In this document: positions 1-64,000 of the stretch, piece after piece | How the letters are laid out: each line of letters begins with the position of its first letter | Numbering within the stretch: the stretch's first letter is position 1 | Source: Sphaerodactylus townsendi | Lineage: Eukaryota | Length of the DNA: 64,000 nucleotides | Reading direction: 5' to 3' | NCBI RefSeq assembly: GCF_021028975.2 | Contig: NC_059439.1 | Location: forward strand, 23,932,001 to 23,996,000 | Made by a program: the position numbers and the translations under genes | Notes under the pieces: model-generated | What the model saw: only the letters and a program-made list of their open reading frames with translations | Database searches by the model: none | Told to the model about the DNA's origin: nothing

Positions 1-254
1 GTGGAAATGCCCTCCCTGCAGCATTTAACCCAGGGGAAGGGAAATCCATTGGTGCCCACCCAGTGCAGCACCCTGCAATGTGCAGCCATGGCACCTGTCT
101 TTGCATCATCACTCCCATGCTGTCCCCAGCCTTGTCAGTTTGTTGAGGGTATGGTAGGTTTTCATCCCAGGTTTGGCATCAGTGGTGCTGTGGCTCCGAC
201 CATGAACTTAGTTCAGTTCACAGAACTGTTACTGCTGTTCAGTTCACAGGGTCA

Positions 255-1063
255 GTGCTATCAGTCACAGACCAGGAAAGGGATTTAGGCGTCTTAGTTG
301 ATAGTTCCATGGGAGTGTCGACTCAATGCATGGCAGCTGTGGAAAAGGCAAACTCTATGCTGGGGATCATTAGGAAAGGAATTGAGAATAAAACTGCAAA
401 GATTGTCATGCCCTTATATAAAGCAGTGGATGCGACCGCGCAGGTACTAATGTCCAGTTCTGATGTGCCGGCGCATCTCAAAAAAGGATATTGAGGAGAT
501 AGAAAAAAAAAAGTACAGAGACGAGGATGATTGAGGGACTGGAGCACCTTCCCTAGGAGAGGCTGCAGCGTTTGGGACTCTTTAATTTGGGAAGGCTGAG
601 GGGATGATTGAAGTCCTATAAAATTATGCATGGGGTAGAAAATGTTGACAGAGAATTTTCTCTCTCTTTCTCTAATACTAGAACCAGGGGCATACATTGA
701 AAATGCTGGGGGAAGAATTAGGACTAATAAGGAAGCACTTCTTCACCTGGCGATGTGATTGGTGTTTGGAGATATGCTGCCACAGGAGGTGGTGATGGCC
801 ATAACCTGGATGGCTTTAAAGGGCTTGGACAGATTTATGGAGGAGAAGTCGGGTTATGGCTACAATCTTGATCCTCTTTGATCTGGATTACCGTCTGTAA
901 CAGACCAAGGTGATCGGAACAGCTTGGCCGCAGAAGGCCATTGCGTTCACATCCTACATGTGAACTCCCAAAGGCACCTGGTGGGCCACTGCGAGTAGCA
1001 GAGAGCTGGACTAGATGGACTTTGGTCTGATCCAGCTGGCTTGTTCTTATGTTCTTATGTTCT
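255..1063 (+). mobile_element. CR1 LINE, 5'-truncated 3' fragment
   Basis: Translates to CR1 ORF2 C-terminal motifs (DQERDLGVLVD, KANSMLGIIRKGI) and ends in a (TTCTTATG)n tail. Homologous to the copy at 61369-61818 but with many small indels. Confidence 0.9.
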
Positions 1064-2583
1064 TAACGTTTGGATCACAGTCATTTTTATCATAAGCCTG
1101 TTCACATCAAAATTGCTCTCATCTTTGATTTCACCTGAAGTTCATTGCTGCCTGTCTTTAAATCCCATCTTCAATTGCTGTACCTTGTGTGAGACACAAC
1201 TTGATATTGCGGGTGCACTGGGGCAATGAGATTGGGTCAATTTCCTCACAGGAGCCTCGTAGTGCAGAGTGAGAGTAGGTTGTGAGCAGAACTTTGATTG
1301 CAGCTTACCACTTTGTCACAGGGCACCCTCAGGAAACTTAGGGGTGACAAAATTTTAGTGGCTCTGGTCATTTTGGCTACTGGTTGAGCTAGAAAATTCT
1401 TCTGACTTTGTCTCATATGATATCCGAGTTTGGTTTAGGTAGTATAGGGGGCCATGATGGAATCTGTATCTGTGAGCCTATAGCCATGCCTGCACTAAGT
1501 ACTGTGAATAGAAATAGTTTGTGCCTTTAGGGAGTTAATTTCACCTATGGTGTGTGCTTGATATGCTAAGGCATTAATCCAGGTGTAATAAAACTGGCTG
1601 ATAGCCAGGCATTTCCGAAGAGGAGAGTATGCGTGCAAGAACCTAGTTAACACTGTGAATCTAGGCTTCTGGAATACCTGATCAGAATACACCTACTGGT
1701 GGCAGTAATATTCCAGACTGAATATCTGGAAAGATTGTTAATACCTGCCCTGGTTGTGAGCCAAAACCTTAAAACAGATAAAGCCCTGGGCAGATCCATA
1801 GAGTATATTATGTGATGATCAGTTACTTAGCATACAGACATAGAGGCACTAGTTCTCCCTCTATTACAGTAAGCGAAACAGAAAGCTTTCAGAGAAAGGA
1901 GATTTGTGTAACTTATTTCTGAAACTGACTCTGTTGTTGCTCACTGTCCAAAATGATGTGAAGCAAAGATGGAAAGCAACAATCACAGGCTACATGGTGA
2001 CTGCATCTTAGCTAGCTTAGTGTTACCCAAGGGCCATTACTATCTGATGGATTTGCTGAGGAAACTCTTGTTGGTCTTTAAGGTGCTACTGGACTAGCTG
2101 GATTGCAAGGTTATTACACACTACCAACTGGCATTTGGAATTATTGTAAAGTATTGCCTTCGGAGTTACCTTTATTTCTGTCATTTCTTTTCTTTTTATC
2201 CTATATCTGCTCTGCAGTTAAAAAGAATCAATATAACTAGGTATGGAGGAATGTTTTTTTCAATCCATATTCATGTTTACAAAGTTTTAAGATACCAAAA
2301 TAGCCCAAATCTGGACGTGTGTACGAAAAGAGCCACGATGTCATTCTGGGTCTGTAACTAACAGTGCCATGTAATAAGTTCCCCATTCTTTTTTCCTTAA
2401 AATGCTTAGTGTGGCTGCACCCACACTGCCATACATACTCATTTAATATTGATAGATAAAACTCACCAATTCATGCTGAAAGTCAATTCCAGGTTTATTG
2501 TATTTTTATTGCCATCAAAAAAATCATCCATAAAATCACCCCAATGTTGCCAAAAGCAGTTTTTTTCTGTCCCACCACAGCTG

Positions 2584-2873
2584 AGAACCAGCGTGGTGCA
2601 GTGGTTAAGAGCAAGTGGGTTCTAATCTGGAGAACCAGGTTTGATTCCTCACTCCCCCACCTGAGTGGCAGAGGCTGATCTGGTGAACCAGATGTGTTTC
2701 CACACTCCTGCATTCCAGCTGGGTGACCTTGGGCTAGTCACAGTTCTTCAGAACTCTCTCAGCCCCACCTACCTCACAAGGGGTCTGTTGTGGGGAAAGG
2801 AGTTTGTAAGCCACCTTGAGTCTCCTTATGGAGAGAAAGGTGGGATATAAATCCAAACTCCTCTTCTTCTTCA
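2584..2873 (+). mobile_element. tRNA-derived CORE-type SINE (Squam3-like), older subfamily
   Basis: Pol III A/B box-like head (tggtgcagtggtt...ggtttgattcc), MIR-like core (gtgaccttgggctagtcac), (TCT)n tail. Confidence 0.85.
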
Positions 2874-3244
2874 TCAACAGGTTTTCAAAGAAACAGATGT
2901 TCAGAGATGGCCTGCACTTGCCTGCCTTTGCATAGAGATCCTGGAAAGCCTTCCATCTGAATACCAACCAGAGCTGACCCTGTTTAGCTTCTGAAACATG
3001 CGCCTTAAAATCACCTGCTTGTACCCTGTTTTATGCTCTGGAATGTTTAACCTCAGGTTCAAAAACATAGGTTTCAAAATCTAACTAACAACCACCGTAA
3101 AACAGCAAAAAATGAAGGGGGCTATAAATACGAACAGTTGAAATTGCCAAAGGCAAACTGTTGTCAAACACCATAAGGCTGGTAACAGCACTATAGTACA
3201 CTTCTCTGAAGGAGATATAAAACAAACAAGACCTCTCACTAGAA

Positions 3245-3326
3245 CAGGGGTAGGGAACCTGCGGCTCTCCAGATGTTCAGGAACTACAATTCCCATCAGC
3301 CTCTGTCAGCATGGCCAATTGGCCAC
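3245..3326. mobile_element. Half of a hAT-type MITE
   Basis: Starts with TIR caggggtagggaacct. Internal ccagatgttca..actacaattcccat matches the full palindromic MITE at 63410-63547. Right half absent. Confidence 0.65.
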
Positions 3327-3505
3327 TGCAGCCTGGTGAAACGATAGGAGATGCTGGATTCAGGCTATCTAGTACTAGGGTCTACACTAAAACAACCCCA
3401 ATACTTGAGAGAATACCATTGATAGGAGATGAATCCATTTAAAATCATATCTGATGTTAGCCAAGTCTCTTGCATGAAAAGCGTATCATGGATTTTATAA
3501 ACTGT

Positions 3506-3826
3506 GGCCGTTTCCGCATGGGCATTTAATGGCGGCCTGGAGACGGCAAAAACGGCGTCTCCAGGCCGTCATTCGCACAGGGGGCGCAGCTGCATCACAG
3601 CCTCACCGCCCTCGCGCCGCGAACGGCAGTGGCTTCGAGATGCCTCCCCCCCTCCTTGCTCCTGGTACTTACCTTGTCCCCGGACCTCCGGCGCATCGCT
3701 GAGGCCTGGGGACACGCCCCCCTGCCCATCGCCGGAGGCCCGGGGACATGCCAGGTTGGCCGGGCGCCGGCGCTTCGCGGTGCTGGCTGCCCGGCTCTTT
3801 CTAGGACCGTCCGTGCGGAAACGGCC
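3506..3826. mobile_element. PIF/Harbinger-type non-autonomous element (GC-rich)
   Basis: TIRs ggccgtttccgca / tgcggaaacggcc flanked by a 3-bp TSD (TGT). Confidence 0.8.
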
Positions 3827-3834
3827 TGTAAAAA

Positions 3835-3837
<3 letters not shown>

Positions 3838-3865
<28 letters not shown>
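3838..3865. repeat. (TG)n microsatellite
   Basis: Direct inspection. Confidence 0.95.
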
Positions 3866-4330
3866 AGTTTGGTTTGGAGAACAATCTTAAGCAGATCTAC
3901 TGAGGCTTATTCAATGGGGTTATTCAAAGGAAAAGGACCTTAGGATTGCACTGTAAGTCTGAATGGGCGTTTCCTTCTTTGACCTTCTGGTTTTCGATAG
4001 CACTGATAGTTCTCTTGAGCCAGTTCTATTAATTAATAGTGTCAAATGTTGATATTATTTATTATAAGAAGCGGTTGGACTGATTGAAATAATATAGCTC
4101 TTTTCTTTAAATCTGCATTTAGGTGCTAACAGTAGCTGTAAGAAGCAATGAAACAGCTCCAGATCTGTAAGAAGCTATGAAATAGCACCAACCATTAAAG
4201 ACTAACTGTCCATTTTTTTTCTCTGTAAAAAACTAAGGAACTATTTAGAAACATACCCTGCAAGTTTTAAGCAGAATTCTTCCTTTTAAGCTCTTCCAAA
4301 TCAGTTGAAGGAAATTAGATAGTATGGTAC

Positions 4331-4495
4331 TAGCCTGATCTCACAAGATCTTGAAAGCTAAGTGGGGTTGGTACTTGGATGGGAGACCATCAGGAAAGTC
4401 TCTACAGAGGAAGGCAACAACAACCTACCTCTGCTGGACCGCTTGTTCTGAAAATTCTATTGTCATAAGTTAGCCGTGACTTGATAACACTTGAC
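4331..4495 (+). mobile_element. 5S rRNA-derived SINE (5S-Sauria-like), decayed
   Basis: gcctgatctc...gctaag...gtacttggatgggagacc resembles the 5S internal promoter region and is followed by a BovB/Sauria-like tail (gaggaaggcaa...acctctg). Confidence 0.65.
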
Positions 4496-4545
4496 ATTCA
4501 CAAACCAGTTGAAGTTAATGGGTTTGTCTGTTTCATATTAAACTG

Positions 4546-4852
4546 GGAGCAGCAGTGGTGTAGGAGGTTAAGAGCTCGTGTATCTAATCTGGAGGAACCG
4601 GGTTTGATTCCCAGCTCTGCTGCCTGAGCTGTGGAGGCTTATCTGGGGAATTCAGATTAGCCTGTACACTCCCACACATGCCAGCTGGGTGACCTTGGGC
4701 TAGTCACAGCTTCTCGGAGCTCTCTCAGCCCCACCTACCTCACAGGGTGTTTGTTGTGAGGGGGGAAGGGCAAGGAGATTCTAAGCCCCTTTGAGTCTCC
4801 TGCAGGAGAGAAAGGGGGGATATAAATCCAAACTCTTCTTCTTCTCTTCTTC
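4546..4852 (+). mobile_element. tRNA-derived CORE-type SINE, young subfamily
   Basis: Full-length and near-identical to copies at 9121, 11872 and 62522; (TCT)n tail. Confidence 0.9.
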
Positions 4853-4968
4853 TGTTCTGGTTTTATTTAGGTCTGAAGATTGTTTTTTTTTTTTAAATAT
4901 ATGCAGACTTATGTTAAGGATTGCCTTGTTCTTCATTGTTCAATTCTGGCAGTGTATACACTGGAGAC

Positions 4969-5892
4969 ATGGAGCAGAAGAACAGTTCTGAGGTGTCTGA
5001 ATTCCTTCTTCTAGGACTCTCCCAAGTTAAAAAAGTCCAGCTTATTCTATTCCTTATTTTTGTACTCTTCTACTCTCTGATCTTGCCTGGAAACATCCTT
5101 ATTATTCTAACTATTTGGAGGGATCGCCAGCTGTGTTCCCCAATGTACTTTTTCCTTGCCAGTCTGGCCTTCCTTGACATCTGTTACAGTTCCGTCACAC
5201 CACCAAAGATGCTGGCCGACTTCCTCAGCCAACACAAAACCATCTCTTATGGGGGATGCATGTGCCAGCTCTTTTTCTTGCATTTCTTGGGAGCAGCTGA
5301 GATGTTCCTACTGATAGCTATGGCTTATGACAGGTATGTGGCCATATGTCGACCCCTGCAGTACATGTCCCTTGTAAACAGAGGTATGTGCTGCATCTTG
5401 GTGGGGGCATCATGGGCTGGAGGATTTGTTCATGCTATAATCCTGGTTAGTTTGACCCACCAGCTCCCCTTTTGTGGACCCAATATCTTGGACAACTTCT
5501 TCTGCGATGTTTATCAAGTCATCAGGTTGGCCTGTACTGATACACACAGAGTGGAAGTCCTGACTTTCATCAATAATGGGCTCATAATATTAACAGGCTT
5601 TATACTTTTGCTCATTTCATACGCTATCCTTTTGATCAGGTTAAGACTTAGTGTAACACATGGGAAGAGTAAAGCCTCCTACACCTGTGTCACGCACATC
5701 ATTGTCGTTTTTGTGATGTTCACCCCGGCCATCTACCTCTATACACGCCCTTCAGAGCCTTTACCCTTGGATAAGGTGGTTGCTGTCTTCCACACTGTGG
5801 TCTTCCCTTTATTAAACCCAGTGATTTACACAATGAGGAATAAAGAAATTAAGAGTTCCATGAAGAAGTTAATCAAAAGATACAATTTCTAA
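4969..5892 (+). CDS. Olfactory receptor, class II, family 4 (OR4M/OR4N-like), intact, 307 aa
   Basis: Single-exon ORF from ATG 4969 (MEQKNSSEVSEFLLLGL, N-glycosylation site NSS). OR motifs GN, SPMYFFL, MAYDRYVAICRPLQY, FCGPN..DNFFCD, KASYTC..H, PLLNPVIYTMRNKEIK. A polypyrimidine+AG acceptor near 4952 suggests a non-coding upstream exon. Confidence 0.95.
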   Translation: MEQKNSSEVSEFLLLGLSQVKKVQLILFLIFVLFYSLILPGNILIILTIWRDRQLCSPMYFFLASLAFLDICYSSVTPPKMLADFLSQHKTISYGGCMCQLFFLHFLGAAEMFLLIAMAYDRYVAICRPLQYMSLVNRGMCCILVGASWAGGFVHAIILVSLTHQLPFCGPNILDNFFCDVYQVIRLACTDTHRVEVLTFINNGLIILTGFILLLISYAILLIRLRLSVTHGKSKASYTCVTHIIVVFVMFTPAIYLYTRPSEPLPLDKVVAVFHTVVFPLLNPVIYTMRNKEIKSSMKKLIKRYNF

Positions 5893-6188
5893 ATGATGGA
5901 GGGGGAAAAACATGCACAATCAGAAGGGGTAAAAGGGGGCTCAAATATGTGCAAATGAATATAACAGGAATGTTGGAATACATGACAGAAATTAAATTTT
6001 AAAATAATTTTACATGTTTTCATAGATGCTGTAACCAGATCATCATCTAAAAAACACATCTCCAGAAGTGTTAAAATAAAAAGGTTATTTTTTTTGTATT
6101 GTAAGGATTTGTGCTGCAGGTAGATTCAAATCACCCCGTCTTTGTTATTATTTTGAAAATATCTCTCTTATACTGTGTTTGGCCTGGT

Positions 6189-6243
6189 GGTTCGTTCGTT
6201 CGTTCGTTCGTTCCCTCCCTCCCTCCCTCCCTCCCTCCCTCCC
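6189..6243. repeat. Compound microsatellite (GTTC)n(CCCT)n
   Basis: Direct inspection. Confidence 0.9.
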
Positions 6244-9022
6244 TTTTCAGCCAATCTGGTGGTTAATACTTCCACTGTGCCTGAAAGTGCATTTCAGGAA
6301 AATTTAGGATCAATCTAGATAATCTTTGCTCCTTTTCTTGAACATTTGTTCCCCCTTCATTACATTGTCATAAAAACAGCCATTCTGTGGTCACCACTGG
6401 GAAATCCTTCTGATCAGTGATAAGTATACTGAAATCCTTTGCTATGATTACCTCTTTTAAATCTTCCATGCTGAACTTTCACTAACAAATACTGCCCCAA
6501 TAATCAATCCACATGTAAAAGTCCAAACAGTTTGAAAAAACTGAACATTTTTTCTGTCCAGTGTGAGCAGTTAGTTTGAGCTTCTGCATTTGGATGTCTC
6601 TGCATTTAGTTATTTGTGTTTTAGACTCTTGTTTTTGTTTGATTCAATTTGTTATTGTGCTTTTCACCTCCACTATGTAGGTAACCAGGGGCGTGGTGAG
6701 AGGGATGAGGAGGCTCTTTACCGGGTCCCAATTGCCTGGGGGGGGGGGGGGCTAGCTGCTGCCCTCTCCCACTGCCCTGCAAAAAAATCTTTCTGTGTCC
6801 TTAAAAATAATATTTTCATTCAAGTTGAGTGTGCCAAGGCAAGTTCAGCAAGACAGTGGGAGGGAAGACAAAGTCAAGGAAGGAACATGACCTCCCTGGT
6901 CTTGTCTCCACCCCCAGTGTCTTACCGGTCTTGCCTCAGCACCACTCAGAGGAAAGTAAGATGGATTAATCCAGTTTACTCCTCTCCGTCTGAGCAAGGT
7001 TGGCAAGACACTGGGGGTGCCGACAAAGCCAGGGAAGAAACGTAACCTGTGGGTGGCATTTTTTTTAAAGCAACATCCCTGTAGGCAACTTTCCATTTCT
7101 ATATCTTGATCAAGATCTGGTTATCAACAATAACTCTTAGGCAGATATTTCATCTTGATTATTCCTTGAAGTTAATGAAGCGGACCAGATTTACCTGGGT
7201 CGCCATTGCCACCAGGGGAAGGGCGCCACGTTGCCTTCCTTCCCCTTTTCCAGCAGGCTGCTGCATCGCTGCACTGCTCTGCACAGGCGCCGGACAGCAC
7301 AGCCCATTGGCTGTGGAGGGCTGGCCGGGACGCGTGGTTATGACACCAGACCCCGTTGCTGCCCACCACCTTTAAAGCCAGGGCGGGCCACGTGTAGGCC
7401 CTCTTTGCCTGGCTGCCATCTGATCAACCCACCCAACCTCCCTGTATTTCTTTGTTGAGTTTTTTTCTAGTTGTTAAATAGTGTTGTTGCGGTTTGCGCA
7501 TGGGGGACTGATCCTTGGCCAGGTTAGCTGCCTGCTAACCATTTTGGGAACCTCCTTACGAGGTTTGGGGTGAAGCAAGCCAGGACTCATAACGCCCAGG
7601 CATGGGCTGAGCTGGCTTGCGCCCCACAGTAATTGGGGGAAATTTTCAGGCAGCGGTCCACCACCCATCTGATATTTCCCCCTCATTGCTGCCAGGTATC
7701 GGTTTGTGTTTCATTTCCTCAAACCGGCGGGTTTGAGGAATCCCGGGTTGGGAGACAGCCTTTTGGGCTGCCCAACACAAGGATCAGACCCCATGCTGCG
7801 CCTTACGCTCGCTATTCTGTCAAGCCAATAAATTCATGGCAATGGCCATTTTTTATTCCACAAATAAAGTGTTTGTCTTTTGCTATCTTGTTTGGTTCAA
7901 ACAGCAAGCTCTCTCTCCCTCTGGTGGCAATGTAGTTCCTCTAGGATTCTGCTGTGCAAGGTGATCAATATATCTAATAACATGGTCCTCTGTACAGATA
8001 TGTAAACCCCTGGACTGGGGCCATGCAGAGAGAGAAAAAAGATTTTATTCTGGGGAATCCCCCCAGGTTCGCATAAGAATATGATAAACCAAGGAGTGTT
8101 ATCCATCAGCGAAGTGGCATCCACGCACAATGTTCCACGCAGCAGATGGAGAGGAAGCGGCTGTCACCACTTAGCCAGAAAGGCTGCAATGCTGCAGGTG
8201 GTTATGGGAAGGGTGAAGGCAGGAGCCTCACTTTCCCCCCACTGCTTTCCACAGAGTGACATGAAGAGAACAGGCAAGTGTTTGTGGTGGGCAGCCATAG
8301 GAGTGGGAAAGAGAAACTTTTGGGGAAAACCTAGAACTGACATAGAATAGCTCTAAGGATTGTTAGAGACTTTACGGTATCACCAAAGAGTTCCCAGTGA
8401 TTTCTAGAGGTACGCTATCTTATTCCAAGTTTTCCCTGAAAATGACATTATGGCATACACAACATTGCATCTGCCCTTGTCCTCACCCTTCTAAGTGCCT
8501 GCTGATAGTTTTCATCTAGGGTATTACATAAGATTTGCAGTTACCGTAACATAAGCAAAATAACAAAGTGTTCAACATGTGTTGGCCTTCTTTCTCAGGC
8601 ACCATGCTGAGATATGGGTTGGCCAAAATTTCCCCTTTACCAGCTCCAATATATTTTCTTTTCCTTTCTGGAAAGTGAGGTTGGAGAAGGACGATAAATG
8701 CAGACACAATGCGTCCTCCACCCGCACTCTCCATGGAGGGTTAGATGTCACTCTGGAAACTGAATAGGGATGTCACCCTAATAGATATTTGTTTTATTAT
8801 GTTTTTTATGTTGTTTGAATGTATTTAATCCACTGTAAACTTCCTTGAGAAGTTTAAAATAAAGTATCGACATTTTAAATAACTAAATGAATAAAAATAA
8901 TCTGACTGCAAGAATGGATTAGGTGTCAGCACAATTGCTTTTTTGAAGTGTTTTATCAATGTGCACTCACATTGGTAAGGGGAATTGGCAAGTTAACAAA
9001 AGGAAGCTGCACTAGACAAGGG

Positions 9023-9614
9023 AAGAAGAGAAGAAGAGTTTGGATTATATCACACCGTTCTCTCCTGTAAGGAGATTCAAAGCAATTTACAAACACTTTC
9101 CCCTTCCTCTCCCCACAACAAGAAGAAGAAGAGTTAGGATTTATATCCCCCTTTCAATCCTGCAGGAGACTCAAAGGGGCTTACAATCTCCTTGCCCTTG
9201 CCCCCTCACAACAAACACCCTGTGAGGTAGGTGGGGCTGAGAGAGCTCCAAGAAGCTGTGAATAGCCCAAGGTCATCCAGCTGGCGTGTGTGGGAGTCTA
9301 CAGGCTAATCTGAATTCGCCAGATAAGCCTCCACAGCTCAGGCGGCAGAGCTGGGAATCAAACCCGGTTCCTCCAGATTAGACACACGAGCTCTTAACCT
9401 CCTACGCCACTGCTGCTCCTGTGAGGTAGATGGGGATGAGAGAATTCCAAAGAACTGCAAGTAGCCCAAGGTCACCCAGCAGGGACGTAGGAGCGGGGAA
9501 ACAAACCCAGTTCAACAGATTTGAGTCCACTGGTCTTGTGAAGGAGAGGGGAATCAAACCCAGTTCTCCAGATTGGAGTCTACCTGCTCTTAACAACTAC
9601 ACCACACTGGCTCC
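9023..9614 (-). mobile_element. Older SINE (9023-9120 + 9420-9614) interrupted by a young SINE (9121-9419)
   Basis: Two reverse-complement SINE tails and heads. The outer element resumes (tgtgaggtaga) right after the inner head ends (...tgctgctcc). Confidence 0.85.
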
Positions 9615-11608
9615 AGGGTTGCCTTGCAGTTCATTTCTACAGCAAAACTTCCGCAATATTTCTATGACAGTAATAAAGATTGATTGATATGTTTGGATCT
9701 TTATCATATGCTAGATTACCTCAGCGATAGCTCTACGTAAGCCTGGGCACAAAGAGAAGTTTTGCCGTCCCAGGAATGTTTCAAGTGGGATGCTGCACAG
9801 TGTACACTGTCTCTCTTCTTGCCTTAACTGAATGTTCCAAGCACAAAACATACAAGGAACAATATAATCAATGATTCTGGGGGGTGGAGTCTGTAGGCAA
9901 GCAACTGCCTACGGTTAAGTTGACTGATACCTTTTTAACAGGCTAGATCCCGGCTGCGAGATAAATTTCAGAAGGCCAAATACGGGTCTTAACTTGGTAA
10001 CAAAATAGGACCCACTCATTGGCTTACAGTAAAGAAAAAAATGTTGTGTGCATTCATTAATTAAACTGGTTTGACAACTCATACAGATGAATGGGTTCCA
10101 AACTGTTCACCCTGAGCAAGAATGAGGATGAAGTTCAGGATCGTGAATTCAGTTTAAACAACCTAGGAAAAGTCCTAGGAAAAGACCAAGGACCTGCAAC
10201 TCATGGGCTATGTGTAGGAGGCCCTGTGTTTGATCTTATGTCTCTAATTAAGAAGCAGGGCTGATTGAAGGGCATTTATACATTTTCCAGGGCAAGATGG
10301 TAACCGAATCTCCTGTGACAGCTTCCATGTTATGTTAGGAATATATTCATCTTCAGCCCATATGGGATGGCAGTGTTGCATGTTTTTCTGAAGTGCTGCA
10401 TTTGGAATGAGACCATAGTAGAATGGAACAGCACACTGTGGATGAAGAATGTGTCCACAATTTCCACTGAAAGATCTCAAATATGTGGGGAAGACTACTT
10501 CCTGAGATACTGTTCAGGGTGTTGGGACCATCTACCTTTTCTGCTGGTGAAGAAGGTCCCTTTGACCACCTTAGCAGACCCTACTGAGGTTCCTGGACCT
10601 GCAGGGACAAAAGCCATGTGGGATTGGCAGTTTAATGCAAGAAATTGAGTAACATTTTGATCCAAGAAAAAGAAGCTGGCTGTATCCAACCCATTGAAGA
10701 GAAAGCGGGTTGTGTGGGCTTGTTGTCTTACTCAAAAGAAGGCCCTTTCATGTCTTTCTATAATAAGATGATGATAACACCATCTACTGTCCCTGATGTA
10801 TGCTACCAGGGTTTTATGTAAGCATGCACTTTGTAAGGGTGAGAGACTTACGTTATCACCAAAGTGGCAAAAGAGCTGACACAGATGCAGTGGAGAACCC
10901 CACCGCACCTTGTGATTTATGTAGATTATTTGTCACCTCTGATATGATAGAGCTGCTTTTGCGAGTGTCAAGAAGAACAAGGGCCCCTTCAAAAAGAAAC
11001 AGAAGTAGGAATGAGCTACCATCAGGCCATCCATTCTATTGGAGGTACCCACAATTTGTATGTTTCTTTATGCAGATTGTTGCATATACTATTTCTGGTA
11101 CATGGGTCAAAATACAGCAGTTTTTCTGCAAGGAGATCTCCTTTGGACAAGATCTCCTTTGGCCAATCAGAAGGTACTTTGGATTGACTCATGGGAAGGA
11201 AAGAGACTTAGCATTTCACTGTCCCCCTTCCCCTTTGGAATTTTAAATCAGGATCCTCCACTATGAGGATTTACAAGAAGATTTGTTTGTTTCATTGGAT
11301 ATCACATCTGTTTTGGTCCTGAGAAAAAGATGTTAGATAGTATTCTGTTACTGTTATCAGGGTGGTTAGATTTATTTTTGGAATCTGAGTGGGCCAAGTT
11401 CCCAGCAAGCACGTTAGCCTTAGGCTGTTAAAGGCTGGAACTATCTTTATTCTGTGGCAACCATCAGACCTCCTTCTTTTGTACCTTGTATATTTCACGT
11501 GGGGAACAGGGAATTAAGATAAGNNNNNNNNNNNNNNNNNNNNNNNNNNNNNNNNNNNNNNNNNNNNNNNNNNNNNNNNNNNNNNNNNNNNNNNNNNNNN
11601 NNNNNNNN

Positions 11609-12315
11609 AACAGTCATCTTCTGGTGGTCCCTGGGCCAAAGGAAATCCAGCCAGCTTCAATCAGGGCCAGGGCATTCTCAGCTCTGGCCCCAGTCTGGTG
11701 GAATGCTCTGTCTAATGAGACCAGGACTATGCAGGATCTTATGAAATTCTGCAGGACCTGCAAGACAGAGCTGTTCCACCAGGCACATGGTTGAGGCAGT
11801 GATGGTACTATCTGGCCTCCCCTTTCCCATCAAGTCCACCTTCAACCTTCAATGGATCTGTTTACTGTTTTAGCACCAGTGGCGTAGGAGGTTAAGAGCT
11901 CCTGTATCTAATCTGGAGGAACCGGGTTTGATTCCCAGCTCTGCCGCCTGAGCTGTGGAGGCTTATCTGGGGAATTCAGATTAGCCTGTACATTCCCATA
12001 CACGCCAGCTGGGTGACCTTGGGCTAGTCACAGCTCTTCTGAGCTCTCTCAGCCCCACCCGCCTCACAGGGTGTTTGTTGTGAGGGGGGAAGGGCAAGGA
12101 GATTGTAAACCCCTTTGAGTCTCCTGCAGGAGAGAAAGGGGGGATATAAATCCAAACTCTTCTTCTTCTTCTTTACAGACATCTTGTAGGGAACAATAAA
12201 TGTAACTTAATGCAATGTTTTTTTTATATTTTAATTATTTTAAATTGTTATGTGGAATGCTGTGAACCAAGGTGAAGAGTGGCATATTAAATCTATTAAA
12301 TAAAAATAAATACAT
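11609..12315 (+). mobile_element. L2 LINE 3' end with a young SINE (11872-12172) inserted in its 3' UTR
   Basis: RAFSALAPVWWNAL...CKTELFHQA is an L2 ORF2 terminus. The AT-rich UTR with an (AATA)n-like tail resumes after the SINE. Confidence 0.75.
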
Positions 12316-12606
12316 AAATTTAAAATGTAACCAAAATGAGAAAATAGGCAGAATGAAAATGGTCTTTCCTTGAGAAGGTTTTGAACTAAATTAAATTCAC
12401 ATATTCATACATTCTTAACACCAGTAAGTAATTCTTATAAGCTTCAGATTGTGTTATTGTCCATAGTAGAAAGAGAACATGGAACTTTGACCTCCGTAAT
12501 ACAATCTTACAGGCGTCAGAACCTTTTTGCGCACATCTCCACTATACTTTCAGTGATTCATTATTCATTAGGTCTTCTCAAAAGGTCTCCGGCATCCAAG
12601 TCCTAC

Positions 12607-12834
12607 CTGATTAAACCAGCTGTGCCATACAATGAGTTCCTCTCTAATGGTGAGCGCTTGGGGTGAAGGAGTCCGGGGATCCATTTTGCCAACATTCACT
12701 CTAACAAAAGATTGATTAGGGAATGTGACCCAGTTGATAACATCAAATCCTGCTTCTAATTTTCCATCCCGGTCAAAGGAAATCTTGTCTCCAGCACTGT
12801 TGTTAAATGAGACCTGTCTCAGAAAGTGGTGGAG
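12607..12834 (-). CDS. V2R-A exon 4
   Basis: 228 bp; LHHFLRQVSFNNSAGDKISFD...FDVINWVTFPNQS...WFNQ; AG/GT flanks. Confidence 0.92.
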
Positions 12835-12957
12835 CTAGATCGAGAAAAGGAACATAGGTTTGTAACAAACAATAAAAGCTCACTTTTTTTCCAAAAAACA
12901 CCATCTTTGTACAGCTAAAGTGATTGGCATATTTGCCACTGACAGTGTTATCATTTT

Positions 12958-13050
12958 GGTTATATGTAAACAAGAGAGTTCATGGTTATATGTAAACAAG
13001 AGAGTTCATGGTTATATGTAAACAAGAGAGTTATATGTAAACAAGAGAGT
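12958..13050. repeat. 26-bp tandem repeat, ~3.5 copies
   Basis: ggttatatgtaaacaagagagttcat repeated. Confidence 0.9.
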
Positions 13051-13171
13051 CCATTTCCCTGCTTGCTCATTTCTATGCACATAGAAAAGGTAGGACTCAT
13101 ACAAGTGATCTGACAAAAATTCATAATACAGTAGTTGAAAAAAAAACAAATCTTAGTGACTTGTGGAAAGA

Positions 13172-13412
13172 CAGCTTGGGGTAGTTGGTTAGGAGTAGTG
13201 GACTCTAATCTGGAGAATGGGCTTTGTTTCCCTGCTCCTCCACATGAAGCTTTCTGGGTGGCCTTGGTCCTGTTACAGTTCTCTCAGAACTCTCTCAGCC
13301 CCACCTACCTCACAAGGTGTCTGTTGTGGGAAGGGGAAGGGAAGGATTGTAAGCTGCTTTGAGACTCCCTGAAGTTAGAGATAAAGTGGGGCTTAAAAAC
13401 CATCTCTTCTTC
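13172..13412 (+). mobile_element. Older tRNA/CORE-type SINE
   Basis: Diverged match to the SINE family (tctaatctggaga...ctctctcagccccacctacctcac). Confidence 0.75.
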
Positions 13413-13574
13413 CAATACTTGCATTCAATTCAGGGTGCATATTTTAGCCCAATCCTTTTTGATCCCACCTGAACCAGAGAAAAAAAAATAGCCCCTCTCA
13501 TTTATGTATCGCCTCTCCACGTACCATGGATTCCCTCCCCACACAATCTCACAATGAACTGTTCAAACAACTAC

Positions 13575-14429
13575 CTGCCATGACTGGTGATTCTGAAGTT
13601 TCCTTCTCTCTCCCATTGTCCTGCTTTTTGACTTGGATGAAAACATGGCATGCAATGCGTGGGCAACAACATAGACAGCATTGTAGATGTTGTAGCTCTG
13701 GCCGGTCATGTGCATTTCAAACACAGGCCCAGGGAGGTTCTCTAGCATCTTTTTTTCAGAACAGGGGTCCTCGTCTGTCTCATCTGAAGCAGAAGCTGGA
13801 AACACACAGCTGAAAGCTTGTGCCCAGAAGGCTCTGATAAAGCCGTCTTCTTTTATGCCTAAATGTTTTCTGCTATGAAGGAACTGTTGGAACGCTGGTA
13901 GCTTATTGGAGTGAACTGCAAAAGACAGAGTGCCATGAATGCCTTCAATATCCCACGTTCTTTGGTAGTTAAGCGATGTAAAGTCCATTTGACCTGTCAG
14001 AACCCACACTTTACCGCCAGGGCTTTGAACTTCATTTAGTAGTGTGGGCAAGCACAGCAGCCACCTGAAATTTATCATGGAATCAGCTTCTCCATAGAAG
14101 ATTATTACGTTGGCTGTGCTGTTCGTCAGTTTATTATGCATTTCCACCATCCATCTTAAAGTTCCTTGTAGATCATCATCAAAACCCAAACTGTGATATA
14201 TACCTATGAAGGCAAAACAAATGTCTCTTTGGGAAAACACAGGGAGCATATCTTGCACAAATCTTTCTCCATTCTCACTGTCATCAGCAATGAATCCAAT
14301 CCATGTCCACTTGAAATGGAGAAGTAGCTGGAGAATCCCTGCGTACTGAATTGCTTCATCTGGGACCATCCGGTAGAAGGAAAAAAGATTATTTTTGTCA
14401 TCCATCCTTGGAGCAAATCCATACAAGAG
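13575..14429 (-). CDS. V2R-A exon 3 (Venus-flytrap domain)
   Basis: 855 bp, open; LLHFKWTWIG, GKVWVLT, FWAQAFSC, SYNIYNAVYVVAHALH; ends WQ|gt. Confidence 0.95.
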
Positions 14430-14652
14430 CTAAAGATGCAAATACAGAAAAGCAGTTTTTATTTTTCTTATATCATTTCCTTTGAAACCTGCTTTCTGTC
14501 CCCAGCAGGACTTGATCTGGATTTCCTACAAAAATCTGTCTGATTGCTTCCAATACACCCTAATTATTTCTGAACCACAAACTTCATATCTGAAAAAAAA
14601 AGAGAACATGTAAATAATTTGTAAATTTCCATACTCTATACATGTATCTTAC

Positions 14653-14944
14653 CTGCGGAAACTTGTAGGTACCCACAACATTTGCTATTTGCTGAGAGGT
14701 TTTAGAATGAAATCCTCCAATGATTGCTATGACATTGTCTTGGATGTCACACTTGTAGTTGGGGATAAACCTGTTCCTTGTGGAAAGAAGTTGCATTGCA
14801 GCATGGTAAGTCCACTTTGCTTTCAAATAGCTATCATAGATCTGGAATCCAATAGTGGCATTGGGTAATATCTGAGAATGTTCATTGATTTCCTGTACGG
14901 CAAACACCAAGGCCAGTATGTGCTGGTAGTTATTCGTTTCGGAG
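14653..14944 (-). CDS. V2R-A exon 2
   Basis: 292 bp; NYQHILALVFAVQEIN..ILPNATIGFQIYDS...PNYKC...IGG...PQ|gt. Confidence 0.95.
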
Positions 14945-15094
14945 CTAGAACGAAATTTGCATTTTGTGTCATCAACATATTCTGCACTTGTAAATTAATC
15001 ATCACCATTCAGTGCATTCAGTTTTACTGATAATATTTATAGATTGTACTTTTTGGGACCATCCTTAATATAATACATTGGATAGTATGTGTGT

Positions 15095-15485
15095 AAGATA
15101 AGATAAGATAGGGTAAACTTTAATGTCATTGTGCATGCACAATGAAAATACAAACATCCCCTGATGGACATTTCTGCATTCCTTACACCCCATCTTCCAC
15201 AATCCCCCTTCCAACCATCCCTACCCAGCTACAGCCACGTCAACGCGACACCATGGAGTTCAGCATAGCCACAGCTCTAGCATAGAAGCTGTCTCTGAGC
15301 CTAATTCTCCTTGTTTTTATGATCCTATATTGTCTGCCAGATGGTAATATTTAAAAAAAGAGTATGCAGGGTGAGACGGGTCTTTCAGAATATTCTGAGC
15401 TTTCTTTAAGCAGCGGGAATTATAGTGTTCTTCCAAAGAGGGGAGAGGGCATCCAATTATTCTCTGGGCAGTAGTGTGTATAAAG
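15095..15485 (-). mobile_element. Rex1/Babar-like LINE 3' fragment
   Basis: TAQRIIGCPLPSLEEHYNSRCLKKAQNILKDPSHP is a Rex1-type ORF C-terminus; (TCTTA)n tail. Confidence 0.7.
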
Positions 15486-15494
15486 TCCTGCTGG

Positions 15495-15590
15495 GGACCT
15501 GGTAGTCTCCCATCCAAATACTAACCAGGGTTGACCCTGCTTAGCTTCTGAGGTCTACAAGTTTGGCTAGCCTGGGTTATCTAGATCAGC
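15495..15590 (-). mobile_element. 5S rRNA-derived SINE head
   Basis: Reverse complement reads cagaagctaagcagggtcaaccctggttagtatttggatgggagac, a strong 5S rRNA match. Partial, so not an rRNA gene. Confidence 0.75.
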
Positions 15591-15760
15591 ATAATGGACA
15601 AGCTTACAGAAGAACAAAATAAGGAAATTATAGATATGTTAAATGAGGAGACCTGCTGCTACAAAAAAAGAGTTGGGGGCAGTGCAACATCCAGATGACA
15701 TTTTCTTTCTTTCTTTGTACCTTTTATCCTGATTTTCAAACAGAAATCATTCCCCTAGTA

Positions 15761-16170
15761 CAGGGGTAGGGAACCTTTAACACTCAAAGAGCCATTTGGA
15801 CCCGTTTTCCATGGGAAAAGAAAACACTTGGAGCCGCAAATAATTTTTGACATTTAAAATAAAAAAACTATATATTGGGATTTTTTACCTTTTACTCCGC
15901 TCATTCTGAGAAGAGCATGGATGCGCCCGCCCTGCTGCCTACAGGGTGGGCAAGGATGAGGCCAGCGGCTCGGCCTCGCCGGCCGCCAGGAAAGCACCCA
16001 CCCCCCTCCAACAGGGCAGGCGAGAGGGGAAGCCCGTGGCGCGGCCCAGCCAGCCGGAGGCAGTTGGTGTGCCCGCCCTGCTGCCTGCAGGATGGGCAAG
16101 GATGGGGCTGGCGGCTCAGCTTGTGGAGCCGCAGTGCAAGGGCAGAAGAGCCGCAGGTTCCCTACCCCTG
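15761..16170. mobile_element. hAT non-autonomous DNA transposon
   Basis: Perfect 16-bp TIR caggggtagggaacct; 8-bp TSD ccctagta. Confidence 0.92.
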
Positions 16171-16515
16171 CCCTAGTAGGTCACAAACCCAAACCACAAT
16201 GCTGGTATCAGGCGACATGCATTAATGTAAATAAAGCCCAAGTTCCTGTTTGCAGAGTCACAAACTAGAACTAAAAGGGTTGGAAAGGAAAGGAAGCCCT
16301 GAGACTGAAGAACTCAGAAAATGTATACATTTGAAGCCACAACACAGAAACGGGTGAGCCTGAGTGATACTTTAAGAAGCATTTCCAAAGGAGTCATGAC
16401 AACAGGGGAATGGCATTTGCATGGGGATCTCACATGGGTTACGTGAGGAGGAGAAAAATGTGTTCTGGAAGTCCCAGAATCGTGATTTGTTGGGCTGTGG
16501 CCATCGACATTACAT

Positions 16516-16760
16516 GTTTATTTATTTTATTTATTTCTTGAATTTGTAGACCGCCCCATCCCCGGGGGGCTCTGGGCGGTGCACAACAATATTCATTACA
16601 ATCAGTAAAATTATTAAACCAATAAAATCTATTAAAATCTATTAAAATCTATTAAAAGCAGCGGTCAATACAAAGATATCAGGTGCCCCAAAACCCAATT
16701 TAATTAGAGGCCTCCCTAAGGAAAGGGAACGGCCGGACTCCCCTCTAAGAGGGTAGCATA
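16516..16760 (-). mobile_element. L2 3' UTR fragment
   Basis: (TTTA)n tail followed by ccgccccatcccc..gggctctgggcggtg, the reverse complement of the L2 end at 27600-27690. Confidence 0.7.
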
Positions 16761-16836
16761 TGGTGGTAATCGAATATAGAGAGTTATAGATGTTAACAGA
16801 ATATAGATGTTAACAGAAGCAATTGTAATTCCTTAC

Positions 16837-17042
16837 AGAAAATCTTCAGACAATGACTGAGAAGGCTGTTTACTGAAGTCATTCGGACTGCTGTGGAAGA
16901 TGGTATGGGAAGCAACGCTTCCAACGATGACATCTCCTGACTGATAATATTTGTGAACAGTAGGCGGGGGATTCAAGAGACTACATGCCTCAGCAGGAGC
17001 CGTACGCACAATGGAAAGCTGCAGCACTCCCAGTATCCACAT
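16837..17042 (-). CDS. V2R-A exon 1 (signal peptide)
   Basis: MWILGVLQLSIV...C...KYYQSGDVIVGSVAS; phase-2 donor gtaagg. Confidence 0.85.
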
Positions 17043-17389
17043 CTTGAATGAAACTGTTCCCTCCGGACATAGAATCCCTTATCTGCATCCGCAACACTAT
17101 GACTCGGATGTTCATGCATTTAGTTTCAGCCTATTTATTCATTGAGTTTCAGCTTGTTCATTCATTTAGTTTCAGATATTCATTTGTTGCTGGGTTTACT
17201 AGCCATCAGTCCAGAAAGAAAGAAAACAGCCATTTCTGGCCTGACCCTAGAGTATCAAACGCACAGGATCAAATACCTGACTGCCTCTGGTCCTTCATCA
17301 TACTTCTGAATTTTATGAGGATACATTCAAATATATTTTAGCTTAATTATTATCCTCTAGCACACCACAGGGGATACAGCAAGTCTCAG

Positions 17390-17412
17390 AATTACTATCC
17401 TTTGGATAATTA
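17390..17412 (-). promoter_or_regulatory. Shared V2R upstream motif, copy A
   Basis: Sense strand TAATTA-TCC-AAAGGA-TAG-TAATT, ~350 bp upstream of the ATG; equivalent motif at B, C and D. Confidence 0.6.
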
Positions 17413-18089
17413 TGGGGGAATAAATCTTTTACACTTGGTTGTCATGTCTCCCCTTTAACTGAAAAGTGGTAAATTTCAAAAGGAAAAGAACTCTAGCCAT
17501 TAAAATCCTCAGATGACTGTCAGCAGAAATAAACATTTTGATTCATAGTATCAGTCTCCCTGAGAAATTTTCCCCCTGTGGAAGTAAAAAAAAAAACCCA
17601 CTCTTTTCCTTGTGTGTTTCATGCCTTCATATTGGCTCCTCACTTACCGGCCCCACAAAAATACCTGGGTTTACATCCCTCAACCCCCAACAAGGTCTAA
17701 CCTCCCCCTGGCTCTAGATCCAAATCTGGATGGATTTTTAATGATCTGCCAACCACAGACGGATGTACCACCCTCTGTACCCCATTCCCATTGTCCCACC
17801 TCTGGAGACAGTGAACACAAAAACCTTTAAAGAATAATAAACTTTATTGCAAAATTATGATGTTAAAAACAGACCTTAACTACAAGCACTGAAGATTTCA
17901 AAGATGTCAAAAGCAAATCATGGGTACATTTTATCCGGGACAAACAGCAAACAACACAAAGTTTTCAAATGTTCAATGTATTGTCGAAGATTTTCAAATG
18001 TTGTATTATGAATAAATAGAAATTTAACAAAAACCCATAAGTATTCCAAAGATTACAACATTATAATTCTTCAGCAAGGATTTTAATCA

Positions 18090-18506
18090 ACAGTTTATTT
18101 ATAGTCTGCCTTTCTTACTGATACTCAAGTAGGATTACACAGAGTAAGTCAATACAATCAACAAGATGGGACATTCAATGAAATAGGATTTGGGTTGTAG
18201 ATCCAACCAGAAATATTAAAAAAACAACAACAAAAAACTGAATCAAAGTATATGTATTAGGATGACACATTAAATGATGCCAAATTTCACAGTATGAACC
18301 AAACCCCAGAAAACTATAACACAGTAATATTACAGATCCCAGTCCCATATAATTTATCCAGGTAACTTGGTGAAGCCTTTTGTAACAGTGCTACTGTATT
18401 ACCTGCATAGAAAAGCCCTCTTGAAAAGTGCAATTTTGCATAGTTTGCAGAATGCCAGAAGAGTGGGCACCATCCTTATCTCCTCAGGCAGGCGTTTTCA
18501 CAAAGT
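18090..18506 (-). mobile_element. Old L2 3' fragment
   Basis: Reverse-strand L2-like ORF end and UTR with a tttatttt tail. Confidence 0.55.
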
Positions 18507-18949
18507 GTAATATGATAAAGAATTTGTGGATATGATATGTATCGGATAATATTTTAATGGAATTTTGGCTGAGCAGGCTATCCACTGTGGAACCCATGTG
18601 GGTCCTATCAAACATCAAATCAAACTTATATTTACTGATATCTTTGCATGCCTAGTCAGTGTGATCACTCAAATGTTTAGAACTTAGGTGACACTGATAT
18701 ATCATTGAGTTGTCCAGTCAAGCTTTTGCCTTCTCACTTGTAGTGTTTGTTGTGGAGATGCCTGAGAACTGAAGTTTCTGGGCCCCTCCTGAGTGTCAAA
18801 GTTGGCCTCAGGGTAGGATGGAGGGGGAAGAGAGATGTCAACCAATATGGATGCAGGACAGGAACAAAACAACTAATGACAGGAAAAAGGAGCAAACACT
18901 GGAGGGCACACACTACTCTGGACAGCAAGTTTAAAGAAGGAAACAGACT

Positions 18950-19851
18950 TCAAGAGGTTTTCCTAATCATATGATTCTTGTTATTTAGTTCAGGTTTCAA
19001 CAAGATAATATAACATTTGGGGAAAAAGATACAACCCAGCAGCCCACCACTGGAGGCTAACATAGAGAAGATCTCAACAGCTACCACATATTTCCCTTTG
19101 ATACTCAGATAGGCTGGAACAAAAGATAGCCAAACACTGCAAAAGACCAACATGCTGAATGTGATGAATTTGGATTCATTGAAACGGTCAGGTAGCTTCC
19201 TGGCCAGAAAAGCCACAATAAAACTGATGACTGCCAAGAAGCCCATGTAGCCCAGGACACAGTAGAACATGGCAAGAGATCCTTCATTACATTCCAGTAT
19301 AATTTCTTTAGCTGTTGAATGCACGTCAACATCTGGGAATGGGGGAGAGGATGCCAGCCACACAGCACAGATGCCTGCTTGGATAAGAGAGCAAGAAAGA
19401 ACAACAAAGTGCGCAAATCTTCTCCCCACCCATTTCCTCATCCTGCTTCCTGGCTTGGTGGCCATGAAAGCCAGAATCACAGTCAGGGTCTTTGCCAGCA
19501 CACAAGAAACAGCCACTGAGAAGATTATGCCAAAAGCAGTTTGCCGAAGGAGACACGCCACCTGCTTGGGTGGGCCTATAAACAGCAGTGCACAAAGGAA
19601 GCAGAACAAGAGAGAGATGAGAAGAGTGTAGGTGAGGCTCTGGTTGTTGGCTTTGACAATGGGAGTGGTGTGGTGCTTCAGAAAAGTCCCAAGTATCAGA
19701 GCTGTGATCAAAGAGAAGGAAAGAGCAAAACCTGCAAGAATTCCCCCCAAAGGTTCTTCATAGGACAAGAAGGTGATGTCCTTGGGAACACATACATTAC
19801 GTTTCTCGTTTGGATACTGCTTATCTGCACATTTTTTACAGTCATTCATGT
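18950..19851 (-). CDS. V2R-B exon 6 (end of cysteine-rich domain + 7TM)
   Basis: [68 protein letters not shown]; phase-1 acceptor ttcag. Confidence 0.97.
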
Positions 19852-20754
19852 CTGAAAACATAAAGAGATGTGGGTTTGAATCTCATTCTTAAGCAGTGAT
19901 CCATATATTTTATCATTGTACCATGCTTCTTCTGACATAGATACATGTTCTCCATTCAGATTAGAAGTTCTGCTCTTGGCAGAAATGTGGGACCCCTCCT
20001 CAGACTCCAGAGCCCTGCACTAAAGAATCTGTTTCTGAAAGGATGAGCTATGATGTCCCGCATCTCCAGAAGCATGAAAACAGCCATCAGTCAGCCCCAT
20101 CCACAAGCCAGGCTGAATTGGCTGCTGCCCCAAAGAGCCTTCTTGGCAATGTGGGGGAGTAAAGAAGCTTCCCTGCCACCTAAAAGCCTCAGTGGGCTGC
20201 ACTGGACTTATGCCCGCCAAAATGCTGGTTTAAGTGCAGATTATGGCTTGCCACAATAATACCAGCAAAGGCCAGGGGGAAGCCAAGTAGTGTTGACCCC
20301 TCCTCTGGCCCTGGCCCTGGCCCCAGCCTACCCCTGCTATGCCACCACCACCAGCAGAGGGGATGGCATTCAGCGCTGCATTCCAGGCCAGGGGGGCAGC
20401 CACCCCTCCATCAGAATAAGTTCCAGGCCAGGGGGTGGCAGCAGCCACCCCTCCACTAGAGTAAGTGCCCAAGGGAGACAAATCTACCAAAGTGGTAGCA
20501 TGCTGCTTCCTGAAACAGATTTGTCCCCTCCCCCTTTGGATGGGGCTCTTTATAAGAAAGGACCGTAAATAATAATGTAGTTCTAGAGAGTAGATGTTTT
20601 GTCTTATACCCCCAAAATCTTGTGGGTCTCCACGATGGTACTGGACTCAACTCTAACTGTCTCAAATGATAGTGTAGTAAGCCAAGGTATGTGTTACCGC
20701 AGCAGCGAGTCTACCTTAAAAAGCCCTGCTTTTTTGGTGCAGCAGTGAGTCATA

Positions 20755-20895
20755 GGCCCCTTCCGCGCATGCAAAATAATGCGTTTTCAAACCACTTTCA
20801 CAACTGTTTGCAAGTGGATTTTGCCATTCCGCACAGCTTTAAAGAGCACTGAAAGCAGTTTGAAAGTGCATTATTCTGCATGTGCGGAATGAGCC
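20755..20895. mobile_element. 141-bp Harbinger-type MITE, copy 1
   Basis: Imperfect TIRs ggccccttccgc / gcggaatgagcc; TSD ATA. Confidence 0.85.
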
Positions 20896-21235
20896 ATAGA
20901 GAACCATGGACAAGCCTTACCAAATTACTTTTCTATTAACAATACTGATTAACATTCCTTCTCCCTTCCTGGCCAGATACGAGCTTTGTTTTCAACTTTG
21001 TTTTTGTCCTTTTTGAATTGTTACTTTACTGATCTTCCTATGTTGATGGCCTAATTTTGTATTTTGAAAGGTTCATCATGATGGCTTTGTTGGCTGCTGT
21101 TTTATAATGTAAAAGGAATTGTTTTACTGTTGATCAATCTGTTTCACTGATTCCTTACACCATTTTAAATTCCCCCCATTGTTGTGTTTCTTGTAGGTTA
21201 GCAGCTTTGAGCAAATCCTAGATGTAGTCTTTTGT

Positions 21236-21373
21236 TTGGGTGCTGTGTGGTTTCCGGGCTGTATGGCCGTGTTCTAGCCGCATTCTCTCTTGACGTTTTG
21301 CCTGCATCTGTGGCTGGCCTCTTCAGAGGATTCACCCAAGTGATTCCGGCCGCGAAAGCCTTCGACAATACAT
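21236..21373. mobile_element. Penelope-like element fragment (inverted pLTR pieces) with a degenerate hammerhead ribozyme
   Basis: PLE terminus gaaagccttcgacaatac. Minus strand reads CTGAAGA..GCC..GGC-AAAAC-GTC. Imperfect 13-bp TSD tgtagtc(t/a)tttgt. Confidence 0.75.
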
Positions 21374-21642
21374 TGTAGTCATTTGTATTTGGAAGTCATG
21401 ATTATTGCCAACCAGGATTGTCATTGGTTTGTGAGACAAGCTGTAATCTCTATTGTTCAATTTCTGTAATCTATTCAAAACATTATTTGTGTAGTAAACC
21501 ACACTCCTAACTGTCATGAATTATCATTTTTAAAGTCCTGCAGACAATCAGATCTGAAGTGTGCATATTTCTATGTATATTTCTTTGACAGCCAATCTGT
21601 TTCTTCTGCCATTTTACTCTTGTGGGAAAATATAGGTCTTAC

Positions 21643-21769
21643 CTTTCTGGTCAGATATCTTCCCTTCCGGACACAGAGTGCAATCATAGCAACAAAATGG
21701 CTCCCCCTCCTTCATTGTCTTGCTGGAACCAGGATAGCAACTCTTAGTACATACTGAAAGAGGCCGGGT
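21643..21769 (-). CDS. V2R-B exon 5 (cysteine-rich domain)
   Basis: 127 bp; TRPLSVCTKSCYPG...EGEPFCCYDCTLCPEGKISDQK. Confidence 0.95.
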
Positions 21770-22798
21770 CTAATGCATTAATGAAAAAAGAAAGTTAACA
21801 TCTTCAGAAGAATTTCATTAATATGGTGGGCCTGAGCATGGGTCAGGCAATCTCATGGTCCCAGAGGGGACTAAAAGCCAGGGGGAAGCAATTCTCAGTG
21901 GCAAACCACTGCCAAAAATGGAGGATCTGCAGGATGCAGTGGCAAGGAAGGAGCTTCGGTGATGGCTGCTGACCTAGGCCCAGGCGCCAGCATCCTAGGG
22001 AAATGTCAGGGTGAGGTGATGTAGCAGGCTAGCCCAAGGCCAGAGTGGCATGACAGGGGACCATCCTGAGGAAAGGTCAGGGGTCCTGATTACCAGGGGG
22101 AGGAGCAATCCCCTTTAATGGTGCAGAGAGGGGCAGGGACAGGGAGGAATTGGGAATAAGATAATCCCATGCGTGCTAGGGACCCTCCCTTCCAGGGAAG
22201 ATCAGAGCTGTGCATTTGCCTCCTTGCTGACCTGTTCAGAGGACAGCTCCTCCCTACCCAAGCTGGAACTCCAGGAGCTCCTACCAGATACTGCACAGTG
22301 GTAACCAGGGTTAGCTGAAGTATCATGGCTAACTATCATGAATCTATGATAGATTTTTTGCCAATATCCACTGACCACCCCATCACCATTGGAATTGTCT
22401 GTTCTTTTTTGCTGATGTGGCCATTGATCCCTGAAGAAAGTCTATGCATCTTAGTCTGGTTACAAAACTGTGGTGATTCCATTTTAAGCGGCTCTGCCAG
22501 GAGTTTAGCCTCTTGACAAAGTCTAGACTCTTTACAGTATCATTTTCAGCTTTGTTAACATGCTCAAACTTCCTAACCATGTTAAGGGGTATCTCCAAGC
22601 TGTGGCACAAAGTAGTGGTGTGTAGGAGGTAAAAAAGGTGCATTTTTATCCAAATATATTGGAGCCAAAAATTTGGTATTCCCAGTTTCCAAATATCAGC
22701 ATGGTTTTGCATTAAAATTTACCTTGGATATCAAGACTGAAACTCAGGACTAATTTAGACATGGGAGATATCTACAAATCCCCACACTTGGATCTTAC

Positions 22799-23026
22799 CT
22801 GATTAAAGAACGGATCCCATGTGATGGCATTCTCATCAATGGTGAATGCTTGGTCCAGAGGAACATGTGGATCCATCCTCCCAACTTTCACTCTATGAAA
22901 GGATTGGTTTGAGGAAACAATCCAGTTAACAATATCCAATCCAGCTATCAGTTCACCCTTTTGATCAAAGGAAACCTTGTCCCCAGCACTGTTGTTAAAA
23001 GATACACCCCTCAGAAAGTGATGGAG
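22799..23026 (-). CDS. V2R-B exon 4
   Basis: 228 bp; LHHFLRGVSFNNSAGDKVSFD...LDIVNW...FFNQ. Confidence 0.95.
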
Positions 23027-23497
23027 CTGAATAGAAAGGGAAAAGACAGCAAGAGCAACCAGTCAGGCTCATATGAAAAAGAAAGATCAGTATTTATGAA
23101 TGGTCAGGTGATGGACAAGTTAGCATCTGCCTTTCTCTAAGATCAGCCAATCAGAGCTGAGAGAATGTTTAGCTGGACAATATGGAGGCAGTCCTTCAAA
23201 TACCACAGCCTGCACAAGAATCAGAAGAAAATCAGTAACTTCCAAGTTATTTGAGTATGAATGCAATAAAAAAAACTCAGCAGTTTCAAATATAGTAGAA
23301 ATAGATTGGTGGATTTTCTAGTTAGTATGAGGGACAACAAATGCAATCTCATGGATGTAGACTTCAGAATGAGCCCTAGTGAACATAATGGGACTTTCTC
23401 CTTGTTGCACAGGCTTTGGATTTGGTAATGAAAGATCAAGCAGGAGAGAATGGAAATACGGTAGTGAAACATGTATTTATTGCAGGGATAAATCCTT

Positions 23498-24035
23498 GGC
23501 TGTTTCTGCACGGGCAGAATACAGCGCCTTAGGGATGGTAAAAACACCATACTTGGGGCGCTGTTTGCACAGCTGGAGCTGCTGCATTGCAGCAGTGCCG
23601 TGCTCAACCCCTCAAGTGGCGCAAAAATGCTGCTTTCAAAACTCGCTCAACAAGCGAGTTTTTTTTAAAAGCAGCATATTCCACCTGCTGCCATGTGAAT
23701 GGCAGTGGGTGGAAGGCAGCATTTTCTCTGTATCGCTTTCCCCCCGTCTAACCTCCTCTTGGCTGCCATTGCTGTAGAGAAGCCAGGGGACACACTTTCT
23801 GGCCTCAGTCCCTAGAGGCGTCACCATGGCTACAGGGGCATGTCTCCTAGTCTCTCTACAGTGATGGTAGCCGAGAGGAGGAAAGAGGGAGGGAAAAGTG
23901 GCATGCCCCATGTGAAGGCAGCCCCACAAGCCGCTGGGGCACCAGGGCCTTTTGCAGAATGCCATACAAACAGCCCCAGGGAGTGCACCAACTGCAACTA
24001 TGTCAGTGCACCCATGCTCCCATGCGGAAACGGCC
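23498..24035. mobile_element. PIF/Harbinger-type non-autonomous element
   Basis: TIRs ggctgtttctgca / tgcggaaacggcc; TSD CTT. Confidence 0.75.
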
Positions 24036-24182
24036 CTTGTCTAGCCATAAAGTTTTTGAAGGACACTGCAATCAGTTTTTACTAGTACCTACAATCCCCC
24101 AGGTGGACAGTGAGCATCAGTGAGCACAATAGGACTTACTTCAAAGTGAGCAGCTTCATCATGCTGACTTGGATGACTCAAG

Positions 24183-24350
24183 TTAGGCTCACCTTCTCAA
24201 GTCTTTAAAGCTAAGAAGGGTCAGCCCTGGGAGACCACCAAGGAATACCAGGGCGGCTACTAAAAGGCAAGGAATGGCAAACCATCTCTGAATGTCTCTT
24301 TCCCTGAAAACCTGTCACCAGAAGTCAATTGCAACTTGTCAACACTTTCC
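24183..24350 (+). mobile_element. Decayed 5S-derived SINE
   Basis: aagctaagaagggtcagccctgggagaccaccaaggaataccaggg followed by an aatggcaaacca tail. Confidence 0.6.
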
Positions 24351-24520
24351 AACCATCAAGAAGCTGGATAGAGTTTAGGGCAGACTGCAAAGAAAAAGTT
24401 CTGAGATATCAAAACAATTTTTAAATCAATGATTGTTTATGGCAAGAGAGCTCAGATAGGTTGGATGACAGTATCAGGAAAAAACAAAAGAGTTCACCCC
24501 TCTGTCATGAAGAACATTAC

Positions 24521-25375
24521 CTGCCACAACTCTTTAATCTGATGTTTCAATGGTCTTTCATGTGCATCTTCTCTGTGTTTACGTTTAGATGAGGACATAT
24601 CTTGTAAAGCATGAGCAATGGCGTAGACAGCGTTATAGATGCTGTCACTGTGTCCAGTCATGCTCATTTCAAAAAAAGGCCCAGGAAGGCTCTCCAGCTT
24701 CTCCGTCCCAGTGCAGATGTCACCTGTTATGTCATTCAGCATTGGATTTGGGAATGTACAGCCAAAGGCCTGTTGCCAAAAATCCCTCATAAAACCATCT
24801 CCTTCGATTCTGGAAGGACTTCTGCTTGCAACAAATTGTTGAAACCCAGGGTGATCGCTGGAATGAACGCTGAAGGACAGAGCACCATGGATGATGTCTG
24901 GACCCCAATTCCTTTGATAGACAAACGCATTGAGCTCTATCTGGGCTGCCAATATCCACACTTTACCCATCCATGGTGTATTTTCCAACTCTGATAGCTG
25001 AGGTAACCACCTCAAGTATGTAAAAGAATAGGATTCTCCATACACTAAATATACATTGGCTGAACTTTCCCTGATTTTATCAAGTATTTTGGTCCCATGT
25101 TGAAGCTTCTCAGCAGTATCACTGACAACAGAGGATTTGGGGCTTTTTTCTATGAAAGAAATACAGATCCCATGCTGCGGGAACAGTTCAACTGCAGACT
25201 GCACAAATCTTTCTCCATTGTCATCATCCACATAAATTACCCCAATCCATATCCAATTGAAATGCAAAAGCAACCGAAGAATCCCCACATTCTGAAGAGT
25301 TTCACTAGGAGCTATCTTGTAGAAAGGCAGGCTGGGAGTTTTGTCATTCATCAATGGAGCAGAACCATAGATCAG
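24521..25375 (-). CDS. V2R-B exon 3
   Basis: 855 bp, open; LIYGSAP, LLHFNWIWIG, DDDNGERF, IYNAVYAIAHALQ; ends WQ|gt. Confidence 0.96.
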
Positions 25376-26246
25376 CTGAAAAGAGATGTGGGGAGAGCAC
25401 TGGATTGCAACAGCAATGGTAGTATTTGCATAGTGCATTCTATAGCACCAGCCTGAAATATAAGTAAAACATTTTCTGTTCCATGGATTATACGATGAGG
25501 CTCAGAGAACAGTGACTTACCTAAAACCATGTGGTGAGTTGTCACAGACGTAACCAGGGCACCTGCTTTAAGAATCCCTCTCCCTTTGACCCTTCCTTCA
25601 TATTTGAAAATCCTCACAACACTTAGCCGTCGGCATGCTTTTATACATGCCAGCCTGAGTGTCCTGCCAACTGCAGAAATATGAGGATGATCCACAAAAA
25701 CACTGTTTTCAGAATGTTTCTGTGATTGTTTAGCTGGTGCAATAGAGACTGTAGACTGGGATTAATAATTACATGTAGAGTAGAAAAGATGTTTAAATAT
25801 AACTATGGGGAAAGTTGGAAAAAATAGTAAAACAAAAGAATGGGAAAAGAAATGCTTATCGATCACGGGGAAAATTAAAGCATTGAAAATGTGCATAATG
25901 CCAAAAATGTTCTATTTATTCTGAACCCTTCCTTTGGTAATAAAGAAGAAAGAATGTGAGGAATGGGGTAGAAAGTTGAAAGCATGGGTATTTAACAACA
26001 AGAATCCAAGAGTAATGAACAAAATGCTGTATATAACAAAGAAATATTTGGGCTGGGGAATCCCAAAAATGCAAGAATACTATGAAGCATTTCAGATAGA
26101 GTGTTCNNNNNNNNNNNNNNNNNNNNNNNNNNNNNNNNNNNNNNNNNNNNNNNNNNNNNNNNNNNNNNNNNNNNNNNNNNNNNNNNNNNNNNNNNNNNNN
26201 NNNNNNNNNNNNNNNNNNNNNNNNNNNNNNNNNNNNNNNNNNNNNN

Positions 26247-26379
26247 CACAAGTGTCTGGAATTCATCTCTGAATATCGAGTCCTTCCCAAGGACCTAGGA
26301 TATTAGAGGTATTTGCGTAGAATATGTGCAGTTCCTAGAAGTGCTGCTTTCTGCAGCATGTGGACTGATGTTCTGTCTA
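26247..26379 (-). mobile_element. R4/Dong-like LINE 3' fragment between two gaps
   Basis: MLQKAALLGTAHILRKYL* resembles the C-terminus of R4-clade elements. Confidence 0.6.
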
Positions 26380-26533
26380 NNNNNNNNNNNNNNNNNNNNN
26401 NNNNNNNNNNNNNNNNNNNNNNNNNNNNNNNNNNNNNNNNNNNNNNNNNNNNNNNNNNNNNNNNNNNNNNNNNNNNNNNNNNNNNNNNNNNNNNNNNNNN
26501 NNNNNNNNNNNNNNNNNNNNNNNNNNNNNNNNN

Positions 26534-26785
26534 CCCTATCCCTGGAGGGCTCAGGGCGGTGAACAACATAAAATCATACAAAAACATAAAAATCTTAAAA
26601 CAGGTACACTCTACAATAGGGCCCGCGAGACCCATATACCACCCTCTTCCAAAAATGAGGAGGGGTCCCAATGATGTTAGGGGACCCTACTAGCAGGGGG
26701 GGAGGGCAGGGCATTATCAGCGGCTGGACTCTCCAAAGGCCCGGTGGAATAATTCGGTTTTACAGGCCCTGCGGAACTCTCCAAG
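26534..26785 (-). mobile_element. L2 3' fragment
   Basis: Reverse complement of the L2 end (gagttccgcagggcctgtaaaaccgaatt...). Confidence 0.75.
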
Positions 26786-27081
26786 GTGAGAAGGATGGAT
26801 GGATGAGATTTGAAAATAAGATCAATAAGGAAGAGGGAAAATGCAGAATATATACTAATAAGATGGAGAAGGGAAACCAAGCTATAATAGGTCCAAGAAA
26901 GGTGAATTTGGACATATGGGGAAAAAATGGAGAGAGAGAAATGGGTGCCCGGGACCCTGGGGATGGCGCCAGTGGCAAGTGTGGCAGGAAAAGAAGGAAA
27001 GAAAGTAATAAAAGAAGGAAAGAAGGAAAGAAAGTAACAAAGATTTTGGGGAGACAAGTAATACAAATATGGCAAATATGG

Positions 27082-27651
27082 CCTGGGACCCTCGTATCTG
27101 AGAGACCGCATTACCCCATATGCCCCTACTCGGCCTCTGCGATCAGCAGAGGCCAATTTGCTGGCGGTTCCTGGCCCCTCGATGATGCAGCTGGCCTCCA
27201 CACGGGCCAGGACCTTTACGGCCCTGGCCCCAGCCTGGTGGAACACCCTCCCTCCAGCTGTCCGGGCCCTGCGGGACCTTGGTGAGTTCCGCAGGGCCTG
27301 TAAGACCGAGTTGTTCCACCGGGCCTTTGGAGTGTCCAGTCGCTGAGTGGCGCCCCCTTCCCCCTCCCCCTCTCCTTCCCCCCTGCATCTTCTTGCACAT
27401 ACCATCTGTTGCACTTTACCACCTATTATCCTCCCAGAGAGGAACCTGACCCCTCCCTTTTCTTTTACTGGGGTGATCTAAATTGAATTGGCCATAATAG
27501 GGCACCTATTATGATGCTAACCGCTGTTTTTAAGTAGCTTTTAATGGTTTTTAGTATTATATTGTTGTTATCGATTTAATTAATTGTATATGTGAATGTT
27601 GTTCACCGCCCAGAGCCCCCAGGGGATGGGGCGGTTTATAAATCGAAACAA

Positions 27652-27690
<39 letters not shown>
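27082..27690 (+). mobile_element. Young L2 3' fragment
   Basis: RTFTALAPAWWNTLP...FRRACKTELFHRAF; (AAAT)n tail. Confidence 0.85.
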
Positions 27691-28879
27691 CTAGAATGGG
27701 GTGAAATAATGACATTACAAAATTTTATAGAGATAGGTGGTACAGAGAACTGGTTGGTTTTGAGAGGAATATGGGAAAGAATAAAGGTGTCAAGAATTAA
27801 AGGTGAATGTATAATGGCAAATTGCTTGGAAATCTATGAAAAAAGGGGCAGGAAAGTTTTAGGTCAAATATATAATTTGATGATTGATGATAAGGAATTC
27901 ATGATAAGAGCTATGAAGCAAAAATGGGAGAAGGATGGCACCCTGAATGATGAAAAAACTGAAAGAATAATGGCTAGCATGAGAAAAATAAAAATTGAAA
28001 AATATATGGAGTTGGAAAGACAGTTGATTTTAAAATGATATAGAACTCCCAGACAACTTGCATATATGGTAAAGGGATTATCTCCAAAATGTGGGCACTG
28101 TGGAGACCAAGATGCACATTATAGCCATATGTGGATTGAATGCAAAGAAGTAAAAAGATTCTGGGAAAAGGCATTGCTATGGATAGAGAAATTGGTGAAA
28201 AATAAAGTGGAATTAAGAAATGATCTATTATTTATGGGAATAATTGATGATGAAAAAATAGATATACAATATAGAAATATGTATTAAACATTGATTAGAG
28301 CAATACATGCAGTGATAGCGTTTGGATGGAAAGATAAGAAAAAATGGATGATTTCAGAAATGGTTGGAATATATATGGGAACAAGTAACATTAGACATTT
28401 TTGAAATATTATCAAAGAATAAAACATGGCAAGAAAAACAGAATGAAATAATGAAGATATGGACAAGTTATGAGAATTGGATGAAGGAGACGGGAGTCAA
28501 AGAAGACATATGGATGAGAATGAACTTACTGCTGTTTGGTTAAAGAAAAGAAAAACATAATATTAGGGGAGGGTGGGAGGGGGAAAAAGGGAAAATGTAT
28601 TGTTTGGAAATATATCAGAAAGATGTAAATAGAATGATTATTTCAAACTATACAATAAAAATATATATTTTTAAAAGAGACTGTAGACTGTGTTGTGATA
28701 TTTTGTATAAATGATCTGCCCCAGAGCTCTCTAGATTATGCCTACTTTGTCTAGATACCAGTTCCCTCTCGAGCCTTGGGTGGTATCATTATTATTAGCA
28801 GATCTTGATCCCAAAACAGCCTGAGTTGTTGATAAACATCTGACAATAGTAATCTCTGTAAAACGTTGTTGGTTTATGA

Positions 28880-29704
28880 CAGGGGTCGGGAACCTTTTCC
28901 CCTCAAAGAGCCATTTGGCTCACTCACCCCCCACTCGCTGGCACGCCCCCCCTCCGCTCCCCCGCCCACTTGCTCGCTCGCGCCCCCCCTCCGCCCGCTC
29001 ACACACACACACCCGCCTGCAGGGCAGGCGTAGATAGGCCCGGCGGCTCGGCCTTGCCGGCTGCCGGGCGAGTGATGCGCCCGCCCTGCTCCTTACAGGG
29101 CGGGTGAAGAGGTGCCCGGCGGCTCGGCCGGGCCGGCCGCCGGGGAAACGATGCTCCCGCCCTGCTCCTTGCAGGGCGGGAGAAGAGGTGCCCGGCGGCT
29201 CGGCCGGGCCGGCCGCCGGGGAAACGATGCTCCCGCCCTGCTCCTTGCAGGGCGGGAGAAGAGGTGCCCGGCCGGGCCGGCCGCCGGGGAAACGATGCTC
29301 CCGCCCTGCTCCTTGCAGGGCGGGAGAAGAGGTGCCCGGCCGGGCCGGCCGCCGGGGAAACGATGCTCCCGCCCTGCTCCTTGCAGGGCGGGAGAAGAGG
29401 TGCCCGGCCGGGCCGGCCGCCGGGGTAACGATGCTCCCGCCCTGCTCCTTGCAGGGCGGGAGAAGAGGTGCCCGGCGGCTCGGCCGGGCCGGCCGCCGGG
29501 GAAACGATGCTCCCGCCCTGCTCCTTGCAGGGCGGGAGAAGAGGTGCCCGGCGGCTCGGCCGGGCCGGCCGCTGGGGGAACGATGCGCCCGCCCTGCTTC
29601 TCGCAGGGCGGGAGAAGAGGGGCCCCGCGGCTCGGCTGATGGAGCCGCAGAACAGCGGCGGAAGAGCCGCATGCGGCTCGCGAGCCGCGGGTTCCCGACC
29701 CCTG
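28880..29704. mobile_element. Young hAT non-autonomous element with an internal 68/76-bp GC-rich minisatellite
   Basis: TIR caggggtcgggaacc; 8-bp TSD gtttatga; ~8 tandem units. Confidence 0.92.
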
Positions 29705-30665
29705 GTTTATGAGAAAGTGTATAGATTCCCTACATATTATTTTAATGTGTGGCTGATTTTATGAGATATATATATATTTGATTGATCTGTTTGTGATTTT
29801 GTTCTTGTTATGTTATAATGGTTTGTCTGTTTGATATATGATGATGTATTGGTTTTATGTTTAAAACCTATGGCATTCTAATAAAAGGAAATGAACATGG
29901 GGACAGTTGTTAGAATTCGCAAAAGAAAAAGCACCATAGAAAATATTTCTATGCACAAAACAGGGCTAGTTCTCCTAGTGTCAAAAGGGTAGCCTAGAGC
30001 TAATGTCAAAAGGGTAGCCTAGAGACCCAGTATGGAATAGCCTTTGAAAGTAGCAAGATACAAAGTGACACCATAATATGTCCTTTTGTAGATTAGGAAT
30101 GGTCTAACCCATATTAAGAGATATTTGTTAAAACCCAGGTGCACAGAGCATCTGAGAATGGGAAGAATGTCCAACAAGTGATAATATGATTCAAAGATGG
30201 GTGTGCTGGTTGATGTCCAAAAGACTTTAATACATTTGAAAAAAATATTAATTTTGGATAGACTTTAAGATAAAGAGTAGCAAGAATGAGCTAACACTCA
30301 ATATTAAGAATGCAATAGTTACGTGTTAATAAAAACTCAAAATGGGAGCAAAGATCCTTTAATGTTATTAGTCTCATACTATACCCATAACAAACCTCAT
30401 AAGTGTAACTGAGGTGTGAACCCAGGGTATGCCAAAGGAAAGGTAGTAAAACACCTTCTTAAGTTCAGAGTTGTATCTGAATCAGACCTGACCAAAGGCA
30501 TCCAGAACAGGGTGTATATATCTGAAGAGAGAACTTTTAATCTGCTACTCTGCATCCGCTGTCATATAAAAGACTGTCAGAACAAAGTAAGTGTATGAGC
30601 ATGTGTGAATATGCAGTTCTAAATAACTAGTGGTGAATATTTTAAAGTGAAAAAGCACATCCTAC

Positions 30666-30957
30666 CTGTGGGATCTTGTAGATATCCACAAGTGTAGCCA
30701 CGTGATGAGAGATTTGAGGGTCTAGTCCTCCAATTACAGCTATTAGGTTGTTCTGGATATCACATTTGTAGTTAGGAATTAATTTCTTTGGTGTGGATGT
30801 GAATTGCATTGTGTCTTGGTAAGTCCACTTGGCATTGTAATAGCTGTCATAGATATCAAATCCCAAGGTGACATTGGGTAAAATGTGTGGGTTTTCATTG
30901 ATTTCATTTACTGCAAATGCCAGTGATAGAATGTGCTGGTAATTCTTAGTCACTATA
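30666..30957 (-). CDS. V2R-B exon 2
   Basis: 292 bp; [35 protein letters not shown]...IGGLD...KIPQ|gt. Confidence 0.96.
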
Positions 30958-31504
30958 CTAGAATGAGAATTGGAAACACATGTAGAATTATAACACACAC
31001 ACAAATGTTCTATAAACTTCTACAGAGTGCTTGGAAGGTTGTCTCTAGCTTGCCTGCAATACATTTCACTGAGCATCTGCATAGTTATTTTAGAGGACTT
31101 GGTCCAGAGTAGCTGCCTCCTGCAGCCCTGAGTGGCAGATTTGCAGGCCTCTATGTGGAAAATATCTGATAGGGCTTTAATGTCGAAGTAGGTAAGAAGT
31201 TTGTTCTAAGGTAGTTTCTCAGTACAGTGTAGCATTTTTGAATACTGTGGAATTATTGAAGGAATCCAGATTTCAGCTTTGTAATGTTGTACTGAAATTG
31301 CTCTGTATTAAGAGGAAGCTGGTGAAAAACAAGTCACGCTTATCATAATACGTCCAATTTTCCTTGCTATATTAGCCTACATCATGAAGAGAATACACAA
31401 ATATTCATAGTTTCATCCATGGAACATATTTCCACTTATTGTCATTTTTATACATTTATTCATATTGTCTATTCAATTTAAATAGATTTTGTATGTGATG
31501 GTAT

Positions 31505-31645
31505 GGTAGCTTGACCTTCGTAGCTCATCAGATCTTAGAAACAAAGTGGGGTTAGCTGGTATTTGGATGGCAGATGTCCAAAGAATACCAGAGTCATAGT
31601 GCTGTTGCAGGCAATAGCAAACTCTTTGAATGTCTACTGCCTTTA
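31505..31645 (+). mobile_element. Highly decayed 5S-derived SINE
   Basis: cagatcttagaa...gtatttggatgg...aagaatacca...gcaatagcaaac. Confidence 0.45.
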
Positions 31646-32067
31646 AAATATATCAGCCCTATCAACATGAATATTACTGCATAGTCTGTCAATTCATTTT
31701 TATAGTATATTGTATAATATTAAAAACAGAGCTGCAGATATAGAAATCAGGGAGAAACTTTCTATAACATTTAAGAGGGGGTTCTTTCCTTGCTCATTTT
31801 ATTTCATTCCAGAATGGCTTATTATTTCCCTTGTGGAGGGGGGTCTTTCTTTGAGAATTTTGCCAGGTCTAGTAACTCTTTGTACACCAATTGAATGACA
31901 GCCCAATCCAGGTGGGGGGATGATTGGTCACAGACGCCTTCCTTCACCATGCTGCCACCAGTCATCACAGTGTTGTCCAGAGATCTGGATTACAATGTAA
32001 GACATCCTTGGAATGGATAACTTACTTGACCAATAAAGAAAGAAATGATGTAGATTTAATTGCTTAC

Positions 32068-32282
32068 ACAAACTCATCAGACAGTGGTGGGGGTGGATTT
32101 CTTGTGAAGTCTACTGAAGTGGATACAATGAAAGTGTGAGAAGCAATGCCACCAACAAAGACATCTCCTGATTTGCGATATTCCTGGAGTGGAGGCTGTG
32201 GATATTTCATCCAGCATTGAATAATGTGAGAATTGGAAACCATTCCAGGAAGTAGGAAAAGCAACAAATCCATAAATATCAT
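32068..32282 (-). CDS. V2R-B exon 1 (signal peptide)
   Basis: MIFMDLLLFLLPGMVS...C...EYRKSGDVFVGGIAS; phase-2 donor gtaagc. Confidence 0.88.
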
Positions 32283-32587
32283 AAACCTGCACACACTTGT
32301 TTCTCTATTAATACAATGTACTATTTGGATCCATAATGCCATCCTTATAATCAGTATGACTAAATCACCTTAACACAAAGAATTTCCCAATAGGCCTCTG
32401 CTAAGTAGCATTAAGAAGACAAAGGACAAACATCAATCTATCGGAGAGCAGGAGAGTGATTCATTCTCCATCTGTAATCCTTAGATCTATGGTTTCAGAT
32501 CTTTGGTTATATTTACACTGTCCTTTCTTCCAAACGGTTGCTTGATGATGAGTGGATCCCCAGTGGTGATTTGAAAAGCAGCAGAGA

Positions 32588-32611
32588 TAATTACAGTGCT
32601 TTTGATAATTA
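32588..32611 (-). promoter_or_regulatory. Shared V2R upstream motif, copy B
   Basis: Sense strand TAATTA-TCA-AAAGCA-CTG-TAATTA, ~305 bp upstream of ATG 32282. Confidence 0.6.
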
Positions 32612-33159
32612 AAGAACACAATTACTAATTCAAAGTTCAGAATTTCACATTGAATGACAGAAGAAAAATATGTTGTGACTTTTGTACAGAACTTTTGTAC
32701 GGAACTTTGGGCATTACAATTTCAGATCATCAAAAACAGTGGGGGAAGTTGTACATAGTCCACTTGCTGTGTGACATGATCCTCATCCAGATCAGGTCTT
32801 TGCATGCCTGGAAACTGAAATCCAAGTGGGGAACTAATATTATGGTTCAACCGGAAACCCTTGTGGTGCACCTAGGCATGACCTATCGACTGTGTAACAT
32901 GGAGTACAGCCCTTATTTTTCTCATGGAGTTGGGGTTGTGATCACAATATCTTTATCAGAACACATGTTAAATCAGGAATATTGAAGTTTTAATGATTGG
33001 TGCAGTGAAATGTCATGTGTATGATGGGCCTGCATCCATTGGACACAGCAGTTGTCATTGAAACTGCCCGATAATTNNNNNNNNNNNNNNNNNNNNNNNN
33101 NNNNNNNNNNNNNNNNNNNNNNNNNNNNNNNNNNNNNNNNNNNNNNNNNNNNNNNNNNN

Positions 33160-33258
33160 CAGCACATTCTATCACTGGCATTTGCAGTAAATGAAATCAA
33201 TGAAAACCCACAAATTTTATCCAATGTCACCTTGGGATTTGATATCTATCACAGCTAT
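33160..33258 (+). pseudogene. Orphan V2R exon-2 fragment
   Basis: [33 protein letters not shown] is nearly identical to V2R-B exon 2, then homology stops. The 5' side runs into the gap. Confidence 0.8.
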
Positions 33259-34243
33259 TTTTTCTCCTTGGTTTTACTTGTGACCAGCTCCACATGCTCT
33301 CCTCCAGGAAGATCCTCCATTGCATTAAGGATATTTTACCAGGAATATCAACTTTTAATTGTAAAGCTCTGGAGTATTTTTCAAGGGCAGTCCCATGTAG
33401 AGTACATTTCAATAATATAATCTATCTGTAAGCAGTACATGCATCCCAGGGGACAGACCTTTTCTGCCCAAGAAAAGCTGTAGCTGCCTAACTAGTCAAA
33501 GTTGGTAAAAGGCACTCCTGGCAACAGCTCCTACTAGCTTATCTAGCACTAGGTCTAAGTCTAAGAGTTCCCCAAAACTATGGACCTGTTCCTTCAAGAG
33601 GAATGCAGCCTCATCCAGAATGGGTGGCAACCTTAAGTCCCAAGCCAGATCTTGCATTCACCATATAGAATTTCCATCTTGTTGAGATGAAGCTTCAGTT
33701 TATTAGCCTGCACTCACTCCAAAACTGCCTCCGGTCATCAGTTCAGTATTTTTATCACCTCTTTGGGATTGACAGGAAGTGTGTGTTAGAGCTAAGTGTC
33801 ATATGCATACTGGTGACAACCCAGCCCAAATCTCTGGAGAACCTCACAAAGCAGTTTCCTGTAAATGCTGAAAAGCATATGGTACAAGATGGAGCTTTGT
33901 GGGATTTCAAGGTTTTCTCCTCTCAGTCTTTTTCTTCAATGTTTACAAGAGGTCACTGAATGAGATTTTCTTGAACTTTAGGGTTGGGTATCATCCATAT
34001 GCAGATGATACATAACTCTGCATAGCCAGTCCATTTCATTTTCTAGGGCTTTTAGTATTGCATAGACTGCAGGCATTGGGGGGGGAGGGACTTTAGGTCT
34101 TATGTTGTTGGTTCTAAATTGTGTTCTTTCTAACTGTGGTTCGTAAATTGCCTTGAGCCATGTAGAAAGGTAGGATGTAAATAGACATGTTTTGCTCTGC
34201 AATTCCATTGGGAATCTCCAACTTTGGCCATTACCTTCCCCTT

Positions 34244-34266
34244 TAATAATTAAAGGACCTTAATTT
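34244..34266 (+). promoter_or_regulatory. Shared V2R upstream motif, copy C
   Basis: TAATAA-TT-AAAGGA-CCT-TAATTT (1 nt shorter than the others), ~240 bp upstream of the ATG. Confidence 0.5.
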
Positions 34267-34506
34267 AATTTGAGTTTCGACAAAATCTCGACGGACTTTC
34301 AAGGTATTCATATAAAACTAATAACAGGGATGGTGAAAGTTGGTACCACTATAGCTACCACTAAGACCAGAAACTACAAGCAGACTAGAGCTGTATCAGT
34401 CTGATCCCCAAGTTACATTTAAAAATACAGGCTTTGCGTCCTTCAGTAGAGAGAATGTTAATGTGGTGACAAAAGCCTGTATTTATAGGGAAGAAGTACA
34501 TTTAGG

Positions 34507-34721
34507 ATGAAGGGATTTGTCTTCTTACAGCTGGTAATGGTATATCACAGAGTATTTAAGGCTCATATTGTGAAGTGTGGGATTCGAGACCTAGATCCTC
34601 CTCTCCAAGAGTATCACCAGTCAGGAGACTTCTTTGTTGGTGGTATTGCTTCTCAGAGTTTCAACATCAATCCTGTCAGCTTCACTGAATACCCCAAAAC
34701 GGCGCTGGCTGATGAGCTTTT
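34507..34721 (+). CDS. V2R-C exon 1 (signal peptide)
   Basis: MKGFVFLQLVMV...C...EYHQSGDFFVGGIAS; phase-2 donor gtaagc. Confidence 0.9.
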
Positions 34722-35226
34722 GTAAGCATTAATTATCTTTTACGTTAATTTTTTCCTTTACATTTCTTCTCCCTGAGTGTTTAATTCCAGCCACAATGGT
34801 CCGTTAACTAAAAATTAATCAAATTTCAGTGAGCTTTACTGGTGTTCTTGAGTTCTTGTGTACACTCCTATGTCCATTTCTGATCTGATTTCCATTTACC
34901 TCCCTTCTTGTTAGCACGGAAGTACACATGAACCTGCCTTATATCAAGTCAGTACTTCATCTAATACAGTGTTGTAATCTCTTTCTGGCAGCAGCTTCCA
35001 ATGAGCTACAGCAGGGAATGATCTTTCACAATACTGGTTCTTCATGAACTTAAGTGGGTGTACTAGACATGGAACATCAGACTCCCTAGATGCAAAGAAA
35101 GTCCTCTGCAGCTAAGGCACAAGACATTCCTCTAAACTTTCCACAGTCTAGAATAGATGGTGTTTTCTACCATCTGTAAATTAACTATGAACAATTGTTC
35201 TTCTGCATGCACGCCTAGCAAATTTG

Positions 35227-35394
35227 CTTCAGATTTTGGGTGATTTTGGGCTAGTCACAGTTTTTCAGAATTCTCTCAGCCTGGCATACCTCACGAAGTG
35301 TCTGTTGTGGGGAAAAGAAGGAAAGGAGTTTGTAAGCCCCTTCGGCTCTCCTTACAGGAGAGAAAGAGGAGTATACATCCAAACTCCTCTTCTT
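35227..35394 (+). mobile_element. 5'-truncated tRNA/CORE-type SINE
   Basis: Core and tail match the SINE family. Confidence 0.7.
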
Positions 35395-35432
35395 TAGAAG
35401 CCAGCACATATAATTGGTGTTTCTAGCATATT

Positions 35433-36704
35433 CCCACATGTGCACTTCTCTATGCAGACGACACTGTGTTACTGTCTCGGTCCAAGGTGGGCCTGCAAAG
35501 ACTACTTCAAGCCTTTGCGACGTACTGCACAAACAGTGCCCTGTCGATTAATTATAACAAATCCAAAGTGCTGATCTTTTCGAATTCAAAAAAACTCAGC
35601 ACGTGGAAAATAAACGGTACATTGATTGAACAGGTCCATTCATACAGATATTTAGGAATCACCTTCCATCATTCCTTAACCTGGACCTCTCATATCCACC
35701 AGACTCTCAATACAAGTAAAATCAAAGTGTTGGCAATATCCAGATTTTTTCACACCAGAGGCGGTCAATTTTTTCCTGCCGCAATGGAAGTTTTTCAGTT
35801 AAAACTACTGCCACAATTACTTTACGGAGCTCCAATCTGGGGAGCAAAAACCGCTGAGAAATTAGAGAGTGTTCAATCTTTGTTTCTTCGTCGTTTATTG
35901 GGTCTTCCAAACTCAGTCACGTATCAAGTTCTTTGTTTAGAAACCGGAGCCAAGACAATTTTTTCCCGGGTTTGGCTCTCTTTGTTTAAATACTGGCTTC
36001 GCCTTCATTATAGAGCCCTCCCGGGCAGTCTGACATATTTTCTGTTAAGCGACCACTTCCACTCCACCTGGCACACCAAAATTATCAAGCAAATAAACAA
36101 CATAGGTGTATCTTTTGACCAACTCCTACTGATGGACGAAAGACAGGCTTTCGGAGTTTTGAAACAACGTACTCTTGACATTGAAGGGCAGCTTCTCACA
36201 GCTGGAGCCTGCAGAACTTGTTCTCCCACATTTTATGGCATTTCACCACCATTGCCGGGTTTTATGGCTAAATATATGAGTAATTTAATCAATCCACATC
36301 TCCGTAGATATTTTATGCTTGCTCGGCTAAATGTGTTACCGACTGCCCAAACAAGAGGCAGATATCATGGCATCCCACAGGAGAACAGGACTTGCTCCTG
36401 TGCAGCGGGCCTACCCGAAACAACTGAACACGTGCTCCTTCATTGTAAAGATTTGGCAGTCTATCGGTTGCTTTTTCTCGAGGCCATTTTGAAGAAATTT
36501 TCAGTGAGATCAGACAAGGAAATAGTTTCACACCTGCTTAGTGACCATCATCCCCACACTACTGAATCAGTTGCCAGGTTTTTAACAAAGGCACTTGGAT
36601 CAAGAGTGAAACCTTTGTGTAAATTTTAGTCAATTGGTTTTAACATAATTTGTATTTTACCACTCTTTATATGCCATTAAAGGTTTTGTATTTGTATTTG
36701 TATT
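35433..36704 (+). mobile_element. 5'-truncated non-LTR retrotransposon (RTEX-like; clade inferred) with open RT C-terminal frame
   Basis: Begins at the LLYADD catalytic motif and includes YRYLG and a C-terminal CSC...H...C knuckle. Stop at 36629; (TATTTG)n tail; 15-bp TSD tgtttctagcatatt. Confidence 0.85.
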
Positions 36705-37075
36705 TGTTTCTAGCATATTATTTGTCATGCAGTTCTACATTTCCCTGAAGGTTTAAAGTCTTTTCTAGGATAACTGGTAAATTGATCCAAATATTCCTAG
36801 TCAAAATCCTTGTTCCTTGGAGAAGATTGACCTGTACATTTCTCAGAACTCTTCAGAAGTAGGACAATACAAATGTGATGTTTTTAAAAGTTTGTGCTTT
36901 CATTATATAGATCATCACATGATAAAGACAAAAGTGGTTTATAAATGAAATAAAATAGCAGTAAATATAAATGATTAATAATGATGGTGATGATGATCAT
37001 AACAGTGATGCAGAATACAAAGCAATGGCTGTACAGCACGCAACTTTCTGATACAACATGCAACTTTCATTCTAG

Positions 37076-37367
37076 TGTCATACCTAAGAATTACCAGCAC
37101 ATGCTGGCTTTGGAATTTGCTTTAAAGGAGATCAATGATAATCCAACAATTTTACCCAATGTCACCTTGGGCTTTCAAATTTATGACAGCTACTTCAATG
37201 CTAAGCAAACCTGTCATGCCACAATGCAACTTATCTCCACCCCAAAGACACTTGTCCCTAATTTCAAATGTGACATCCAAAATAATCTGCTAGCCATCAT
37301 TGGTGGATTGGATTCCCAAACCTCTTTTCATGTGGCAACCATACTGGGCATCTATAAGATCCCTCAG
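37076..37367 (+). CDS. V2R-C exon 2
   Basis: 292 bp; KNYQHMLALEFALKEINDNPTILPNVTLGFQIYDS...KIPQ|gt. Confidence 0.96.
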
Positions 37368-37511
37368 GTAAGAAGGATGAATGTTTGTGCATTTAACACT
37401 TTCATTGACATACTGTTTATTCTTCCAAAATTAATCATTGGGTTGAAGAAGGAAAAGAAAATATTTAAAATATAACTCTTTTATATCCATATCTATGTCT
37501 ATATAAATAGA

Positions 37512-37652
37512 GGCTCATTCCGCACATGCAGAATAATGTACTTTCAAACTACTTTCAATGCTCTTTGAAAATGTGCGGAATGGCAAAATCCACTTGCAAA
37601 CAGTTGTGAAAGTGGTTTGAAAACACATTATTTTGTGTTTGCGGAAGGGGCC
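37512..37652. mobile_element. 141-bp Harbinger-type MITE, copy 2
   Basis: Same family as 20755-20895; TSD AGA. Confidence 0.85.
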
Positions 37653-37788
37653 AGAGATTGATAGATGTTGATATTGATAAATAGATGATAGATGGATAGA
37701 AATATTTTTTTTAATGTAAACTACTTGGTGTGCCATTAGAGGAAAAGGAGCATATTATTATTTATTCCCATTCCAAAATCATTTTTAG

Positions 37789-38631
37789 TTCCTATATGGT
37801 TCCGCTCCAGTGACAAAGGATACAAATCCAGAACTTTCCTTCTACCAGATGTACCCTAAGGAAGCCCTTCAGCATGCCGGAATTCTCTCCTTACTAAGGC
37901 ATTTCAAATGGACATGGATTGGAGTCTTTGTTATGGATGATAACATTGGAGAAAACATTGTGCAAACGTTACTTCCAGAGATTTCCAAGTATGGTGTCTG
38001 TTTTGCCTTCATAGGAAGATATCCCACAACAAAGTTTGCCACAGAAAATCTAGACCTGGTACAACAGGGGGCAGTAATATATGATAGAATCATGAGCAGC
38101 AAAGCCAAAGTATTTGTGGTATTTGGACAATCATATAGTGTCAATGATCTGATATGGCTGAGGTATCTATCGGAAGGGCAAAGTATTCCATGGAACACAA
38201 AAGGCAAAGTGTGGATACTGACAGCCCAGATGGATTTCACTTCTTATGTTTATCAAAGGACTTGGGATACAGACATCATCCATGGTGCTCTGACCTTCAC
38301 TGTACATTCTAGTCATCTTCCAAGATTTCAGAAATTTGTAGAGAACAGAAACCCTTCTAACACAAAGAATGATGGATTTATAAGGAACTTCTGGCACAAT
38401 GCCTTTAACTGTGTATTCCCACATCAAATTCAGGAAGAAGTGAGGGATGATAATTGCACGGAGCAAGAAAAGTTGGAAAGCCTTCCTGGATCTTTTTTTG
38501 AAATGAGCATGAATGGCCACAGCTACAGCATTTACAATGCTGTCTATGCTGTGGCCCATGCATTACATGCCATGCACAACACAAAACACAGAACAATGGT
38601 AAATAGTCTTCAGGATCGAAACCAATGGCAG
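37789..38631 (+). CDS. V2R-C exon 3
   Basis: 843 bp, open; FLYGSAP, HFKWTWIG, GHSYSIYNAVYAVAHALH; ends WQ|gt. Confidence 0.96.
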
Positions 38632-39133
38632 GTAAGGACTTTGGATTCATATTCAGGAAACACCATTTATGTAGGAGTAACACGTGGCTTGTATTAGGGG
38701 TGATGCTTCAGCAAACCAAAATCACCCCAAATGCAGAAAAAACTCTTATCAAGTTTACTCAGTTTTCTTCTTACTGAAAAAAAAATGTGGGGAAAAGCCA
38801 AGCCGAATACTAGGGGACCAATAAGCTGAATAAATATTAGGCTTCTCAGCTTTTTGGCAACTCCCAAGACCTAATTCCCACAAAAAAAAACCCCTGTTAA
38901 TTTGTGTTTAAAAAATTGAAGACCAATTGTGAGGCTGTCGATTGGGCTTCAATTTTTCACCCACCTTTCAACTTACCTTGGCTGAGTCTGTGGTGGGCAT
39001 CCTGCTGGGTTTTGCAGGAATGGAAAAAGTCCCCCCTTCTGGATAACTGAAGGCTCAGCTATGGGTATTTTTTTCACCTTTACCAACAATTTTAAAGCCA
39101 ACCCCCAGCCCTTCCCAGTGAATCTGAATTTTA

Positions 39134-39274
39134 GGCTCATTCTGCACATGCAGAATAATGCACTTTCAAACTGCTTTCAGTGCTCTTTGAAGCTGTGTGG
39201 AATAGCAAAATCCACTTGCAAACAGTTGTGAAAGTGATTTGAAAACGCATTATTTTGCGTGTGCGGAAGGGGCC
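39134..39274. mobile_element. 141-bp Harbinger-type MITE, copy 3
   Basis: Same family; TSD TTA. Confidence 0.85.
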
Positions 39275-40139
39275 TTACTGAATTTTCCTTCTGTTCTTAT
39301 CCCTAGATGCTACTTGCTGGCATGGCTTTTACCTGGAAGCGGGTGGGAGGGTTTTTCCTAGAAGCAGGATGGCTGGGGCACCCTCTTCCGGGGTCCATAG
39401 AATTGGATGGTCCAATCTACTGGAAATTTGAGGGCTATTTAAAAAACAGGCAAATGCAGCTCTACTGCAATTTTGGTGCTGTTTTTTTTAAAACCACCTC
39501 TTCCCAGCCAACTGGATATTTTTTCTCATAGGGAATAATGGACCGAAAAACTTTCAAATCTCCTCCCCCACCTCCCCCCATAACATATTTGTCTTAGAAT
39601 GTGAAAATATCAGGAATACCAATATTTTCCAGGACCAATATGCCCAAATCTGGGGGTAAAGATTCTTTCTTTGCATACCCCTACAAGATATGACATCATT
39701 CTGCTGTTTTTATTACTGTAACAAAAAGGAATCCTCCTGCAAGTTATTTCTTTCAGTTCTCTTCTACATCTTTCCTTATATCTGAGGAGTCAGACGGTAG
39801 CACTTGGGTTCTCAGAATTCATATGAGAAACAGACCATAATATTCCACAAAGGCTTATTGTTAGACATGAAATACCATCTGACTATTAGATCTGAACTCC
39901 AGTAAGTTAGCTGTGTACATTTTTCTCTTACCATTACACAGGTTGCAGTCACAGTTTACATCTTCTTTGTTGATTGACATTTTGCTGAGGTAACAAGGAA
40001 GATGGGAAATCAGCAAACAAAAAGAGTGGGTTGGATCCAACCAGCTTTCTTTGCTGAGGGCCACTCCTTCCACATATGTTCCATCTGTTTAAAATATTTT
40101 GAACACAGGAGTGACCCTTAGGGCTCATTCTGTTTTTCA

Positions 40140-40664
40140 GGCCGTTTCCGCACGGCAGCGGAAACGGCGAGGTTGGCGCATTGCGCGCCGACCCGAAGAC
40201 GCTGGGACCGTCCGCATGGATGGTCCTGAAGCAGCCGGGCAGCCGGGCGCTATGGCCACGAGGAGCCGCACTTTGTTGCAGCGACTCCTGTTCTGGGTGA
40301 TTTCAGATAATGCCGAGGCCTGGGGACACACCCCCTGGCCCTGCGCGCCTGCTCCAGTGGCGCAGGGCAAGGGGGCATGTCCCCAGGCCTCAGCTTTTAA
40401 TACCGGAGGCCCAGGGACAAAGGTAAGTACCAGGTGCGGGAGGCGGCGTGAAGCCGCTGCCGTTCGCTTGGCAGCAGCTTCACGGTGGCGTATCCCCAGA
40501 AAGAGCGCTTCCCAGGGCTCTGGGAATATGCCGGCTTCAGGCCGGGCAGGCGGCGAGAGGGTGGCGCGGCTGCGCTGCAGCTGCGCCCCATGTGCAAATG
40601 GCGGCCTGGAGATGGCGTTTTTACCGTCTCCAGGCCGTCATTTTTTGCCCGTGCGGAAATGGCC
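40140..40664. mobile_element. PIF/Harbinger-type non-autonomous element (GC-rich)
   Basis: TIRs ggccgtttccgcacgg / ccgtgcggaaatggcc; internal homology to 3506-3826 in reverse orientation; TSD not clean. Confidence 0.75.
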
Positions 40665-40934
40665 CACATATATTGCTTCTGTTGCAGAGGTCATTCCCCT
40701 AAAGTTTTCTAACATTTGAATGTATACTCTCTTTCAGTGTAACACCTCCACCAACATGTATCTTCTTGTCCTGAGTATAGAATTTATACCCAAGGATGAT
40801 CATATCCCATTGATTTTCTCCATTTCCCCCATGTTTCGTAGATACCACAATATTTAATTTGCCACTGAGTGCCAAGAACTCCAGCTATCCGACCTTGGTT
40901 TGGAGGCTCCTTGCGTTGGCATTTAGATTTTTTT

Positions 40935-41190
40935 TTCAATTTCAATTTATTGCAGTCAAAGACCAGCAAATTACAGTCAGGGACCGACAAATTCTATACA
41001 GCAAATTACAGTCGAGGATCAACAAATTCTATACGCACTCTCAACCTTGTAATTCCCAGTGTAATTGTAATATATAAACTACCCTAAAATGAACACTGAG
41101 GCCTAATTTGTTTCACTTGTCCCAAACATACGGTAACTTAGCATTAAAATACATCCCGTCCATAACTTAGCGTCAAAATAAATCCATTTA
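40935..41190 (-). mobile_element. LINE 3' UTR fragment (same family as 53455-53853)
   Basis: ~250 bp near-identical to 53455-53700; minus strand ends aataaa + (ATTGA)n. Confidence 0.65.
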
Positions 41191-41293
41191 GATATCCGTA
41201 TCAGATTGCTACTTCATAAATGTAGTTCTGAAAGATCCAACATAACCCAGCTCAGTTGCTGCCTTTCTTAAAGCTTTTTTATTTTCCACCTAG

Positions 41294-41530
41294 CTACACT
41301 ACTTTCTGGGGAGAACTTCATTTAACAATAGCGCTGGGGACAAAATTTCATTCAATAAGAATGGGGAGTTACTAGTCGGACTTGACATTGAGAACTGGAT
41401 CATTTCCTCAAACGAGTCCTTTCACAGAATTAAAGTCGGCAAGATGGATCTCCAGGATCCCCACAGTCATTCCCAACAAACGTTCACCATTAATGATGAA
41501 GACATCACATGGCCGGATTGGTTTAACACG
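41294..41530 (+). CDS. V2R-C exon 4
   Basis: 237 bp (9 bp longer than paralogs); LHYFLGRTSFNNSAGDKISF...WFNT|gt. Confidence 0.93.
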
Positions 41531-41818
41531 GTAGGTTCTGGTAGTCCAGAGTTTGAAGGGTCTTTATTATGAATTAGCACTGAGTTACAGATCTTTCATG
41601 CTGCGGAAAAAAGAAGGGATGTGTCCCTTTTGTCGACTCCAAAAATGCTATTGTGAGCCTCATGGGACCTGTGGAAACAAAAGTCATCTGTAACCAGCAC
41701 TATAGTAATGAGGAGAGCTTGGCAATGTTTAGTGAAAAAGTTCAGCTGATGTCAGTTTTGTTGTGCAAAAATAATTCTTACCTCGGGCACTAGTGAGCAA
41801 GTAGAAAACAGTAGTAAG

Positions 41819-42239
41819 CAGCGGTGGGATCCAGCAGGTTCTCACAGGTTCCCAGAGTAGGTTACTAATTATTTGTGTGTGTGTGCCGAGAGGGGGGGAT
41901 ACTAATTGGCGATACTGTTAATGCGTGATTTTGCCTTTAGTTAAAGCCCTCCTCCTCAGCAGTAGCGCGCAGAACTTGAAGCAGTTTAGCAGGAGGTACA
42001 CTGGCATTGCATGTGGCAGCCTGGCGGCCAGTGTGCAGCCGTTCTCGGCTTCAAGGACGGTACATGATGCGAGCTGCGTCCTTGCCAAAGCCTGGCTCTC
42101 AGGAATGCCCCCGCTCTTGAATGCCCGGCCATGCCCCGCCATGCCCCTTCCACTCCTAGGCCTCCCATTGGCGCTACGCCACAGTTTGAATCCCACCACC
42201 ATGGGAACCTGTTACTAAAATTTTTGGATCCCACCACTG
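41819..42239. mobile_element. hAT non-autonomous element
   Basis: TIR cagcggtgggatcca / tggatcccaccactg; 8-bp TSD gtagtaag. Confidence 0.9.
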
Positions 42240-43065
42240 GTAGTAAGCCATTATGAAAATTATGTTTGCTTTGATTTGGATTTAAATGATATAGCAGCTG
42301 ATGGTCCAGGATCACATGTGCATTTAAATTACTTAAATAGTTAGATAACAGTGTATAATGTCAATAAAGACTTCTGTCTGATTTAAGACAACAGTGCAAT
42401 CCATATGGGGAAGGGCAGTCTGTGGTGTCTGGAGACAGTGCAGTGAAGACCTTCCAATGGAACTCCAGGGAATTTAACAAGCTGTGGGGCAAAAAAGCCC
42501 CCTGCTGCTGCCCAGAACACTCCATAGGAAATAATGACTTATGCCCCGTATTATCATGGCATAAGACTCTGACTTCTGCTGATGTTCCTAGGTCAAAAAC
42601 CTGGTGGAAGTTGACTAAGGTCAGCTCCACCCCCAAGAGCATCCCTACCCTGCCCCCCAGATGCACTTGTGTCTATGTTTAGATGGGCGCAGCTCTGGGT
42701 CTGGGGGCTACTTCCAGATTGTTCAGTCAGGGAGTTAACCTCCTCCCTCCTCTGCATCATCTTACCCTTTGGCCTTCAGAATTCAAGAAGCCACAGCCAA
42801 TCAGGTGGCTTCTCCTGTTCCTAGGCCTCTATGACTCATTGTAAACAATGTTTTGCTTAAACACAACTGCACTTTTAAAAGCACACATTTCTCTACAATC
42901 CATCACCACATCATAACGATTAGTTAACAAAAGTAAAAAGAATTAGTTAATTATTTTACTTTGGGGAAACATAAATGATACCAGCATTTCAGATGTCAGG
43001 ATGAAGCCATGGACAAGTGCTTAGTTGACCACATACCCTTAAGCAGAAACTCTGAAGTAATGTTA

Positions 43066-43206
43066 GGCTCATTCCGCACATGCAGAATAATGCACTTTCA
43101 AACTGCTTTCAATGCTCTTTGAAGCTGTGTGGAATGGCAAAATCCACTTGCAAACAGTTGTGAAAGCGGTTTGAAAATGCATTATTTTGCATGTGCGGAA
43201 GAGACC
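43066..43206. mobile_element. 141-bp Harbinger-type MITE, copy 4
   Basis: Same family; flanks TTA/ATA. Confidence 0.85.
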
Positions 43207-43520
43207 ATAGTGTTTCAAGCAATGTAATAAATTCAGTACTTTGTCCTTTAATGTGTTATATTCAATCTGAAGAGAAACCAGAGTATGAATGTGTACAGTT
43301 AATGATCTCCTTATGATAGATAGTTAAATTTTAGCTTTTCATAAGTACTTAATAAATAGTTAATGAATTTTAGTTAGACCATCCTAAATGACTGCAGCAT
43401 TTCAAATACTACTGTGGTAGAATAGCAGGGCATAGTGCATAAGCGTGTCTCTCACAAATGAACATATGGAAGAATGAATCAAATAAAAACGATGTATCTA
43501 ATTTTTCATTTTCTCATTAG

Positions 43521-43647
43521 ACACTGCCAATTTCACAATGTTGTGAGAACTGTCATCCTGGCTACCGCAAGCAAGTGAAGGAGGGGAAACAATTTTGTTG
43601 TTATGATTGCGTGCAATGTCCAGATGGGAAGATTTCAGACCAAAAGG
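43521..43647 (+). CDS. V2R-C exon 5 (cysteine-rich domain)
   Basis: 127 bp; TLPISQCCENCHPG...EGKQFCCYDCVQCPDGKISDQK. Confidence 0.95.
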
Positions 43648-44667
43648 GTAAGAAATAGACTTATTTATTCTTGTTGTGTAGGAAATGAATCCCAGTCCAT
43701 ATATCTCACCATAATTAAATACCATTACTCTCAGAAATAAAGCCAATGTAGTATCCACAGTTCAGTAGAAAATGTTCCTTTTTATTTCAAATTAATTGGT
43801 TTACAAACATGTAAACGTACATAAGATACAACACTTACTATCAAGCAACACTTTCCCTCCCATAAGCCCACACTCTTCCCTAACCTTGGAGAGTGGGGAA
43901 TGGTAGCAGTAAACATGAAGCAAGTCAGAAAACAAGAAATAAAGCAAAAAAAGAAGAAGAAACAGTGTGTGTATTTATTCTCTGGAAATCAACCTGTGGA
44001 CAAGACCTCTCCAAAGAAAAGGGAATGTCTGGGAGTATGTGAAAGAAACGACTGTTAAGAAGTGTGTACTGTATGTTCTTAAGGAAAAGAAGCCAAACTG
44101 TATATTTATGACTGAAACATTAATACATATTGAATATATGTATTTAAACAGCCATATAAGGAAGCCTGAAATTGTATGCACTGAGAAAGTCTGAACTCCA
44201 GTGAATGAACTAATTTGTAGCAAACACAGCTGTGAGCTACAGCATCAACAGCTTGTATTAACTCCATAACTTACCTGTTTCAGTTTTCATCTCCTCACTC
44301 TCAAAATGGAACAATGTCCTGTTTCCATGCACAGGATGCCCTTGGGCCCGCTCCAAAAGCTCCAGTTGGCACAAAATGCAATGACGTGAGTCCCTACTGG
44401 GACCACATGACAGGCACACAAACAGCTACTTCTCCACCAGTTGCATTGGCTCTGGGTGAAGTACCAAAACAGGTTCAAGATTTTTTAAAGTCCTAACTGG
44501 TCTGGGGCTGTCATATCTGTGGGACTGCCTCTCCTAATATGTTTCCCAAAGAACTTTATGCTCAGCCAGTAGCAACTTACAGATGACCCCTGGTCTGAAA
44601 ACTATCCAACTGTCCTCAACAAGGACCAGGGCTTTTTGGGCTCTGATCCTGGCTGTAGGGTAACTCT

Positions 44668-44808
44668 GGCTCATTCCGCACATGCAGAATAATGCACTTT
44701 CAAACTGCTTTCAGTGCTCTTTGAAGCTGTGCGGAATAGCAAAATCCACTTGCAAATAGTTGTGAAAGTGGTTTGAAAACGCATTATTTTGCGTGTGCGG
44801 AAGGGGCC
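44668..44808. mobile_element. 141-bp Harbinger-type MITE, copy 5
   Basis: Same family; TSD TCT. Confidence 0.85.
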
Positions 44809-45723
44809 TCTGTGAAGTGAGGCCCAGCATCCATCTAGTGGGCTTCCCTCCCTCCCACTATTTCCCTTTCCTTGATCTGGATGTGAATTTATGGGCTATA
44901 ATTTTAACCATTAGCCCTATTGGAGGTAATAAAGCCAAGTCTTAGAAAAGAATGTTTTATTGACTTTACTATTACCATTGAGTGTTGGAAGCTGTTCTGA
45001 GCCTGCAAAGGGAAACGGGTTGGGGTTGGGGGTCGGGGTGGGGGGTAGTTGTGCAACTAAATTTAAAACAGCCAACATGATTGACTGAATATTCTCACAC
45101 TTTTACTAAACTACTAACATTTACAAAATGTACAGTAGTTTTGAAAAAGTGTAAAAATACTCAGTCAATTTAATTGCTGGCCACATTTGTGCAATTCCAT
45201 TTACTGTACCTGCAAGGGGAAGGGCAGCCTACAAACTTAATGAAATATATAAATAATTTGCTGACAATTCAGTGAATGTATTCCCTCTCCTAAAGACATA
45301 ATGGTGGACATTTCTATGGCTCCCATCCAGGCACTCTGCATAGTTTTGTTGGGTGTTTCCTTGAAAACTGCTTAGAGTCTAACATGGAAAATATGGACTG
45401 CTTTCTTAAATAGGGTAGGTCACTAGAAACAATTAAGTGAAGCTCTTGGATCACCATTGTTTTGCTATTACTCTTTCATTCCACACAGCTTTAATTGGTC
45501 AGGCCATGACACTCTGACGAAAGATCAGTATGTAATAAATCGTTGTTTATGATAAATCACACCTCAGCTGCATTTCATACTTTTAGCAGAGATTCTTGAA
45601 CAAAGTATTCAGTTTTTGGGGGTGATAAGCCTTGTATATGTATGATGAACAGTGAAAAAAAATGTTGGTGTTACTTATTGGAATTTTGCACCTATATGCA
45701 TAAAAGCACCTTTTCATTTTCAG

Positions 45724-46637
45724 ACCTCGACAATTGCTATAAGTGTTCAGATGAGATGTACCCAAGCCAAACCCGGGATTTATGTATTCCCAAGAACATC
45801 AGCTTTCTTTCTTATGAAGATCCTTTGGGGATGAGTTCAGCCTTTTTTGCTCTTTCACTCTCTTTGATCACTGTTTTTATACTCAGAACGTTTAAAAAAC
45901 ATCAAAGCACCCCCATAGTCAAAGCCAACAACTGGAGGCTCACCTGCACTCTCCTCATCTCTCTTCTGCTCTGCTTCCTTTGTGCTTTGCTGTTCATTGG
46001 CCAACCAGAGACGGTGACCTGTCTGCTCCGCCAAACTGCTTTTGCGATTGTCTTTTCAGTGGCTGTTTCTTGTGTGCTGGCCAAAACTATTACTGTGGTT
46101 TTGGCTTTTATGGCTTCCAAGCCAGGGTCTGGCAAGAAGAAATGGCTGAGGAAAAGCCTGACCAATTCTATTGTTGTTTCCTGTTCCCTTCTGCAAACAG
46201 GCATTTGTGCTGTCTGGTTAACAAAGTCTCCTCCATTCCCCGATGTCGACATGTACTCAGTGGCTGAAGAAATTGTTCTAGAATGTAACGAAGGCTCTGT
46301 GACTCTGTTTTACTGTGCCTTGGGTTACGTAGGATTCCTGGCCATTTTGAGCTTCATGGTGGCTTTCTTTGCTAGGAAACTACCGGATACTTTTAACGAA
46401 GCCAAATGCATCACCTTCAGTATGCTGGTCTTTTGCAGTGTATGGTTATCCTTTGTTCCGACCTACTTGAGCACAAAGGGAAAATACATGGTCGTGGTGG
46501 AGATCTTCTCTATCTTAGCTTCTAGTGCAGGGTTGCTCGGTTTAATTTTTTTCCCTAAATGCTTCATAATTGTGTTGAGGCCTGAATTAAACAAAAGGGA
46601 CATAATAAGGGGCAAAATACACAGCACAGAAGTATAG
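45724..46637 (+). CDS. V2R-C exon 6 (7TM)
   Basis: [58 protein letters not shown]. Confidence 0.97.
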
Positions 46638-46789
46638 TTTGCTTTTTAGAGTAATTGATAGATTAGCTTGCACTCATTCAAGTGTCTCTGAGACTGCCCT
46701 TCTGAGTAGCCTCCCAGTGAATGCCATAACTAATTCGACAAGTGGAGTGTCCTTAGATCATTGATTTACTCCATCTATGATTTTTCTTT

Positions 46790-46930
46790 GGCCCCTTCTG
46801 CACCCGCAAAACAATGCGTTTTCAAACCACTTTCACAACTGTTTGCAAGTGGATTTTGCTATTCTGCACAGCTTCAAAGAGCACTGAAAGCAGTTTGAAA
46901 ATGCATTATTCTGCATGTGCGGAATGAGCC
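46790..46930. mobile_element. 141-bp Harbinger-type MITE, copy 6
   Basis: Same family; TSD TTT. Confidence 0.85.
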
Positions 46931-47839
46931 TTTCTCACAGTCATTCCAGAGATTATAGAGTCACATCTGCAATATATATTTTTAAATTTTTATTGCCGTT
47001 TTTTAATTGTAATTTCATGTCTGATTAGTCCAGCTTTTATTGTATGCACCTTGGTTCTTGCTTTGAGAAAGAAGGACAAAATAAAGGAATGAATGAATAC
47101 ATAAATATTGCCTTTTTGTGATTTTTGTTGCCTGAGAATTGTCTTATTCAGGAAAGCTCAGTGTTAACAGAGCTCCAGCTGAAGTGTATTTCCACCAAAG
47201 TGGGGATTTGCTAATGGATAATGGTCCAGGAATTGTTTTTTTCTTCAAAAAGGGTTTACAGAAAAGCTCTGCTAACAGATAACAAAAGCAGTGGAAAATA
47301 GAAATACCTGCATACTGCTCTGACAAATGAAGAATTTAAAATCAGAACTTTGTGCAGAAAAGGGAAGAAAATTAATGAACACAGCTAAAAGTATGAATGG
47401 ATCCTGTGTCTTGGGGTGGGGACAGATGTTCCAGTGTGATTTAACTGTGGAATTTCAGATGAATCCTAGAGTGTTGCTCTCAATGTAATGATTTGATTTC
47501 TGCCACAATGTGATGTTGTATGCCAATAGTTCTCCTGAGTACAGTCCACAACTCATAACCACTACTTCACATTGACTCTCAAGCACAGATTTCACCTGTC
47601 CAAATCATATTCTCATGTAGAGCAGTAAGAGATCAAATGTATTTGTCTCTGGAGTTTTTCTACCATAGACTGCCATGGATTCATCAGTAAGAATACAGGT
47701 GCTTTGTTGCATGTTACATTATTCTTACATACTTCTATAATTTGCTACCAGGACTTCCAGTCAGACATGTCTTGCAAATTCTGTGCTAAGATTCTTTGTT
47801 ATTGTCAATGACAAGTAATAACAAATAATAGTGACAATT

Positions 47840-49225
47840 GGCCTGAAAAAAATAAAATACAAATTAGTATACCAATCATAAAATTAATTAAAATAAATTT
47901 CTAAAATTGATTCAAATCTTGAAAACATCAAATTTTCAATGAGGCAGTACATGAAGTTCTTGCATACATTTTCCTTATAATCTTCAAACAATTCTGCCAT
48001 TCTTCATGAGCTTGTTGTATATAATTATAGCACATTTCTGAATCATAAGTCAAAAGGCCCTCCGCATACATCATGGCAGTCCTTAATTTTATATAATAGA
48101 TACTTTCTTGTATTGTCAAAGGCTTTCATGGGGTTGTCTTCTTCCAATTTCGCGCGACCAAAATCCTAGCTGCCGTAATCATATATAATAACAGTATTTT
48201 ACAGTTTTTCTGGAGTTTATCATCTATCATGTTTAACAAAAATAATTCTGGACTGAAGCCTATATCTATTCCTAAAATTAACTTAATATTTTGGTATATT
48301 TCCAACCAGAATTTTTAAATCATTTCCATAATTCCCACCAAATGTGAATCCATGGGTCTCCCTTTTCTTTTATTGCACCTCCAGAATAAAGGTGAGACCC
48401 CTTTATACATTAGGGCTAGTTTACTTGGGCAAAGGTACCACCTAAAAACATTTTGTAGTAGTTTTCTTTTAGTCTAGTGCAACAAGTAAATGTTAAGTCC
48501 TTCCAGGTTCTTTCCCATTGTTCTAGATAGATTGTTTGATTAAGATCCTGGGCCCAACGAACCATACAGGTTTTCACTTGTTCTGCTTCTTCATCTTGTT
48601 GAAGCAGTATTTTGTATATTTTGCTAATAGTCTCCTTTCCCTCTTGCCCATGTAGCAGTTTCCAAAATGCCTCTTCTTCAGTTCAAAATCTCTCTTTATT
48701 CTATTTTAAATTTTCCTGTTAGTTGTTTATATGTGAACCACTGGCACTGTGCATTATTTATTGTGATTTAATTTCTCTCTTTCAATTTGGGTTCTAATCC
48801 TGTTCTGATTAATATATCACTGTATCTTAATGTCACATTGTTTTGGTTCACTTTTAGAGACACCGCTTCTAATGGTGAAACCCAGTTAGGAGTTTTAAGC
48901 ATATTTTCCCTTTTACATTTTTCCCATATTCTATATATTGGCTTTCTTATAATATGACCCAGGAAGTGTTTAAATTCTTTTCCTTCCATGTATCAAACAT
49001 AGTAATGCCACCCGTAAAATAGGTCATGTCCTTTTAAGTTAAGTAATTCTGTATTTTGTAGTGTTATCCACTCTGAACCATAACATACTTGCTGCCTCAT
49101 AGTAAAGTTCTAGATTGGGCAATCCTAAACCACCTCTTTGTGTTTCATCGCACATTATTTGGTATTTTATTCTAACTTTATGTTTGCCCCACAGAAATTT
49201 AGATAAGTCTTTTTTAAATTTTTCA
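47840..49225 (-). mobile_element. Decayed L1 ORF2 3' part
   Basis: Minus strand gives GGLGLPNLELYYEA, PNWVSPLEAV and other L1 C-terminal pieces, with stops and frameshifts. Confidence 0.75.
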
Positions 49226-49227
49226 AA

Positions 49228-49958
49228 ACAAGATATCAGCTTCTCGTTTTATCAAGAATCTCTATTGATCATTTCAGCCTTTTTTGCACTTTCCTTTTCT
49301 TTGATTACAGCTTTGGTGTTAGGAACATTCATAATTGTAACGACACACACATTTGTCACAGCCAGCAACTGGAACCTCACCTACTCTCTTCTAATTTCCA
49401 TATTTTTCTGCTACCTTGGTACTTTGCTATTCATTGGCCCACCTGAGAAGGAGACCTGTATTCCGAGGCAAACTACTTTTGGAATTGGTTCTGGTGGGTT
49501 TTCCGGGCTGTGTGGCCATGGTCCAGTGGAAACCCACCAGACCGGAAAGCCCACCAGAACCAGTTGAATCCACTCGTGAAAGCCTTTGACAATACTTTTG
49601 GAATTCTTCTTCTTGGTGACTGTTCCTTGTATGCTGGAAAAGACGTTCCCCTTGATTGTGGTTTTCATTGTCATTAAACCCAGGAAACAGAATGAGAAAG
49701 TGAGTGGGGAAAAGACTGGCCAACTCCATTGTTGTTTCTTGCTCCCTTTCTCAGGCAAGCATGTGTACATTTTGCCTCATAATCTCTCCTCCATTCCCAT
49801 ATGCTGACATGAATTCAACCATAAAATAAATTATACTGGATTGTAATGAGGGACCCGTGATTCTGTTTTACTGTGTTTTGGGCTACGTGGGGATCTTAGC
49901 TATTGTAAGCTTTACTGTTGTTTTTCTTGCCTGAAAATTATCGGGCAGTTTCAATGAC
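49228..49958 (+). pseudogene. V2R exon-6 (7TM) pseudogene fragment
   Basis: DISF...[17 protein letters not shown]...NWNLTYSLLIS...LFIGPP...RQT; contains a Penelope insertion, frameshifts and a TGA at 49932; ends after KLSGSFND. Confidence 0.9.
49487..49592. mobile_element. Penelope-like micro-insertion (fold-back)
   Basis: Inverted arms ggttctggtgggttttccgg / ccggaaagcccaccagaacc; PLE end gaaagcctttgacaa; 13-bp TSD tacttttggaatt. Confidence 0.8.
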
Positions 49959-52900
49959 AACTGCTGTGTCCAATGGATGCAGGCCCNNNNNNNNNNNNNN
50001 NNNNNNNNNNNNNNNNNNNNNNNNNNNNNNNNNNNNNNNNNNNNNNNNNNNNNNNNNNNNNNNNNNNNNNTGCACTCTCCAGTTTTCATTCAGCAAGCCA
50101 TAGTTTCTTTTGAGGCAGAGAATCACAATCTCTGCTTGTTATAAAGTTGATCTACATGCAATGGTTCAAAAATCTGGTGTGATTATTCTATGTTCTTGTT
50201 TGGCTCTGTCTCATTGGAGCTTGGTAGAGAGGGGTTAAGTGAGTAGGAGCACGGAAACCCAAAAAGAGAGCCACATGTGGCCATCTCATTCACTTTTCCT
50301 ATGAAGGCAGGAGGAAAGTCACACTTTACCCACTTTTGGAAAACTCAGAGATTCTCTTATCTGTGGCGTGATAAGTTCAGGACCTGGCAAAACATGTCCG
50401 CAACCAAGAATCTAATCTAAATGGTGTATTTACTCACTGCAGATCAGACCACAAGTGCTTAAATAGCTTGTATATCACAGAATGCTTTTATGGAGGAGAG
50501 GGATTCCACTGGATTCCTTTTGATGACATAGGTACACAAGCTGCTGATTAAATGTAGAAGTTCAATTGTTTTTAAGGCACAATTGCCCAACACTCTAGAA
50601 AATATAAATACGTTACAGAATCACATGCACAGAGTTAGTTATTGGCTGTTCATAATTGGCAGGGAATGTAGTTAAGATGGGACTTCTCAAGGATGTCAGG
50701 AAGAAGCGCTCAACCAAGGTGGTACCTCCTATAACACCAGCATTGTGGCATAACTGGTTTAAACAGGTGGGAAGGATTTTTACACTGAAATTCTAACAAG
50801 GGTGATATCTTTGAACATGAGGGTTTGAACAGTACAGTAAACCTTTATTAGGCATAAATAATTCTGCATACAGTATGTTTGTATGATAAACCTTGGGTTT
50901 GAACTCAGATGGTGGTGACTGCTTTCTGCTACTTGGTACCATCATGTTCTACCATAGGTTAGACTATGTGGGCTTCCCTTCTTGCTACCTTTATGATGGC
51001 TTTCCTTAACAGAAAGATACCCGAATGTTTCAATTAAAGCCAAGTTTATCATTTTCAGCATTCTGGTATTCTAAAGTGTTTCAATATCCTTTTCCCAGCC
51101 AATGAGTACAAAAAGGAAATAAATGGTAGTTCTGAAGATCTTTTATATCAGCATGCAGTGCTAGGGTCCTGGGATACATCTTTCCCTTCAAATGCTACAT
51201 TATTGTGTTGAGGCTAGGGCTGAATAGCCAGAAGATACTGAAATAAATAAAATATTTTTGTATACTTACATTGTAAATTCTTTTAAATATTTCAAATGTC
51301 TCAGTGTTTTCTGCTCTAGGGACTAGAACTGGAAAGAGAGGCAGCATAGATGGGCGTAGCTGGGTTCCAAACAAATACATCTACTACAAATTACACACAA
51401 CAAAAGTCAGAAGTGTATATCCTGAATTCCAGATAGAATTTTGTAAAACTGCCAATGCATGAGACTGGGATATGGTGCGATATCAGTTATTGTGTTGCCT
51501 GAAATGCTGGGGGTCTCTCCCTTTAAAAGTGAAGGAATTAGGGAGAGTGGACTCTTTGACTTAGCAAAAAGTAAGGCAAGCTTGAGATCTTTGTTGCCTA
51601 TTTATAACAAGAGATATTGCAAATAAAGTTGAACAAATTTTATTAAGAGATAATAGGGCTCCAAAAGCACACAATAATCACAACAGCAGATCACACACAC
51701 ACACAGTGAGCAGATCACACAGGTTGAGTGGATAGGTATGAAATAAATGAAGGAAATTGGGGCGTAAGCGTTATAGTCACCACACTTGGAGCAGAATGGT
51801 CCAATGAACAGAGCTGAGTGACCCACAGTTAGCTCTGGTGGAAGAAAGAACAACACATTGATACAGTTTATCTGTCTGTGTTTTGAATGTACTTTTGATT
51901 TGTACTTCAGAAATGTCTGTAATGCTCTGGAGCCTATTTTAATATGCCTAATAAAAGTTGTTGTATTGTATTGAACAACACATTGTGGGGCAATATCAAC
52001 AGACAGAGACTTGTCCGGAGATATCGAACACTGACTATTGGGAGAGGGGGGGAAAAGGGAACCTCAGGGCTATGCAGTGTGACCTTTAATCTCCCTGGGC
52101 AAAGAGGAGTCCTGCCTTTCCAGGATAAGCCAAAAGACAGACATCAACCTGAATGGTTTGAGTCATTAATCTTATAGCTGAGGTATTAGCTTGATGGACC
52201 AAGCTTGGGAATTCCTGAAGGTGGGAGGAAACTGATGAAATTACAATTTCTATAACCATGACAATGTAAATGGAGTGAAAGCTGAAGAGAGATGAGTCAG
52301 AGGAAGAGGTTTTTTGTGTTAATACAACACTGTCAAGAGCAATTGAGGCAAATACATTAACTAGTCCTTTGTCTTCATAGGATGGATAGTCCATGGATGG
52401 AGATGGGGAGCAACATATTCCAAGGCGGAGGAATTGTGTTTTCTTAATCTCTTAAAGGAAGGGTGTGTGACAGGTATTTTGTGTGGGAAATACAGGTGAG
52501 GGCAAGTTCAGACAAGATTTTATTGTGTTTTTGTGGATACACTAACCAGTGCAGATAATGGGCTCCCATTTTAGAAAGGATCTGCTAGGCACCCCAAGGG
52601 TTGGCAGGATGGTAGAGACACTGTTCTCTCAAAAACAGGGTTCCCCTAACCCACCATGACTCAGTCTGGTAAGAATTCCTTCTAATAAACTTGAAGGATT
52701 TCAACAATTACTTATGAAATTAAATTCTTAATTTTCAAAGAACAATACTCTCAACTGATGGTCCCCCACCTGAGAAATACCCAGCTATGTTCAACCAGAG
52801 CCAAAGGGTTGATTAGAACTGGGAAACAGAGGGGAACTGAGAAGCAAAGGGAGATAGAAGTAATCTACTATGCCTGTTCTTGGTTCATGCAGAATGAGTT

Positions 52901-53454
52901 TCAGTCCACATTTGAAGCTTGGTAGTGCTCCAGGAAGCTTCTGTTAAGAGAAAATAAATGAACCTAATTTGAAAATCTAGGACTTGAATTTTTAGCCACT
53001 CTGACAGGCATTCCTTAAGATATATTCCATTCTTCTTGATGCCATTTGTCATATGCCTTTCCCATGCCTCAGCCTCTATTTAGGTAATACTACCTCAGTT
53101 CTACTTCCTCCTGTCAGTCAACATCTTAGATGAACTAGAACTAGAACTTAGATGAACTAGAACATCTTAGAACTAGCTGATCTGAATCCAAGAGCAGTTG
53201 CTGTTTCCCAGGCCTTGGCCATTGTTCTCCAGATATGAAAGATGTAGCTGGCATTCCAGTGACTGGCAGTCCAGCATTCCAGTGAGGGACCAAATGGTTT
53301 GTCCAGGCAGATCCTTTTCCTGTAGGCAACACAGTACAGGGCTGGAGATGGCATCCATTTTAACCTGCATTGCCAGAGTACCTTTATGGAGGACTGGCGG
53401 AGCACTGCTTCCCTATCATATCACCGGTCGGTATGGTAACAGTATGACCATATT

Positions 53455-53853
53455 CAATTCAATTTCAATTTATTACAGTCAAAGACCAGCAAATTACAGC
53501 CAGGGACCGACAAATTCTATACAGCAAATTACAGTCAAGGATCAACAAATTCTATGCACACTCTCAACCTTGTAATTCCCAGTGTAATTGCAATATCTAA
53601 ACTACCCTAAAATCAACACTGAGGCCTAATTTGTTTCACTTGTCCCAAACATACGGTAACTTAGCGTTAAAATACATCCAGTTCATAACTTAGCGTTAAA
53701 ATACATCCAATCCATAACTTAGCATTAAAATTAATCCATTCCATAACTTAGCATTCAAATGAGTCACTCTAGTTAAAATTGTTCATATATGCGTGGGCTT
53801 GCCTACTTATTGTCTTTCGGCCTATCTGCACTCCCATTTGTTCAATCCTAGAT
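53455..53853 (-). mobile_element. LINE 3' UTR fragment with internal ~29-bp subrepeats
   Basis: Homologous to 40935-41190; repeated taacttagc.ttaaaat units; 13-bp TSD gtatgaccatatt. Confidence 0.7.
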
Positions 53854-54036
53854 GTATGACCATATTTGAATATCATGCTTTTTACACATTTCAAAACAAA
53901 GCTTTTTTCCTATAGACAACCCAACACAGGGCTGGAGATGGCATCCATTTTAATTGATTTAATCATACTTTTACACAGTTCAAAACAACACTTCTTTATC
54001 AAAATTCAACCGACAGTTGTGAAGTTGGGTCCTCTG

Positions 54037-54060
54037 TAATTACCAAAAGGACCATAATTA
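54037..54060 (+). promoter_or_regulatory. Shared V2R upstream motif, copy D
   Basis: TAATTA-CCA-AAAGGA-CCA-TAATTA, ~355 bp upstream of the ATG; TATA-like ctataaat at 54364. Confidence 0.6.
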
Positions 54061-54415
54061 ATTCTCTTGCTTCCCAAATTCTCTGTGGAGAACAAGCAGC
54101 CAGGAGCAGAACTGGTTAGGACAACAGTGGCAGGTGACAAATATTCCTGTTTGTTTCAGAACTAGCAACAGGCAGAGGCCCACTAGGATGATCGATGCTA
54201 CTTTATATTAAACTCCTGACTTCAATCGTATCAGTGCTAGACTGATCCCTGGTCAGGGCAATGGAATCATGGAAACTAATGATTATCTTCTTGTAAAAAT
54301 AGATGGCACAAACTGAACAATAAAAAGTGCTAGCATTACAGCACCACCATAGTAGCAGTTCTCCTATAAATGCAACTCTGGGAGCCCATTATCAGCAACA
54401 AAGTTTGCAACTAGG

Positions 54416-54633
54416 ATGCTGATCTTAGTGATGCTGGTGTTACTGTTTTTCAGTCGTGTTGTGGGAAAGGTTCATGTTTCTCAATGCGCTGCTGTGGATA
54501 GCTCCCCCATTCGTCGCATGTATCTTCAGCCAGGAGATCTTATCATTGGTGCCATTATATCTCAGACACTTTTTGTCACCAGTCCGAAAGACTTCACGTG
54601 CCAATCACATGGGATGCCTTCTGAATCGTTTGT
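54416..54633 (+). CDS. V2R-D exon 1 (signal peptide)
   Basis: MLILVMLVLLFFSRVVG...C...YLQPGDLIIGAIIS; phase-2 donor gtatgt. Confidence 0.88.
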
Positions 54634-56269
54634 GTATGTAACTTAAGACTTTTTTGTTATACCTTGTGCACACTTTATACTTTCTACCTGAATAATCATA
54701 TAGGTTATCGTCGCATGTTTTCGTTTCCATTCCTAGAGATTGTGTCAGACCCAGATCTGCATCACCATTACATACAGAGACATCTCAAAAGGGAAAGGAT
54801 GTCAGAGGCAACCACAAGACTTTCTCTGATAGAAGAAGTTGCTCATGACCATAGGCAACTGAGGAGTTCCTTGCTGTCATAGTTTGGTACCCAAGTATAT
54901 GGGGCTTAGAACATGAATGCTTAATGCTACCTTGAATAAATCAGACTCATCTGTCATGATCTGCCCATTAGATTATCTATGAAGATTATCTGCTTCATCC
55001 AATTTATTACATTAATATTAATGCTCTATTAATCAATATTGACAGAGTTCATGATGGATATGTTTAATTAATTCAATTGTCATTTGAATATACATAGATC
55101 GTTATCTTTGTATTTTTTAATATTGTCTTGTCTGGAAAAAACAATAAACTGTACAAAAACTGGTTTTAAATATTCCTTATCCTCTCCTTAACTTTTACTT
55201 AAATCATAAACTAAATGTTGCACTAAAAAAGTAGACTCATAGCCCTAAAAGATGGTAAAATGCAGAGCAGCTATTGAATCAGTTTTACAGATAAAGTGAC
55301 CAGCTAGTACTGTCTTGACACAGCATAGCACCAATGCCGGTCTTGAATCTAAAACAGTTGAATTGGGTAGAACTGTTTGTTGGATAAGAGTGGCTTAGTT
55401 TGCAGAAGTGTAAGATGAATAATATTTACTTAATATCAGAGAGCTGTATTGGAGAATGTTGTTCCTGGCTTTTGTTCTTTTTGATGAATATCCTAGTCCT
55501 TTCTTTGACATTTGTGAATCAGCCTGTTTTCTGAATTTGGGGATTCTGGCTTCATAACAACGGCATTTGTCCATGGTACACAGAACTGCATGTGTGGTGG
55601 CAACCCGTCCTCAGTCTCTTTGGAGAGGGTTGGATAGGTGGTTTGGGATATGTGTATGTTCAGGTTTGAATCTCAGAGTTTTCCTCTACCACTGGTTATT
55701 GGGCAAGCCATCTCCTCTCCCACTCTGCCCTATCGTTATTATAAGTGATTTGAGGTTCTGTTAGATGCCCCTTCTGTCTATGCGTATTTCACTTTTACAC
55801 ATAGTCTTTTCCCCACATCCTAGCCTTCTTACTGTGTCAGGAATTTTGTCTGTGCATGGTTAAATGACAACCAGTTTGGCTAAGGTCTATGAAATACTGG
55901 GTTTACCTTGGCAATTTTTTCCCAAGGAGCAGACATAAGCCAAGCTCGAGCTTTGCATTATAGTCTGGTTGAAGCAGGCTTCCCATCTCCTCATTCACTT
56001 GCCTTGGTCTGTCACATCCTACCTGAGAGGGTTTGAAAACTTTTAATTCTTTCCCTCCAAGTAAGTAGGGTTTCTTTTTACCTACTCTGAATTAGGCTTG
56101 AGTTACCATATATGCGGCTCTGTACCTTTCCTCATTCATAACATTCAGCCATCATCCATGTTTTTTGCCCTAGTCAAAAACTGGTCTATGTTTAGCAGTA
56201 TACATTACTTAAAAAGTTCTGTCACTTGTAAAAGAAATGTTGCTACTTTTTCCAAGAGCATGACATCTC

Positions 56270-56700
56270 TTGTTGTTTAACAGAAGCTCTTGTTGTGTTG
56301 TTTAACAGAAGCTCCACAACAGAACAGTCAGAGTCACTTTCAGATTTGTCTAGGGCCAGCCTGGGAGAGAAATTCCTAATGCCCACATATCTTGGACACT
56401 CAAGAATAATGTGAGCAAGAGTCTCCACTTGATGTTTACAGTGTGGACAAACCTGATCCTGGAGAGGTATGGATAAGTAGCGACCCTTTGTAATGGCTGA
56501 TGGGAAGGTATTGGATCTGGCCCTTGTGATAATCCATCTCTGTTGGGGTTCAGTTAATAATTCAGGATATTTGGCTATGTGCCCCTGTTCCAGTATTATT
56601 CCAACAGAGAGGGGTGAGCATGATTTATTTGCTTGCCCCAACAAGATATGATATTTCTGTTCTAGAAGTTTACTTTTCAAGGTTTGGAAAATCTCTCTGG
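56270..56700 (-). mobile_element. Decayed RTEX-like LINE C-terminal fragment
   Basis: RARSNTFPSAITKGRY...VCPHC...VETLAHIILEC, homologous to the end of the 35433-36704 ORF. Confidence 0.7.
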
Positions 56701-57212
56701 TCTATGTTTCCGTTACCTGGCAGATGGAAAAATGATCCTCCTTATCCTGCATTTTTGTCTCCACAAATGAAAACAATTTATCTCATTCAAGGGTTTTATC
56801 TGTAGAATCCCAGTGTAGAGTGTTTTCATTAAGACTTGATGCTTTCTATCATCCCATTCTTTTATCCATATTTAACCCATATTTAATCAACCCATTCTTT
56901 ATTTCCAAGTCACAACATGAGGAAGCTAGCGGAGGCACATCAATTCAAATACTGTTTGGAGGTCACAGCAAATTATGTGATGGGTTAGTTGGCCCAGGCC
57001 CCCATTTATTTTAGATGTTCCATGGGGCACAATTGGTGAGGCAGTCAGGAGAGCCAGCCAATCAGGACAAGTCTTGAATGATAATTCTCACACAAGTCTC
57101 GTATCCAGATTTCACAATGCAATATCAATAAAAGCAGTTATATGGCTAACTGGATTTAATTTTTCAAAGGAAGGAATATCTTTGTGGTGAAGCCTATACA
57201 TATTTATTTCAG

Positions 57213-57504
57213 GTTCATGCCTCAGAACTACCAGCACATCCTGACTCTGGCATTTGCTGTCCAGGAGATCAATGAAAATCCACACATCTTGCCAAATCTC
57301 ACCCTGGGGTTCCATATCTACGACAGCCATCTGAATCCAAAATTGACATATCGTGCAGCTCTGCAACATATTTCCCCAAGGAACAGATTTGTCCCCAACT
57401 ACAGGTGTCATATCCAGGACAATGTACAAGCAGTTCTTGAGGACATTAATTCAGATGATTCACAAATTGTCCAAGATCTTTTCAGCATCTACAAGATCCC
57501 ACAG
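57213..57504 (+). CDS. V2R-D exon 2
   Basis: 292 bp; QNYQHILTLAFAVQEINENPHILPNLTLGFHIYDS...PNYRC...KIPQ|gt. Confidence 0.95.
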
Positions 57505-58032
57505 GTAGGCAATCAGGGTGGGATGTACAATTTTTCCAGTTGTTTACTTGCACCATAACAATCTTTTTACCTTATCATGGTCTGATTCGACCTGTTTTGT
57601 TGATAAGAGAAATGGCGTAAGCATTCCTTTAAAGATTATTTCCTGCCTTTATACTTCACTGTTAGTATTCATCTCTGGAGTAGTTCAGAGTGTATGTTGT
57701 GAAGAGAATTGTGAAGGTTTTTTTTAAAAGCATTCCTTAAATCTATTACCAAAATTAATTTAAATGCTGTATGTAGTTCAAACAACNNNNNNNNNNNNNN
57801 NNNNNNNNNNNNNNNNNNNNNNNNNNNNNNNNNNNNNNNNNNNNNNNNNNNNNNNNNNNNNNNNNNNNNNNNNNNNNNNNNNNNNNNNNNNNNNNNNNNN
57901 NNNNNNNNNNNNNNNNNNNNNNNNNNNNNNNNNNNNNNNNNTCTTATATATTTCATTATGCTCTAGATAAGAAATAGTGAAATATGCCATCACAAAAAGT
58001 GTGCCTGTTCCATTTTGAAAATCTGTCTTTAG

Positions 58033-58875
58033 CTGTTGTATGGTCCTGCCCCAGTGATGATGGATAACACTCAACCCCCAGCCTTCTACAGTATGGTCCC
58101 AAATGAAACCCAACAGTATCTTGGAATTCTTCAAATACTTCTGCATTTCAACTGGAAGTGGATTGGATTCTTCACTATGGTTGGTGTGAACTTAGAGTGG
58201 TTCGTTCAGAGGATGTTTCCAGCCTTTTCTCAGCATGGCATCTGTTTTGCCTTCATGTATTCACAGTCCGATATGGTAGGCAATGATTATATGAAAGGCT
58301 ATCTGAAAAGCTTTTCGGAACTGTATGAAAAAATGATGAGGAGCACTGCCAACGTAATTATCTTCAAAGGACAAGCTCGTAGCTTTATGAAAGTCAGAGG
58401 TTTAATTCTAAAAGCACAAATTGAATACATGATGCCAAAAGGCAAAGTATGGATTGTAACAGTTCACATGGACTTAAAAACATATCATGAGAGAATAAGC
58501 GGGGATATTCAAATCTTTCATGGCATGATATCAGTGTCCCTTCACTCTAATGAACCTCGGGGATTCCAAGAATTTTTTAAGAGCAGAAAGCCATCCAGTG
58601 CGGAGGGAGATGCGTTTCTCAAGGATTTCTGGTCATACACGTTTCATTGTGCATTACCAAATTCGGTTCTGGGCAATGTGCATCAGGCTAATTGCACAGG
58701 AGATGAGGCACTGAAGGACCTTCCTGCCATTGAAATGAGCATTACCGGCCACAGCTACAGCATCTACAATGCGGTCTATGCTGTCGCTTATGCTTTGCAG
58801 GCTATGCATTCTTCAAAAGTTCAAACAGATAAGCAAGGAGAGAGACAGAAGCTGCTTAATCACCAACCCTGGCAG
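58033..58875 (+). CDS. V2R-D exon 3
   Basis: 843 bp, open; LLYGPAP, LLHFNWKWIG, GHSYSIYNAVYAVAYALQ; ends WQ|gt. Confidence 0.95.
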
Positions 58876-59379
58876 GTAGCGCATCCTCTTTGTAATCTGG
58901 AGAGCAGCATTCTCACAGGCTGAGAGTATTTGCAGTACAACTGTTCTTTCACCTACACTTGAAGCAACTGTTTTATATGCATAATGGTAGAGATGGGGTT
59001 GATATCACAATAGTATTTCAGCCCTGTGACATTAGCACTGACGTAGGCACCGCCTGTGTCAGATTTACAACTCTGTGGATACAACAGCCAAAATACATGT
59101 TACTCTAGACACCATTTATAAATTGCCATAAGGGTTCAATACTCATGGGTTTGTTTGTTTGTTTGTTTGCACTTGAAAACATGATTGGAAGCATGGAAGT
59201 ATGTTGCCTGGTGCTGTATGAGCGCATACCTTATTTGGCCCTCATGCCGATTGTTGAAAATCTAATTTTTTCTCTAAACTGTAATTGGCAGGTGTTGGTT
59301 AGACCCATGGCTACTATAACATGTGGTAGAGACAACAATTTCTTGGTCATCAGTGACACATACTTTAAATTTTCCAGTT

Positions 59380-60290
59380 CCTTCATGGCTGCTCGCCTCA
59401 GTCTCAATCTCTGGTTTCTTGGCTGCAGTCTATCTTTTGGTTGATGATTAAGCCAAGGAACAGAAAATCGAGAACAATTTCAATTTTTTCATCATCAGCC
59501 TTAAGCTGAAGATGAGTGGTTGGTGCCCATGTGGAACCCATCTAACTGCCATCCCAGATTACCTCCATCCTGGCCCAGCCAGCTGGCTGATGCAAGGCAG
59601 AGGAGAGATATCAGCTGACAAGTGGGGTTTCCTGATATTTTTCTGCCAACAGGGAAGTTGCCCAATAGCTGTATCAATGCCCTTTGCTATATTAATGCTC
59701 TGAAAGCTGCTGTTTCGATAAAGCTGTGGCTATTTCTCTCCAACTGATGTGTTTGGTTTTTCTGTGTTACTGGGTCACCCTCTCCCCATTCTTTCCTCCC
59801 TCCCTATAATCACTGGGTCTGCAATCTTGTTAAGATTTTGATGGACTGCATTTCTGTGTCTTGGAATAGCTCTGCTGGTATACGATCTGCTCCTGGCGAA
59901 ATGTTTTTTCCCATTTGCTCTCAGTGCACCTTTTGTTTGACTTACAAAAACTGTACGTTCTTCAAAAGCTTCTTATTGGAACTGGCTACTATAATTATTT
60001 GTGCTTCTGAGTTGCCGGAATGCTGCATTTAGGCTTTTGATTCTGATTCTTTCACCTTTTGCTTCTTGTTTGTCGTCAATATTTTTAATAGCTTCATCAG
60101 CCATCCATCAAGGTTTTTCATTTCTTTTGGCTTCAGAAATAATCTTTGCACATTCATTCTTGATAATATCTCTGATCTCAACTGATATTTCCTCTTATTC
60201 AGGTCACTTGAACTTAGTAATGCAAGTTCTTCTGAAATGTTGCTTGGATTTTGTTTTGACCATATGAATCAATATGAAATCTTTTTTCCA
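59380..60290 (-). mobile_element. Decayed RTE (BovB-like) LINE fragments
   Basis: Minus-strand motifs PGADRIPAELF and IEIVLDFLFLG, fragmented. Confidence 0.55.
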
Positions 60291-60669
60291 TTTTAATTTG
60301 GGGGAGGCAGGGGAATCGTTGTTCTGTAAAATCCAGCAATCGGGGATAAGACAAATAGACAAAGCTTTAAACAATCACAAATGGTTTCAGCTTCTTTGGC
60401 TTCCCACCATGTCGGAAGCCAAAGCAAACTTCAGTGGCAACAGGGAAGCCAGAAGAACTGTGTGGAGAGGTTGGCTCACCCAACCTCTGCACACAGTACT
60501 GTCCTGCTGCCTTTAAATTCAAGCACGACACATTTTGGACCAAATGCTAGCAGTACAGAGCACTGAGTATCATACAATAATGTAACACAATGTGTAGCAA
60601 ACAAATACTTCACTTAAATATACATTTCTATGTGTAGATTCTCAAATCTTAATCATACAGATTGTTGTG

Positions 60670-60845
60670 TCTGGGGAATTCAGATTAGCCTGGGCACTCC
60701 CACACACACCAGCTGGGTGACCTTGGGCAAGTCACAGCTTCTCGGAGCTCTGTCAGCCCCACCTACCTCACAGGGTGTTTGTTGTGAGGGGGGAAGGGCA
60801 AGGAGATTGTAAGCCCCTTTGAGTCTCCTACAGGAGAGAAAGGAA
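60670..60845 (+). mobile_element. Partial young SINE running into a gap
   Basis: Matches the 3' two-thirds of the SINE family. Confidence 0.8.
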
Positions 60846-61368
60846 NNNNNNNNNNNNNNNNNNNNNNNNNNNNNNNNNNNNNNNNNNNNNNNNNNNNNNN
60901 NNNNNNNNNNNNNNNNNNNNNNNNNNNNNNNNNNNNNNNNNNNNNNNNNNNNNNNNNNNNNNNNNNNNNNNNNNNNNNNNNNNNNNNNNNNNNNNNNNNN
61001 NNNNNNNNNNNNNNNNNNNNNTGCTGTGACAAAACATCCAAAACAAAATAGCAGAAATGATATTATAAACAATGTGTCAGTTTTAACTTGTGCAAAGGTA
61101 TAGCTAGTAGAGCCAGATAACGTCTTTAGCCATGCTGAAAAACAGCAGTCACATATGTCTTTGGAAGAATTGCTGGCAATCAAGACCTCTTTGCAGAGCA
61201 AGTTGTGAAAGATGGGTCCTGCAACACAGTTGAGGATGGAACAGCCGTCTAGAAGAAATTGACAAATATTACAGATCTCCTGAGACCCCACTTTTTCCAT
61301 CAAAGCTTTGGCCCAATGCTTACTCTTCGACCCCTACTGAAATTATGCTGCTATCTAAAAAATGAAGC

Positions 61369-61818
61369 AAAATTATGCATGGGGTAGAAAATGTTGACAG
61401 AGAGAAATTTTTTCTCTCTTTCTCACGATACTAGAACCAGGGGGCATACATTGAAAATGCTGGGGGGAAGAATTAGGACTAATCAAAGGAAACACTTCTT
61501 CACGCAACGTGTGATTGGTGTTTGCAATATGCTGCCACAGGAGGTGGTGATGGCCACTAACCTGGACAGCTTTAAAAGGGGCTTGGACAGATTTATGGAG
61601 GAGAAGTCGATTTATGGCTACCAATCTTGATCCTCTTTGATCTGAGATTGCAAATGCCTTAACAGTCCAGGTGCTCGGGAGCAACAGCCGCAGAAGGCCA
61701 TTGCTTTCACATCCTGCATGTGAGCTCCCAAAGGCACCTGGTGGGCCACTGCGAGTAGCAGAGAGCTGGACCAGATGGAGTCTGGTTTGATCCAGCTGGC
61801 TTGTTCTTATGTTCTTAT
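61369..61818 (+). mobile_element. CR1 LINE 3' fragment
   Basis: RTRGHTLK...RKHFFTQRVIGVCNMLPQEVV...FKRGLDRFM; (TTCTTATG)n tail. Confidence 0.92.
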
Positions 61819-62281
61819 CTAAGTGAAGCACACACCTATCCTCTCACATACCAACTACTCGCTCTCTCACCTCTTCTTGTTTTTTTCATTCTCACTTATT
61901 TTTCATTGCAAGGTTCTCAGGGTGGGTGCACCATCATTGCAGTCATTAACTTCCATGTAGAACAATTCTGTAAAATATTCTTCATCTATTGGGTGACATC
62001 AATAAAAACACTGGCCATCCAGAATGAGATGAGACATAATGACTTCTTAATTTCCTTCCATGCCATCTGACAAAAGGTTCCTACCCTATTTCAATACAAG
62101 CCTGTTCACTGCACAGATTAAAGCCTGCATGCACAGAGTGAAGAATATGGATATACACAGTCCTTTGAAAAGTCCATTGAACTAATCATATTCACTGGTG
62201 AATTTAAACATAGGAAGTAATGGATGTTGCTATTTGTTTTTTGGTAAAGAGGCAGACTTATTTTTTCATTTTCCAAAGTAG

Positions 62282-62509
62282 CTCCATCACTTTCTGAGAT
62301 GCGTCTCATTTAACAACAGCGCTGGAGATCAGATTTCCTTTGACCACAATGGAGAATTGATAGCAGGACTCGATATTATCAACTGGGTAACATTTCCAAA
62401 CCAATCTTTTGTTAGAGTGAAAGTGGGAAAGATCCATGCCCAGGCTCCTTCACAGCAAGCACTTCAGCTAGATGAAGAATCCATGGAATGGCACCCCCGA
62501 TTTAACCAG
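62282..62509 (+). CDS. V2R-D exon 4
   Basis: 228 bp; LHHFLRCVSFNNSAGDQISFD...LDIINWVTFPNQS...RFNQ|gt. Confidence 0.93.
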
Positions 62510-62521
62510 GTAGGATTGCAA

Positions 62522-62834
62522 AGCAGCAGTGGCGTAGGAGGTGAAGAGCTTGTGTATCTAATCTGGAGGAACTGGGTTTGATTCTCCGCTCTGCCACCTG
62601 AGCTGTGGAGGCTTCTCTGGGGAATTCAGATTAGCTTGTACACTCCCACACACGCCAGCTGGGTGACCTTGGGCTAGTCACAGCTTCTTGGAGCTCTCCC
62701 AGCCCCACCTACATCACAGGGCATTTGTTGTGAGGGGGGAAGGGCAAGGAGATTGTAAGCCCCTTTGAGTCTCCTACAGGAGAGAAAGGGGGGATATAAA
62801 TCCAAACTCTTCTTCTTCTTCTTCTTCTTCTTCT
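62522..62834 (+). mobile_element. Young tRNA/CORE-type SINE
   Basis: Full-length copy with a long (TCT)n tail. Confidence 0.9.
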
Positions 62835-63409
62835 CTTTACGATATAGGCTTCTGTGGAATAGAAGGGTGTGTGGGTTCAGGGAGAATCTCTCATCATTGT
62901 ATGAAAACAACCAACAACTCATGGCATGCTGTGAGCTCTCTTTATACTTAAGAATTTCAAGTGATTGTTCCAAGACTAAGGCTTGGTTCTTTTGGTTTAG
63001 GTACGACCTGTGTCATTATGCAGTGAGAACTGCAATCCTGGATATAGAATGACAAAGAGGGAAGGGGAGCCCTTCTGCTGTTATAACTGCAGCCAATGTC
63101 CAGAAGGGACAATCTCTGATCATCAAGGTAAGAGATGTACACTACAGAGTCCTCAGATGGGTTGGCGGTACCCTTAGAGGAATGTGCCTGTAAGAGAAAG
63201 CAAGATGTAAAACATAGAAAAGCCTCAGGATTAGATAACAAGTTACAAAGAAACTGCGGCCTGGTAAGCATGATTTGGGGGGAGCCTTCACACAGGCGCT
63301 GCTGCCAAATTGATGCAACATTGCTCTCTCCCCCCTGAAATGGTATTTTTGAACCATGCCCCCCAATCAAGGTTTTGGGAGAATGCCGGCTTCTGTCCAG
63401 TGTCTAGAG

Positions 63410-63547
63410 CAGGGGTCTTCAAACTATGGCCCTCCAGATGTTCATAGACTACAATTCCCATGAGCCCTACCACTTGGCCATGCTGGCAGGGGTTGATGGG
63501 AATTGTAGTCCATGAACATCTGGAGGGCCATAGTTTGAAGACCCCTG
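63410..63547. mobile_element. Palindromic hAT MITE, 138 bp
   Basis: Near-perfect long inverted arms; 8-bp TSD gtctagag. Confidence 0.92.
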
Positions 63548-63559
63548 GTCTAGAGTATG

Positions 63560-63899
63560 GCACTGGGTGAAAACCAGCGTATTTTCCATGCTGCTCTTGG
63601 ATGCCTCCTATCTCCTGCCGCCTTCCTTCACTTTGTGGAGGGAGGGGACACACCTCCTGGCCTCTGACCCCAGAAGTGTTGCTCTGGCCATGGGGGCGTG
63701 TCCCCTGGCCTTCACAAGGACACAAAAAGCGGCAGAAGGTAAGAGGTTTTGGGGAGAGTCGCGGCCAGTGCAAAGGATGTGCCGCCGCATGGAAGTCAGC
63801 GGGGCCATTCATGCAAATGGCCCAGCAAATGATCCTGGGGAATGCATCGGCATGAACTATACAAATGCACCCACACTCAGCTGGAGTGTGGAAACGGCC
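63560..63899. mobile_element. Older Harbinger-type element, right portion
   Basis: Ends gtgtggaaacggcc; internal homology to 23498-24035; left end not located. Confidence 0.55.
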
Positions 63900-64000
63900 T
63901 GAGAGGTGGCAGCAAACATTGTAGGCTCACAGGATACACCACTCATTTTCACACTGGTTTCATATTCTAATACTGTATCAAGGCAGAATACACACTCGTG

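What the first reader, a model, noticed from the sequence alone, without database searches (positions are those of the whole stretch)
54037..54060. Conserved 24-bp paired-homeodomain element upstream of all four V2R genes
Seen: on each gene's sense strand, 240-360 bp upstream of the ATG, lies TAATTA-N3-AAAG(G/C)A-N3-TAATT. A: TAATTATCCAAAGGATAGTAATT (17390-17412, -). B: TAATTATCAAAAGCACTGTAATTA (32588-32611, -). C: TAATAATTAAAGGACCTTAATTT (34244-34266, +, 1 nt shorter). D: TAATTACCAAAAGGACCATAATTA (+). Orientation follows the gene, spacing is fixed, the N3 spacers vary freely, and I could not align the flanks by eye, which is the pattern of a constrained footprint. Established: TAATTA is a homeodomain site, and such sites (bound by Lhx2) are core to OR promoters. 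Inference: this is a composite promoter code for squamate V2R expression or gene choice. I do not know whether it has been described.
Basis: partly seen in the sequence, partly recalled or inferred. Interest (0 to 1): 0.78.

Follow-up and report, generated by a model that had tools for sequence, protein, structure and literature searches.

The report
Conserved homeodomain element in V2R promoters
All four vomeronasal type-2 receptor genes in this gecko window carry the same 23-base element with two TAATTA-type sites 260-380 bases upstream of the start codon, and its core recurs at the same place in snake, monitor and agamid V2R genes, so it is an old, selected promoter element whose binding factor is still unknown.

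Summary
The pattern TAATTA-N3-AAAGSA-N3-TAATT occurs four times in 64 kb (0.1 expected). Each copy lies on the sense strand 264-379 bp upstream of one of the four V2R start codons. An unbiased best-block search of the four 600-bp upstream regions finds the same block (score 103; nulls about 81, maxima 91 and 97), and the flanks do not align.

Fifteen further squamate V2R 5' regions could be read, plus one from a marsupial. The left half (TAATTA-YC-MAA) recurs at -250 to -370, sense strand, in Protobothrops, Pogona, Varanus and Thamnophis. A diverged copy with the same spacing sits upstream of another V2R of this gecko. Eublepharis and Tiliqua genes and the possum gene lack it. Podarcis and Gekko genes have only degenerate traces.

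The element is therefore a selected promoter-proximal element of a large squamate V2R group. It is not universal, and it cannot specify individual receptors on its own. Binding by a Q50 homeodomain factor such as Lhx2 or Emx2 is inference. No RNA run holds the stretch, so the transcription start is unknown. I found no published V2R promoter motif. It is a new variant of the known homeodomain logic of olfactory receptor promoters.

The parts
17390..17418 (-). Element of V2R gene A: C-run (17414-17418) plus the 23-bp bipartite motif (17390-17412); 370 bp upstream of ATG 17042
32588..32611 (-). Element of V2R gene B; 329 bp upstream of ATG 32282
34243..34265 (+). Element of V2R gene C (2 mismatches in the left half, spacing kept); 264 bp upstream of ATG 34507
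54037..54060 (+). Element of V2R gene D (the finding's coordinates); 379 bp upstream of ATG 54416
16836..17042 (-). Gene A exon 1 (signal peptide; end approximate)
32067..32282 (-). Gene B exon 1 (end approximate)
34507..34722 (+). Gene C exon 1 (end approximate)
54416..54643 (+). Gene D exon 1 (end approximate)
34311..34317 (+). Candidate TATA box of gene C (TATAAAA), 68 bp after the motif start. Inference only. Weaker AAATAT-type counterparts lie at 17329-17339(-), 32507-32515(-) and 54138-54145(+)
   Evidence: read by eye; no transcript data

Best explanation
The block is a cis-regulatory DNA element of the proximal promoter of a large, old group of squamate V2R genes, kept by purifying selection. 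Its anatomy is a short C-run, a TAATTA core extended by YC-MAAAG, a variable 3-bp spacer and a second TAATT core 18 bp after the first. The most likely mechanism (inferred) is this: one or two Q50-type homeodomain proteins expressed in vomeronasal neurons (Lhx2 or Emx2 type, possibly bridged by a cofactor such as Ldb1) bind the two cores, and an unidentified partner reads the central CAAAG/AAAGGA. Together they make the promoter competent, or set its probability of being chosen, in V2R neurons, as homeodomain plus O/E sites do for olfactory receptor promoters. The transcription start probably lies about 100-150 bp downstream, after a TATA-like box.
For: Shown: 4 of 4 V2R genes carry it and there are no other copies in the window. 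De novo block search gives z of about 8 against shuffles and about 5.7 against genomic controls. Flanks do not align. The 11-mer YAATTAYCMAA gives 8 exact hits in 360 kb of nine other squamate loci, and 6 of them lie on the sense strand 249-369 bp upstream of a V2R ATG: Varanus L002 9719; Protobothrops L005 8968, 20996 and 34257; Thamnophis L007 20743; Pogona L009 9674. About 0.01 chance hits are expected in that target space, scaling. A 15-promoter alignment has its only consensus island over the element. A second V2R of this gecko (L010) keeps the spacing and the right core. Exact O/E sites lie 45-90 bp downstream of the element in 3 promoters, out of 13 such sites in 360 kb. From papers: Lhx2 and Emx2 are expressed in rattlesnake vomeronasal epithelium (PMC12400810), and Lhx2 and Emx2 bind olfactory homeodomain sites (PMC7804114).
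Against: No binding, accessibility or transcript data exist here, and no RNA run holds the stretch, so the start site and any factor are inferred. The element is absent from Eublepharis L001, Tiliqua L008 and possum L011, and only degenerate in Gekko L006 and Podarcis L003. The four window promoters have no exact O/E site. The first Y of the 11-mer was chosen after I had seen the Thamnophis site; with T at that position there are 5 promoter hits of 7. Degenerate homologues were aligned by eye. The sample is about 20 promoters.
Confidence: 0.7

Rival explanations
1. The block is transcribed (5' UTR or a non-coding first exon) and is conserved for an RNA-level function such as translation control or splicing.
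For: The start site is unknown. The element is strictly sense-oriented. Polypyrimidine-AG stretches occur between the element and the ATG in several genes (by eye).
Against: The four sites share no RNA structure: each has a different minimum-energy fold, with z-scores from -0.3 to -2.1. The conserved letters are palindromic TAATTA cores typical of DNA recognition. TATA-like boxes lie downstream of the element, not upstream of it.
Confidence: 0.1
2. The block is a leftover of common ancestry or gene conversion among paralogous promoters and has no function of its own.
For: All carriers are homologous genes. B and C share a weak 85-bp similarity around the motif. Close paralogous copies of promoter D exist in the genus.
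Against: The flanks are saturated while the block survives. The core is retained at the same place in gecko, viper, colubrid, agamid and varanid genes, lineages that by general knowledge split well over 100 million years ago. Gene conversion cannot act between species.
Confidence: 0.1
3. The matches are chance in AT-rich DNA, or part of a repeat or transposable element.
For: TAATTA is common in AT-rich DNA. The full pattern at 3 mismatches or fewer gives 9 hits against about 6 expected in other loci. A high-copy repeat ends 170 bp upstream of site D.
Against: 0.10 hits expected against 4 seen, each at a V2R 5' end. Random genomic controls never reach the observed block score. The depth over the motif is not repeat-like (bins from 53869 on).
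Confidence: 0.03

Closest known systems
Olfactory receptor promoters with homeodomain (Lhx2/Emx2) and O/E (Ebf) sites near the start site
   Same: A TAATTA-type core in a chemoreceptor promoter. Some squamate V2R promoters also carry an exact O/E site 45-90 bp downstream. The element is shared by many family members rather than being gene-specific.
   Different: Here two cores sit at a fixed 18-bp distance around a conserved CAAAG/AAAGGA centre. The four window promoters have no exact O/E site. The genes are V2Rs, expressed in a different neuron type. No binding has been shown.
Extended homeodomain sequence AACTTTTTAATGA of the H and P enhancers and the P3 promoter (quoted in PMC7804114), whose multimers raise OR choice frequency (D'Hulst 2016, cited in PMC5608512)
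   Same: Read on the opposite strand, the V2R left half is a T-run followed by a TAAT core, and two cores are phased about two helical turns apart.
   Different: Two extra bases separate the T-run from the TAAT core, so there is no gap-free match. The second half differs (TAATTA, not TAATGA).
Greek Island composite Lhx2/Ebf motif (PMC5608512)
   Same: Rigid motif grammar: fixed spacing with tolerated base changes. A pyrimidine run (TCCCC) abuts the homeodomain core.
   Different: No purine half of an Ebf site follows. The partner of the TAATTA core is CAAAG/AAAGGA plus a second TAATT. The element is promoter-proximal, not an intergenic enhancer.
Conserved V1R subfamily promoter regions (Lane 2002; Stewart and Lane 2007; Michaloski 2011, PMC3247230)
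   Same: Vomeronasal receptor paralogues share promoter sequence near their start sites.
   Different: V1R conservation is broad, limited to subfamilies, and its motifs are O/E-like and BTB-ZF-like. Here a short island survives between genes whose promoters are otherwise unalignable, and across squamate families.

Membership tests
OR-type chemoreceptor promoter (homeodomain + O/E near start site) | Homeodomain core (TAATTA/TAATNN) in the proximal promoter | tested here: met
   Two cores in each of the 4 window promoters; left core at -250 to -370 in four other squamate genera
OR-type chemoreceptor promoter (homeodomain + O/E near start site) | O/E (Ebf) site TCCCNNGGGA close to the homeodomain site | tested here: inconclusive
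   TCYCNNGGGA exact: none in the 4 window promoters (only 6-of-8 matches by eye). It lies 45-90 bp downstream of the element in 3 other squamate V2R promoters
OR-type chemoreceptor promoter (homeodomain + O/E near start site) | Sites within about 200-300 bp upstream of a mapped transcription start | not testable with these tools
   No RNA run holds the stretch; gene ranges in fetched loci are CDS-only
OR-type chemoreceptor promoter (homeodomain + O/E near start site) | Occupancy by Lhx2/Emx2 and Ebf | not testable with these tools
   Needs ChIP, DAP-seq or EMSA
Greek Island composite Lhx2/Ebf motif | Ebf site directly juxtaposed to the Lhx2 site at a rigid distance | tested here: not met
   Next to the TAATTA core lie YC-MAAAG on one side and a C-run with no purine half on the other
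Paired-class homeodomain dimer site (P2/P3: TAAT-N2-3-ATTA) | Two inverted TAAT cores separated by 2-3 bp | tested here: not met
   The cores start 18 bp apart, with 12 bp between them
Extended homeodomain site AACTTTTTAATGA (H/P elements, P3 promoter) | Gap-free match to the 13-mer | tested here: not met
   The reverse strand of the consensus needs a 2-nt insertion between the T-run and TAAT (compared by eye with the sequence quoted)
Phylogenetic footprint (selected non-coding element) | More conserved than its flanks among paralogues | tested here: met
Phylogenetic footprint (selected non-coding element) | Retained at the same position and orientation in distant species | tested here: met
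   absent or degenerate in some genes
TCF/LEF-type HMG site (WWCAAAG) as the central partner | Match to WWCAAAG in the centre | tested here: inconclusive
   ATCAAA is common, but the final G and the spacing vary. A perfect match occurs only in Podarcis L003; the others have one mismatch (by eye)

The most novel reading that the evidence does not exclude
The element is the V2R counterpart of the OR Lhx2/Ebf code. On this reading it is a rigid homeodomain-X-homeodomain module dating to the squamate ancestor that recruits a LIM-homeodomain/Ldb1-type complex. It would be required for, and its variants would tune, singular V2R choice in vomeronasal neurons, and orphan copies such as the one in the Thamnophis cluster would act as enhancers.
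Probability: 0.2. Interest if true: 0.8.

Novelty: new variant of a known kind. Interest (0 to 1): 0.58.

Why it matters
How vomeronasal receptor genes are selected is stated to be unknown (PMC11630819), and I found no described V2R promoter motif in the searchable literature. Squamates rely heavily on V2Rs. A short element with fixed position and fixed spacing, shared by gecko, snake, monitor and agamid V2R genes, gives a concrete sequence to mutate, to use as bait for factor identification, and to scan for when annotating V2R 5' ends and start sites. It also suggests that V2R and OR promoters share homeodomain-based logic.

Tried and rejected
1. RNA evidence for the start site: the single run search found only low-coverage DNA runs.
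2. Shallow footprinting with related species: at 88% likeness, paralogous contigs mix in. One orthologous contig (7 differences in 267 bp) has none in the motif. The listed differences inside 54037-54060 are a 1-nt loss in the A-run and one change in spacer 2. This is too little for a test, and 191 differences were not shown.
3. RNA hairpin idea: rejected.
4. The 13-mer TAATTAYCMAAAG also hits the duplicated 3' end of a Varanus 7TM exon, with the stop codon inside the match. That is a chance hit.
5. P0062 had no contig on record.
7. The script machine was lost, so exon-1 mapping in later loci used a degenerate DNA signature, the degenerate homologues were placed by eye, and no PWM scan or gene tree could be made.
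Only exon 6 of gene B was searched, by reference.
9. Reads were laid on an N-free stretch only.

Full report
WHAT IS IN THE WINDOW. The scan's own notes say the window comes from Townsend's dwarf gecko; I did not verify this. It holds one olfactory receptor gene (4921-5892, +) and four V2R genes. Pfam assigns ANF_receptor to the exon-3 ORFs of all four genes and 7tm_3 to the last-exon ORFs of B and C.
- Start codons and signal peptides lie at 17042(-) for A, 32282(-) for B, 34507(+) for C and 54416(+) for D.
- A degenerate exon-1 signature finds exactly these four.
- Its pattern with up to 2 mismatches matches only them, against 0.10 expected.
- All four lie on the gene's sense strand, 370, 329, 264 and 379 bp upstream of the ATG.

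IS IT MORE THAN CHANCE, GIVEN THE PATTERN WAS MADE FROM THESE SITES? I searched the four 600-bp upstream regions for the best gap-free block without using the pattern.
- For word lengths 12 to 28 the winner was always this block.
- At length 23 its sum-of-pairs score is 103. Dinucleotide shuffles give 80.6 +/- 2.8 (max 91), and quadruples of random window segments give 80.8 +/- 3.9 (max 97).
- Pairwise blastn of the upstream kilobases finds nothing else of note. Exon-1 coding DNA is only 64-71% identical.
The genes are therefore old paralogues with saturated promoters, in which this island alone survives.

OTHER V2R GENES. I searched exon 6 of gene B by reference against the protein representatives. 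I then fetched the genomic loci of eleven hits. Species names come from the sources. Reading the 5' regions gave the following.
- Protobothrops (L005): three tandem genes each carry the left half and centre, preceded by the same C-run, about 250 bp upstream of the ATG.
- Pogona (L009): the whole element with 3 mismatches at -255.
- Varanus (L002, L004): the left half at -369 in one gene, two cores with a 2-bp shorter gap at -337 in another, and partial versions in three more.
- Thamnophis (L007): one gene keeps the left half, and its neighbour keeps the right core at the exact spacing.
- A second S. townsendi V2R (L010): a diverged left core, the same spacing, an intact right core and the C-run, at -294.
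- Podarcis (L003) and Gekko (L006): only degenerate traces.
- Eublepharis (L001), Tiliqua (L008) and the possum (L011): nothing recognisable.
An alignment of 15 of these segments has its only consensus over the element: a C-run, TAATTA-TCAAAA, six weakly conserved bases in which only AC reaches a majority, then TAATT.

POSITION TEST.
- The 11-mer YAATTAYCMAA has 8 exact matches on both strands of the first nine loci (360 kb). Six lie on the sense strand 249-369 bp upstream of a V2R ATG.
- The other two are one duplicated sequence at the stop codon of a Varanus last exon.
- From the shuffle expectation in the window (0.73 per 64 kb), about 4 chance hits are expected overall, but only about 0.01 inside the 140-bp sense-strand target windows of the 16 readable promoters.
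- Counting the three Protobothrops copies as one event leaves four independent events.
- Caveat: the first position was set to Y after I had seen the Thamnophis site. With T at that position, 5 of 7 hits are at promoters.
- The 13-mer taken strictly from sites A, B and D hits the Protobothrops promoters exactly.

LIMITS OF GENERALITY.
- The full 23-bp pattern at 3 mismatches or fewer gives 9 hits in loci L001-L010 against about 6 expected. Three of them are at promoters.
- The deeply conserved part is therefore the left core with its YC-MAA(A) extension. The complete bipartite form is best kept in this window.
- One further copy, with a single mismatch and the C-run, lies on the opposite strand between two Thamnophis V2R genes with no exon 1 behind it. 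It shows that the full form exists in snakes. It remains unexplained.

NEIGHBOURING SIGNALS.
- Exact O/E sites (TCYCNNGGGA) lie 45-90 bp downstream of the element in two Varanus promoters and one Thamnophis promoter, out of 13 such sites in 360 kb.
- The four window promoters have only 6-of-8 approximations by eye and no exact site.
- TATA-like boxes lie about 65-150 bp downstream of the element in most promoters. The clearest are TATAAAA in gene C at 34311-34317 and TATAAAT in Pogona. These were read by eye and are inference.

TRANSCRIPTS AND RELATED GENOMES.
- No RNA run holds the stretch, so the start site is unknown.
- Mouse V2R transcript models add only about 350 nt of UTR in total to the coding sequence (PMC4154679). 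That fits a start site a few hundred bases at most from the ATG.
- Contigs of related geckos laid on 53400-55400 show a high-copy repeat up to about 53868 and paralogous copies of promoter D.
- The only differences listed inside the motif are in the A-run and in spacer 2. The data are too thin for a test.
- The four sites share no RNA fold.

LITERATURE.
- Searches for V2R promoter motifs found none. The 2011 promoter study covers V1R and OR genes.
- Lhx2 and Emx2 are among juvenile-biased factors in rattlesnake vomeronasal epithelium.
- OR enhancers and promoters use homeodomain and O/E sites, a rigid Lhx2/Ebf composite, and an extended homeodomain sequence whose phased multimers raise choice frequency.
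- The V2R element resembles these in logic but matches none of them base for base.

VERDICT.
- The element is best read as a selected promoter-proximal module of a large squamate V2R group, most likely bound by Q50 homeodomain factors plus an unknown partner at the centre (inferred, confidence 0.7 for the cis-regulatory reading).
- It is not universal among V2Rs, and by itself it cannot select one receptor.
- It is a new variant of the known homeodomain logic of chemoreceptor promoters.

LIMITATIONS. About 20 promoters were read. The degenerate homologues were aligned by eye after the script machine was lost. There is no gene tree, and there are no transcript or binding data.

Noticed in passing
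L007:7111-7133 (-), Thamnophis elegans: A near-perfect copy of the full bipartite element (1 mismatch, with the C-run) lies antisense in the 3.5-kb gap between two V2R genes. No V2R exon 1 is detectable behind it. It may be an orphan promoter relic or a distal element.
   Followed up: partly
window 5900-13560: Gene A has exons 1-3, but no 7TM exon was found. There is no ORF of 70 aa or more on the minus strand and no PIVKANN signature between the OR gene and exon 3. An 85-N gap lies at 11524-11608. Gene A may be truncated yet still keeps a perfect element.
   Followed up: partly
window 33444-33453: A perfect palindromic O/E (Ebf) site lies midway in the head-to-head B-C intergenic region, about 1.1 kb from each ATG. 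About 4 such sites are expected per window by chance.
   Followed up: no
window 53400-53868: A high-copy repeat (contig depth in the thousands in all four gecko runs) ends about 170 bp upstream of the element of gene D, so the unique promoter is short.
   Followed up: no
window 4921-5892 (+): An intact olfactory receptor gene (7tm_4) lies tail to tail with V2R gene A. OR genes also flank V2Rs in Gekko (L006) and in the second S. townsendi locus (L010).
   Followed up: no
L002:16365-17088 and 28379-29102, Varanus komodoensis: The last V2R exon and its 3' end recur 12,014 bp apart. The deposited 1056-aa protein fuses two tandem V2R genes.
   Followed up: no
L005:21185-21200; L009:9893-9909; window 32395-32430: Polypyrimidine-AG stretches lie 20-115 bp upstream of several V2R start codons. 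They could be acceptors for an unannotated non-coding first exon.
   Followed up: no
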